64,000 nucleotides of DNA, taken from the NCBI RefSeq assembly GCF_016432865.1, contig NC_067402.1, positions 71,734,001 through 71,798,000 of the forward strand. The letters are read 5' to 3'. A program made the position numbers and the translations under genes. The first letter of the stretch is position 1. Every line of letters starts with the position of its first letter. Below, one piece after another: positions 1 to 64,000 of the stretch. The notes beneath the pieces are model-generated. The model made no database searches and had not been told where the DNA came from. It worked only from the letters and a program-made list of their open reading frames with translations. Source of the DNA: Antechinus flavipes (Eukaryota).

Positions 1-139
1 GAGTGACTAATATGTTATAAGAACTCAGTAAATTCTTATTGATGGATTAATGTGGTAGTTGCATTGTTTGACCATGTGTGAACCTAACCTACCTCCTGAA
101 TCCCATTATTATTAGTTCTTAGGGTAGTATGTAGTGGAT

Positions 140-335
140 ACAATGGAAAAGGGTACCAAAGAAATGCTCAGAATGCTTAGTCTTAACTTACTTCTAACTG
201 TCTATGTGAGTTTATGAGAACTCACAAACTTTATGATCCTCAGTTTCCTCATAGTGAAAATGGTGAAATGACTTGATCCTAGTCTTACCTATGTTACCTC
301 ACAGGGTGTGTTCAGAGAATCAAATAAGATGCAAA
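140..335 (+). mobile_element. MIR-family CORE-SINE, degraded
   Basis: core cctcagtttcctcatagtgaaaatgg and tail cctcacagggtgtgttcagagaatcaaataagat. Confidence 0.55.
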
Positions 336-1729
336 ATGCATGACACCACTGTTATTATCTCTTGGATTAAGAATAGAGAAAGGGGATGAAAGGAAGAGGG
401 TGTTTTTTCTATCCAGTTTTACAAAGGTATACTTCAGCTTTTAAATACTAAGGGAAATGAGTTTAATATGTCTTCTTCCAGTTTAGAATGAACCTATGAT
501 TGCTTTGGCTACAACCATCCACCTAGTTGTGTACTCACTAATCAGGCACTATCTTCCAGAATGACTAAACATGGCATCCTAATTCAAAGAAAAATATAAA
601 AAAATTTATGAGACCTTTGGGTATCAATTAGTGTTAATAAAACAAGAATCTGATGAGATAATTGAAAATGAATCAGACACATGTGTTTCACCACACCCAT
701 GACATTTAAAATGAGGTGTTTAACCTTATGAAAAACCTGCCTTATGACAATCTTGGGTTCCCTGTTTTCCTACATGTAATTTTGAGTTTTAAAAGATTGT
801 GAGTGCAATGTTTTCCACAGTTGTATGCTTAAGAATATTTTCTTTTCTCTGTTTCCAGAGAAAACAACATGAGTTTCATTAGAAAGTTATCCCCCCAAAA
901 AAATGGAACAAAAAAGTTCCAATGAGGAAATAATGGGCAACTAAGTCCTTTAAATAAGATTAGAGAGAAAGTAAAAATAATAGCATTAGATTCTTATTTC
1001 TAATGGTGACATATAACTACTTGTGTACTATATAGGAATTTGTTCCATTTTTGTTTTTAATCTGACTCCATGTTTTAATACTGTAAACACTAGGGAATGG
1101 GATCAAACATAGAACTTTCATTTGGCTTCTGAGAAGAATTCAGGTTTAGTACTTTTTTGGGCAATGGAATAAAAGTCAAAATTAATTCCATAAAATACCA
1201 CACAGACTGAAGGTCCATAAAGCAAGGAAGATACTACAGTTATTCATCACTTACTCTCTGAGGTCCTTAGAAGTAGGGACTTTCTACTTTTGATTATTCA
1301 AAGGAACTTTGTCTTATTCCAACACTTTATAATAGCATTAAGGTAAAACTGGCTTCTCCAAGTGATATCAGCAGAGTCTTGCTTCTAGGAGTTGGCCTAG
1401 CATCCTTAAAAAGCACAGGCTTAACTACCAGCAGTATATCTGTTTTTGGAATTCTGAACGAGGGAAATGAAGAAGTTTAGCATAATGAATGTGCTGCCAT
1501 AATTAGAGTCAACAAAACCTTCGGTCAGGTTCTGGTATCAGTCTTGGCTTCATGACAGAGATTTTACTTGAACTGGACCTTGAAGGTAGATGAGCATATT
1601 AAGAGAAAATGAAGATTTGTATTCTGTGCAAAGGAGACTAGTTTTTCAAATACAGGGAGGCAGGAAACAAAAGGCCAGATCTAAAATTTTGGCAATAGTA
1701 ATCCATTTTTTCTGGCTTTCGAATTTAGA

Positions 1730-1865
1730 AAGTCAATCAATAAACATATAATCAAATACCAAAACTATTGTTTGGTGATCACTGTGCTAATCACCAGGGA
1801 TACAAATAAAGTCAAAGGACAGTACCTACCCTCAAGTAGTTCACACTCTAATGGGTACAAATAAT
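1730..1865 (-). mobile_element. L2 3' end
   Basis: tcaatcaataaacat...cactgtgcta...gggatacaaa...ccctcaagtagttcacactcta. Confidence 0.55.
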
Positions 1866-2299
1866 AAGAAATAAAGTTGAAAAAGGAAAGGTTAAATTGA
1901 AATTTTAGAGGTGCTGAAAAGTTTGTATTTTATCTGAGAAAGGGATGATAGGGAGCTACTGGAGAGTTCTTTTTTTTTTTTTTTTTTTTGGCAGTTTAAT
2001 GGCATGGTCATACCAATAGCTAAAAGAAAGTTCAGTGTTCATGGCTATCCCACAAATGCCAATATAATAATGACAATACACAGTTAATTCAAATAATAAA
2101 TCTGATGAAATAGTGAAGATATTCAAATTTTAATTGCCTATTTCCATTGGACTGAAATCAGTTACCATGTTTTATATACAACTATAATTTTGAATAGTGA
2201 AAATTTGAATAAGGAGACCATTTCATAGGATTTATTATTTACACTAATTGGGACCTGGATCTATTTCACAAGTTAATTGACAATTTTAATATTTTGCTT

Positions 2300-2470
2300 T
2301 TCAAAGTGGTACTTTACAGAAGTCAAATAATAGCAAAATTCATTTAGAATAACAAAACTTCTATACTATCAAATGAATTAATGAAAAAAGGAAAGTAGTC
2401 AGGGAAAACCTCAAACTATGCTATAAAGCATCAATCAACATAAACTTCTGGTATTTATTAAAAGAAAATA
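2300..2470 (+). mobile_element. Old L1 ORF2 remnant
   Basis: aaaattcatttagaataacaaaa...cctcaaactatgctataaagca resembles the L1 ORF2 3' third. Confidence 0.4.
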
Positions 2471-4114
2471 TACACATATATGTGTTGATATACAATATAA
2501 ATATAAGTAGGCACATATTATATATGCATATATAATATACTAATGCATAATATAGACATGTAAAAATTAGATATAAATATTTGTATAATTAAATAATTCT
2601 TTATAAAGATAGTAATGGCTAATCCTGAGTTTGACTTTATTTTTTATTGATATTTATATTTTCCTAGAAATCTAACACATATTTGCTTAAAAGAACTGTT
2701 CCAAAAAATGCATGTGATATATGTGCTTGCATGTATATATACATAATTTTCATATATGGAGTCTCTTCTACCTCCTTCTATTCTTTTTCCTCTTTCGCTT
2801 TCTCTCTTCCCATCATAAGAATGCATTTTATGTGTATATACATGTATATATACATGTAGTATATACATCTCTACTTTGCATATATCTATGAGTCAACCGC
2901 ATATAGATGAAGTTGAATTTTTGGGAGGAAATTATATTTTCTAGGAAATCAAGAAGTAGATAAAGCCTTGAAGGAGAGATACCTACAATAGGTGAGTGGA
3001 AGATGGATGATTAAACAATTAAAATTAAGAAAGTGTGGTTGGACAAAGAGAAAGAAACCTGTGAAAGAGTAGTGCTGAGAAAACTGAGAGAATAAGTCAT
3101 ATCACAGCAAAAACTGCAAAGGTCAAAAAAAAATTAAGGACTGAAAAAAGGTTCTTAGATTAGTAATAAAGAAGAAAAACTAGATTTTGTTTTTTTAAAG
3201 TCATATTAACATAGATATTTCCCATGTTTGACTCCTTCATGTTTAAAAGACTATAAGTTTCCAAGTATTCTTGAAGCAAAAGAAGGAAGTTCCCTAAAGA
3301 TAATTATTATGGGACTCATTTATTAGCTTCTTGTTGCAAAACTTACATTTCTCTCATTAATATTATGATTTAACCCATTACCTCTTTTCCTCTTGATTCT
3401 CATTTTGTTTGACTAATCAAAGCATGTAAATAAACAGTTAATTTTAATAAATTTGTCATGATATGCAGAAAATTACAATTTCTTTTTTAAAATGCTCGGT
3501 AATATGCCAAGCAATAGAAAATATTTATTTGTTCTCCATTTTATTATATTAAAAGGTTACAGATCTTCAGGTTTATACTTTATAGACCATAGGGACATAT
3601 AAGTTTAGAAAGATCTGGATCTAGTGTAGTAGATCTAGAAAGTAAGTTCAGAGACTTGTGCAACATATATAGAGAGAAGTATCCTCTATGTAGCTATATA
3701 AATATAATTAAACTCACTTCCCTTGCTTCTGCTCACTGGGTCCCTACTCTGCTTCAGAACCCCATCTCCCTCTCATTTGGTCCCACTCTAGGAGCCTTCT
3801 AATTATTTTCCCATGGCTAGTTTCTTTCTTTCTTTCTTTTTTTTTTTTTTTTTCAGATATAGGCTGCTGAATTTATATGGCTAATTCGCTGAAAAGTACA
3901 AATAAGTATCCAATATGATCAGTCATATATATTTGAAGTCACACTATTGGAAGTTATCATCATATGTTGATTCCAGTCCAGTGGAGTTATACCATGTGAA
4001 TATTTAAATATGGAGTGGGCATTTTTTGTGATTTAGATTATTTATTTTTATTTTAAATATATATTGTTTTATGAATTATTTTTGGAGAGAAAACTCAAAG
4101 CAAAAAGGAAAAAC

Positions 4115-4273
4115 NNNNNNNNNNNNNNNNNNNNNNNNNNNNNNNNNNNNNNNNNNNNNNNNNNNNNNNNNNNNNNNNNNNNNNNNNNNNNNNNNNNNNN
4201 NNNNNNNNNNNNNNNNNNNNNNNNNNNNNNNNNNNNNNNNNNNNNNNNNNNNNNNNNNNNNNNNNNNNNNNNN
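4115..4273. other. Assembly gap (159 N)
   Basis: N run inside an L1 3' region. Confidence 1.
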
Positions 4274-4582
4274 CCAAAGTCTATTGGGATTGCTTTGAAG
4301 CAATGGACTACTGAAAAGAGCCAAACCTTTCACAGTTGATCAACGCACATTTTTGTTGTTATTTTGTACAATGTATTCCTGATTCTGCCTTTTTAGCTCA
4401 ATATCAGTTTATATCAACTTTCCACGCCTTTCTATAATCAGCTTGTTCATCATTATAATAGAACAATAATATACCATTACCTTCATATACCATAACTCAT
4501 TCAGCCATTCCCGAACTGATGGACATCTACTCATTTTCCATTTCTTTGCTACCACAAAATTTGCTACTACAAATATTTTTGC

Positions 4583-4754
4583 ACAGATAGGCATCTAGAT
4601 TATATTCTAAATGGAATCATTGAAGTTTCAGGAGCTGTATACTGATATGGTCACATAGGTTTTAAAAATACTGCAACCAAAGAAGAACTAGAAAACATTA
4701 TGAAAGGCAAAATGGACAACTTAGATTACATTAAATTTAAAATGTTTTTGCACA
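4583..4754. repeat. Arm 1 of 172-bp inverted repeat
   Basis: reverse complement of 5383-5554 with one mismatch (checked base by base). Confidence 0.97.
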
Positions 4755-4998
4755 CTTATGGTTTCCTTGGGATATAGACCCAATAATGGCACTGTTGGGT
4801 CAAAGGGTATGCACAGATTTATAGTCCTTTGAGAATAGTATCAGATTGCAGATGGTTGGAATATTTCATAATTCCTCTAAAAATGCATTAGTATCCCAGT
4901 TTTCCCACATCATCTCTAACATATCATTTTAGTCAATCTGAGAAGTATGAGGTGGAGTTGTTTTAATGTGCATTTCTCTAATTAAGAGTGAATTAGAG

Positions 4999-5144
4999 GA
5001 GCAGCTAAGTGGTATGGTAGATAGAGCACTAGTCCTAAAGTCAGGAGGACCTTATTTCAAATCTGGTCTCAAGACACTTCACACACCCTAGCTGTGTGAC
5101 TCTGGGCAAGTCACTTAACCCCAATTGCCTCAAGGGGGGAAAGA
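4999..5144 (+). mobile_element. Short tRNA-derived marsupial SINE (WSINE1/SINE1-like) inserted in L1
   Basis: gagcagctaagtggtatggtagatagagc...ttcaaatc...gggcaagtcacttaaccccaattgcctc; 15-bp TSD aagagtga(a/t)ttagag at 4984-4998 and 5145-5159. Confidence 0.85.
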
Positions 5145-5382
5145 AAGAGTGATTTAGAGCATTTTTTCATATATCTACAAATGGCTTTAATTTAACTATC
5201 TGAAAATTGTCTGTTCACATACTTTGACCATTTATCAGTTGGAGAATTATGTGCATTCTTATAAATGTGACATAGTTCTTTATATATTTTAGAAATGAAA
5301 TCTTTACCAGAAATACTGGCTGTAAAGATTTTTTTCTCCAGCTTTATACTTCCCTTTTAATCTTGTTTCTATTGGTTTTGTT

Positions 5383-5554
5383 TGTGCAAAAACATTTTAA
5401 ATTTAATGTAATCTAAGTTGTCCATTTTGCCTTTCATAATGTTTTCTAGTTCTTCTTTGGTTGCAGTATTTTTAAAACCTATGTGACCATATCAGTATAC
5501 AGCTCCTGAAACTTCAATGATTCCATTTAGAATATGATCTAGATGCCTATCTGT
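5383..5554. repeat. Arm 2 of 172-bp inverted repeat (78 bp L1 + 94 bp flank)
   Basis: reverse complement of 4583-4754. Confidence 0.97.
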
Positions 5555-5944
5555 CTTTAAAAATCGAGATCCAAACTATTTCCCCACATATATTACAGAT
5601 CACTTTCCTTTTTTCACTAAAGTTTCTAAATAAATTGACCTATTTACTATTCCTCATATATGACATATCATTCTACCTCTTATCTTGATGCCTTTGCACC
5701 AGCTTCATTTCCCCTTTCACTCCCTGCCCCTTGACTAGAACCCATTCTTTTGTTGTTTTCTCAACTCCAGATCCCTTGATTCCCTAAAAGCGCACTTCCA
5801 GTATCCATGTTATTCCCAGTTTTAATCCCTAGTTTAATCCCCATAGCAATTCCTATGATTGCTTTGTATTTCTTTTTTATATGTTTATATTTTTTTCTCT
5901 GTACAATCATTACTTCCTATCCCATCAGTAAAATAAATGAAGTA

Positions 5945-6195
5945 GGTAGACAGTACATGAAGTACTAACTAGTCTTGGAGTCAAGAAGAACTAAGTTAGA
6001 ATCTTACCTCAAAAAACTAGCTGTGAGACCCTGAAAAATTATTAACATGTGCTAGGCTTTCAGGTTCCTCATTTATAAAATTAGGATCATAATAATACTT
6101 ACTTTACAGGATTGTTGTAAGAATCAAATGAGATAATGTATGAAAAACACTTTGTAGATTCTGAAAGACTAAACAACTGCCAGTTATTATCATTT
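5945..6195 (+). mobile_element. MIR
   Basis: ggagtcaagaagaac...ctagctgtgagaccctg...cctcatttataaaat...caggattgttgtaagaatcaaatgagataatg. Confidence 0.75.
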
Positions 6196-6240
6196 TAGCC
6201 ATCATCTTCATCCTTATCACCATCTTCACTTATTTTTAAA

Positions 6241-6497
6241 TGGGGCAGCTAAGTAGTACAGTGAATAAAGTGCCAGTTTGAAGAGGAAGACTTTAATTTT
6301 TTTTTTTTTTTTGTCAATTCAAATCTAGCCTCAGATTCTTACTAGCTGTGTGGCCCTAGACAAGGCATTCACTTCTGTTTGCCTCAGCTTTCTCATCTGT
6401 ATATTGATCTTATGAAGGAAATGGCAAACCACCTTAGTAATATTTGCTAAGAAAACCCCAAAAAGGTGAGACATGACAGAATATGACAAACAACAAA
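6241..6497 (+). mobile_element. MAR1-type CORE-SINE with RTE/Bov-A-like tail
   Basis: ggggcagctaagtagtacagtg head, core, tail gaaggaaatggcaaaccac...gctaagaaaacccc. Confidence 0.8.
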
Positions 6498-8037
6498 TGG
6501 ATATCCTCAGAAGTTGTATCTCTTTTCAAGAGGGCAAAGTACTTTCTGACTATTCTGTAAAAATAAATAATATTTAATTTTCAAAATATCATTAGAAACT
6601 ATAGTCATAAAAGTATTTTACAAGTTGTCATTTATCATTGCTCTTTATAGCAAATGAAATAAATTCAAATATATAAATAGTTCGGGATTTCACATACAGT
6701 CCTTGATCCACCCTTTAAATGATATGTATGCTCTTTTTTTTCACCCAAGACAAATTATTTTGAAAAATGTTAGTAACCAACTGCTTATTTGTCATGTTGG
6801 TTCACACATGTACAAATGAGAGATCAAAATTGCCTCACAAATCAGTATGCTTTACTATTCCTCAAACCAAATATGATTTATACTAGTTATATCCCATTGC
6901 ATCTCACCATGAGAGTGGTTAAGTTCCTATTGAGCTAAGTCTCCAGACCTCCCTTGAAGATGTCTATGCTTTCACTTTCTTCTGTAGCATAAGTAACAAA
7001 AGATGCAGCAAGCTATCCTGGCTGCATTTGCCAATTTGAGATTGTCATTATAAAGTACCTTACTGTTGCTTTCTTCTTTTAGCTCGTTTTCTTCAAAGGG
7101 AATTTGAAGAATTCAAACTCCTGAAAAGTGCTGAACTGAGAGTGTGAAAGACAGATGTCTTCTGTCATACCTCATAGTAGGAACCCCACGGGCACTTCCT
7201 TCACAAACTTTCTCCACTTTCTCCTGCTAATAGGCCTAAACTCTGGCCCAACCATTCCAATGGCCCAGATGTCTCCACTGGGTCATTTCCAGCAAATACT
7301 TATTAGTGAAATGCAATACACTTATCCCTGATAAGGCGGTTTGTGAACACTCAGGGAAATGAATCAGTGAATCATTAGTTCATTAACAGTTAGTCATGTG
7401 AGACTAATCTTATCTCCTTTTGTGATAGTTAACATACTGGTCTCCAGGTCAGGAGAATGACACAAGTCCACTGGAATTTGAACCAAGCTTTTGAACTGGA
7501 TCACAGTAAACTTGTGCTTAAGCTGAAGAAATTGCAGATTAACAGGTAGGTGGGATCAGAATTGGTCTAGCAACTTGAAATGAGGTCTCTAGAATAGTGC
7601 TGTAGGATCCTGTTGCTGGTCCTTCTTTGTTCATAATTTTAACTAATGACTTTGGTGAAGACTTCCATATTTGTCATGTTTATCAAATTTATGTATGAAA
7701 AAGCTGGGAAAGAGATCTCCAAGAAGCTAAATTTTCAAAGAGGTGGATTGCCTTTAAGCACAGCTAACAAAGAAACCTTAGAAATATGGCCAACTAATCC
7801 CTATTAGATGCAAGATTTGAACCCAAGTGTTCCTGAAATTTAGTCTAGCATGACTTTCACTCCTCCCTATAAATAAATTATATATAAATATAAATAAATA
7901 AATAAATTCAAAATGAATGGATATAATACCCTGTTCTTGGTAATTAAAAAATAACAAACAGGAAAAAAAAAAAAAAAAACCTCCAAAATGGAATGGGAGA
8001 GATGTGATTAGCGAGCAGTTTTAGTGGAAAGAACTTT

Positions 8038-8040
<3 letters not shown>

Positions 8041-8073
<33 letters not shown>
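8041..8073. repeat. (CA)n microsatellite
   Basis: direct. Confidence 0.98.
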
Positions 8074-8075
<2 letters not shown>

Positions 8076-8398
8076 TTTTTTGTAAATAAAAAGCTTTAAT
8101 AAAAAAAAGAAAATTGACCTATCATAACCCTCCAAAGAAAAGTATCAGTGTAATAATATTTTATCACATTTATATACCATAATTTGTTCATCCATTTCTC
8201 AATATACTCCCTCGGATTCCCATTTTTTGGCTATACATATTTTTGTAGATCCTTGTAATTTATTTTGCTTAAAATTAAACCCTCCCTTAATAGACAGCTA
8301 TGTGGTATAATGCATGGACTTCAAAGTCTGGAGTCAGAAAAACTCATCTTCTTAAGTTCAAATCTGACCTTAGGAACTTACTAGCTGACACACACATG

Positions 8399-8782
8399 TT
8401 TTAAATCAAATATTTCCCAATTACATGTAAAAACACAACATTCATTTAAAAAATTGACTTCCAAATTTTCTCCTTCCTTCCCATCCCACCCATCACCTTG
8501 AGAAGGTAAACATTATGATATTGCTTATTCATGTGAAGTCATGCAAAACATTTCCATATTAGTCATTTTGCAAAAGAACACACACATATGCACATGCACA
8601 CACAGGAAAAAAAAAACTAAAGTATTAAAAAATGTATGCATCATACTGCATTTAGGGCTCCTCAGATCTCTTTTTGGAGGTAGAGAACATTATTCACCAT
8701 GGGTCCTTTGGATTTGTCTTGATCGTAGTAGCTACATCTTTCATAATTGATCATCTTTACATTATTGCAGTTACTGTGTACA
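8399..8782 (-). mobile_element. Marsupial L1 3' UTR fragment
   Basis: tatttcccaattacatgtaaaa...catgcaaaacatttccatattagtcat...gcagttactgtgtaca. Confidence 0.7.
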
Positions 8783-8879
8783 TTAATAACTAAGGACTTG
8801 AAAGGACTACTTTTCCAGGCTTCTTATACATCAATTCTGTCCATATACTTTCCAGCGCAATGACTCTGACCTTCTTGCT

Positions 8880-9160
8880 CCCCAGTCATTCAGCTAGCCT
8901 TTATTAAGTGCCTATTAAATTTCAGACTCTGTGCTAAGTGCAGGCAATAAGAAAAAAGGCCAACAATAATAATAGTTACAATAAAGAAAAGTTACTGATC
9001 TTAAGGTATTCACAGTCTAACAGGGCAACAACTATGTACAAACAAGATATAGACAGGCAACAGTGGGGCTGTAGTCTTAGAAGGAAGGCTCTGAGATTAA
9101 AGAGAAATGCACGAGGCCTTTTAGAGAAGATGAAACTTTAGCTCAAACTGGAAGGAAGTT
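8880..9160 (-). mobile_element. L2 3' end
   Basis: cattcagc...tttattaagtgcctatta...ctgtgctaagtg...cacagtctaacaggg. Confidence 0.65.
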
Positions 9161-9189
9161 AAGGAAACTAAGTGGAAATGAGGAGAGTA

Positions 9190-9192
<3 letters not shown>

Positions 9193-9260
<68 letters not shown>

Positions 9261-9315
9261 GACAGAGAGAGACAGAGACACACAGAAAGAGAGAGACAGT
9301 GACAGAGACAGACAG
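9193..9315. repeat. (GA)n/(GACA)n compound microsatellite
   Basis: direct. Confidence 0.97.
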
Positions 9316-9869
9316 ACTTTCATATGTTGGGATAGCCATAGGATAAGAAGAAGGGAAAGGTCAGTAAAGGATGAAAATAGAGTTTGAACATTAGTACCTG
9401 AGCATTCAGAATCACTAGGATAGCGTATGATGGATGGACATACATTAATCATTGAGGAATATGTTCCAATATGTTATGAATGCCCATGGGTCGAGTTTGT
9501 ATTATGTTAACTTGGCCTAGGGCATTTGCCAGTTTTGTGTTGTTATAAAGTGAGGGGAGAATTTAAAAGGGGTGAAGGAACCTAGATTCAAGGCAGACCC
9601 TGGGGAATTGTGAGTAGTCACTCCATTTGCTGACTTAATGCTTTCTTCCCAATACCTAGAATTCTTTCCTTCTTAGTTCCTGATTCTTGTACTCTCCCAT
9701 TTCTGTCAAATCTCAAATAAAATTCTATCTTCAGCAAGAATCCTTTCCCAGTTCTCCTTAGTGCTAGTCCCTCTGTGCATTAGTTCCATTTTACCCCGAA
9801 TATATCTCACTTTTGCATTTTTTTTTTTTTTGCATATTGTCTCTACTATTAGACTGTGAACTTGTTCAG

Positions 9870-10112
9870 TCACCTTAGTTGTATCTGATATGAATCCACT
9901 TGGAGTTTTTTTGGGCAAAGATACTGGAATGGCTTTCCATTTTCTTCTTCAAATCATTTTTATAGATAAGGAAACTGAGACAAATAGGATTAAATGATTT
10001 TTCTAGAGTGATACAGTTCATGTCTGAGGCTAGATTAGAATTCAGGCAGATGAGAGAATCTTCCTGATTACAAGCCCAATGCTGCAATGCATTATGACAC
10101 CACCTAGATGTC
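9870..10112 (-). mobile_element. MAR1-type SINE inserted into an L2 tail
   Basis: ttgggcaaagatactggaatggctttccattttcttc; ataaggaaactgagacaaatagg; L2 tail on both sides. Confidence 0.8.
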
Positions 10113-10204
10113 TATTTCTGCCTTTGTCCATATTCCTATCCATTTAGCATGGAGCCTGGCACTTGGTAATCATCTCATAAATTCTTGTTGATATAGCAGC
10201 ATAT

Positions 10205-10400
10205 TATAGAGTTCTAGGCTGGATTCAGGAAGGATTGAGTTGAAATATGTCTTAGAAATCTGTGCAAATCTGAATAAGTCATAACTTCTGCTTCAGTTTT
10301 TTCAACTGTAAAATGAGGATAATAAGGGTACCTAACTTTCTAGGATGTTGTGAAGATCAAGTGAGCTTGTGAGCTTGAAAATATGGTTAGTTTTTTAAAT
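10205..10400 (+). mobile_element. MIR
   Basis: cttcagtttttcaactgtaaaatgaggataata...ggatgttgtgaagatcaagtgag. Confidence 0.6.
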
Positions 10401-10809
10401 AAGTACAATTCCTACAATATAGTATTTTTTTAAATTCTCATTTCTTTATTATTTTTTCATTAGCTTGATTTGATTTAAAATCTCATTATAAATCAATCCA
10501 ATCCCATCCAAACATGTATTAAATAATGCTAAGGCATTGTATTAGGTTAAGTTCTAGGATTTAGATTCAAAATCCAAAAAAAAATAAATAAATAAATTTA
10601 AAAAAAAGAATTGCTGTTCCCAATGAGTATACCTTCTACTTCAAAATAAATGAATAAATATATTCATAAAAAACTGAGGAAGGTTTTATTATTAGCAGCT
10701 AACAATGTAAGTAAAAGCTTCCTGTAAGGGGGCAGTGCCTGAGATAATCTTTAAAGGAAGCTAGAACATAAAAAACTGATTAAACTTATCATTAGAAAAA
10801 AAAAAAGTT

Positions 10810-11390
10810 GGATCTTGGCAGTTGGTCCCATCATTTCCTGGAGAATGAATGAAAAAGAAATGGAAGCAATATTATATTATTGGTATCAAAAATCAATGTC
10901 AACAGAGATACACCTATGAAATTAAAAAAAAAAAAAAAAACTACTTGCCCTTTGGAAGGAAAACTATGGCAAATCTGAACAGAGTACTAAAAAGCAGAAA
11001 CATCACTTTACTGAGAAGGGTCCAAAGAGTCATAGGATTTTCCAGCTGCATTTATGACTGTGAGAGTAGGACTAGATGGAAAACTGAATACTGGAGAATT
11101 GGATTGTTGTGCTGTAAAAGATTTTTGAGAGTCCCTTGGATAGCAAGGAGGTCAAATCAGTCAGTATTAAATAAATTAGTTCAGATTGGATAGATACCAC
11201 TGAATGATCAAATAATAGAGCTGAAGCTTAAATACTTAAATACTTTGGCTATATATTGAGAAGATGGGATTCATTAAAAGACCATAATGTTGGGAAAGAT
11301 TAAACGCAAAAGGAAAAGGGGATGGCAGAAGATTAAATGGATAGATAGTGTCATGGAGAAATGAACACGAGCTTGAACAGATTTCAGGAA
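10810..11390 (+). mobile_element. BovB-type RTE LINE, degraded ORF2 C-terminal fragment
   Basis: ggtcccatcatttcctgg, ttggaaggaaaactatggcaaatct, gagagtcccttggatagcaaggaggtcaaatcagtc, gctgaagct...atactttggc, gttgggaaagatt follow the BovB consensus as I recall it; ORF track gives LPFGRKTMANLNRVLKSRNITL and RVPWIARRSNQSVL. Confidence 0.85.
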
Positions 11391-12030
11391 TGTCAAAATA
11401 TTTTGGAGATACTTTGTTTTCCAGAGCTAAGGTCCAGCAAGCTGGCCATGTCTTGGGCTTGGTGTAATAATAATCCTTTGCATTCTAGATGAGATTATCG
11501 TCTAGCAAAGTGTATTTCTTAGTCTAGCACCAGGTGTTCTCTGAGGCATTTAGCTCCTCTTATTTCCCAGGGCTATCTGTCATATGTTCACAAGTTCTGT
11601 TCCTTGTCATTGACAAGTATTATACTTCTGTTCCACTCACAGAAATCTGGTTCTGTGCCCCATAGGGTGACCATGACTCTCCAAAATGAAGCAATAACTG
11701 TTTCCATGGGACCCAAGAACAGCTGTATTGCCCCTTAGATATGCTAAGCATGAGAATTCTCTTAGGATGAATGATTGTGTTATGGGCCAACATCTTTCAT
11801 GTACAAAACTGGTTCCAGCATCAGTAGTTTTAAGGCTTCCTTTTAGGAAGTAGGACCTCATCTGCAGGTATGTTATTTTCTCGGAAATGAAGTAAACTTA
11901 TCTTTGTTTCCTGACTCTAACCTGTTTTGTGACACTTTAGCCATCCACAGATTAGAGGTGATTCTGGTCCAATTGATAAGAGATAGTGAAGGATAAAGGG
12001 GCCTCCTGTGCTACAATCTGTGGAGTCACA

Positions 12031-12542
12031 AATATAATAGCTTCTTATTTACAAGATAGGTCAATGGGTAATTTTTTAGCATTGACCCTTGCAAAACCTA
12101 TTCCAACTTTTCTTCTCCTTCCCCTCCCCCCCTCCCCTAGATGGCAGGTAGACCAATACATGTTAAATATGTTAAAGTATATGTTAAAACCATTATATGT
12201 ATACATATCCATACAGTTATTTTGTTGCACAAGAAAAATCAGACTTAGAAATAGGTAAAAATAACCTGAGAAGGAAATCAAAAATGCAAGTGGACAAAAA
12301 CAGAAGGTGTAGAAATGCTATGAAATGGTTCATACTCAATTCCCACAGTGCTTTCGCTGGGTGTAGCTGGTTCTCTTCATTATTGAACAAATGGAACTGA
12401 TTTGGTTCATCTCATTGTTTAAGACAGCCACGTCCATCAGAATTGGTCTTCATATAGTATTGTTGTTGAGGTGTGTAATGATCTCCTGGTCCTGCTTATT
12501 TCGCTCAGCATCAGTTCATGTAAGTCTCTCCAAGGCCTCTGC
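12031..12542 (-). mobile_element. Young marsupial L1 3' UTR fragment
   Basis: cccctagatggcaggtagaccaatacatgttaaatatg...cctgcttatttcgctcagcatcagttcatgtaagtc. Confidence 0.9.
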
Positions 12543-12591
12543 TAATTCAAAACTATCGTCTCTCCAAGGCCTCTGCTAATTCAAAACTATC
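12524..12591. repeat. Perfect 34-bp tandem duplication at L1 5' junction
   Basis: gtctctccaaggcctctgctaattcaaaactatc x2 (12524-12557, 12558-12591). Confidence 0.97.
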
Positions 12592-12689
12592 TCTGTAAAA
12601 GTTTAGAGGTGGAGCATGAAAGGCCCTGTATGAGGAAAAACTAACAAGGTTGTTCGGCATTCTAAAATACCCAGGTCAAAACTGCCCCC

Positions 12690-12870
12690 TTTCATACTAA
12701 TATTTTATATTTGTTACAACTCCCTATTAGAATGCAAGAATCTGGAGGGCAGAGGCTGTCTTGCTGTTATATTTGTAGGCCTAGTATTCAATACAATGTC
12801 TGACACATAGTAAATGTTTAATAAATGTTTTATCATCCATTTATTTATTCATTTGCTTATTCATTCATTC
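12690..12870 (+). mobile_element. L2 3' end
   Basis: attagaatgcaag...gagggcagaggctgtc...tgacacatagtaaatgtttaataaatg...cattcattca. Confidence 0.7.
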
Positions 12871-13734
12871 AAAATAGTAGATGCTACTGTAGATGATGAC
12901 ATAATTTCCAGAATTAGATCTCTTCCATCTTTGAATTTCTAGGGGTTCTGTGAGTCAAGTATAATTTAAGCACCCTAAAAATGAAGTTTTAAATAACCCT
13001 TCCCCACAAATTTAGTTTTGCCCAGAGATCAGAGATTGATAACTGTAGTTAGCTGACCTGAATCCTGTAGCAGCTCACTATTCAACTTTCAAGTGATACA
13101 CATTTAAAAAAGTCAATGAATGGTAATAAATCAACTCATGTCATTCTCCTTTTTCTACTGAGAGATGGCAGGATGTGACTTAAAGATGTGGGGAGGAAAT
13201 CTAATGAATAATATTGTTCAAACATTCTAGGGTTTTTTTGGTGGGGAGTGTTGTTTTTAAATTAGAAAACATGCACAAGTTGCTTCATCCCTTAACTTCC
13301 ATCAATTGTACATGTTTTGCAGTAAATTTCCAGGACATTCAGAAAGGAAATTGGAGCTGAACAATAACAGGGCAAAGAATTTCTCTCTCTGAATAGACAC
13401 ACTAAAGAGGTAGCCACTAAATATTCTCTCATATCTTCAATAAATCTGAGGGACCAAATTGCTTTGTCCCCTCAGTACCTTTTGTGTCCTTTATAAGTCT
13501 CCAAGTAAGATATCTTTACAAGTATATCCCATTGCTCATACAAATAGTGGGTACTGGCAAGAATTATAAGCATTGTTTTGTTTTATTCTCATACAGTAAA
13601 CTTATGACATTCTTTACAACAGCATCATACAGTCCTCTCTGTTTAATAAGAGATGGGAAATGTCTTCAAAATAATAAGTTTTCTTTCCATAACAAAACTA
13701 AGTGAGAAAAGTAGATAGTTCCAACAAGCTACAG

Positions 13735-14150
13735 AATGTGTGATGGTCATACCCAGGAAAAATCATCTCTGCAGGTGGGATAAATGATGTTAAGGCTAAC
13801 CAACAGGCCTCGAATCTTTTTCTTGAGTTTGGGCAATATCTACTTCAAGCATGTGAAGAATTGGAGAACAGTTTGTTTCAATGACCATAAAGAGAGCTGA
13901 TGAAGGCATTGAGGAGTACTAGGGCTTGGACAGACATTGAAGACTATAATCCTGAGCAGTTTACATTCTTCCTGACTTCTATCTTTCATTGGACTGAATG
14001 ACTCTGGTAAAGTGAGACTAAAGACTTGTGCAGAGACTAAAGACTCTGTCTCACTTGATCCAATTCATACATAAGTCAAAACATCACCCTGTGATGCTCT
14101 TGATACCTTTAGAAAATAAATCCCTTTAGACAAAGAATAACAAGAATTAT
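13735..14150 (+). mobile_element. Marsupial RTE-related SINE (WALLSI/RTESINE-type)
   Basis: ttcattggactgaatgactctgg...ctctgtctcacttgatccaattca...aagtcaaaacatcaccctgtgatg; family name from memory. Confidence 0.5.
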
Positions 14151-14552
14151 ATGGACCAAATAATTTGTTCCTTCATTCTATCATTATGCTTTCAATTCTC
14201 ACTTCATTTTTAGAGAATATTTTCTTTAATTTTTGTAAAGGTATTAAAGTTCTCTTTTCTCACCTGGATGTACTTCTTTGGGGCTTCTCTGACCACCACC
14301 TCCCCCTCCCCGCCTCCAACATGGCTTTAGGAACTCATTATTGGGATGATCTTATTATCTGGTAAGATTCTATCACCCTTGGTAATCCCTCTCTATGCCT
14401 TTCTAATTGGAAGGTGGTTCCATGAATTAGAAAGATCTATTTAAGGAGAGAGCCCAGTACAGACATCCCAATTCTCACCTAATTTCATTACTTTTGGACT
14501 TTGACTTTTCCACTATGACACAACCTTTCGACTCGCCATTACTCTCTCCCTC

Positions 14553-14553
<1 letters not shown>

Positions 14554-14585
<32 letters not shown>
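14554..14585. repeat. (CA)n microsatellite
   Basis: direct. Confidence 0.98.
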
Positions 14586-14588
<3 letters not shown>

Positions 14589-14772
14589 GTCATTAATAGA
14601 TTTGGTCTACATGGCCACTCTATCTCCAACCAAAAAAAAAAAAAAAGTTAAAGTTGAATAGAGTAGGAACACAGATAATTTTGTATACTCCATTAGAGAC
14701 TGTTCTCCATTAATTGCTGCTCTTCAATTCCAATTATTCACTGAGTTGCAAATCAAATTATCTTGTCCTAGG

Positions 14773-15470
14773 AAAAGATAATGACAAATATTAAAGGGGA
14801 TGTGGGAAAACTGGGACATTAATGTGTTGTTGGTGGAGTTATAAAATGATACAACCATTTTGGAATAGCAATCTGAAACTATGCTCAAACGGCTATAAAA
14901 CTGTCAATATCCTTTGACCCAACAGTACCATTATTGGGTCTGTATCCCAAGGAAATCATAAAAGAGGGAAAAGGACCTACATGTACAAAAAGGTTTATAG
15001 CGGCACTTTTTGTGGTGGCAAAGAATTTGAAAATAAGTAGATGCTGATCAATTACGGAATGGCAGAACAAGTTGTGGATTAGGGATTATTATTGTTCTAT
15101 AAAAAATGATGAACAAACTGGCATTAGAAAAATCTGGAAAGATTTACATGAACTGATGCTGAGAGAAACAAGAAGAACAGGGATACATTTTACACAATAA
15201 CAGCAAGAATGTGCAAAGATCAACTATGAAAGACTTAGTTCTTCTTAGCGGGTCAGTGATTCAAAGCAATCCCAATAGACTGGACAGAAAATGCCATCTG
15301 TATCCAGAAAAAGAAATAAGGAGACTGAATGTAAATCAACACATGCTAAGTTCTCCTCTTTTTTCTGTTTTTTTTTTTAAATCACTCCCATGATTTTTCC
15401 CTTTTGCTTCAATTTTTCTTTCCCACCATGATTCATAAAGCAATAGGTATTAAAAATAAATAAATTTACT
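14773..15470 (+). mobile_element. 5'-truncated marsupial L1 (ORF2 end + 3' UTR)
   Basis: ggaaaagataatgac...gggtctgtatcccaagg...ttacatgaactgatgctgag...aataaataaa. Confidence 0.9.
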
Positions 15471-15840
15471 AGGAGAAAAATATGCTGTCCTTTAGTTGCC
15501 ATTTCCCAATATTGTTCATGAAGTTATTGTGTGAGACAGTAAATTGCTAGCAGAAACCAGGTATCTTATAATAGACTTAATTATTTCTTTCTTTTTTCTA
15601 AATGCAAAGATAAGCAGGAAAGAGAATTTCAGTTTTCATAAGACACTGCTATTCTCCCAGGTTCAAAACCATAAACATTTATCTTACTCTCTTTTATTCT
15701 CTAAATTCAATTTTCATTAAGACCATATATTCCTTGTTGAAAGTATCTAGGATTTTCTATTTCTTTCATATCAGTACCAAATTAGCCTAGTTTCTCTTTA
15801 TCATATAGGATTACAGGTATGTTCCATCCCTTCTGGTTCC

Positions 15841-16034
15841 TTACTTTCTTTTGCCTAGACTATGAGGGTAGCCTTCTAATTGTTTCTACTTCCAGCCTTT
15901 TTTTTTAATCTCCCATTCATCCTTTACATTGATGCCCTTTCCCCACTCAACAAACAAGTTAACAAAAGCAAAACAAAACCTTCTGAATCTACCAGTTAAG
16001 CCATGTCACTTTGCTGCTCAAAAGCACTCCAGCT
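15841..16034 (+). repeat. L2-derived segment, copy 1 of a diverged local duplication
   Basis: colinear with 16667-16871. Confidence 0.7.
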
Positions 16035-16448
16035 TTTTACCTTATGTGTCTTTGTGATTATAAGGATTGCAAATATGCACATGTTGATATATACATAATA
16101 GATCAATATACACATATTGATTAGAAAATTTGCATACATGGACAAATTAGCATAATAATATGCAGCTATATTAATTATTAGACTTCCATGTATATTTGAT
16201 ATATATGTACTTCTAATCATTAATGTATAATATAACATAATGTAAATAATATTGAATATATGTGTAATATAATATATTGCATATGTATGCAATTCTCCTC
16301 ATCAATAATGTTTACATATTTGTAGTGATCCTTGATCTTTCCTTCTTTGTATTCTATATCCAATCATTTTTCTATTCTCTTAGAAGCATCTGCTTCTCTA
16401 ACTCATCATTTTTATCTTGCTTTAAGTTGTCAGTAACTTTTCACTCTG

Positions 16449-16648
16449 TTTTTGAGACTGTCTCTCCCTTTCTAACCCAGGCTGGAAGTCCCTTAGGCCA
16501 CCTGATGTCTTCTACTCTGGGAATCTAAGCATCTTAGTGCTGGAACTCTTACAGATGTCATTAAACTTTAGCTGTATAGCAGCCCAGAATTCTTCACCAG
16601 CCTTTGCCTCCTCTGGTTTCAGAGATTACAAATATCTGCTACCCCTTC
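16449..16648 (-). mobile_element. 7SL-RNA-derived retroposon (P7SL_MD-like)
   Basis: T-run then gagac...cccaggctgga, cttaggccacctg, agcccagaattc, gattaca, in the order of antisense 7SL. Confidence 0.7.
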
Positions 16649-16666
16649 CATTTTTATTTATTTATT

Positions 16667-16871
16667 TTACTATCTTTTGCCTAAACTATTAGAGTAGCCT
16701 ACTAATTGGTCATTCTACAGCTAGGTTTTTTTTTTTTTTGATGTATTTCCCACTGATACTTCACACTGTTGTCCCTTTCCATCCCAACAAACAAGCTGAT
16801 AAAAGCAAGACAAAACCTTCCTACTCTAACAGTCAGACCACATCATTCTCCTCCTCAAAAGCACTCCAGCT
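16667..16871 (+). repeat. L2-derived segment, copy 2 of a diverged local duplication
   Basis: colinear with 15841-16034. Confidence 0.7.
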
Positions 16872-16999
16872 CTTGGATAAAACTGAAAGTTTTATCAGCT
16901 TGTATAAGGTTTTCCACAACTGACTCCAAACTACTTTTTAGAACTTTTTTGTACTGGTTTCATACAACTGCTTCATGTACTCTATGTCCAGCTGTGACT

Positions 17000-17215
17000 C
17001 GAACTCAGGGCAGTGGATAAAATGAGGGGCCTGCAGTCAATTTGGCCTTAGAAACTCATTAGTTAATGTGATATTGAGAAAGTTACTTAACTTCTGTCTG
17101 TCTCATTTTCCTCAACTATAAAGTGGGTACAATGATAACACCTACCTCATTGAGTAGTTATGAGACTCAAATGAGCTATTTATAAAGTACACTGTGTCTG
17201 GGTAGTTAATAGATA
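17000..17215 (+). mobile_element. MIR
   Basis: cagtggataaa...gttacttaacttc...cattttcctcaactataaagtggg...acctacctca. Confidence 0.7.
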
Positions 17216-17219
17216 ATTC

Positions 17220-17365
17220 TTCCCATCCCTTTCTTTATAAGGAAACTAAAATTGACATAAATTAAATGATTAGCCTAGGTCCAACAGTTGGTAAATGTTT
17301 AAAGTAAGATTTGATTTCAGATTTCTCCTGAATCAAATTTCTTCTACTCAATCCACTATGCCATT
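17220..17365 (-). mobile_element. MIR
   Basis: ttataaggaaactaaa...taaatgattagcctaggtcc...atttgatttcaga. Confidence 0.5.
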
Positions 17366-18309
17366 GCTCAATTTAGGTACTAACTCCTGCATTTTGTTCA
17401 CAGCTTCTGTTTCTATTGGTTCTAATAATTGCTTTTAATTTCTATATTTTCAAAACCATTTTTCTTATGAGTATCTTTGGATATGTAATCTCAATTTTTA
17501 AAATCGAAAACAACCTCAATGCCTTTTTCTTCTGAACACTTCTCTTTCACCAATGACTTTTACAAAATGATAAAAAATACACAATTTCAATGGAATGTTA
17601 AAATGGTATTATAAAATTTGTTTTGTTCAGAGTTTTAAAATTATTTTTATCTTTAAATGTTAAAATGATGATCAATTAATCTATCCTGTTCCTAATTTTA
17701 GAAGACTAGCTTTTCCTGTGTATCATTTTCAATGACATTAGAGCAAGTAATCAGTGTTAGGGATTTGGGGAGTGATGGCAATTAGTTGAATAATGAAGGC
17801 TAAAAGACAGCTGATGTGACTGACTTTGGAGGTAAAAGTGAATCATTAGGATAATTACCTCAAAATTTCTCTCCAACTTTGCTTTCTTGTTCTAACTGCA
17901 AGAAAGCTAATTTCTAAACATAATTTTACACGTATAATTTTAATTAAAGAAGCCTTTTGGCACCAAATACACAGATTTGCAAAAGAAAGAAATCATATTA
18001 TTGGAATAGCTTTTCTTAGCTACTGGATAAATCAAATTATTTCCATCTTTTATAGTTTATTATTCAGAGTAACCACAATTCTGTTTACAATATCCTCATT
18101 GGAATGCCATGTTCTTCAGGCTGAACTCAGAGACTATTGCCTTGGCAGCCAGCCCTTTTTACAATCTAATGCACCAGCAAGATAAGAATAAGCAACTTAA
18201 ATATTTACATGAAACTTTTCCGCTAATTAGTTACCATTCACAAAGACAGACTAACAGAAGTTTGAGTAGCCACTGTAATATGCACTCTGGTATGTCATGA
18301 AATAAATAA

Positions 18310-18600
18310 AATCACAGAATCTTAGAGCTAGAAGGGACCTTAGGTCACCTAGTCCAACCTTTTCCTAATCAGGAATCTCCCAGGGAGCATCTCAGCTCTA
18401 AGTCATCTGCCCTTCCCCTTGAAGGCCTGCAGTGAATAGTAACATACTAAGTCATCCCATTCCTCTTTGGGACATTTAGAAAGTTTTTCCTTATAATTGA
18501 CTAAAATCTGATTCTCTACATTACAACAAACAGCCAATGTACTTACTCTGCTTCTAGGACCAAGCCATGAGTCAGTTTTTTTCTTCTATATGAGACCCCT
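18310..18600 (-). mobile_element. CR1/L3 3' fragment
   Basis: cacagaatcttagagctagaagggacctta...ctagtccaacc...tagaaagtttttccttata. Confidence 0.55.
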
Positions 18601-18792
18601 TCTTATTAAGTCAAGTATTTTACATAAAGAAGTTTAGAAAGTATGTTTCAGAGACCTACCTTGAGCTCAGTTGCCCTTAATGGAGTCATTAAAATATATA
18701 AAGATCAATTCACTTCAATAAATATTAAGCACTTACTTTATACCAGACATTGTGCTAAAATTACCTCACATTTATCCTCCCCACATCCTTTT

Positions 18793-18969
18793 NNNNNNNN
18801 NNNNNNNNNNNNNNNNNNNNNNNNNNNNNNNNNNNNNNNNNNNNNNNNNNNNNNNNNNNNNNNNNNNNNNNNNNNNNNNNNNNNNNNNNNNNNNNNNNNN
18901 NNNNNNNNNNNNNNNNNNNNNNNNNNNNNNNNNNNNNNNNNNNNNNNNNNNNNNNNNNNNNNNNNNNNN
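18793..18969. other. Assembly gap (177 N)
   Basis: N run next to CT-rich simple repeat. Confidence 1.
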
Positions 18970-19029
18970 CCCTCTCTCTTTCTCCCTTCCTTCTTTCTTT
19001 TCTTTCTTTCTTTCTTTCTTTTTTTTTTT

Positions 19030-19235
19030 TTAACAGCACTGCCGTGAGCTAATGCATTGAAATTATTCTCTTCCCTTTTTTAACATAAGGAAATTGGGAT
19101 TCAAATCAGTGATTTCCCCAGGATGCTACAACTAGTAAGTGTTGGGATCAGCATACAAACCCAAGTTTCTCCTGAGTACATGCCCAGCACTCTTTCCAGG
19201 ATTCTATACCATCACTCACTGACCACAGCATACTC
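19030..19235 (-). mobile_element. MIR
   Basis: ataaggaaattggg...gtgatttccccaggatgctacaactagtaagt...aaacccaagtttctcctgag. Confidence 0.6.
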
Positions 19236-20184
19236 AGTTCCTTTCCTGTGATTCAAACATCATCCTGAAGCCTCAGGCTTCCTGAATTTCCTGTGAAAAT
19301 CTCAAATTCTCTTGGCAATGACTTTCAAATAAAACACATTTCCCTAACAAGGACATTAGCTGGAATATATACAGTCAGCATTTCCTAGGATGATCTATCT
19401 CTGTTCTGGTATTTCAGAAATTCCAAATAATGAACCAGATTCTTTGCATTCATTTTTCAGATAATATATTATCTGAATATTGAATAATTCAGTTTGAATA
19501 AAATGGGTTTCCTCTCAGTTTAAATATTTAAAGAACAAGAATTGGGACATACTTAATGATGCCTAGAAACTAAATTAAAATGAGTAATTTCAAACATGTG
19601 GATCATAACAATTCAACAACATCAGAATGATCCCACTTATATTACATAAGACCTGGAATTAAAACTTCAGTAATTGTCTTTGCTGAAGTTCTCATAGGTC
19701 CTATTGCTATCAAACTTGCATAGCCTATTGAATACTGTATCCAATTCCCAGAAGAAATAAGTGCCTTTTTTCTGTACTAAAGCCCAACTAGAGTTGACTT
19801 CATTTTGTTACTCTAAGAATGTAGCTCATTAGAAGGCAGCAATGTTTCAACTAAAGTTTTTCTTCTCTTTCTCTGAAAAAAAGGCCTTTGAGGAAGAAAG
19901 TTTTACTCCCAAGCTTTCCTAGGTCTTTTATGTCTTTTCAAGATGCAGCCTCACATACTCAAGTGGCAATCTAACCATTTTTCTTTGATGGCTACTTCAT
20001 GGCCGCTATTGGGTCTAAACTAGAAATAAACAATTTGTTATGACAAACTGCAGAAAAATGGATTTGTCAAATACTTCAACAAATAGTGTTCAGACTATCT
20101 ACAGAAGCCACTTCTCTGAGTAGAAAACTATTTAGGACTATTGAATATAGAGAATTCATGATGGTATTTTACATCTCATAGCAT

Positions 20185-20630
20185 ACCAGGAAGAGCAAAA
20201 CATTTAGAATCAGAAAATAGAGCTTTGAGTCAGAGTGATTATATTACGTATGTGTGACTTTTGTTAAGTCATTTTGCTTCCTTGGATTTCAGTTTTCCTA
20301 TTTGTAAAGTGTAAGAATTGAATTTAGGTGAAATCCGAAATCTATTCCAGTTCTAAAAATCTGTGATATTATTTTGAGACTCATTGATCTCATCTATTTA
20401 TATTTTAATAATAATGCTAATAACTTATCCCAAATGGTTTAATGTCTATTTTACAAAAATTAATGTTAGCATATAGTATACTGAAAAGGATACAGAGTAA
20501 CTCTGTTCAGAACTACTATTTACTATCTCTGTGACTGGTTAATTCATAACCACTCTGGATTTCAGTTTCTTTATTTGTAAAAATTAGGGGGCTGAATTAA
20601 CAAGTTTTCAGATCCCATCCAACTGTGCAT
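20185..20630 (+). mobile_element. Two adjacent MIR/MIR3 copies (~20185-20370, ~20470-20630)
   Basis: ggatttcagttttcctatttgtaaa and ggatttcagtttctttatttgtaaaa cores. Confidence 0.6.
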
Positions 20631-21015
20631 GCATAATTTCTTAAGCCTGACTATTTTTGATGTTAACTCTCTCTATAACATGCCAGTAACTTTATTTTTC
20701 AGTTAATAAACATAGTTTTATTTGGTCAGTACAAAGATTAACCCACGAGGTGGATGTGTTCTTGGCTTTCTAACTTGAAAGAATAGATGAACAGAATCTC
20801 TTCAACATGGGAGCCAGAACCAAGGAGGAGGTAGATGTTCAAAGTACTGGCTACTAGTAAATATGGTTTCATTTAAATTTATTTTTTTTTGTTTGTAAGC
20901 ACATTAAGTTTCAACTAACTATTTATTCCAGAACATATAATATGAGGAAGCTGTAATTAAAGTACTCTAAATATAGAGCGAAGAAACTTGAATCCTGATT
21001 TAGATGTCTACTATT

Positions 21016-21016
<1 letters not shown>

Positions 21017-21058
<42 letters not shown>
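21017..21058. repeat. (GT)n microsatellite
   Basis: direct. Confidence 0.98.
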
Positions 21059-21061
<3 letters not shown>

Positions 21062-21354
21062 AGTATTTGAGTATGTGTGCAGGGGAAGTGGGGTGGGAAG
21101 TGAACATGAGAAGTCTCTTCCAGGATTTGATTGGGTGTCTTTTTTTTTTGTTCTACTGAGTTCCAGGGGGTAGAAATAGAAGAAATGGATAGAATTTGCA
21201 AAAAGAAAAAAAAATAGTTTTTGTGCAGAGAAAATATTCCTTACAAACTAAGGCTTTTCAAAATTGAAATGAACTATGTCTAGGTGCATGAATGCCCTCA
21301 TCTTTTCACTGGACAAAAATGTTAAATAGTATTTTGGTTATTTCTATGAATTAA

Positions 21355-21565
21355 ACTGGACAAGTTAGGTGGTTACAATAGATAGAGCATTAGACATAGA
21401 ATTTGGAAGACTGAATTCAATTTGAGGTTCAGACACTTACTAATTGTAGGCCTCTGAATAGGTTACTTGCTATGATGGTTTAAAGAAATAATATTTATAG
21501 TGCTTAGCATGATGTTTGACCCTTAGTAGATGCCATCTAAATGTAGTTATTACTATTATTTTTCA
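21355..21565 (+). mobile_element. MIR-type SINE head joined to MIR/L2 tail
   Basis: agttaggtggttacaatagatagagc...tgaattcaa...cagacacttacta...gtgcttagcatga. Confidence 0.6.
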
Positions 21566-22554
21566 GAAGTCCTTTTCAACTTTGATATTTTATTATCCTG
21601 TTTTCCATTTGTTTGTAATAAAAATGAGTAATTTAATAATTCTATTATTCTTTTCATGTAGTGATTAAATTTATAGAAACAATTTTAATACTTCATCAGT
21701 CATTTATTCAATACTTATTTAATATGCATCTATCATTCTGGCTACTTATTTTGATGGATAATTTCACTGGAAGTAGGAACAGGAAATTGTATCCAAGCCC
21801 CTTTTCCACCCTCTTAGATGGCATCCTATTTGTATCCAAATAAGAATTATTATGAAATGGACTATTGTATTTCTATCAAAATCTAAATATGTACTGACTG
21901 TGACTTAATGACCAATGGTCACTTTCTGCAACAGCATTATCTTATAGTAGATTATGTTACCCAAGTCAAGGTCTTTCACTTGGTCTCCTAACACTTTTGA
22001 TTATCACAAATAAAAAAGTAATATCTTGTAGTATGTCTAACTGTGAAGACTTAGGCCAGCAGACTAAGGTGATGTCGCAATGGTGTTTGTTATTTGTTCT
22101 TCAAATGCTAAGAATTTCCGTTTGCATAGGAAGTCATTTGAAAAATAATGCCTATAATAATTGACAGGAGAACTCTCTGGTTTCAGATCAGTCTCATTTT
22201 CAAGCAGAGTTAGCGAATTTAAGCGTCCCAATGACTTTTTACCATTTAATATGTATTTTAATGACATGTTCTTCCATTATGCATTAGTTAAATTTCCTAA
22301 TTAATGGAGAATCATACCATCTTAGAGTTGGAAGAACCATTAGAAACCATCTAATTCTGACCCCTTTGAAATCTGAATTTTATTAATAGCAGGCAAAAAT
22401 TTCTCTCTTCCCTTCCCACCTCTAATCCCCAATGAAAAACAAGTAATATGAAAATTTCTCAATATTTCTCAATAAAACATTTGGGAAAAGAGCATTTCCT
22501 TGTCATCAAAAGTAATAAGCAATTAATACACATGCTCAGACTTTCTTCTAGTCT

Positions 22555-22770
22555 CCATATCATCAAGTTATAGATTTAGCATTAAAAGGGAACTTGGAAA
22601 TCAAGAGCACCCCAGCTCCCATAGCTTTATAGATGCGTATAATGAGAAACAGAGTAGTTAAGAGATTTGGTTCAAGTTACACTGCTAGTAAGTATCAGAA
22701 ACAGGATTTTAATTTATCCTCTAGCCTTTGGGAAGTGTAGAACCTTTTTTATTATACTATACTGCCTCAA
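22555..22770 (-). mobile_element. MIR
   Basis: aaagggaacttggaaatca...ttttatagatg...gagaaacagag...agtaagtatcagaaacaggatttta. Confidence 0.6.
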
Positions 22771-25444
22771 GGGATTAATTTTAGATTCTGGATTCATCCT
22801 TCAATTCACTGTATCTCTCCTCTAACCTGTATTCCTTTCCTTCTTGCCCAATGACTGATTTTTTTTTAACTTTGTCTTTTTTGTTTGCCTTTTCACTCAC
22901 ACAGTCAATGTTTATTCCAGAGAGGACATTTTGGCCTCATTCAGTTTCTCTTTTGCTCCTGCAGTATTGTCCTAGGATAGATTTCCTGCTTCTATTTTTT
23001 AATAGAAAATTTCTTTTGCACAAAATGACCTTGCTTCCAACCTGTCCTAGAAACCCAGGATTTTAGGGGATGTATTAGATGTTGCCTGCTTTTTGTTGGA
23101 CATAAGTATATCTTTCTACTATTTGTCTATCTGCATTTCACAAATCATATATATGTACACACACACACACATACACACACACATATGTACATATATACAT
23201 TTATTGCATTTCTCAAATCATCATCCTCCAACTTCCTTTGTTGTAGATGTCTGGACGATGTACTCATTACAGAATATAAGCTCCATGAAGACTGGAAATT
23301 CAATTTAGTAAATGATGACTATATTTTTAAATATACTGGAATTATGTATAGGCTAAGTAATTTTTATAAAACTGGCTACTGTATCTGCCACCATGCTCTT
23401 AGTTTTTGCATAGATAGGAACATATAATTAAAATATAATGATTATTTTCCAAAGCAAAGTAGAGGAGATAGAAAAGGATGAAGGGAAGAAATAAGAAGGG
23501 AAATAAGAAAGGAAATGAACTGTTATTGTCTTTGCTTCCAGACCATCAAATGGGTCTGGGGAAAGGATTTTGAAAAAAATTAGTTTATTTGTGCTCATAT
23601 ACATATATTTTTGCGGCTTCCTTTTACTCTGCATTGGAAATGAAAAAGTACAACCAGAATTCATGTGGAAAGCTGAGGCTTTTGCTGAGGTCAGAACCAT
23701 AGAGATTTTCCATTTAGACATGCAAATCAACATCAGGAGCTTCACTCACAGGAGCAAGTTTCCCAACTAGGGAGTCAGGGATATTTTGGAAACAATACAT
23801 GACGTGCAGTCAGGGTGCAGAGAGAGATCAGCCAAGATTTTCTTATTCCTAGGGAGGATCCCCTTGTTTTGGATTCATTTTCAGACAATTCTTAAAATCT
23901 GCCCCTTATATGAGTATGGATTTTGCCCATAAGTATGTTGCTCCCTTCATATTGGGTGAGATCCTCATTTAAAGAAACATTTCTCACTGTGGAAAGAATG
24001 CAAGGGCATGTTAGTTGTTGTTATCTTAAGACCAGATAATCCTTCTGGAAGACTCTATGGGTATTTTCCCCATAGGGACCTAATTTATTTTTGTATTTAC
24101 AGGGAGCTCATGAGAGTCTCGTGCTCCTAGCATCCCTTAATTAAATTCCCAAACCCATTCCTAGGGTACCTTTTTACTCTGTAGGAGTGGCAAGTGTGCA
24201 GGGAGGTGAGTTGGCAGCATACTGTGGGGTCTTTCCTATGATCTTATTTTTCTTCCTTGATCCCCTTCTCCTCTCTACCCCTCCCCTAATATATGCTGGT
24301 TTCCACATACAGCAACCTAGCCTGGAGAGTACAGCCAGGAGCCCAGAAACTTAGCGTATACTCAGTCAGTGTAAGCAAAGATATAGAAGATTTGCTGAAC
24401 AGACTGTGGTAGTCCAAAGTGGAAATGAGCAGTATAGAGGTGCCCTCATCCCATTACTGGAAATCAAACATAAGAACTGCTGGGAAGAGAGTCATGAAAT
24501 TCAGTCTTGGAGTATTACAGCTACTTAGTAATTCAGCTATAGAATCTTGTTCCCATTGATAGTATAGCATTGGACACACACACATACACACACACATGCA
24601 GAGAAAGCCTTTTCTTTGATTTTAATTTCTTGAGGGACATCCATGTTGTTTAATATGTGATCTTTGTGTTAGATATTCTCTTGTGACCCAAATGGTTTCA
24701 CATATATGTTGGGAAAGTTTCTCATTCACTTGACTTTTAATCGATTCTCAGGAAATTTGGAAAATGTTATGCATCCTACCCCATGGCATATGAGACCAGC
24801 TCTTCATCTGCAAACTCATAGTTCATCATGTTTTAGTGGGATGATTTGAGGGACCTTTGATTTTATGAACAAGAGAACTTCTCATTGAGATGGCAGTGTA
24901 CCTTGTTAGTCATCACCATTAAGACAGACGCCAAGGCCTGGGGAACCAATCAGGAAAGTGTTATTCCAGCAATACACATGCCAGCCAGCAATTAACCAAA
25001 CACACTTTTAGCTCAATGAAAAGTGACCAGTTTCATAAATCACAGTCATCTCTTCTATACTGGGACAGAGGAATGTTTTATTAAAAGAGAGGATAGTAAG
25101 AAGTAAATAGAAATTCTGGAGAGGTACTCAATAATTTCAAAGCATTATGTAAATCTCCAGAGTAACTTCTAATCAATGACTTCAGAATTTATTAAGCTTT
25201 CTTAATTGTCAGGCTAGGCTGGGAATACAAGGACAAAGATAAAATAGTTCTTGCCAGCAAGGAAGTTACATTCTAACAGGAAAGACAGGAAGGACTATAT
25301 ATAATATATAATGCTATAATATAGAATAAAAATGAAAATATAAACATGGTCATTAAATATCAAAGTTATAATTAGTTGGCTTAACTCAGTCTCTTATTAG
25401 TTTTGATCTATTATTGAATGAGACACTCAGAGGTCATTCAATAG

Positions 25445-25720
25445 TTAACAAAAAAGTTAACTTGGTTTTAACCTAGCAAGTCTACAGCACTTGGCTCCAT
25501 CTGGAAAAACTTTTGGCTACTAGGGCAGGGTGTGGTGACTCTTCAGGCTTAGAGACTAGTCTGAATGGCCCAGACTCCATTTGGGTGGGCCTTTTAAAAT
25601 CCCCTTAGGTGACCAGAAAGCCAAATCAGTGTGGCCTGAGGTCACCAGGAAGCTATATTAAAAGTAAAGAGGGCTTGATTCTTCTGGACTAATCAAGTCT
25701 CTGGGACAATTTTCTTCTCT
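25445..25720. mobile_element. Possible degraded LTR
   Basis: GC-richer block with ccaaatcag and TATA-like tatattaaaag; termini not found. Confidence 0.25.
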
Positions 25721-26095
25721 TTTAGAAAAAGATAGAATCTGATCCACAAAGTGGTGAAGAGGGCAGGGGGAACTTTGACCTAATGTAGTAGTCAAATAGC
25801 CAGCACTAATTATGAAAATTCTTCTTGAACCCACACTTTCTGACAAGTCCTCTTTTGACTTGCTGCTTCTATTACTTGAAAGATAAGGGTATCATGTATC
25901 TGTCTATGTCTTTCTACCTCTTTTTTCTGCTTTGCTTTAAAATATAAATAGCATAGAGCTGAAATCACTAGTTGTTCAAGTTGTCCAATAAGGGCCTCTA
26001 TAGGATTCCTCTACATATTGGTTTTGGTTTTCCCTTCCCGCAATAAAAAAGAGGAGAAAAAAAAAAAAAAACAAACCTTGAATCCTGTTTTTTTT

Positions 26096-26126
<31 letters not shown>

Positions 26127-26334
26127 GTTTATTTTGTTGACATTGTTATAACTCTTTTCTCAAAGATTTTTCTTCTCTTCCTTGTTCTATCTTGGGCTTG
26201 TTACCTTCATTTACCATATATATAACTTGCTCAGATATATATTATTTTCCTTAGTTATACAAATATGTGAGTGTCCCAGTGTTAACTGTATATTTGGAAG
26301 TATTTTTTCCTTCTGATTCTGCATATCATATTTT

Positions 26335-26590
26335 AAGAGCTCTTGTTCAACCGTGTGTCGACTCTCCATAACTCCATAGTCTTGTTTGAGGTATTTCCTT
26401 GGCAAAGGTACTGAATTGACTTGCCATTTCCTTCATCATTGTGTCCCCATTTTACAGATGAGAAACTGAGGCATATGGGGAGTAAGTGCCTTACTGCTGA
26501 TCATATAGACAGAAAGTATCTGAGACTGGATTTGAATTTAGATGTTGACTCCAGGTCAGTACTCTATCTTCTGCATCATCTAGCTTCCCC
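26335..26590 (-). mobile_element. MAR1-type SINE
   Basis: ttggcaaaggtactgaattgacttgccatttccttc; ttacagatgagaaactgaggca. Confidence 0.75.
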
Positions 26591-26757
26591 CTTCAAGAGG
26601 TTTTCAAGGTCTTAAATAGAAGACATTTTATTTGTTCACTCATGTGAAGAGTGAAAGTAGAGGTGGTGTGAAATAAAGTATTAGACTCTGAAACCTGAAA
26701 ACTTAGGTTCATAATCCTATCCCTGACACTTAACCAGCTATGTGACCCAAGTCAAAT

Positions 26758-27302
26758 TGGTGTGGTTTGAGTGGTCTCAATTCCTGGTGGTCAAGAGGTT
26801 AGTGGCAAGAGGAGAGTTGGTAAATATCCCCTTTAAATCGGCCACAGATATAGGAGTGAAAGAATTTCTGAATTATTAGTTGCAAAATGAAAATTTATTG
26901 TTGGATAGAAATCAGTTTACAAGGGACTGACTTCTATAGTGACAGAGCTCTATTAAGGAAATGGAGTTTTGGCACTGAGTGGGCAGAAGAGTCCTGGCAG
27001 TGGAGCACGCTACCTAGGGCCATCTGTAAAGACCTTAGTTGAGGGATACTGTTATATTGGGTATCTTGAGGGGGGCTGGGACAGTCTGAACTGATCAGAT
27101 CAGGATTCCTCAATTGAATGAGAATTTAGAATTTCTTTGGGAGTTGATTAGCCCCTGAATAGTATTGCTTCTCTTATACTGGAAGGATCGGGCTCTGTCT
27201 TGACTCCTTGGAGCCTGAGAGATGCTGATCTCTGAGATCAGAAAATGAGACACAGTCTGTAAGAGTGATAATCTTAAAGGGAACAGTTCCCCTCTTCCTT
27301 CA
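26758..27302 (-). mobile_element. Solo LTR (545 bp), probably ERV1-class
   Basis: TG...CA termini with 4-bp TSD aaat (26754-26757, 27303-27306); tttatt (antisense AATAAA) near 26894; truncates a MIR at 26665-26750. Confidence 0.7.
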
Positions 27303-28084
27303 AAATGACATAATCCAAGTTAACCCAATTAACTTCATCTAGTAGCCACTAATTACTACTTAATTCTACTTGAGTATTTGTGATTGTCAGAGCTCTAGTC
27401 TGCACAAAAAAGGAAACCCTTGAGGAATTTATATTATGTTGGAGATGAAGATGGAAGGAAGTAGGTAAGGAAGTAACTTACTGAGATTAGGGTAGATCAA
27501 ATCTTTCTATCATATACTTTTAAATTACATATGACCATACCAAATAGTATAGATTTTATACTGCATTTATATATCTTAAACAACATTTCTCTACATCCAT
27601 CTTGTATTAAGGTATATCATAAAAATTACAAGAATATATAAATGATGCTGTGAAATGTAAACCTTATCAATTTAGTGAAAAGGAACAATACAACTTAATC
27701 TGTTCTACTCTTAAATATTGAGGCTCCTTTTCCTTTGGGCCACTTTGTATTAAGGAATAGTTTACACAAAGAGACTGCCTCCTATTTCCTTCATTATATA
27801 ACATACATAGATGGGCATATACATATAGTAGTTTCTCCATTATACTTTATGGTTTTAACATTTCTCCTATGGAGAATGTAAACATATGTCTATATTCATA
27901 ATTTAGTGATTTCTCTTCTTGCAGAATGCAATAAACCTGACTATATGAGGTCGTGATATGAATTTCTTTCTACAGAATATAAAATACTTCCCTTCCCATT
28001 GGTTTAGCAGGCACATGATAAGTACTTGATAACATTTGTTGACCTGCCTTTTTCTAGAATATATCTAAAATTATAGATATCTTG

Positions 28085-28320
28085 GCATAGTAAGGAGGAA
28101 AACTTGATTTCAAGTCAGGAAAGACTTGAATTGGAATGCCACTTCTGATGTCAACTTAGGTATCCATGTCTCAACTTCTCAGAGTTTCAGTTTCTTCATC
28201 TGTAATATGGGGATATTCCTATCTCCTCCTAGAGCTTAGAGGGTCAATTGACATAATAATTGCAAAGTGCTTTGCAAACCCAAAAAGTGTTATCCAGATG
28301 CTAGCTATCATTATTGTATA
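28085..28320 (+). mobile_element. MIR
   Basis: aagtcaggaaagacttgaatt...tcagtttcttcatctgtaatatgggg...gcaaagtgctttgcaaacc. Confidence 0.7.
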
Positions 28321-28659
28321 TTTTAAATACCTCTATACATTTCCAAGGTAGCAGAAAAATGGGAAACATGTCTTATAAATCTCCAATATGATTACTTTTC
28401 ATTTTAACTTTGAAAAATGTGGCCAACCAAATCTTAAATGACACCTCATAAAGATTTTCTGCCTTGACAAAAAAAAAAAGTGTTATGTAGATAAATAAAC
28501 AGATTATTTTAGAATTCCTTATGGATAAGGAAACTGAGACTATCAGGAGGAAAGTGACTTCCTGCATGTTCAGAAAGGCTTTGGGACCAGGTGAACCTTT
28601 AGGATAACCAAAAGAAGAGAAACCAAAAAAAGCCCCATCCCACCCTTAAGCTACATGTA

Positions 28660-29120
28660 GTTAGTTTTGATTCTGTGCTTCCATTTTATAATGCGGTCGG
28701 GACATCAGGTTATCATGACCATGCCAGCAGGAGAGTTTGTCGAATGAGCTCATGTATAAATAACAGCTCCAACACACGGTGAACGTTTACGAGCCTCATT
28801 ATGTATCAGCTATTGTTTAATGGGTAGTCCCCACTTGGGCAGTGAAATCCTGCTGATTTACTACTTAACAGGAATAAATTACAGTTTAGAACTTGGATTT
28901 TTCATGGTTTTCTTTTTGTCAGCATAAATAAACTTAACTAATAGGGCTATTTCCCACTGCCTATTAAACTAGTTGCTAGCAAAAGGCTTCCTGGCTTGTA
29001 AAAGGATATCAGCAAGATGAGAGAATCAAGTCCTTTTTTACCTGGATGTGTTTATAATGTCGGGGGCTTTAGCGAATGGATGTCAGATGCTGCAAGTTAT
29101 TAGCGTTTTCTAACACTTAC
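28660..29120. promoter_or_regulatory. Non-repetitive CpG-retaining block, candidate conserved enhancer
   Basis: 6 CpG in 28694-28791 and 3 in 29061-29105; gtataaataac and tattgttt motifs; no ORF. Confidence 0.4.
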
Positions 29121-31079
29121 TTTTCATTCACATCTTTTATTCTCCATTTGTGAAATAATGTTATTATTGCAATTGCTATTAGTACAGTAGAATGGGAAAG
29201 AGTAATGAAGGGATTTCATTGACCAGAGACCCATTCCACTTAGCAATCCCATTACTCTTCAGGTATATGGACCTCAAAGTAGAATCTGTATTGTTGATTT
29301 TTCAAACTTTAAAGAAAGACATCCATAATTTTGCAACAAAACTAATAGCTAAACTGGAATGTAATTTTTAGGACTTCTTGGCTCAGTTCCCCACATTTCA
29401 TTTGCAGCAACAGCTTTTTGGTATTAGTTAACATTCAAGGAATAGTTTCAAGTTTTTACAACTGCAAAAGGGTCATTATTTTTATCAGTGTGCTGGAGGT
29501 TATTTTGAGTTTGACTATGGAGGGCTCAATTCAATAAAAACTCAGCCTGAATTCCACAGCAGGATGCTTGAGCCATGGAAATTCAATGGGGGAGCGAGCA
29601 TGGGCTTCTGTGATACTGAACCAGGACTGAATTTTTATTTAATCATTCTCAAGAAATCAAAAGACAGTTTGGGATTAAATGGCAAATCTTTTAACTAGGA
29701 GTTCCTCAGCCAAGCCGGCCAATTAGCATTCACACAGAAGAACTCTGTTATGTAAGAGTGCCTGGATAAAATGAAGAAAATAAAATAAAATCTCCTTATA
29801 TTAGTAAAAAGGTAACTCAGAGATAGAGTTGTCATGAAATAATCACTCTCTCCTGAAAAGGGAAAGATAGGTACTTCCCCCTATCCCCAATAAACCAGAA
29901 AAGGCTCTCTGTATCTTGGCCTGTTCTCATGCCTTTTGGTTTAATTGGGAATATTAGCACAAGTAAATGACACTTGACGTAACCCTCTAATTATACCTTT
30001 TGTTACATTCAGTTTTGTGAATGATTCAACAGCCCTGTTTTCATGTCCTTCCAGTTTGGATTTTTTTTTTTTTTTTGCCTTCTTTACTTACTTGAAAATA
30101 GTGACACCTTAACAAAAAAAAAAATGAATTATGTATCAGTGTGGCCCAGGTTCATATTATGTATTCATAAAACCTTTGGCCTATTGAAATTTCTTTCCCT
30201 AGCTTCAAGTGTGTACCTTAGGGGTTTAGAGGCCAAAATGGAACAGGAGTTGGCTTAGAAAAAACACATATTTCTGGCAAGACAGAACACGAAGGAAAAG
30301 CTTAAAACCTTCCAGAAATATAGCTGAAAAGGGCTCTCAAGCAATTGTTTACCCTTTTCCCTCCTAGAACACCACTCACTCTTTGGACTTAACTCTTACC
30401 AAAATTGTTAATGATATGTAAATGTCAAATGTTGGTTCTCAACCAATGAGTACTTCATTATTATTGTATAACTTTCCCTAATTTTTTTTTCTTTTTTTAA
30501 AAAAAGATTTTTTAAAGTAAAATTGGGAAAGGGTTTAAGAATCATTTTCTCTGCTGAACTTTTCCATAAGTTACTTCTGCGCCATCATCAATCCCTCACA
30601 CCATAACCATGGAGGATTTGGCATCTTGCCTTGTCCCTCTCTCTGGGCCTCAGGCAGGACTGATGGTGGAATAGAGGTACACTGGGTTTTGTTCTCCAGC
30701 TGAGTCTGAATCATGGAGCTTGGCTAAATTAGACAAAGGAAAAGGCTGCTCCTTCTGCTTTTACATTTCTGGCATAGCTGTCATATCTCTTTCAGTGTCA
30801 AAAAGTCTCCTTCTACAGGTAATCTAAGTAGCTGTCCATGTTGTCTGAATGTAGTATACTGAATATGGTCTGTGTCCTCAGAAAACCTTCCCCAAAGCGA
30901 AAGCAACAATTAGTTAATAATATTTTGCATTGTTGTAATTTAAAAGTTTTTTTAAGCGCTTTCCTTGATAACAATTCTCTGAGGCAGATAGTACAAGCAA
31001 TGATACCCCTGATTTACAAATGAGGGAACTAAGGCTTATGGAAGTTGGTACTTAGCTGGAAATTTCCCACTTCTGCTCT

Positions 31080-31790
31080 ATTACTTTATTGTTGTTCAAC
31101 TGTGTCTGACTTCAAGACTCATTTGGGGTTTCCTTGACAAAGGTACTAGAGTCATTTGTCACTTCTTTACTCAGATAATTTTACAGGTGAGGCAAAAAGG
31201 GTTAAATGACTTGCCCTGCGAGACTTACATGAACTGATGCTGAGTGAAATGAGCAGAACCAGGAGATCATTATATACCTCAACAATAATACTGTTTGAGG
31301 ATGTATTCTGATGGAAGTGGATCTCTTCGATAAAGAGAGCCTTAATTGATCAAAGATGGACAGAAGCAGCTACACCCAGAGAAAGAACACTGGGAAATGA
31401 ATATAAACTGCTTGCATTTTTGTTTTTCTTCCCGGGTTATTTATACCTTCTGAATTCAATTCTCCCTATGCAACAAGAAAACTGTTCGGTTCTGCACACA
31501 TATATTGTATCTAGGATATGCTGCAACCCATTCAACATGTAAAGGACTGCTTGCCATCTGGGGGAAGGGGTGGAGGGAGTGAGGGGAAAAAATCGGAACA
31601 GAAGTGAATGCAAGGGATAATGCTGTAAAAAATTACCCTGGCATGCGTTCTATCAATAAAAAGTTATTTAAAAAAATGACTTGCCCTGGGTCACACAGCT
31701 AGTAAGTATTTGAGGTCAGATTTGAACTCAGGGAGAGGAGTCTTCCTGACTTCAGACTTGGCACTCTGTCCACTGTGTCACCTTTACCTC
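31080..31790 (-). mobile_element. MAR1-type SINE split by an L1 insertion
   Basis: left part ttgacaaaggtactagagtcatttgtcacttc...gtgaggcaaa; right part gggtcacacagctagtaagtatttgaggtcagatttgaactcagg. Confidence 0.8.
31219..31673 (+). mobile_element. Young 5'-truncated L1 (3' UTR only) with perfect 15-bp TSD
   Basis: gagacttacatgaactgatgctgagtgaaatgagcagaacc...caataaaaag; TSD aaatgacttgccctg at 31204-31218 and 31674-31688. Confidence 0.93.
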
Positions 31791-32434
31791 AGAGCATTGT
31801 TCCCTTCACAAAAGTACCATCAGGAGGTAACCCTTCAAACATCTCTTAGTCATCACTAATATAAAGTGAATTTCCTATGCTGAAATCAAGTTTTATTTCG
31901 GGGGAATAAGGTGAAAGAGTGCAAGGAAACATCTGCGTGGGTGTTGGGTTCCTATGCCAAGTTTTAGAGTGCTACAGACCAACCTTCTTTAGGACCAATC
32001 TAAAGAAGTCAGTGATAGGTAAATACCAAGCATAAATGAATATTTTTTTCCATCGCTATTCCCATTGGATGTACCTGTACTGATTGCAGTGGAATAAAAA
32101 GTTAAGCTAGGAGAAGTACCTATTTTTCCCTTCTCAGGGGAGAGTGATTATTTCATGGCATTTTCTGTATGTTGGCTCATTTTCATGAATTTTGGATTAA
32201 TCTCTTTCTGTGTGTCTCTGTCTTTTTCAATGTCACTCATAACATTTCCAAAATCCTAATATCTTAATTTTACATGCCAGAGATCTTCCCCTGTAACTTA
32301 TTTCTGCTCTCTTCTTTTTCCTTTTTCCAGATCCTAGGTGTACACATGCATTCTGTCTCTCTTTGTCTCTGTCCCTGTCTCCTTACTATGCCAAGATATC
32401 TATAATTTTAGATATATTCTAGAAAAAGGCAGGT

Positions 32435-32436
<2 letters not shown>

Positions 32437-32488
<52 letters not shown>
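32437..32488. repeat. (GA)n microsatellite
   Basis: direct. Confidence 0.98.
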
Positions 32489-32491
<3 letters not shown>

Positions 32492-33679
32492 TGGAGATGT
32501 CTCAGTGCCTTGCATATAATTGAGTACTTAATCTATGATAAACAAGTTCATGCCAAAACATTTATGACTTACTTTATTGCCCTCTGTGGGCAATAAAAAA
32601 AATTCATTTGAAAAGAGTATTACTGAGATAGCAAAACGTTAACCCAAAGGCATAAAACTCACTAATTGAGGTTGCTCTATTTGTGTGTGTTTATTTAAGT
32701 ACTACCATATAAGTCATTTCACATTATCCAGTGCTTAAATTTTAGGCCAGTTGTTGTTAAAAAAATTGGTTGTTAGCTCATTCTATATTCATAGGGTCAA
32801 ATTAAAGGAAAAAACCTATTGTTTTTCAGGCACTCCAAATTTTAGGGTGTGAAAAGACAGATTATCAGAATAATTTCTAGATATGTTATCACATGTAACC
32901 TATTGACATTCTTTCTTGTATCTCATAGGGCAATCAACAGGGAGTGTTTCTTCCAAAAGCTATCTTCCACAGCCCCAGTTCACTTTGAGTCCTTCTAAAA
33001 AAATAAAATTAAAAAATGTGGAAGAAGAAAGAGCTGGGAGAATAGAGCAATAGATGGCCAACATTTTGCAGGGTGTGTGTGTCAGGATCTACTTGGAAGG
33101 CTTCTTTCTCTTTCTTCAGCAGCTTTTCAGACTGTAATTTTCCACAGCTGCTAAAAACTGACTCAAACTCTCTTGCATGGTCACAGACATTATGGCTGCC
33201 AAAAGCAGGCCCAGTGGTAGCTAATGGAAGCTCAGCTAAGACAAACCTTCCACTTGTTCAGGTAGAGGAGTAGAATGCTAAGTATTTAGCTGAATGGGCA
33301 CATACCTGGAAGAGATTTATATGTTTTTAGAATGTGTCCTACTGTCTTTCCAGGATTTAGGAGGCTATCTTTAGAGAACTATCATCTCCACTCATCTGAT
33401 CAGAAGATGAAGAACTCAGTTATTATTTGTATGTCCCTTATCAGAAGAAAACAAAAACAAAGCAGATGTTTGCTCACTCTACTGAAAGGTCACACACAAA
33501 AGTAGACACACTTTGGTACTGACATTCATAGTGGAAATAGGTGCCCATGTGGATGATTTTTATTTGTTAGTTTGGATCTGTAATTTTATCAATGCAGGAA
33601 TATCCTAGGGTAGAAATTTGAACCCCTTAGAGAATGTTGCAAATCAATCATAAGTTGTCATTTTAGAGGGGAATGAGGA

Positions 33680-33830
33680 ATGAATTGATTTGTGTTGAAT
33701 GTCTTAGGATCCCAGAGTTAGAGCTAAAAGGGAGCTTAAGTTCATGTCCAACCACAAAAATGTAGCAAACATCAGTGGCTAATTTGAATCCAGGTCTTCT
33801 TATTTCAGAGTCAATGAGTTTTTACATAAT
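33680..33830 (-). mobile_element. MIR/MIR3 fragment
   Basis: cccagagttagagctaaaaggg...tttgaatccaggtcttc. Confidence 0.5.
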
Positions 33831-33923
33831 AAGCAAAATGTCAACCCAAGTTTTCCAGAATCCATTTTCCTATGTAAATATTTTATTTAATGTATGTATT
33901 AACTATATCCAGAATTTCCCATC

Positions 33924-33927
<4 letters not shown>

Positions 33928-33962
<35 letters not shown>
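33928..33962. repeat. (GT)n microsatellite
   Basis: direct. Confidence 0.98.
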
Positions 33963-33964
<2 letters not shown>

Positions 33965-34334
33965 CTTGCTATATCTTCATTAGAATGTAACATCCTTGAA
34001 ATCAGAGTAATTCTGTGTATATTCCAAATCTGTCACATGGTGGATACTTTGACTAGATTATCTTTTTTCATTTTATATCAGAAGGTGATCTCAATCATAA
34101 TGCAAATCTGACATTTGGATCTGGAAGATTGCTCAACTGACAATAGAAAAATGAAGAAGTTTGGGGGAGTAATATACCTGGAACCTGAGAGACTGACAAA
34201 AATAAGGGAATGTAGAATAAAAAAATAAACTTTTGAAAAATTGAGAAAACTGTATGATTTCTTGCGAGTTAGAGGGGTTTCACAGGAAATGAAACATTGA
34301 AAAAGTAAAGCAAGTACTCAAATTTAGAAAAAAA

Positions 34335-34510
34335 AAGTGTTCTACCTTTGATGTCAGAGGACTCAAGTTCAAATGCTGGCTCTGCTACTTATTATGAGGC
34401 AGATCTTGAACAAATTTCAACTTTTCTGAATTTCAGTTTCCTCATCTTTAAAATGGGTAAGTTAGATAATATACCCTTAAAAGTTTCCTCCATCTCAAAG
34501 CTATGATTGT
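34335..34510 (+). mobile_element. MIR/MIR3
   Basis: gtcagaggactcaagttcaaatgctggctctgctactta...tcagtttcctcatctttaaaatggg. Confidence 0.7.
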
Positions 34511-36323
34511 ATAGTTGGAAAATATTGGCAAGTAGCTATTAAGCAAGGAAAGGCATAGATTACTTTCTGCAAATGAGATATAAAGGAAGGTTTGCTATGT
34601 AAGATGTCAGTGAGAAGCTTTGAGTATAATTAATCTCTAATTTGACAGAACAAGTAGGGAGTACCTAAGAGAAGACAGGAAGAGCTTAGGGATTGAGGTA
34701 AGTTGAATTGAACAAAGAGATACAAGATAATTACAGTTTTTATTTCTGATGGACTAGCTTATTAATAGATGATGTTCCAAGGTTGTTTGGAACATGAAAC
34801 TCACTTTAGAAATAGTATTATAAATAGTGGTTGGATTCTTAGCCAAGTTCATCCTTGAAACAAAAATACAAGCAAATAAACAAACTAACAAATATTAAAT
34901 ATTAAATACCAGTACATAATTGAACTGTCACCCATCAAAGTCCTACCCTAATGGCACAGTATGGCACAAAGTTCAACCTTGTACTTGAAGAATTTGTTAG
35001 CTATTGCATTGTAAAGATATGAGTATCAGTCTAAGTGATGGACTGTTGTTCAAAGACTAGTTTACCTGAATTTAAAAAGGATAAAACTGGAAAGTTGGAT
35101 AGCAATGGATGATTTTTTTCAGTCTCAGGTAATGAAGGATATTACCTACTGTTACATATAGTAGTTATGACTTTAGGTCTTGAAATCTGAAACAGATTGA
35201 GTATGACATGACCAACTAAGAGGATAATATTTTCGACGTTCCTCGTGTTCTCTTCTTAAGAGTTTTGCTGAAAAGATAAAGAGTTTCAACTATCTTAATT
35301 TTCTCAGAAAAGAAAACCTTAATGAAATAAAAATCCAGTGAATTAACTTCCTAGAAAAGTCATCCTTAACCTCTAATAAAATGGCACAGTACCCATTCCT
35401 TTAAAACTATGGCAGGGCTACCTAGATCAATGCGCTGGTTTGTTAAAGAACTGAATTGTCTTTTTCTCCATACCCCTTTCTACTCCCACTCACTTCCCAC
35501 TATTAAACTTCTCAGATGGGCTCAAAAAAACAATGGGGAAAAATTCTCTGGGCTGGAATCACTCTGTATTCCAATAAAACTCAACCTGAGAACTAAGTAA
35601 AAGTGAATATCCAGCATGGCTGTGTGGCATTCCACTAAGACTAAGGGAAAGAGCTAGACCAATTTATAGGATTATTAGATCAATTGTGTCCCTAGCAAAA
35701 GTCTTGGAGCAAGAAATAAAGCTGATGTGATAAATTGTACAGTGAAGAAGAGACTGAGATTATTTTGAGGTCTCCAGGAAACCTTAGTTAAAGGAAAAAT
35801 AGTCTGAAGGTAAGTGATAGTGAAATTTAAAGAGCAAAAATACACAATAAAAAGAAAACTGAATTAAATAAATTGAAAATAAGCAGATTAAGTCATAGGA
35901 ACATGTACTAATAGCCGAAGGGAATATGGTCTCTGAATCAACTATCTAGAATCTATACAAACATATTATAAGATATAGAAAAAATGAATCAAGACCTGGT
36001 GAGACAGGATCCTGGGGAAATCCAAGGGAGTATGGAACCAGAATGTTGTTTGTCATTAGCTTAACTGAAGAATGAGAATCATGAAAGCAGATTTTGTAAC
36101 CTCTACAAAGTTAATAGAAAAGATAAATTAAAATATATCTCATCAAATAAATAATAGAGAAAAACTGAGAAAAAAATACAGATAAAAGGAAGAATCAGAG
36201 AAGAAAATCAAAAAGCAAGCAACATTGAAAAGAAAATATGCTATACATCCTAACAAAACATTGAACTGAAAGGCAGAATGTATAGTGATAATTTAGAGAT
36301 TTTAGGAGGATACAAATTATTCT

Positions 36324-37014
36324 TTTTTTTAAACCTTTTTATTTTCAAAACATGCACAAATAATTTGACAACATTGACCTTTTCATAGCCTTATGTTTTA
36401 GATTTTCTCCTCCTTCCTCTCATCCCTTCCCCTAGATGGCAAGCAATCCAATATATGTTAAACATATTAAAATATATGTTAAATCCAATAAGTATAAACA
36501 TATTTATACAGTTCTCTTGCTGCACAAGAAAAATCTGATCATAAAAAGAAATTAAATGAGTAAATAAACAAAATGCAGGTGAACAACAACAAAAAGGGTG
36601 ATAATATTATGTTATGTTCCACAATCAGTTCCCACAATTCTCTCTCTGGCTACAGATAGCTCTTTTCATCACAAGATTATTGGAACTGGCATCAGTCATC
36701 TCATTGTTGGAAAGAGTCATGTTCATCAGAATTGATTGTGTATGATATTGATGTTGTCATGTACAATAATATCCTGTTTCTTCTCATTTCACTTCACATC
36801 AGCTCATGAATGTTTCGCCAGGCCTTTCTAAAATCATCCTGCTGGTCATTTCTTATAGAACAATAATATTCCATAGCATTCATATACCATAACTTATTCA
36901 GCCATTCTACAACTGATGAGCATTTGCTCAGTCTCCAGTTTTTGCCACTACTAAAAAAGGCTGCCACAAACATTTTTGCCCATGTGGGTCTCTTTTCCTC
37001 CTTTAAGATCTCTT
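36324..37014 (-). mobile_element. 5'-truncated marsupial L1 with 16-bp TSD
   Basis: poly-T start, cccctagatggcaag, gaacaataatattccatagcattcatatacc; TSD ggat(a/g)caaattattct at 36308-36323 and 37015-37030. Confidence 0.9.
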
Positions 37015-37569
37015 GGATGCAAATTATTCTAAAAAAGAAAAACCCAAATGGGTTTTATTTCTGCTGTATACTCCTTGTCAGTATATAGTTTGGTCTGTGC
37101 TTGTGACTGCTTATCTCTGCTCTGGATCTGTGACTAGGAACTGGATAGTGGTTTATAGAGCTGCCAGATGGCATCTATTTCTTTCCCCAGTGCTAGTTGA
37201 GGGATCCCTTGGGATCTCTTTCTGTCTCAGTATTGTTTTTCCTGCCCTGGTCCCTTGCCTAAACCCTCTTTCAGTCCCTGAACACTGGAATGCTCTGTAT
37301 TGTGCCCATTCATGGCTATATGCTATCCCCAAAGCCATCTGTTTTCAAAAACAGATAGCTATGAGCTTGGCAATGACTTAGTGAGACTTCTTGACTCCCC
37401 TGATCAGAATTCAGTTTGGTATATTTTCCAATCCTTTGTGGCAGAAGTTTGAGTGGGGAGTGACTATACTGGGTCTTCTGATTCAGCCATCTTTAGTCTA
37501 CCCTACAAATAAAGTTTTAAGTGTTCCAAGGTATTTTAAAATATAACTCAGTTGAGTCTAACATTGCAC

Positions 37570-39095
37570 ATTTTTTTTTTGCCCCTTCCTCCCCAACCCT
37601 AAACAGCAAGTAATCCAATATAGATTAAACATGTGCAATTAGAAGATTTTTTTAAGAATGAAAGAAAAAAATTAAATATCATCATGATAGACCAATTTGT
37701 CAAAACAATCTTAGATGATATGCAATATTCCATCTTAGGAGTTGTTCTTGCCCCTCAAAAATGATGGGGGGAAGTGTCTTTATATCTTTTCAATGGATCC
37801 AAGCTTGTTCTTTATAATTTCACATTATTCTTTTTTAATTGTTTTGTGGCAATTCCATTTAAATTGTTCTCATAATTCTGAGTAATTTTTCTGACTCTAC
37901 TTAGTTTAATCTTCATCATTTCATGGAAGTTTTGCTATGTCTTCTTTTATTTTATCATGTTTGTCAGATTGTTTTGGATAATTTTTTAAAAATTATTTTT
38001 AATTTATAGGATAAAATATATGATATAGTAAAATAAAAAGATTGGATGTGCAACTACAAATCTGCTATGCACAACTTGCAATTCCTTTCAAATATACAAG
38101 TATCATGTAATTGTTTTTTTTTTTTTTTCTTCCTTCTCCACTCCCATCTTAGAGATGACTACCATAAGATAAACACATACACACACATCTAATGTAAAAT
38201 TATTGTACCCATATTTCTATTTATGTTTTCTCTAGATATAAATAGTGTCTTTTTTCATGTTCTTTATATCTAATTTGAATATTTATAATGGGCAATAACT
38301 TATTTGCTCAAAGTTGTTCTTAAAACAGTATTGCTATTACTACATACAATATCCTCTTGGTTCTATTCATTTCATTCTTAATTTTGTCAAATCTTTCCAT
38401 CTTTTTCTAAAATCATTGATCTCATCATTCCTTATAGCATAGTAATGTTCTATCACAATCATATGCCACAATTTATTCAACCATTCCCCAATTGATGGGC
38501 ATCCATACAATTTCTAATTTTTTTTGCCACCATAAAGAAAGCCACTATACACATTTTAGATTGTATAGGTTCTTTTCCGTTTTCAGTAATCTTTTTTGGA
38601 AATTATCCAAGTAATGCCATTGCTGGATCAAAGGGCATAGGCATAATTGCAGAGTGTTCTCCAAAGTTATTGGATCATTTTTACTATTCCACAAATAATG
38701 AATTAGTGTCCCAATTTTTTTAATAACATTTCAACCTTTGTCACTTCTCCTTTCTATTATTTTAGCCAATCTGGTAGGCATAAATTTATATTTCAAGGTT
38801 GTTGTAATTTACATTTCTTTAATCATTTCTTACAGTAGAGTAATATTCTATTATATTCATGTGCCACAATTTATTTAATCAGAACCTATTGGATCAGCAT
38901 CTCATTTCTTCTTTGCTCTCACAGACAGTGTTTAATATTGTACACTTGGAGTCTGTCTTTGCCACTGACCTCCAGATGGGTATATCCTCTCATTGGACAC
39001 TCAAGGTCAAAGGAGGTGGACATTTTAGTCTATTTATTTGCAGCATTCCATTTGTTTTCCGGAATGATACAACTTCTTGCTCCCAGGATATGCTC
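37570..39095 (-). mobile_element. Stack of older L1 3' fragments
   Basis: caaccattccccaattgatgggcat, gctggatcaaagggcata, atatgtgccacaatttatttaatc. Confidence 0.7.
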
Positions 39096-39229
39096 ATTTC
39101 ACTTTAGAAGTTGAAATGGGTTGTAGGAGTTAACAACATTGGCTATCTCAAAGTATATATAACCAAGAATTTCTTATTATTTACACCCTGGTATCTTCAT
39201 ATGCTTTAGAAAAATGATCTTGTCCAAGG

Positions 39230-39400
39230 TTCGGTCCTTAAAACTCAAAGAGATATTAGTGGTGGTTATCTAATAAAATCTCCTCATTTTACACATGAGG
39301 AAAAGGAGAAGTTAAGCGACATATATGACAAAAAGTATCAGAGGGAGAATTTAAACACAGGTCGTCTGATTCCAAATCTAATACTCCTTCAATGTACCCT
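39230..39400 (-). mobile_element. MIR
   Basis: ctcctcattttacacatgaggaaa...atttaaacacaggtcgtctgattccaaatc. Confidence 0.65.
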
Positions 39401-40270
39401 GTAAATTGTCATAAATAGCAACATGAGTGTGTATTGTATTGAAGATATTAGAAGGAGTATTAGAGGGCAGCAATCAGAAAATGGCGCAGTACCTTTTATT
39501 TTGAGAGAAATACTTGAGATGGTGACAGGAAAGAAAAATCCTAGCTAATAAGATTTGGGAATTTAAGGGATTGTTCATATTTCTTTTGTGTTGATATGTG
39601 GTTTCACAGAGCCTAGAATAATGGCTGGTATGTAGTTGGTTTGTTACAAATATTACTTGACTGACTTAAAATTTATTATTGTTTCATGAGTTTCAATGGC
39701 TAAAGAACTGATTGCTTAAGGATCAGGCTATTGGGGATGAGCCTCTTTGTATTTAGCTAAGCTGCATGTATAAGCTCCTTGGCAGCTGAAGATCTGTCAT
39801 TAGAACTTGTGCTGGAAGTCTTTCTGATTTGGTTGAAGCTACCAGAACTTAGATTATGTTTGTTGAGATAACCTCTGAGAATGCAGGGTCATCTCTGAGC
39901 CATGATGAGGTAGCAGAGTGAGGTTTTTGTGGTAAGTTTGTACAAAGAAAAACATATTGAGCATAGAAAGAAAAAAATAATAAACCACCCAAACCAAATC
40001 TGGTTAACAGCAAATTTAGAAAATATATGTAAACTCTTTTTGAGTTTCCAAAGAGGCTTCACCTTAATATCAAATTATGATGAATTGACTTGAATATTAA
40101 AATGGTGAATCAGTACTTTGAAAAGATTGGAATAAATCATAAAATCTTGACTAATTCCCTTGTCATTATTCAGATCTAGGATTTGTTCTTATGTTACTGC
40201 ATCTAATAAAGATGGCAATGAGTATCATGGAAGCCACAGAATACAGAATATGAAATGTTTCCTGATTTAA

Positions 40271-40465
40271 NNNNNNNNNNNNNNNNNNNNNNNNNNNNNN
40301 NNNNNNNNNNNNNNNNNNNNNNNNNNNNNNNNNNNNNNNNNNNNNNNNNNNNNNNNNNNNNNNNNNNNNNNNNNNNNNNNNNNNNNNNNNNNNNNNNNNN
40401 NNNNNNNNNNNNNNNNNNNNNNNNNNNNNNNNNNNNNNNNNNNNNNNNNNNNNNNNNNNNNNNNN
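40271..40465. other. Assembly gap (195 N)
   Basis: N run. Confidence 1.
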
Positions 40466-40504
40466 CTGATTACAGGATACTATTCCTAATGTATATATTT
40501 TTAA

Positions 40505-40640
40505 TTAGTGGGTAGTTGGGGTTAAGTAACTTGCCCAGAGTCATATAGCTAGCGGATGTTAAGTGTTTGAAGCCAGATTTGAACTCAGTTCCTCCTGAGA
40601 GGTGCATGCTCTATCCACTATGTCATCTAGCTTACCCCTC
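40505..40640 (-). mobile_element. Short marsupial SINE (WSINE1/SINE1-like)
   Basis: ggggttaagtaacttgcccagagtcatatagctag...ccagatttgaactcag...ctctatccactatgtcatctagc. Confidence 0.8.
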
Positions 40641-41829
40641 CATTTCTAAAGTATTATAGAAGATTTTGGTATGGACTATAGAGAATGGGCCACAGATTTA
40701 ATCCCTTGGGAACTCAATAGATGGTTATCTATTCTCCTCTTTGTGACTGATCTTGGATCAAAAAAGGGAACTCAATTTTAATTCAGTGATTGTTAAACTA
40801 AAATTAAAATGGGAAAGAGTAAAAATAATATATTTCCACCCCTTGAAATGGAACTTTGCTGAAGTGGAAGAGAACCTATAAAAATCACTAATGTGTTTCT
40901 TTTAATATACTTGAAAGGTACTCAAGTTGGGGAAAAAAAAATCTAAATTTGAAAATTGACACTGAATTGGAAGTACACATAATATACAGCTAAAGAAAAA
41001 TTCTTGATCTTAATGGAAGAAATATGGTTCATTTTTTTCCTCTCTTATTTAGACACATATTAAAAGTAGAGTTAAAAAATACTGAATAGAAAGTATTTTA
41101 TTAAGATTAATTTCACATTCTATGATTTTTGAATTTTTCAAGTTCCAAATATTTTAATAAAAACAAACAAAAAAATGAAAACGAAAGTGATGAATAAAAA
41201 GATTTGAAAGTAAATACAAATGTCTAAGATTGATATTAATTGTAAAAATCTTTTGATTCATATGGTTACTGAAATACACAAATTCTAATTTTTATAGTAT
41301 AAGATCTTTTGATGACTGCTTGGTATGGCAGAAAGAGTCCATACTTGGAATTAGAAAATCTGAGTTTAAATTTGGCTTCTGCTCTTAACTAGAATAAGTG
41401 TTGACAAGTTTTAATCCCCTCTGAGCCCTATTTATGCCAGTTACATAAGATTTTGTAATTCTTATTGAAGAATTGACTTCCAGTAGATCCTTGAGATGCT
41501 TGAGAGAAGTTGCAGCTTTTCTTTTTTGTTATTACATACCATTGTCTAATGTGGAGGCTTGTATATAACAGGTGCTTAATAAATGTTATATTGAATTTCA
41601 CAAAAGTTACAATATGAAATTCTCTGAGGACAAGAGCCATGGCTAAATGTATTAGAAGTTCCCTGTTCCCAGGGAATTTGCAATTTGTTGGTAAACAAAA
41701 AAGTTAAAGCTTAGTTACTTAACTTAGTAACTAAGTTAAATGCTTATTTACTTGAGCATTAAGTAACCAGATTCAAGAGAGAGATATGTGGGTTAAGCCT
41801 AGGAAGATATTTTAGATAAGTAGAGAGAA

Positions 41830-43200
41830 TGGATTAGAGTAGTGATCCCCTCAAGTTATCCTTCAATATCCTTTCCCGCTTCACCTGTTAACATTTCAGA
41901 AGAGAATGTTCTCTATATTTAGCATATTTATTTCCTCACCATTCATATTCTTTCTAATCTTGTTAAAATAATTCATTTCAAGGTCACGAATTACCAAACA
42001 CTTGATAGCTAACTCCATTGACCTGATTTAGATCTCTCCTTTCCTTTATGAAGTATTTGATGGACTTTCTTTGAACAGTTTATTCTTCATTCACATCACT
42101 AGACTTAGAAACCTTTGCTGATTTTTTATCTTCTTTTATAGTTCAGGTATAGTGTGTTACAATCAAATATATGTATATATGTATACATGACATGTATATA
42201 ATACAGTATAAAGCACAATGGATTGTATATTCATGCATGTGAAACTCACATGCATGTGTCACACATATATGCATACATGTAGTAAATATGTATATATACC
42301 TACACACAAATACACACATATATATAAATATACGTACACAAATACATACACATGGCCATATGCATTTTAGATACCTAGATCTACGACCATATATCTCCCT
42401 AATCACTTTTTAAAACTCCAGTACTGCATTTCATTTCATGAGCTATGCAATTCCACATGAATATCTACCTCATTTCCATATATACCAAAGTGAACTTGTG
42501 ATTTTCCCCTCTGAAAATTTTGTTGGGAGCAAATCATTATTCTCCAATTAACACAAGCTTAGAAGCCTAATCTGATCCTTTCTGCCCCTCACATTCAATC
42601 AGTTGCCAAATTCTGTCAATTTTATTTTGCTAATATCTCGTGTATGTCTTTTCTCTACACCTATAATACCACAACCTTAGGTCAAGCATCGTCATTTTTT
42701 TGTTTCAAATATTGTAATGGTCTCCTAATTGGTTTTCTCTATTTCCTTCTGTCTCCCACCTTTTTTTTTTTTTTTTTAGTTCATTCCTTTCAAAGTTATA
42801 TAAATAGGATTCCTTAATGTCATAGTCTTATCATGTCACTCCCTTGCTAAAGAGCTGGTTCCTTGTTGCTTTTTGGATAAAATAAACACTTTCCAGTTTT
42901 GTTTTAAGTATCTACACAATCTAATCCCAACATACCTTTTCATCCTTATTTTTCATTATTCTTCTTTATATTCTTTCCTCTGGCTAAATTGAACTACTAA
43001 CTCTTCTCTCAACTTGACATTTTCTTAGCTTCGGCTCTGTGCTGCATATTCTTCTCTCATCTGTCTGTTAAAATGCTCTTCCACTTCAGTGGTCACCAAA
43101 TATAATATCTTTTACATGAAGTTTTCCTTAATTACTGATTTTTTCCCCATGCTTTTTTTTTCCCTTCCTTTTCAAATTTGCCTATAGCACCCAGGATTTT
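41830..43200 (+). mobile_element. L2 ORF2-3' fragment interrupted by an RY-rich tract
   Basis: tacctcatttcc...ccaaagtgaact...ccctcacattcaatcagttgccaaattctg...ttatcatgtcactcccttgct. Confidence 0.65.
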
Positions 43201-43540
43201 TCCTTTATTCCAATCAAGCCATGCATGACATAGCTATATTGAGCAGTGGATTGAACATAATACCAGAAATCAGAAAAACCCGAGTTCAAATTCAAGCTCA
43301 AACATTTACTAATAGTACAACATTGAGCATGTCATATAATCCTTGTTTTCCTCTTTTTCTTCGACTTAAAAGTATAGATAATAATAGTATCTAATACCTA
43401 AGATTATTGTGAATATCAGATAAGAAAAATATTTGAAAAATTTTTAGCATAGTGCCTAGGACATAATCCTGGCACATAATAGATGCTACATAAGTTTTAT
43501 TATTATTATTATTATTATCATCATTATTATCATTATAAGC

Positions 43541-43822
43541 TAATAGGTGGTATAGGGAATAGAGTACCAGATTCGGAGTGAGACTCATTTCTCTTCATTT
43601 CCCTGAGTTCAAATCTGGCGTAAGGCTAGCATTTACACTAGGTGTGTAAAATATAAAGTGTAAGAGTAAGTATAAAAACACTTAACCTTGTTTGCCTTAG
43701 TTTTCTCATTTGTAAAATGAGTTGGAAAAGAAATAACAATCTACTGTACTATCTTTGCTAAGAAAATCTCAAATGATGTCATGAGCAATTAAGCATGACA
43801 GAATAATGATTGAATAACAACA
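43541..43822 (+). mobile_element. MAR1-type SINE
   Basis: ctgagttcaaatctgg; ttgtttgccttagttttctcatttgtaaaatgag; tatctttgctaagaaaatc. Confidence 0.75.
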
Positions 43823-44808
43823 ATTATAGCTTTAGTTATTGTTTATTTCCATGCCAATTTTCCTTATTTATATCTACCAACCTAACACATTGGTGGGCAC
43901 TCCATAAAACATTGGATTGATGATGTGTAAAACAATAGGTCTGTAATATAAAGTTTATCAGAAAATAACGGAAAATTATTTTGAAAGTTTGAGTTACAGA
44001 AAAATCATCATCAGAGTTTTTGAACAATAAACAAAGAAGTTTGAATTTGATTATGTCAAAAAAAAAAGTTACCTTCAAATAATTTATATTGGACTGTTGC
44101 TTAAGCTCTTAGGGAAATGCTCTAAGTTCTTGAATAGAGGAATGGGAATGACCTGAAGAAACTTAGATTTCAGTAATACTTCTCCAACAATGAGACTGCA
44201 AACCATCCTTGCCTGCATAACTTATGTGATTCTTGGCCAACTTCTTTCTTAAATTTGCCACAGGGGAACTATATAATATACATAGAATTTTATTCTTTTT
44301 TTTCATATTGTGTAGATAATAGAACACATGGTACAATTGGTCATCTCTCTATACTGTTGGCCCATCTATTTTTCTGGTCATATCTTTATCTGATGATATC
44401 TTTACACCATTTCTCCTATGTAATTCCTCATTTATATTATGTTTAAACTTTTTTGGGGCTTGATACTCACCTTCCTTTTGCCTTTGGGGCAAAAATACCT
44501 TTAATTTTTCAGCAATTGCAGTATTTTATGATACAGGAAAATATCAACTTTGGAGGAAAAAATATTACTGTCAAAACAAATGGGTTTTTGGGAGGGATAA
44601 GAGAGGGAAGTATGGGAGTCATTTAAAGCTATGTGAAGAAAGGGATCCATCATATTCTTTTGAATTCTGGCCTTGGAAGAAAGCAAAATTTGGAGAAAAT
44701 TATTCTTATATGTAAGACAGATAGATTGGAACAAGGGTATATTTCAGATCCTATATATACATGAATATAGATTTATATACACATACCTACATGCATACAT
44801 AAACACAC

Positions 44809-44810
<2 letters not shown>

Positions 44811-44844
<34 letters not shown>

Positions 44845-44862
44845 CCACCACCACCACCACCA
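44811..44862. repeat. (CA)n-(CCA)n compound microsatellite
   Basis: direct. Confidence 0.97.
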
Positions 44863-47800
44863 TCAAATCCTATTCTTATGATTCATTGTGCTAAGTAAAA
44901 ACAACATTCTCAAAAACTGTGCCAGTGGAACATATTGTACCTAATTGGAATGGATATGATGGTGGTATGGTGTTTGTCTGTTATTCAAGGATCAGTCTAC
45001 CCAAAGACATATTTATTGCCAGATTAGCCACAGGGTTTAATTTTTTTTTTTTGGTCTCAACATTATAATCTGTTAAGTTTTAAAAGGATTTTATGATCTG
45101 CATTGTTAGAGTAAATATCTATACCAACAAAATTACATATCTGGTAATAGTAAACTTTATTCAAAAAGGTAATCTTTGTTTTCACTAATTTTAGACTTCC
45201 AACATCTCAATTGCTTAAACAGAAATAATTACTCCAAAAGTCCATGTTCTATTTTAGAGTCAGAAAATGTGGCCTCTAGGTCACTTTTGGTTGATAGTCT
45301 TGAGCTAAGAATATTTTTTATATTTTAAATAAAATTTTGTTTTAATGTAAAATTATTCTTAGCTTGCAAACCTTATAATAAGAGGGTAGATAGTACATTT
45401 GGCTTCCAGATTTAGTGTGCTCACATCTTGGGTAGTTTTATGGGGATACAATCAGGTCAAGTGGTTTTTAATGTAAATACAGTTGGGCCTATTCCTAAGC
45501 AATTCAGCCACCAAATTTATTAGATGAATGTGCATAGATAGTGTATCTATTCTTCTCTAAGTAATCTTAGTGCTCCAGAATCAAGGTATTAAATAGAATA
45601 CACATATATTATATCCATACATATACATAAACACACACACATACACCATTGGTTTATGCAATTTATTTGACTTCATAGATATAGAATATGGTACATATTT
45701 ACTCAATAGCAACATGGGGGGAAAAACACAAAAAGCAAAACAAAGATGACTGTGGTAGAACCCTCTTAATTTCTTTTGAAGAGGAACTTTGCAGGTCTCT
45801 AGCTTTGTACTTTGTACTTTATTTTCCCTGTCTCATTCAGGAGTTTCATACATAATCCTTATGCCATGAAGTTCTGATGGTAGAAGACAGAGTATTTGGT
45901 CAGTACATACCCTTAACATTTTATATCTGAAAAGAAATTCTGAAATAATTTATTGACCTATGGATCATGGCCTAGTAACTCATGGAAAAGAAAGTATAGG
46001 TTATCAGAAGAGGTGAAAGGAGGAACTGCAGTACAACAGGAAAGAATATTAACCTCTCTATATAATTTTCTTTTGGGTAATTCCATTTGGCCTGCTACTC
46101 CTTCAAATTTAGTGTTCTGAGCATAATAGCTGAACATATTTTGTTCACCTATTTTATCATGATATATATCATGATAATATTTTGTAAATTCCTAAAATAT
46201 TCTCTCTCTCGCTCCATATATGTATATATATGCATATATATATGTATATGTATATATACGCATATATGTGTGTGTCTGTGTATTCTTTAAGGATTTTTCT
46301 TGGTTTTGGAAATAATTGCTTTAATTGAAAAATAAAGGGGACATATCATTCTTTTTATTCAAGAAGCCATAAACTTCTTAATAAAATATTTATAGTGACT
46401 ATTTACTTCATATGATTTATACTTTTGCACATATAATAAAAATACCAACACACACTGAAAGGGAATTAAGGTCAGTTTTACTTTAGTAACTTTAAAATAA
46501 ATTAAATAAAAAAAGTAAAAACTAAACTATGTAAGTCATTTAACTTCTTAAAATGAGTAAACCAAAATAAGATAATAAGTTTGTATTTTTAAGAATGTAG
46601 CTAACAGAGAGTCATATGAGAATGTCCTAATGATTGGCTGGACCCTTTTGGATCTGAGAAATGTTCTCTTTATATCAGATACACTACTGTTTTTTTTTTT
46701 TTTTCTGGAAAATAGAAACCTTTTTACAGTCAGTGTGAAAACTGAAATATGCCAAATAATTACTGTAATGATGGAAATAGTTGGAAATGCAATGTACAAT
46801 TTCATATTAAATCAAAGTCAGAGTGTTCTTTGGCTTGGCTTGCTAATGCTTTCTGCAACCGTAAAATTTGGCTGCAACACTGCAATACAATACCGGTGAG
46901 AAAACGCTGGGATTATTACCATGCTTAAAAAAAAATAGGAATGAAAGGGGAAAAAAAGAAAAGAAAATAACCAATGCATGCAAAGAAATGCATACTTACT
47001 CCCATGACCATCAAAACATCATAGCTCTTTTGGAATAAAACTGCAGCCTGTGGACAGGAGGTATGCCATTTGTGTTAATATCTCTGGGTGCTGAAAGTTT
47101 TCATCTGGCATGGGTCCTGATGGAGAACCCAGAGACGTTTTGCTTTTCCTAGCTCCCTGGAAGAATTCACATTCTTCTTCTTTTTATTTTTTTAAACAAT
47201 CTGCAGTTTATTCTTCCTCAGTTTTAAAGTGGAACCACAAAAAACACAGAACATTTGACAGAATATGTCAAAAGTCAAACCCAAGAATGCTGGGCTCATC
47301 CTGAGGACAAAGCTCCCAAGTTAATAATGGTGCTCCTACATTAATAATTGCTGCATTGGGTATAGGATCCCAAAGGTCCTGCAAGTTTTCCTCTACTGTT
47401 AAAATCCTTTTATCTTTCTTTTCTGGCCTTTCTCTTGGCTAGGGCAGTAAGAGTTTAAGTTGAATTCCATGGAATGAAACATACAAAAAGTCAGAGTTTT
47501 TCCCTCTCTCCACCCTCCTTGGATTGCACTGTAGAGCAGCCTTTTTTTCTAAGAAGGATAAAAAGACAAAAAGAACAAACAAAATGAAAACCACATAAAA
47601 CAATGACTAGGTACAAAATCATTTGTTTCCTTGAACCTAAGCCCTGTTTTGTTTAAGTAGAGTTCCAAACTTGGTGTATGCTTTTTTGGAGTGTTGCCAA
47701 TTCACATAAATATTTTTATTTCATGTTGGGTTATTTTTTCCCTTCTTCACTGCACTGCCCTATCCAATATTTTGTGTAACTGAATTATTATGTAATTATA

Positions 47801-48179
47801 ATTATGTATTATGTAATCCTCAACAATCTCCTTTTCCTGGCTTCTTCCTATTACAGGTCATCTCTTTAGTTTCATGTAAAGAACAGAGGCCTAATTAAGA
47901 TTCAAAGACCTTAATTTCATTGAGTAGGGTCTGTATGTAAGTACTTTATTTATAAGCAGTGATGACTACTCTTTATTGGATGTTTAGTTTAAAGAAATCA
48001 CATAGCAAATATTTATTTGGCATATACTATTCTGAGGTTCTTTGCTGTATTTTGATAAGAACAAAAACATCACTTATTTTTTTAGGCAGATTTTTTAAAT
48101 TTTATTTTATGTATTTAAATAGATCTTCAGAAATTAACTGATTTTTTCCCCCATCAGCACAGCAGTGATCATTTTCTAC

Positions 48180-48330
48180 AGCATTTCTTAACTTTTTTTG
48201 TATGTTTATCATGGATTCTTTCTCAGAATAACATTTTAAAATACATATAATGAAATTCATAGAATTACAAAAGAAACCAAATATATTAAGTATAATTATA
48301 ATTTTTTAAAATGAATTCACCCAGTTGTAA
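48180..48330 (-). mobile_element. Non-autonomous hAT-Charlie DNA transposon (Charlie4z/OposCharlie-like)
   Basis: ttctcagaataacattttaaaatac...aattacaaaagaaaccaa; antisense to 57639-57820. Confidence 0.55.
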
Positions 48331-48969
48331 CTTGGATCTTTAATTTAAAAACACTTCTTTAAGCCAATATTAGTTGACTTGAAAGGCTATTTGGCATAAT
48401 GGATAGACAAATAGGAAAACTTGTGTTCCAATTCTATTTCAACTAACTCACAAACTTTATACTCTCAGTTCATTTTAAACAGTGAATAACCTCAGTTACT
48501 TTAAAAAAAAATAAGTTCTCTTGTAAATTCAATAGCAAGCAAAGGTATAGTGTTTTTAATCTATATAGATTATGTCTCAGAAGAGGTCAAATGTTTAAGT
48601 ATATTATTGCCAAAAATCAGCAAAGGAAAAATGAGATTTTATGCCTACTCTACACTTGATATCCTTGCTAGGCCACTAGAATTGAAAATAGAACAGCAGT
48701 TTACTAAATGAAAGTATGTGTATCTAATTATGTGCATAAGTGACAGGCCAAGATTGCAACATCTGGTACTTTTGTGTAACCCCTGAATACCTGTCTCCAG
48801 GCTTGCCAATTGAGAGAAGCATTTTGGAAACCATTATTGAAAAGAAAACAATACTCTTAGGGCTAAAATGACAGGTGGCTGAGAAGAGACAGGGCCCACT
48901 TCCTGTTCTCTTGAGTCTCCAGGGAAGAAAGCTTCATTTTTCCATTTTGTTTTAATGTTTTAGGGGAGA

Positions 48970-49640
48970 CAAGCAATGTGTGTTGTAACAGAAAGCACTG
49001 GATTTGGAATTCAGGTGATTAGATTCAAATACTCTCTTTGCTGATTAGTACCTGTGTGGCAAGCCATGGGATCTCTCTGGATCTCGGGTTCCTCCTCTGT
49101 AAAATGAGAAGGTTGGAACAGATGGTCTCCTAGTTCCTTTCCAGCCATGGTTTTATGATCCTATGTCTACATTCAAAACACTACTTGATATTACATAAGA
49201 GTGGAAAGCTTGTAGAATCTCCAGTGGAGAATCAGGGAAAGGGCCACTTTTCAACTAAAAGACCCTCAGTCCTTAGCAAGATTTTCCTAGTCTGAAGGAA
49301 ACATAAACTCTCAATAGGGTGGGGATTTTGATCGACTGTTAAATGACCCAGAGGTGTGGAGGTGGAAATAGTACTGCCTTTAGAGTTAGTGGGACATGGA
49401 TACAAATGCTGTCTCTATCACTATTTTGTGTATGACCTTGAAGAAGCTATTTCCATTAGGCTGTGACCTCCTCAAAAGCAGAAACTGTTTATTGCCTTTT
49501 GTATATCTTTAGTGCTTAGCACTTTGACCAACCCATATTAGATACTTAATAAATACATATTGACTGAATGTCAACTCACTCTGACTCAGTTTCTTCATCT
49601 GTAAAAAGAAAAGATTGAACTAGATTAGTTTCCAAGATCT
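48970..49640 (+). mobile_element. Two MIR copies, the second with a nested L2 tail
   Basis: ctgtaaaatgagaaggttggaacagatgg; gtgcttagcac...cttaataaatac; cagtttcttcatctgtaaaaag. Confidence 0.6.
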
Positions 49641-49689
49641 AATATAGTCCCTAAATCAAACATTTGCCTGTATTTTTTGGGAGGGAGGG

Positions 49690-49812
49690 GGAGAGGCAAT
49701 TGGTGTTAAGTTCCTTGACAAGGGTCACATAACTTGTAAATGTTTTGATAATCTGAGGCTGGATTTGAATTCAGGGATGATGCTCTATCCACTGAGCCAT
49801 TTAGCTATCCTC
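49690..49812 (-). mobile_element. Short marsupial SINE (WSINE1/SINE1-like)
   Basis: aggcaattggtgttaag...gggtcacataact...gaggctggatttgaattcagg...gctctatccactgagccatttagct. Confidence 0.8.
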
Positions 49813-50059
49813 ATATATTTGCCTGTAGACAAAAAAACTTGATGGAAAGAGACAGACAGACACACAGAGACAGTAATATTTAGTAATGATATTCTGGTAG
49901 CCACAGAAAATTTTCCTAACTCCAACTGAAATTCCTCTTGCTGGAGTTTGTCCCTTCATTCATCTTCTGTTACTTGTGAAAACATAAGCCTGCTATTTGT
50001 CTATGTCCCTTCAAATATGGAATTCTTTCAACCACTCTTCCCCACTCCCATGATTTCAT

Positions 50060-50480
50060 TTATCGAGTCTCAAGGGAGAAACAAACTCCTGCTACAGAGA
50101 CGCTCCCACTCCAGTTTGTTTAGTATTTGTATTCTCTGCAGAGCGAATCTACCAGAGCAAATCTTTGGAATTGCCCAGATTCCAATCCTCTCCTCTACCC
50201 ACTGGACAATGCTCTGAGACAGTGTGGGAGGCAACCGGAATTTCAGACAGTGTGAAAGTAGTTCATGTCCGGCCGGTGGCCTCCCGGCAGTGAGCCAGAA
50301 GGAGCTCCAGGAATCAGTGTGAAGGAAAGTATTAAATTGCTCACAAGAAAGTCTCTGGGAGAAACTATTGGACTTGAGTCAGTGATAATCACGGATGAGA
50401 ACAGATGCTTCCGGCCTCCCTCCCAGGGCAGGGAGGAAAGAACAGCCATCCTCTTTACTTTTGCAAGTTGAAAATGAACG
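50060..50480. promoter_or_regulatory. CpG-retaining promoter/enhancer-like element
   Basis: 10 CpG in 50064-50480; TGAGTCA 50375-50381, ATTGG 50367-50371, TGATAA 50383-50388, CCGGAA 50235-50240, CTTCCGG 50408-50414, GTGAAAGT 50252-50259. Confidence 0.5.
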
Positions 50481-50589
50481 AATATGGAGAAAAAGAAGAC
50501 ATAATTAACAACCCACAAGTTATCATACCCTCCAAACATTGTGAGCTTTTTGCTCCAAATTCTGTTAGGTTCACTTTTTCTCCAAGGTT

Positions 50590-51150
50590 TCTTCTTTCTT
50601 TCTATCTCTGTCTGCCTCTCNNNNNNNNNNNNNNNNNNNNNNNNNNNNNNNNNNNNNNNNNNNNNNNNNNNNNNNNNNNNNNNNNNNNNNNNNNNNNNNN
50701 NNNNNNNNNNNNNNNNNNNNNNNNNNNNNNNNNNNNNNNNNNNNNNNNNNNNNNNNNCTCTCTCCATTTCCTTTTTAACTCCTTCCTTCCTTTCCTTCTC
50801 CCTTCCCTCCTTCCTTTTTTCCTTCCCTTCTTCCCTCTCTTGCCTTCTTCCTCCCTTCCCTTCTTCCCTCTTTTCTTCTTTTCTATCCCTTCCTCCACAC
50901 TGCCTTCTTCCCCTTCCCTCCTTCCTTCCTTCACTCCTCCCTTTTTTCTTCCTCCCTTCCTTCTTTCCCTATCTTTCTTCTCTCCTTCCTTTTCTCCATC
51001 CCTCCTTCTCTCCTCCCTTCTCTTCCCCTCCTTCCTTCCTTTCTTCCCTACTTCTCTCCTTTCCTGTCTCTTTCCTTTCATTCCTTTCTCCCTTTCTTCT
51101 TCTCTCTCTCCCTTCCCTTCCTCCCTTCCTTATTTTTCTTCTTCTGTCTT
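50590..51150. repeat. Long polypyrimidine (CT/CCTT) low-complexity tract
   Basis: almost only C/T on + strand; includes gap. Confidence 0.95.
50621..50757. other. Assembly gap (137 N)
   Basis: N run inside a polypyrimidine tract. Confidence 1.
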
Positions 51151-51959
51151 TCTAAAAGACAGAAATGACATGAGAAATGATTGCATTGTTAGATTCCACC
51201 ACAGTTTTTGAATGACATGAAGCATAAGAATCCAAGGATTATTGTTACATTATTTCCACACTATAGGTATTGCTCCCCCATCCCTCTTTCTCTTTAGGTG
51301 CTATTTCCCTGGCAGTATTTCAATAAGACTGTAGTCTTATGATGGGCTTTGAATAATATTTTTGAGAGACTTTATATACTAAAAATACACATGTACATGC
51401 ATGCACATGCATGCACACACACATAAATACACACAAAGAGAAAACCAGAACAGATGTAGTTAATTAATACAAGGCCAGAAGGATAGGTGCTGAATCTTAT
51501 TTAAGGCCTTTTGCAGACTGCTAAATTAAATTAATGGTTTAGTGATAAAAACTGGTCCACAGTTAATCAATTGAGGAGAACTTCAGGGAAGCTGGGCAAG
51601 CAAACCTGCTTAGAAAGGGTTTAGAGAATTCATAGCTGGAGAGCTACAGCTGTTACACATTTGTATAATAAAAGAAGGGATAAGCTAATTTGGGAGCAAA
51701 CTGAGTGCAATAGCACTGTCAACTGGGATCTGGTGTGCTGGCCTAGCTTGGTGTAGAGAGTATTTGCTTTAAGACAAAACAAAACAAACCAAAAAAATCC
51801 TTCCCTTTCCCCTCAAAAATAATTAAATACAGGCTAGCCTTAGAAGATGGAGAGACATCTTAAGCAAAGAATGTATCTATTGATATTTTTACTAATTGTT
51901 TTAATGCTTAATAGTGAGAATTCATGGTGTTTTGTAAAGAGTGCTATCTCTAGAGTTAA

Positions 51960-52100
51960 AGGAAATGTGGTTCAATTCCCAACTTTTACATTTATTACCA
52001 GTGTAACACTGGGAATATTTATATATACTCTCAGTACCTCAGTTTCCTCATTTGCAAGATGAGGGCATTAAATCAGATGACTTTTGAGGCCTGATATGAA
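51960..52100 (+). mobile_element. MIR3 fragment
   Basis: cctcagtttcctcatttgcaagatgaggg. Confidence 0.55.
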
Positions 52101-53383
52101 CTTTGAACTTGAGTTTTATTCTGTTATAGAACTAAGGAATACATCACACTAGGACATTTTTCACCACTTTGCCATTTGTGCTACTATGCCATTGCCCCAT
52201 TTGGGAATACCTGAGCCCTGACTAGTAGTACTTTACCAAATATTCCAATCTTTAATTCTTATAAAAGTGGCAAAGAAAGGCTCTGAAGATCTGTCTCCTT
52301 TGTTTTCTTCATGTTTCTGGAGCATTATTTCTCATACATTTTCACTTACCCAGGAGCTTCTCATTGCATTAAATCAATATCATAGAGGAGTTAGGTATGC
52401 ACAATTCCCAGAATTTCTTTCTGTATTTCTTCTTCTCTGTTGGCTGAGTTTTTCAATATTAGGCCATTCAGAGATGGTTGTCATCCAAAAAGTAGCTGAT
52501 TAATTCAAGCATCCAATGGCTTCTGCACCAAAAAGAGAAGAGTAGCGTTGATTGATATTTTTTGAAGACTCTAAATAATGTAGGATGCTTTCTGGCAAAA
52601 AAAAAAAAAAAAAAAAAAATCTCCGCTTAAAATGAATCCTTCATGTTGTTTTACTCCTGGATAGTAGAATTTTATATGGTATTTTTTGTGCCCTCTTTTT
52701 TTACTGCCCCAGAGTAGTGCAACTACAGATATTTATAAGCCAGTTGAAGAAGGCTAGCAGATTTTAAAACTTTGAAATTTTAAGTTAAAATTCAATGTCT
52801 TAATCTCACGGTCTCTTGAATGATAGAATTCCAGGGAATCCAGTCACATACCTAGCAAGAACATGGCCTAAAGTCAAATATCTTATTAAAAGAAAAAACC
52901 TGGGGTTTACAGTCAGTCAAGAGAGAATTAAAACCCATCTTGGTGTGAAAAGAGCATTCAATTCAGGAGCACCCTGAGGTCTCAAAAAGTTGATAATAAA
53001 GTGGAACACTCGATAATCAATAAGGAATGAATGGTAGAGCCAGTGGGACCAATGTGCCTGGGTCATTTAGTGAAATACATTAATTTAATCTATGAACAGA
53101 TTGGTCAAATAAGTTTTAATTAGTAAACAACCAGACAAATTACTCAATGGCAGTTGTTAATTAGAAAAATTAGGCCTTATCTATACCTTTTCTGTCTAAT
53201 TTTAAATCCCCATTTCCTCTCCCTCTTAAGAGCTCTCTTGTTGCCTTCCAGCTTCCTAGAGACTCTGATTTCAGTGAATCCCTGAGTCTTTTCCTCTGAA
53301 TAAATCACCATGATTAGAACCTATTTCTCACCTTATCTTCATCAATACACATTTGTCCATTTTTTTAATGCCACCAGGTTCTT

Positions 53384-54236
53384 GCTAGACAATAGTCATT
53401 TTGATAAACTAATTCTACTTAGGTACCAATTTAAGATAATATGAACACATGGGTATTTCTCATTTTGTAGAAATGAATGACAAACCGAGAATTTCTTGTG
53501 GAATATTTAACATGGGCCATACACACAAACATATTCGAACATGTGAATATATGCATACATTGAAGGAGAGTGTAAAAACCTGTGATGTCAGCACTGTAGG
53601 TAGTTCAGATTGGCAAACTAGGTTTGAATTCAGGAAGATCTGAGTTGAAATATGACTGATTAGCTTTGTGATCTTAGTCAAGTTACTTAATCTCTCTTTA
53701 ACTCAATTTTCTTTTATGTAAAATTTTATTGTTGTGATGATTAAAATAATAATTATAAAGTACTTAGCACTATGTCTGGTACAAAATAATGTTATTGTCA
53801 TTATTACTATATGTGTGTATAATATTGTAAATGTATACACATATGTATGTGTGCATATGCACATGTATGTCCACACACATGACATATGTGCATATCTTAT
53901 ATGTGTATATAAATGCATAATAAATATGTATACAGCACACACATTTGGATGCTGAGGTAATGGCCTGTGATCTCAGAAGTGTAGGTAGCTTAGAAAGACA
54001 AAGTAGACTTAGATTCAAGAAGACCTAAATTCAAATGCTGCCTCATACACTTAGAGTCTCTTTGTCTTTTGAACCCAAACTCTTTATCTATAAAATAATA
54101 GTATGTAATTGCTAGATAATAGTCATTTTAATAAACTAATTTTATCTAGGCACCAATTTCAGATATTATAATCCTATGGATCTTTTTCATTTTGTAGAAA
54201 ATAGTGGCAAACAATGAATTTCTTGTAGAAGAATTT
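53384..54236 (+). repeat. Diverged direct repeat pair (53384-53508, 54111-54236) around two MIR pieces and an RY tract
   Basis: gctagac/taatagtcattttg/aataaactaatt...cattttgtagaaa...gaatttcttgt in both. Confidence 0.75.
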
Positions 54237-54867
54237 AGCAAAATGTCTTATTGGCTTGTAAAAATTAATGAAAGTAACTTTTAAAGAACTTTTTAAGTTT
54301 TAAAACATTTCATAAATTCCAATGATCTGCTGTTGTGACTGCTTGGGACAATGACAGCCTAAATGTTTTTCTTAGCATCAACTAAGCCAGGATACATTAG
54401 AAATAGGACTTGAGGTTTTTGTTATTCTTTATTCACTACCCATCCATAGTGTATATAATTTATATACTTATAAATTAAATAAAGAAAAAACAATGTGTAA
54501 TTTTTTCTTTAAAAAGACTTATAAATCATGATTTATTTAAAAATGCAAAGGAATTATAAAGTTCATTCTTCTAAGTCATATTTAGAGTTCTTTACAACCT
54601 GGCCCCAATCTATCTTGCCAACATTATTCCACATTACTTATTTTCACATCCCCTATGGCTCAGTCAAACTAGCTTTCTTGCATTCTTCCTATGTGATACT
54701 GCTGCTCATATCTTGATGTCCTTTCACTGTCTTTCTTTCATGGTTTCAATCTACTACTTTTGCATTTATGCTTTATAGAAGCCTGAGTTCCAAAAGTTCT
54801 CAGGTCAGGTACCACTTGTGAAACAATAGTTTTGTGTTCTTTGTTATTGTGCTTTCCCTCCCAAAAG

Positions 54868-54985
54868 ATCTTGCATCATATATATATTATGTAATATATA
54901 TCATATGCATGCTACATATACATATAATCTTGCATCATATATGTGTTATATAATATATATCATATGCATGTTACATATACATATA
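54868..54985. repeat. 59-bp tandem duplication within RY-rich tract
   Basis: atcttgcatcatat...tcatatgcatg(c/t)tacatatacatata x2. Confidence 0.9.
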
Positions 54986-55899
54986 TTGTATATATGCAAA
55001 TGCATACAATGCAATATATAGTAATGTATATAAAAACACATACAAGTGTATATGTCTATTAGATAATATATGTGTATGTACGCAAAATACATATGCAATA
55101 CATATTTAATGGGTATATATATACATACATACATGCACACACATGAGCATGTAAGATGTGTATGGGTGTGTGTGTGTGTGTATATATATATATATTTACC
55201 TCAGCTCTTAGGACAGTTCCTGATCACACAGTAAAAGCTTTTTGATTAATGAGTTGATTGATAAGCTGTCCTTCATCCTTCCCAGTCACTCTGTGGTTTT
55301 AGACAGATCACAAGCTAAAGCAAATTGAACATATTGACCAATCAAAAGACTCAAGATTAAGGGTGAAAAAGTTTCTTAAAAGCCATTAGATGAAGCAAAA
55401 TTAGACTACATAGAAATTGAGGTTGATAAACTAAGTTGTTCCCCCAAGAATCATCCATAAATTATCAAGGAACCATGGGGTAGACAGAGGTTTATTATAC
55501 CAAATTTAAGTTTCAAAGGAAATTTCCACTAATGAAAAAAAAAGTTCATAACAAAAAGTTATATTATTCCTTTGTCACCTGTTTGCACACACTTTCTCCT
55601 GAAGTCTGTATTTCCTTGAGGTTAGTATGACATGGATGTATGGGACAGGATATATTATACCAACTACTCCTATATTGCCATGTTAGTAAATATTACTTCT
55701 AAAATTTACAAAAGATGAACTGACTAAACTGATTTTAATAGATAGTACTGGATAGAAGCATATAAATGGGAGCAGAAGGGAAAGATGTAACATAGTTTTC
55801 TCACTGCCTTTTACCAATACTGCTAAAATACTTATGGGAAGAAAAAACCAGCTTAAGTTTGGACATTATTTAGAATACCTCAGAGTTCACATGGGTATT

Positions 55900-56145
55900 T
55901 GTGTTGTTCACTTGTGTCTAGGTCTCAGTGATCCCATTTGGGTTTTTTTTGGCAGAGATACTGAAGTAGTTTGCCATTTCCTTCTTCAGCTATTTTTATA
56001 GATGAGGACATTGGAAGTAAACAGGGTTAAGTGATTTGTCCAGAGTTACACAGCTAGTAAGTGAGAAGTCAGATTTGAACTCAGGAAGATGAGCCTTCTT
56101 GACTAATTTCTGGCACACAACACAATCAACCTAGCTGGCCTATTG
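55900..56145 (-). mobile_element. MAR1-type SINE
   Basis: ttggcagagatactgaagtagtttgccatttccttcttcagc...cagatttgaactcaggaagatgag. Confidence 0.85.
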
Positions 56146-56149
56146 GTTA

Positions 56150-56720
56150 TTCTAAGATAAAGGGGTAGCTGACTTCTCTCTTTGCTAAGGCTCAGTTCTC
56201 TAGTTGCACTGGTCTGTAGCAGTTTACCCTCTTGAAGACATTTTCTTGATTCCTCTCATATTCCTCTTATGCCACTTAATGTTCCAACTCTGTTACTCTG
56301 CTACTTATAAAAATGTTCATGTAACTCCTATCTTCAAAAAATTTAAAATAAAACAAAATTACCTTCTCAAGATATCTTCTCAAGGTATTTTCCCATATCT
56401 CTTCTTTTCAGGGTCCAACTCTAGAATGAGTTATCTTTACACGTTGATTCTATTTCCTTACTTCTCTCTGATTTCTCTACTTTTTGCTACTTGGATTCTT
56501 AACCTATCACTTGACTTCCAAGTAATAAAGTGTCATAATTGCTTAATCTAATGGCCTTTCTTAATCTTTTTTTCCCTTTTCATCCTTTTGCAACTTTTAC
56601 CACAATCAATCACTCTCTGATGTTGGATAAGCTTCCTCTTTTGTCTTCCCATGGTACTGCTCTGTCTTGATTCCTTTATATCTTTGATCTTTAATTCTTA
56701 ATCTCCTTTAATCTATTTCT
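56150..56720 (+). mobile_element. L2 ORF2 fragment
   Basis: ccaagtaataaagtgtcataattgcttaatctaatggcc...caatcactctct...tactgctctgtcttgattcc. Confidence 0.6.
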
Positions 56721-57099
56721 GCTCAATAATATAAGGAATCCAAAATACAATATATTATTTAGATAAATATAGTATAGCATGATATAATATCATGTGTTGT
56801 CACATCAATTTGCATTCTATTATATGGTATAGTATAATATGATATGATATATCATGTTTACATACACATATAGGTATATACATATATATTAGTATGTATT
56901 TATGTATGCACACAGATATAATTTTAAAAATTGGCCTGTATGTGCATTTCAGTTGTTGTTCATCCTTCATTCTCATATGTATATCCATTATCTAGATGAT
57001 GAATGTCAAGGCAAAATTCATCCCTTATTAAGTATCTACTTTATTTAATGATCAGAGTATATTACATGTTGTATTTCCAAAACAGAAAATGACAGCTAT

Positions 57100-57520
57100 A
57101 AGTTTAAAAAATTTACCTCTTCATGGAGCAGGATATGGTGTGCACAACAAAGAATACTAAAGTAGAATGTGACAAGCCAAAGGACAGGCCCAAAGGGTCA
57201 CAAGAGAAACTGATCCTTGAAAGACTGTTTTCCTCTGAGAGTATCCAGAGGAAGTTTAATGCTGGAGTTGAAGCAAAGCTAGAGCTTGAGGGAGAAGAAG
57301 TATTTCAACAGGAAATTTTAAGGAAGAAGTGCACTCTAGGGATGGGGGCAGAATGATGTGTGTGAACGTCCAAAGGCAGAAGAATAAAGAAAGGACTTTG
57401 GAATGAGGAAAACAAGGCTACTGCCAGCCCCCAAAGGGCTTTAAATGCCAGTTTCCATTTTATTTTAAAGTCTGTAGGGAGCCTTTGGAAATTTTTGAGA
57501 AGAGTTAATTGATAAAATTA
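57100..57520 (-). mobile_element. L2 3' fragment
   Basis: gagcttgagggagaagaag...gcactctagggatgggg...gggagcctttggaaatttttgag. Confidence 0.55.
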
Positions 57521-57638
57521 ATTTTTGGCCTATCCTATACTTGAGTAGTTTAAAAAAAAAAAACTCCTAGTAACATATTTAGCTCACAATAGATGCTAAG
57601 TAAATATTACTTCAATGAAAGACTACTTAGGGAAGAGC

Positions 57639-57820
57639 AGTGGTCTGGAGTTCTTCAGTGAGATGTTAAAAAATTATTTTGATAACTATATTTCAATGAA
57701 ATTTACTTTCTTTATAATCTTATGTAGTTTACATTATGCCTTTTAAAATTTTATTATGAGAATGTGTCCAGAGGTTTCACTAGTCATGACATAGAAAAGA
57801 ATAAAAATCTCTGATTTAGG
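57639..57820 (+). mobile_element. Non-autonomous hAT-Charlie DNA transposon (Charlie4z/OposCharlie-like)
   Basis: cagtggtc...attttgataactatatttcaat...gtccagaggtttcactag...catgacatagaaaagaataaaaatctctg. Confidence 0.6.
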
Positions 57821-57995
57821 CAGTGGTAAACTTGGAAGATGTTTAGATGCTACTTTATGGAAAGGGAAAAGTCCTATCTCAGGAAAATAGAAAAAAAAAA
57901 TATTTAAGCCAGTTTCTGTTTTATTTGTTTCTTAATTAAATATTAATTTTTGATTTGTTATTTCACCTCAATGGCAAATAGCATATTCTAAGTCT

Positions 57996-58246
57996 ATTTA
58001 GCAGCTCAATAGAGCATAGGGCTTGAAATTAGGAAAAGTCATCATCTGGAGTTCAAATCTGGCTTCAGACACACATTAATTGTGTGAGCATGGACAAGTC
58101 ATAAAATCCTGTTTGTCTCAGTTTCTTCATCTGTACAATGAATTGGAGAAGGAAATGACAAATCACTGCAGTGCAGTATCTTTTCCAGGAAAAACTCCAA
58201 ATATAGTCATGAAAAATATTACATGATTCAGAATGACTCAATAACA
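57996..58246 (+). mobile_element. MAR1-type SINE
   Basis: ggagttcaaatctggcttcagacac...ggagaaggaaatgacaaatcactgcag...ggaaaactccaaat. Confidence 0.85.
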
Positions 58247-59424
58247 AGAACTTGTCTACTTGTTGACTTTACTTATTTTCTTTGGGTTTCTTCATAACGT
58301 ACTATTCAGATGCTAGGTCCCGAACATTTTCACTGTTTCTACCTGCTAATTCTTTCTTATTGGTATTTCTCTGACATGGGTTCAAGTCAAATAGCTTGGG
58401 AATTTTAAATTAATTTTAATTAATTTAATACAAATTAATTAAAATTAAAAAAATAGAACTTAGATTGGCTCAAAGGAAAAATGAAATCCAATATATATGA
58501 CAAAACTGTCATCTTATTTATACTGGAATTTATTTGTAGAATACCAAATAAAATAGTCATGAAGCTTCAAGGGAACTTCCTACATGATCTAAAAGTGCCT
58601 AAGTTTCATGATTACTGGATGGAAAATATAACTCAGTCCAAAATTTTATTGACCACACATCTGTAATCCCCAGATTTGGCCAAACTTGATTTACAGTTAC
58701 ATTTAACTGTTTAGAGGCAAAAATTAGCTGATGAATTACTACTTTCCAAGCACCCGTCAGCAGAGAGAGAAGAAAATATGTACAATACATTAGCCCAAAC
58801 AGTTTCCTGTGTAGAAATTGCTATTTCTAGTGCTCTTGGACCACTTCCAAAAGTCTGAGAAAGACACCCAAGTAAGATTACTAAAATGAGTAGTGCAGCA
58901 CCAGGGACTAATGCTAACCTTCTGTAAGTCAGGTAGCCCTGATTCTTAACTTAGATGCTAAACACATCTGCAGACTGACTTGGACAGTGTCAGATAAGCA
59001 AAATGAAAACTATCAAAACAATTTACATGTGAGTCAGTTACTGACCACACTCTAACAGCTGGAGCAATGGGCAACTGAACTCTAATGGAGTCATTTGTCT
59101 CCCCAAAGTAATTGCTTGTCTTAAATCACTCACATTTAGCCACTGAATGGGATATAACATGAACAGATGGAACAGCAGGCTTAACAAAGTGCCAGTGGTA
59201 TAAAACCCTAGTTTATCTTTCAGGAAGAAAATGAGTTTGGACAATAGTCAATCACCTTTTAGAGCTATACACAATGATTTATAAAAGTTAAGTGATTATA
59301 CAGAGAAGTTACTGTCTATTCATCTTCCTGCCTATGAAAGTTTCTTTTTATCCCTTTGGTGAAACAAAGGAATGAATCTGAGAAATATTAGTATAGAAAA
59401 AATACTTGCTAGCAAAGGTTATAC

Positions 59425-60070
59425 AGAAAGTCTGTCAATGAGTATTTATTAAGCACTTACTATGTGTCAGACACTATGCTAAGCCCTGGGAACACAAAAA
59501 AAGGCTAAAGAAAGTCTCTGCCCTATTGTAATCCTTTAACTTAGGTGGAACCTAGTAAATATAGAATTAGAAAATATTTGTGCCAAAGAAGAGAATACTA
59601 GAAGAAATTTAGAGGCTGTTAGGGGATACATGCTATTGTTAGAGTATTGGACCTGTAGCTCAAACATAGCCTCAAACACTAACTGTGTGACCTCAGGCAA
59701 ATCACATAACCACAGTTTGCCTTAGTTTCCTCATCTGTAAAAGAAAGTGTCACTTTTTCCTCAAGTTGTTGTAAGGATAGAGATGATGAAGTATAAAATA
59801 CATTTTAAAAATATATACATGTGTGTATATAAAGTCTTTAATCTTAAGGGACTCACAATCTAAGGAGAGAAATAACAAGTAAATCGATATTTACTAAGAC
59901 ACTATATTAAAAAAAATGAACCATAAATAATTAATAGAGGGAAGGCACAAGAATTAAGAAGGTCTGGAAAAGACTTTCTATAGAAGAGATTTTAGTTGGA
60001 ACTTTGAAGGAAGTTGAAGAAGCAAAAAGACAGAGGTAAAGAGGTAAAGCATTCTAGTCATGGGGAAGAG
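59425..60070 (-). mobile_element. L2 3' end split by a MIR (~59630-59800, +)
   Basis: tcaatgagtatttattaagcacttactatgtgtcagacactatgctaagc; resumes gggactcacaatctaagg. Confidence 0.7.
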
Positions 60071-60094
60071 CCAGAAAAAAAGAAATTTCTCTAA

Positions 60095-63000
60095 AGAATA
60101 TATTTATCTCCCCTCTCAGAATCAGACAAATCCAACCACAAAATAAGCAAGAAAGAAATTAGAGAGGTTAATAGAATCTTAGAAAACCTAGATGTGTTAA
60201 ATTTCTTGGGAAAATTGAATAGGGACAGTTAAGAATATACTTTTTTTCTCGACAGTACATGGCACTTACACAAAAACTGATCATGTATTAGGGCATAAAA
60301 ACTTCACAATAAAATAAAGAAAGGCTGATATAGTAAATGCTTCCTTTGTAGACCATGATACAATAAAAATTAAATAAAGAGCCAGAGAAGTAGACTAAAA
60401 ACTAAATAAAATTACAAATTAATTAATCTACAATTAGATTAATTATTTAGGAAATTAAATGATCTAATTCTAAAGAATGAGTGGATCAAACAACAAATCA
60501 CAGAAACAATCCATAATTTCATTCAAGAGAATGAAAATGATGAAACAACATACTAAAACCTAAGGAATGTAGCCAAAGCAGTTTTTAGGCAAATTTTATC
60601 TCTTTAAATAGCTACATGAATAAAATAGAGAGAGAGGAGAGAGGAGAAAAAAGAGAGAAGAGAAGAGAGAGAGATACCAAAATAGAAATTCCAAAACTCA
60701 AAGGTGAGATTAATTGAAACTAAGAAAGCTATTGAAGTAACTGAAAAAACTAAGAGTTGGTTTTATGAAATAGCCCACAGAATAGACAAATCTTTGGTTA
60801 ATTTGATAAGAAAAAGGAAAGGGAAAAAAAAAAAGCAAAAAAAACAAAAAAAAAAAACAAATCACCAGCATCAAAAATTTAAAAAGTGCACTTACCTCAA
60901 GTGAAAAAAGAAATTTAAGCAATAATTAGGAGCTATTTTGCATATCTGTATGACAACATATCTGACAATCTAACCAAAATGGATGAATATTTACAAAATT
61001 ATCAATTGCCCAGATTAACAGAAGAGGAAACGAAAAACTTGAATAGTCCCATTTTAGAAAAAGAAAGTGAACAAGACCATCAATGAAATTTCCAAGAAAA
61101 AAAATTTTCCAGGGCCAGATGGATTCACAAGTGAATTGTATCAAACATTTAAAGACCAATTAGTACCAATACAATGCAAACTATATGGAAAAATAGGTAA
61201 AGAAGGAGTCCTGCCAAATTCCTTCTATGATACAAATATGCTATTCAAACCTAAACCATGAAGAACCAAAACAGAGAAAGAAAATTACAGACCAATGAAT
61301 ACTGATGCAAAAGTTTTAAATAAAATAATAGCAATTACAGACCAATGAATATTGATGCAAAAATTTTAAATAAAATAAAAGCAAAGACATTATCACAGTT
61401 TATCAGGAGCATAATACACTATGACCAAATGGGATTTATACCAGGAATTCAGGGCTACTTCAATATCAGGAAAACTATTACTATAATTGACCATATCAAT
61501 AACAAAATCAACAGAAATCATATAATAATCTTAGTAAATGCTGAAAAAAGAATTTGACAAAATACAGCATCCATTCCTATTAAAAATACTAGCAAGCATA
61601 GTGATAATGGGAGCTTTCCTTAAAATAATAAGTAGTATCTATCTAAAACCAAAATCAAGCATTATTTGTAATGGACAGATGCCAGATGCATTCCCATAAA
61701 GATCAGGGATGAAACAAGGATGGCCATTATTACTACTATTGTTCAACAGTGTACTATAGATGTTGGCTTCAGCAATAAGAAAATAAAAAGAAATAAAAGG
61801 AATTAGAATAGGTAATGAGGATATAAAATATCATTCAGCAGATAATATGCTAATATTCTTAGAGAATTCTAGCAAAACATTCAAAAACTTATTTGAAACA
61901 GCTTCAGCAAAATTATAGAATGTAAAATAAAGAAACACAATCAACAGCATTTCTATATATTATTGCCAAAGCACAGCAGCAAGAGATACAATGAGAAATT
62001 CCATCTACACTAAGTGTAGACAAAATATTTGGTTGTCTACCTGCTAAGACAAATCCAGAAACTATATGAACACAATTACATAACACTTCAGTGTTATGTC
62101 AAATAAAGCCAGATCCAAATAATAGGAAAAGTATCAATTGTTCATGATTAGGCTAAGCTAATATAATAAAAGATGACAATTCTGCCTAAATTGGTCTATT
62201 TGTTCAGTGCCATGTCAATCAAAATACTAAAATTATTTTATAGAACTAGAAAAATAATTACAAAATTCATTTGGAAGAAGAAAATATCAAGAAAATTATA
62301 GGAATTAATGAAAAAATACAAAAGATAGTGACTTAGCAATACCACATCTAAAACTATATTATAAAGCAGCAGTCATTGAAATAATTTGGTAATGGCTAAG
62401 AAATATAATGGTCCATCAGTGGAGTAGGTTAGATACTCATGACACAATAATCAATACCTATAGCAATCTAATATTTGCTAAATGCCCAAATTGTAACTTG
62501 TGAGTTAAGAACTATTTGACAAAAATTGCTGGAAAAACTGGAAAACAATATGTCAGAAACTCAGTAGAGACCTACATCTCACACCCCATAGCAAAATAAG
62601 GTCAAAATAGCAAAAGGTCATCTTTTATAACGTGATTTGGACATAAAGAATGATACCATAAACAAATGAGGATTGCAAGGGGATAATTTACTTACCAGTT
62701 CTTTGGAGAAGAGAGGAATTTATGACCAAAGAAGAACTAGCAAATATTACAAAAGGCAAAATGGGCAACTTTGATTACATTAACCTAAAAAAAGATTTTA
62801 TACAAACAAAACCAACAGAAACAGATTAAAAGGAAAATACAAAGTTGGGAAAATTTATATCCAGTGTTTCTGTTAAAGGTCTCATTTCTAAAATATATAA
62901 AGAATGGTGTCAAATTTGTAAGACTACAAGTCATTTCATAATTGATTAATGGTCAAAGAATACAAATAGACAATTTTCAGATGACAAAATTAAAGTTATC

Positions 63001-63690
63001 TAAAGTCATATGAAAACAATGTTCTAGATCACTAGTGGTTAGAAAAATGCAAAGTAAAACAACTCTGAAGTACCACCTCACACCTCTCAGATAGGCTAAA
63101 ATGATAGGAAAAGATAATGATAAATGTTCGAGAATATTTGTAACAATGTATTACTAATGTAATACTAATGTGATGTAATACTAATGTAATGCTACTACTG
63201 GGTCTGTATCCCAAAGAAATTATAAAAGAAGGAGAAGGACCCACATATGCAAAAAAGTTTGTAGCAAGTCTTTTGGGGCAGCAAAGAATTGGAAAATGAG
63301 TAAATGACCATCAATCGGGTAATGGCTGAATAATATGGAATATTAGTGTTCTTTAAAAAATGATGAAGAAGCTGATTTTTGAAAAGACTGGAAAGATTTA
63401 CATGAACTGATGCTGAGCCAAACAAGCAGAAGCAGGAATACATTGTATACAAAAGCAAAAAAAAGTGAGATGATCAACTATGAAAGCCTTGCTTCTCAGT
63501 GGTTTAGTGAGCTAAAGATCCCAGTGGACTTTGAATAGAAAATGCCATGTATATCCAGAAAAATTATGGAGATCAAATGTAAATCAACACATGATATGTT
63601 CATTCTTTTTTTCCTACTTTTTTTTGCTCTATTTATTCTAATATTTCTTTCCCAATATGACTCAAAAAGCAATGTGTATTAAAATAAATA
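60095..63690 (+). mobile_element. Large 5'-truncated marsupial L1: decayed ORF2 (late EN, RT, C-term) + 3' UTR
   Basis: ORF track: [43 protein letters not shown]; many stops and frameshifts; ends aataaataaa. Confidence 0.96.
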
Positions 63691-63859
63691 AATACACATT
63701 ATATAAATAAAAACAATGTTAAAACTTTTTTAAGTCATAAATTTTAAAATAAATTATAAAATTAGATGACAAGTGGCTAAAAGTTCTATGCTACCTCCTA
63801 GATATTTTGGGAAAATTTAAAAAAGGAAAATGCCCCAAAACTCTGCTTTATCAAAGAGT

Positions 63860-64000
63860 ATGGACAGTTTTATAGTCCTTTGGACATAGTTCCAAATTGC
63901 TCTCCAGAATGCTTCAATCCACAACTTCACCAACAATGCATTAATGTCTTGGTGTTACCACTTTTCCTCCAGCACTTTTCTTATCCTCTTAGCCAATCTG
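63860..64000 (-). mobile_element. L1 ORF2 3' fragment running off the window
   Basis: catagttccaaattgctctccagaatg...cttcaccaacaatgcattaatgtc. Confidence 0.8.

What the first reader, a model, noticed from the sequence alone, without database searches (positions are those of the whole stretch)
4583..5554. 172-bp inverted copy of an L1 5' junction plus host flank, inserted into the same L1
Seen: 4583-4754 is the reverse complement of 5383-5554 at 171/172, with a 628-bp spacer. The source arm is 78 bp of L1 plus 94 bp of non-L1 flank beyond the truncation point. The copy sits inside the L1 3' region. It replaces about 20 bp present in the paralogue at 36980-37005 (catgtgggtctcttttcctcc). The entry junction has 'aca' microhomology, and tttttgcaca occurs both just before the insert and at its end. 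Inference: a post-insertion template switch (MMBIR/FoSTeS or Pol-theta-type repair). Standard twin priming inverts only L1 sequence and would not put the downstream flank inside the element. The arms could pair in ssDNA or RNA (ADAR substrate if transcribed).
Basis: partly seen in the sequence, partly recalled or inferred. Interest (0 to 1): 0.72.

Follow-up and report, generated by a model that had tools for sequence, protein, structure and literature searches.

The report
Backwards DNA copy inside dead L1
A 172-base stretch spanning the front end of a dead L1 jumping gene and the host DNA beside it was recently copied backwards into the same L1 about 0.8 kb away; this looks like an ordinary but unusually long and clean scar of DNA copying that jumped templates, and I could not confirm it with sequencing reads.

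Summary
Window 4583-4754 is the reverse complement of 5383-5554 at 171/172, with a 628-bp spacer. The host is a decayed L1 on the minus strand (about 4040-5460), truncated at 5460. Arm 2 (78 bp of L1 plus 94 bp of non-L1 flank) is in place, so it is the source. Arm 1 is the copy, and it replaces about 19-22 bp that three paralogous L1 copies in the window still carry.

The arms are far younger than the L1, whose paralogues are 76-83% identical to it. This excludes twin priming and any other origin at integration.

- **Outer junction:** 3-bp microhomology (aca).
- **Inner end of the copy:** it stops exactly at a 10-bp perfect (14/15) homology to the sequence just before the insertion site. The chance of this is about 7.5e-6.
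- **Inner junction:** blunt, with the small deletion.

Best reading: a two-jump template switch (pattern 1-4-3-2, MMBIR or foldback type) at a break or stall, with end-joining closure. It is a known kind of mutation, longer and longer-ranged than usual, and no function is shown.

A second perfect 59-bp inverted copy lies in the same window.

The parts
4040..5460 (-). Host element: a decayed, 5'-truncated L1-type LINE (ORF2 C-terminal region plus 3' UTR and A-rich tail). It contains the N-run, the inserted copy and a SINE.
   Evidence: The minus-strand translation shows L1 ORF2 C-terminal motifs spread over three frames, with many stops. The element is colinear with paralogues B, C and D at 76-83% identity. 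Its 3' end maps by homology to 4047-4113 against B 15460-15394. Paralogue C has an RVT_1 fragment upstream (E 1.5e-6). No clear target-site duplication was found.
4583..4754 (.). Arm 1: the inserted inverted copy. It reads flank then L1 sense on the + strand and sits inside the antisense L1.
   Evidence: It is 171/172 to the reverse complement of 5383-5554. It interrupts L1 colinearity and takes the place of about 19-22 bp present in paralogues B, C and D.
5383..5554 (.). Arm 2: the source. 5383-5460 is the 5'-most 78 bp of the truncated L1, and 5461-5554 is 94 bp of unique non-L1 flank.
   Evidence: Its L1 part is colinear with the spacer L1 across 5382/5383 in the alignment to paralogue C. 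The flank has no other match in the window.
4755..5382 (-). The 628-bp spacer: L1 ORF2 C-terminal sequence interrupted by a SINE.
4571..4585 (+). h: 'aaatAtttttgcaca', L1 antisense sequence ending at the insertion point. Its last 3 bases (4583-4585, aca) are the microhomology shared with the outer end of the source.
   Evidence: The chance of a 3-bp match or longer is about 0.02.
4740..4754 (+). h*: 'aaatGtttttgcaca', the last 15 nt of the copy. It is a 14/15 direct repeat of h, with the last 10 bases identical.
   Evidence: P about 7.5e-6 for 10 bp or more.
5383..5397 (+). H': the reverse complement of h*, at the inner end of the source. With h it formed a pre-existing 14/15 inverted repeat within the L1.
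4998..5135 (+). A SINE (tRNA-derived, MIR-like marsupial type; the name is from memory) inserted into the L1 spacer. It is not part of the event but shows that the L1 is old.
   Evidence: It is absent from paralogues at this position. Related copies lie at 6242-6386, 40516-40598 and 56024-56057.
4115..4273 (.). N-run inside the L1 3' UTR, 310 bp from arm 1. I did not fill it.

Best explanation
This is a young mutation scar that arose after the L1 integrated. Long after a 5'-truncated L1 had landed on the minus strand, DNA synthesis at a break or stalled fork inside the L1 left its template. It re-primed about 0.97 kb away on the strand of the same polarity and copied 172 nt backwards, across 94 bp of host flank and the first 78 bp of the L1. 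It then came back. In four-point notation the order is 1-4-3-2: point 1 at 4585, point 2 at 5554, point 3 at 5383, and point 4 at 4755.

**Shown**
- The copy, its orientation and its exact limits.
- The right-hand arm is the source.
- The arms are far younger than the L1.
- There is a 3-bp microhomology (aca/tgt) at the 1-to-2 jump.
- The copy ends exactly where its last 10 nt (14 of 15) equal the sequence just before point 1.
- About 19-22 bp of L1 are missing at the blunt inner junction.

**Inferred**
- The nascent + strand stalled at 4585. Judged from the paralogues, this is the centre of a CACA|TGTG palindrome.
- It switched by the 3-bp match, was extended by a low-processivity polymerase (MMBIR or Pol-delta type), and re-annealed to its original site through the 15-nt homology.
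- The template there was broken or blocked, so the end was closed to the far side by end joining, with loss of about 19 bp. Alternatively, that short deletion was already present in this L1 copy.

**Consequence**
The result is a 172-bp near-perfect inverted repeat with a 628-nt loop. It would fold as a hairpin in single-stranded DNA, or in RNA if the locus is transcribed. No function is indicated.
For: - **Repeat:** 171/172 with sharp ends.
- **Source arm:** its L1 part is colinear with the rest of the L1, and the copy interrupts that colinearity.
- **Flank:** it is unique in the window and does not match the ORF2 sequence that paralogue C carries at that position.
- **Templated from this locus:** the L1 part of the copy is 78/78 to this locus but only about 90% to the best paralogue.
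- **Age:** this L1 is 76-83% identical to its paralogues, is broken by stops and frameshifts, and carries a SINE insertion. The arms differ at 0.6%.
- **Homology:** a terminal 10-bp homology has chance probability 7.5e-6, and a 3-bp microhomology 0.02.
- **Missing bases:** the segment is present in three paralogues.
- **Hairpin:** the full 172-bp stem forms in the predicted DNA fold, with minimum free energy -262 kcal/mol.
- **Published precedents:**
  - The MMB-TI signature is an inverted nearby template with microhomology at the junctions (PMC8421209).
  - Yeast foldback inversions of 2 to about 150 bp are made by Pol-delta priming at inverted microhomology, with NHEJ capture at the other end (PMC11724301).
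  - The 1-4-3-2 pattern is one of the two commonest in great apes (PMC7954356).
- **Assembly:** earlier notes name the genome as Antechinus flavipes. Its published assembly is 100x PacBio with contig N50 51.8 Mb (PMC9290055), so a consensus-level 172-bp chimera is unlikely.
Against:
- The pre-event allele is inferred only from paralogous L1 copies, not from an orthologue.
- The inner junction has 0-1 bp of microhomology. Every model that uses the 15-nt homology predicts that the missing ~19 bp would be kept, so an extra step or an earlier deletion must be assumed.
- The tract length (172 nt) and template distance (0.63-0.97 kb) exceed the usual range for template-switch mutations. In great apes the median is 12 nt and the maximum 128 nt, and the MMBSearch tool only looks within 100 bp.
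- A second perfect inverted copy in the same 64 kb means either a high real rate or a class of artefact.
- The species and assembly identity come from unchecked notes.
Confidence: 0.7

Rival explanations
1. Assembly or polishing artefact. Arm 1 does not exist in the animal; the consensus wrongly placed an inverted copy of nearby sequence in place of about 20 bp.
For: - Only one assembly was seen, and no reads could be laid.
- An N-run lies 310 bp away.
- Two perfect or near-perfect inverted local copies lie within one 64-kb window. Many similar notes exist elsewhere in this genome, and at least one similar case there also lacked read confirmation. That frequency looks high for real germline events.
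Against: - The N-run lies inside the L1 3' UTR, and the other N-runs sit in low-complexity sequence.
- The published assembly has 1107 contigs in 3.2 Gb. Four real gaps in 64 kb are therefore implausible, and the runs are probably masks.
- A 100x long-read consensus needs most reads to carry both junctions.
- k-mer-based polishing cannot invent a junction.
- The 10-15 bp homology at the end of the copy (P about 7.5e-6) and the 3-bp microhomology are marks of polymerase annealing, not of mis-scaffolding.
Confidence: 0.17
2. Capture of a pre-formed single-stranded fragment. A 172-nt piece with the polarity of a lagging-strand (Okazaki) fragment or a displaced 5' flap from 5554 to 5383 was released. 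It annealed through its 3'-terminal 15 nt to the complementary site at 4571-4585 and was sealed into a gap or break. No continuous two-jump synthesis by one nascent strand was involved.
For: - The size is close to that of a eukaryotic Okazaki fragment (background knowledge).
- The 3' end of the fragment is exactly the 15-nt homology.
- The inner junction is blunt with a small deletion.
- Yeast mutants in flap processing (dna2, rad27) and in RPA insert such pieces at breaks (PMC11724301).
Against: - The sequence does not distinguish this from primed synthesis; both give the same product.
- It needs two independent coincidences at the fragment ends.
- It still predicts that the ~19 bp would be kept.
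- It has been demonstrated only in mutant yeast.
Confidence: 0.08
3. Made during L1 integration (a variant of twin priming, or a template jump by the L1 reverse transcriptase during second-strand synthesis), with the arms later kept alike by gene conversion.
For: The copy includes the exact 5' junction of the L1, and L1 ORF2p is known to switch templates (background knowledge).
Against: - The arms differ at 1/172, while the element is 17-24% different from its paralogues. About 30-40 differences would be expected if the arms were as old as the element.
- Arms of 172 bp separated by 628 bp are poor substrates for sustained conversion.
- Twin priming inverts L1 sequence only, without duplicating it and without flank.
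- There is no poly(A) tract and no target-site duplication around arm 1.
Confidence: 0.03

Closest known systems
Short-range template-switch mutations (four-point model; Loytynoja & Goldman 2017; Walker et al. 2021, PMC7954356)
   Same: A reverse-complement copy of nearby sequence replaces a short stretch. The point order is 1-4-3-2. A perfect inverted repeat is created in one step. A pre-existing quasi-palindrome is involved.
   Different: The tract is 172 nt, against a median of 12 and a maximum of 128 in the great-ape gold-standard set. The template lies 0.63-0.97 kb away rather than tens to hundreds of nt. The return is out of register, with loss of about 19 bp.
MMBIR/FoSTeS templated insertions (MMB-TI signature, PMC8421209)
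   Same: The insertion is inverted relative to a nearby template. There is microhomology at a junction. Synthesis looks low-processivity, with dissociation and re-annealing.
   Different: The operational definition looks for templates within 100 bp. Here one junction is blunt. This is a germline event in a marsupial rather than in cancer or yeast.
Foldback inversions at double-strand breaks in yeast (Pol-delta priming plus NHEJ capture, PMC11724301)
   Same: It is a hybrid: one junction uses microhomology and the other is blunt with loss of a few bases. An imperfect inverted microhomology of 10-15 nt sits next to the event. Tracts reach about 150 bp.
   Different: In yeast the inverted microhomology primes the synthesis, with a 41-nt loop. 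Here the 14/15 homology lies at the end of the copied tract, and the loop would be about 650 nt. The simple foldback version predicts a product that keeps the ~19 bp.
L1 twin priming (Ostertag & Kazazian 2001; from memory)
   Same: An inverted L1 segment lies inside an L1 insertion.
   Different: This contains 94 bp of non-L1 flank. It duplicates sequence rather than rearranging it. It is much younger than the element. It is not a member of this family.
Inverted-repeat-mediated DUP-TRP/INV-DUP rearrangements (Carvalho et al. 2011; PMC11293582)
   Same: A pre-existing inverted repeat guides a template switch, and a second junction is non-homologous or microhomologous.
   Different: Those events involve kilobase-scale low-copy repeats and rearrangements of kilobases to megabases with copy-number gain. 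This one is 172 bp guided by a 15-bp repeat.

Membership tests
Template-switch / MMBIR-type templated inverted insertion | The inserted tract is the reverse complement of sequence close by on the same molecule. | tested here: met
   171/172 identity, with the template 628 bp (inner) to 971 bp (outer) away.
Template-switch / MMBIR-type templated inverted insertion | Three colinear pieces (L to 1, 2 to 3, 4 to R) account for the whole difference from the pre-event sequence. | tested here: inconclusive
   This holds when paralogous L1 copies stand in for the ancestor. No orthologous pre-event allele could be fetched.
Template-switch / MMBIR-type templated inverted insertion | Microhomology at the switch points. 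| tested here: met
   There are 3 bp (aca) at the 1-to-2 jump. The copy ends in a 10/10 (14/15) homology to the site of point 1 (P 7.5e-6). The junction as finally sealed (4754/4755) has 0-1 bp.
Template-switch / MMBIR-type templated inverted insertion | The event is younger than the surrounding sequence, with the pre-event allele found in relatives or other individuals. | not testable with these tools
   Youth is shown only relative to the L1.
L1 twin priming | The inverted segment consists only of L1 sequence. | tested here: not met
   94 of the 172 bp are non-L1 flank.
L1 twin priming | The inversion is formed at integration, so it has the same age as the element, and no segment is present twice. 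| tested here: not met
   78 bp of L1 are present twice at 100% identity, while the element is 17-24% diverged from its paralogues.
Assembly chimera or gap-fill error | The junctions are not supported by reads. | not testable with these tools
Assembly chimera or gap-fill error | It sits next to a true assembly gap. | tested here: inconclusive
   The N-run lies inside the L1 3' UTR and is about the length of the homologous stretch in paralogue B (159 against 112 bp). Assembly contiguity argues that the N-runs are masks, but the identity of the assembly rests on unchecked notes.

The most novel reading that the evidence does not exclude
This genome, or this region of it, makes long templated copies of roughly Okazaki-fragment or nucleosome size (about 60-270 nt) from templates 0.6-4 kb away, at a rate far above that seen in great apes. 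The 172-nt piece here would then be a displaced lagging-strand fragment or flap that re-annealed through 15 nt of homology. That would be a germline, wild-type mammalian counterpart of the flap-capture insertions so far shown only in yeast dna2, rad27 and RPA mutants.
Probability: 0.08. Interest if true: 0.55.

Novelty: new member of a known kind. Interest (0 to 1): 0.25.

Why it matters
If real, this is a clean natural example at the long end of template-switch mutation. A single event made a 172-bp perfect hairpin-forming repeat, and both the priming microhomology and the homology that ended the copy can be read directly. It shows how a chance 15-bp inverted repeat inside a dead transposon can seed a much longer one, which could serve as raw material for double-stranded RNA or for fragile sites. 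It has no evident function and changes no concept. Its main practical value is as one data point, together with the second event in this window, for asking whether this assembly or lineage carries unusually many such copies.

Tried and rejected
- **Other assemblies.** I tried look-up of encoding contigs with small ORFs beside the stretch (3656-3799 and 6107-6229).
- **Gene context.** I looked for exons so that orthologous loci could be fetched. There are no convincing exons; the window is AT-rich (about 33% GC) and made of repeats.
- **Target-site duplication of the L1.** The best shared string is an 8-bp low-complexity match, which is not convincing.
- **Models rejected on sequence:**
  - *Snap-back priming by the 15-nt inverted repeat.* It predicts the primer variant (A) next to the spacer, but the source variant (G) is there. 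It also predicts that the ~19 bp are kept.
  - *The 10-15 bp repeat as a target-site duplication of a retro-copy.* The right-hand copy is identical to the source, and there is no poly(A).
  - *The left 3' end priming on the 5383-5392 homology.* That would copy the spacer, not the arm.
  - *A mosaic of an inversion haplotype.* There is no homology at which the consensus could switch.
- **Earlier notes.** They gave no record for this window.

Full report
**Observation**

The inverted repeat is exactly as described. The repeat finder gives arms 4583-4754 and 5383-5554, 172 nt, 99% complementary, with 628 nt between them. A direct comparison finds one mismatch (4601 T against the complement of 5536) and no extension at either end of either arm. 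A self-comparison of the whole window finds only one other young non-simple dispersed repeat, a 59-bp inverted pair. The finding is therefore not part of a repeat family.

**Anatomy**

- **Host element.** The minus strand from about 5460 down to 4274 translates into the C-terminal part of an L1-type ORF2. The reading is spread over all three frames and has many stops.
- **Paralogues.** Three copies lie in the window: B at 14799-15281, C at about 61000-63560, and D at about 36818-37000. They align at 76-83% identity. C has a reverse-transcriptase fragment upstream (RVT_1, E 1.5e-6).
- **Truncation point.** Homology to C runs without a break across 5382/5383 and stops at 5460. C continues upstream with ORF2-like sequence that the locus lacks. 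The L1 is therefore 5'-truncated at 5460, and 5461-5554 is non-L1. That flank has no other match in the window.
- **3' end.** To the left the L1 continues through the N-run: 4278 matches B 15281, and 4047-4113 matches B 15460-15394. It ends in an A-rich tail at about 4040.
- **SINE.** A SINE occupies about 4998-5135 of the spacer.
- **Target-site duplication.** No convincing one was found.

**Direction and age**

The L1 part of arm 2 is colinear with the rest of the element. Arm 1 interrupts colinearity and stands where B, C and D have about 19-22 bp of the type 'acatgtgggtccttttccctct'. Arm 2 is therefore the source and arm 1 the copy.

The L1 part of arm 1 is 78/78 to this locus but only about 90% to the best paralogue. 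It was copied from this very element, together with its unique flank.

If the duplication dated from integration, decay like that separating the paralogues (17-24% pairwise) would give roughly 30-40 differences in 172 bp. One is seen: 0.6%, with a Poisson 95% range of 0.015-3.2%. The event is much younger than the L1. This excludes twin priming or any other integration-time origin, unless one adds an implausible run of gene conversion.

**Junctions**

- **Outer (left) junction.** '...tttttgc-aca-gataggc...'. The three bases aca are shared between the L1 site (paralogues have aca, ata or cca) and the end of the source (tgt at 5552-5554). The chance of 3 bp or more is about 0.02.
- **End of the copy.** The copy ends at 5383, exactly where its last 10 nt (tttttgcaca; 14 of 15 with aaatGtttttgcaca) repeat the 15 nt just before the insertion point (aaatAtttttgcaca, 4571-4585). 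In 2,000,000 random site pairs from this window a match of 10 nt or more occurred at 7.5e-6. This homology is therefore part of the mechanism. It means that the L1 already held a 14/15 inverted repeat (4571-4585 and 5383-5397) before the event.
- **Inner (right) junction.** '...gcaca|cttatgg...'. It has 0-1 bp of microhomology and lacks the ~19 bp.
- **Inferred palindrome.** Judged from the paralogues, the pre-event site read CACA|TGTG, an 8-bp palindrome, with the break at its centre. This is an inference and is not seen in the locus itself.

**Mechanism**

The simplest account is a two-jump template switch in the order 1-4-3-2.

1. A nascent + strand ends at 4585.
2. It re-anneals by aca/tgt to the + strand at 5554 and is extended to 5383.
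3. Its new 3' end (15 nt) then matches its original template, so it returns.

Run in either direction, this model, like foldback priming on the 15-nt repeat, predicts a product that keeps the ~19 bp. Their absence therefore needs one more element. One possibility is that the template was broken or blocked at that point. That would also explain why synthesis stopped there in the first place, and the end would then have been sealed to the far side by end joining with a small loss. This is the hybrid of microhomology-primed synthesis by Pol delta plus NHEJ capture described for yeast foldback inversions of 2 to about 150 bp (PMC11724301). The other possibility is that this L1 copy had already lost those bases. 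That requires an older indel boundary to coincide with the switch point, which I put at a few percent by rough estimate.

I favour the break version. A tract of 172 nt from a template about 0.8 kb away fits MMBIR-type synthesis better than the short insertions typical of Pol theta (background knowledge).

A variant cannot be separated from this by sequence alone. In it, a free 172-nt lagging-strand fragment or flap anneals through the same 15 nt.

**Is it real?**

Indirect evidence favours a real allele.

- Earlier notes identify the genome as the yellow-footed antechinus (unchecked).
- Its published assembly is 100x PacBio (canu correction, wtdbg2) polished with Pilon, with contig N50 51.8 Mb and 1107 contigs (PMC9290055).
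- Four N-runs of 137-195 bp in 64 kb cannot then be assembly gaps. Here one lies inside an L1 3' UTR and two lie in CT-rich low-complexity sequence.
- A consensus at that depth needs most reads to carry both junctions.
- The junction homologies are marks of annealing, not of mis-joining.

One caution remains. The same window holds a second perfect inverted copy: 28039-28097 copied to 32379-32437, 59/59, 4.3 kb away, at the edge of a (GA)n microsatellite. Notes from other windows list several more. At least one similar case there (a 140-bp copy in a dead L1) could not be confirmed with reads either. This density is well above what great-ape surveys suggest for long events. Either the rate is high here or an artefact class exists. 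I put the artefact reading at about 0.17.

**Comparison and membership**

The event meets the sequence-level definition of a template-switch or MMB-TI event: an inverted copy of a nearby template with microhomology (PMC8421209; PMC7954356). It lies beyond the usual ranges. The tract is 172 nt against a median of 12 and a maximum of 128. The template is 0.63-0.97 kb away, whereas the MMBSearch tool looks within 100 bp.

It fails the defining features of L1 twin priming: it contains non-L1 sequence, it duplicates sequence, and it is young.

It resembles the large rearrangements guided by inverted repeats only in logic, not in scale.

**Consequence and verdict**

The two arms pair fully in the predicted single-strand DNA fold (minimum free energy -262 kcal/mol). 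They would also pair in RNA if the locus is transcribed. Nothing in the window indicates a gene, a promoter or transcription, and the 628-nt spacer should make the repeat fairly stable (background knowledge).

This is a known kind of mutation in an unusually long and legible form. No function is shown, and read-level confirmation is still outstanding.

Noticed in passing
window 28039-28097 and 32379-32437: A second young inverted copy: 59/59 identical, 4.28 kb apart and unique in the window. The left one is colinear with a SINE that continues at 28098, so it is the source. The copy sits between a degenerate (TC)n run and a (GA)~26 microsatellite, so the CT-rich and GA-rich tracts themselves face each other like a palindrome.
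   Followed up: partly
window 12524-12591: A perfect 34-bp tandem duplication (12524-12557 and 12558-12591) next to L1-like sequence.
   Followed up: no
window 4115-4273, 18793-18969, 40271-40465, 50621-50757: The four N-runs are 137-195 bp long. One lies inside an L1 3' UTR, and two are flanked by CT-rich low-complexity sequence. Given the reported contiguity of the assembly, they look like deliberate masks and not assembly gaps. I did not fill them.
   Followed up: partly
window about 61000-63560 (+): The longest L1 copy in the window (paralogue C). It has a reverse-transcriptase fragment at 61324-61554 (RVT_1, E 1.5e-6) and is heavily decayed.
   Followed up: partly
window 10849-11193 (+): A 114-aa ORF whose sequence recalls the C-terminal region of RTE/BovB-type LINE proteins. 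This is from memory and was not tested.
   Followed up: no
window 54868-54985: A 59-bp AT-rich tandem repeat with two copies at 93% identity.
   Followed up: no
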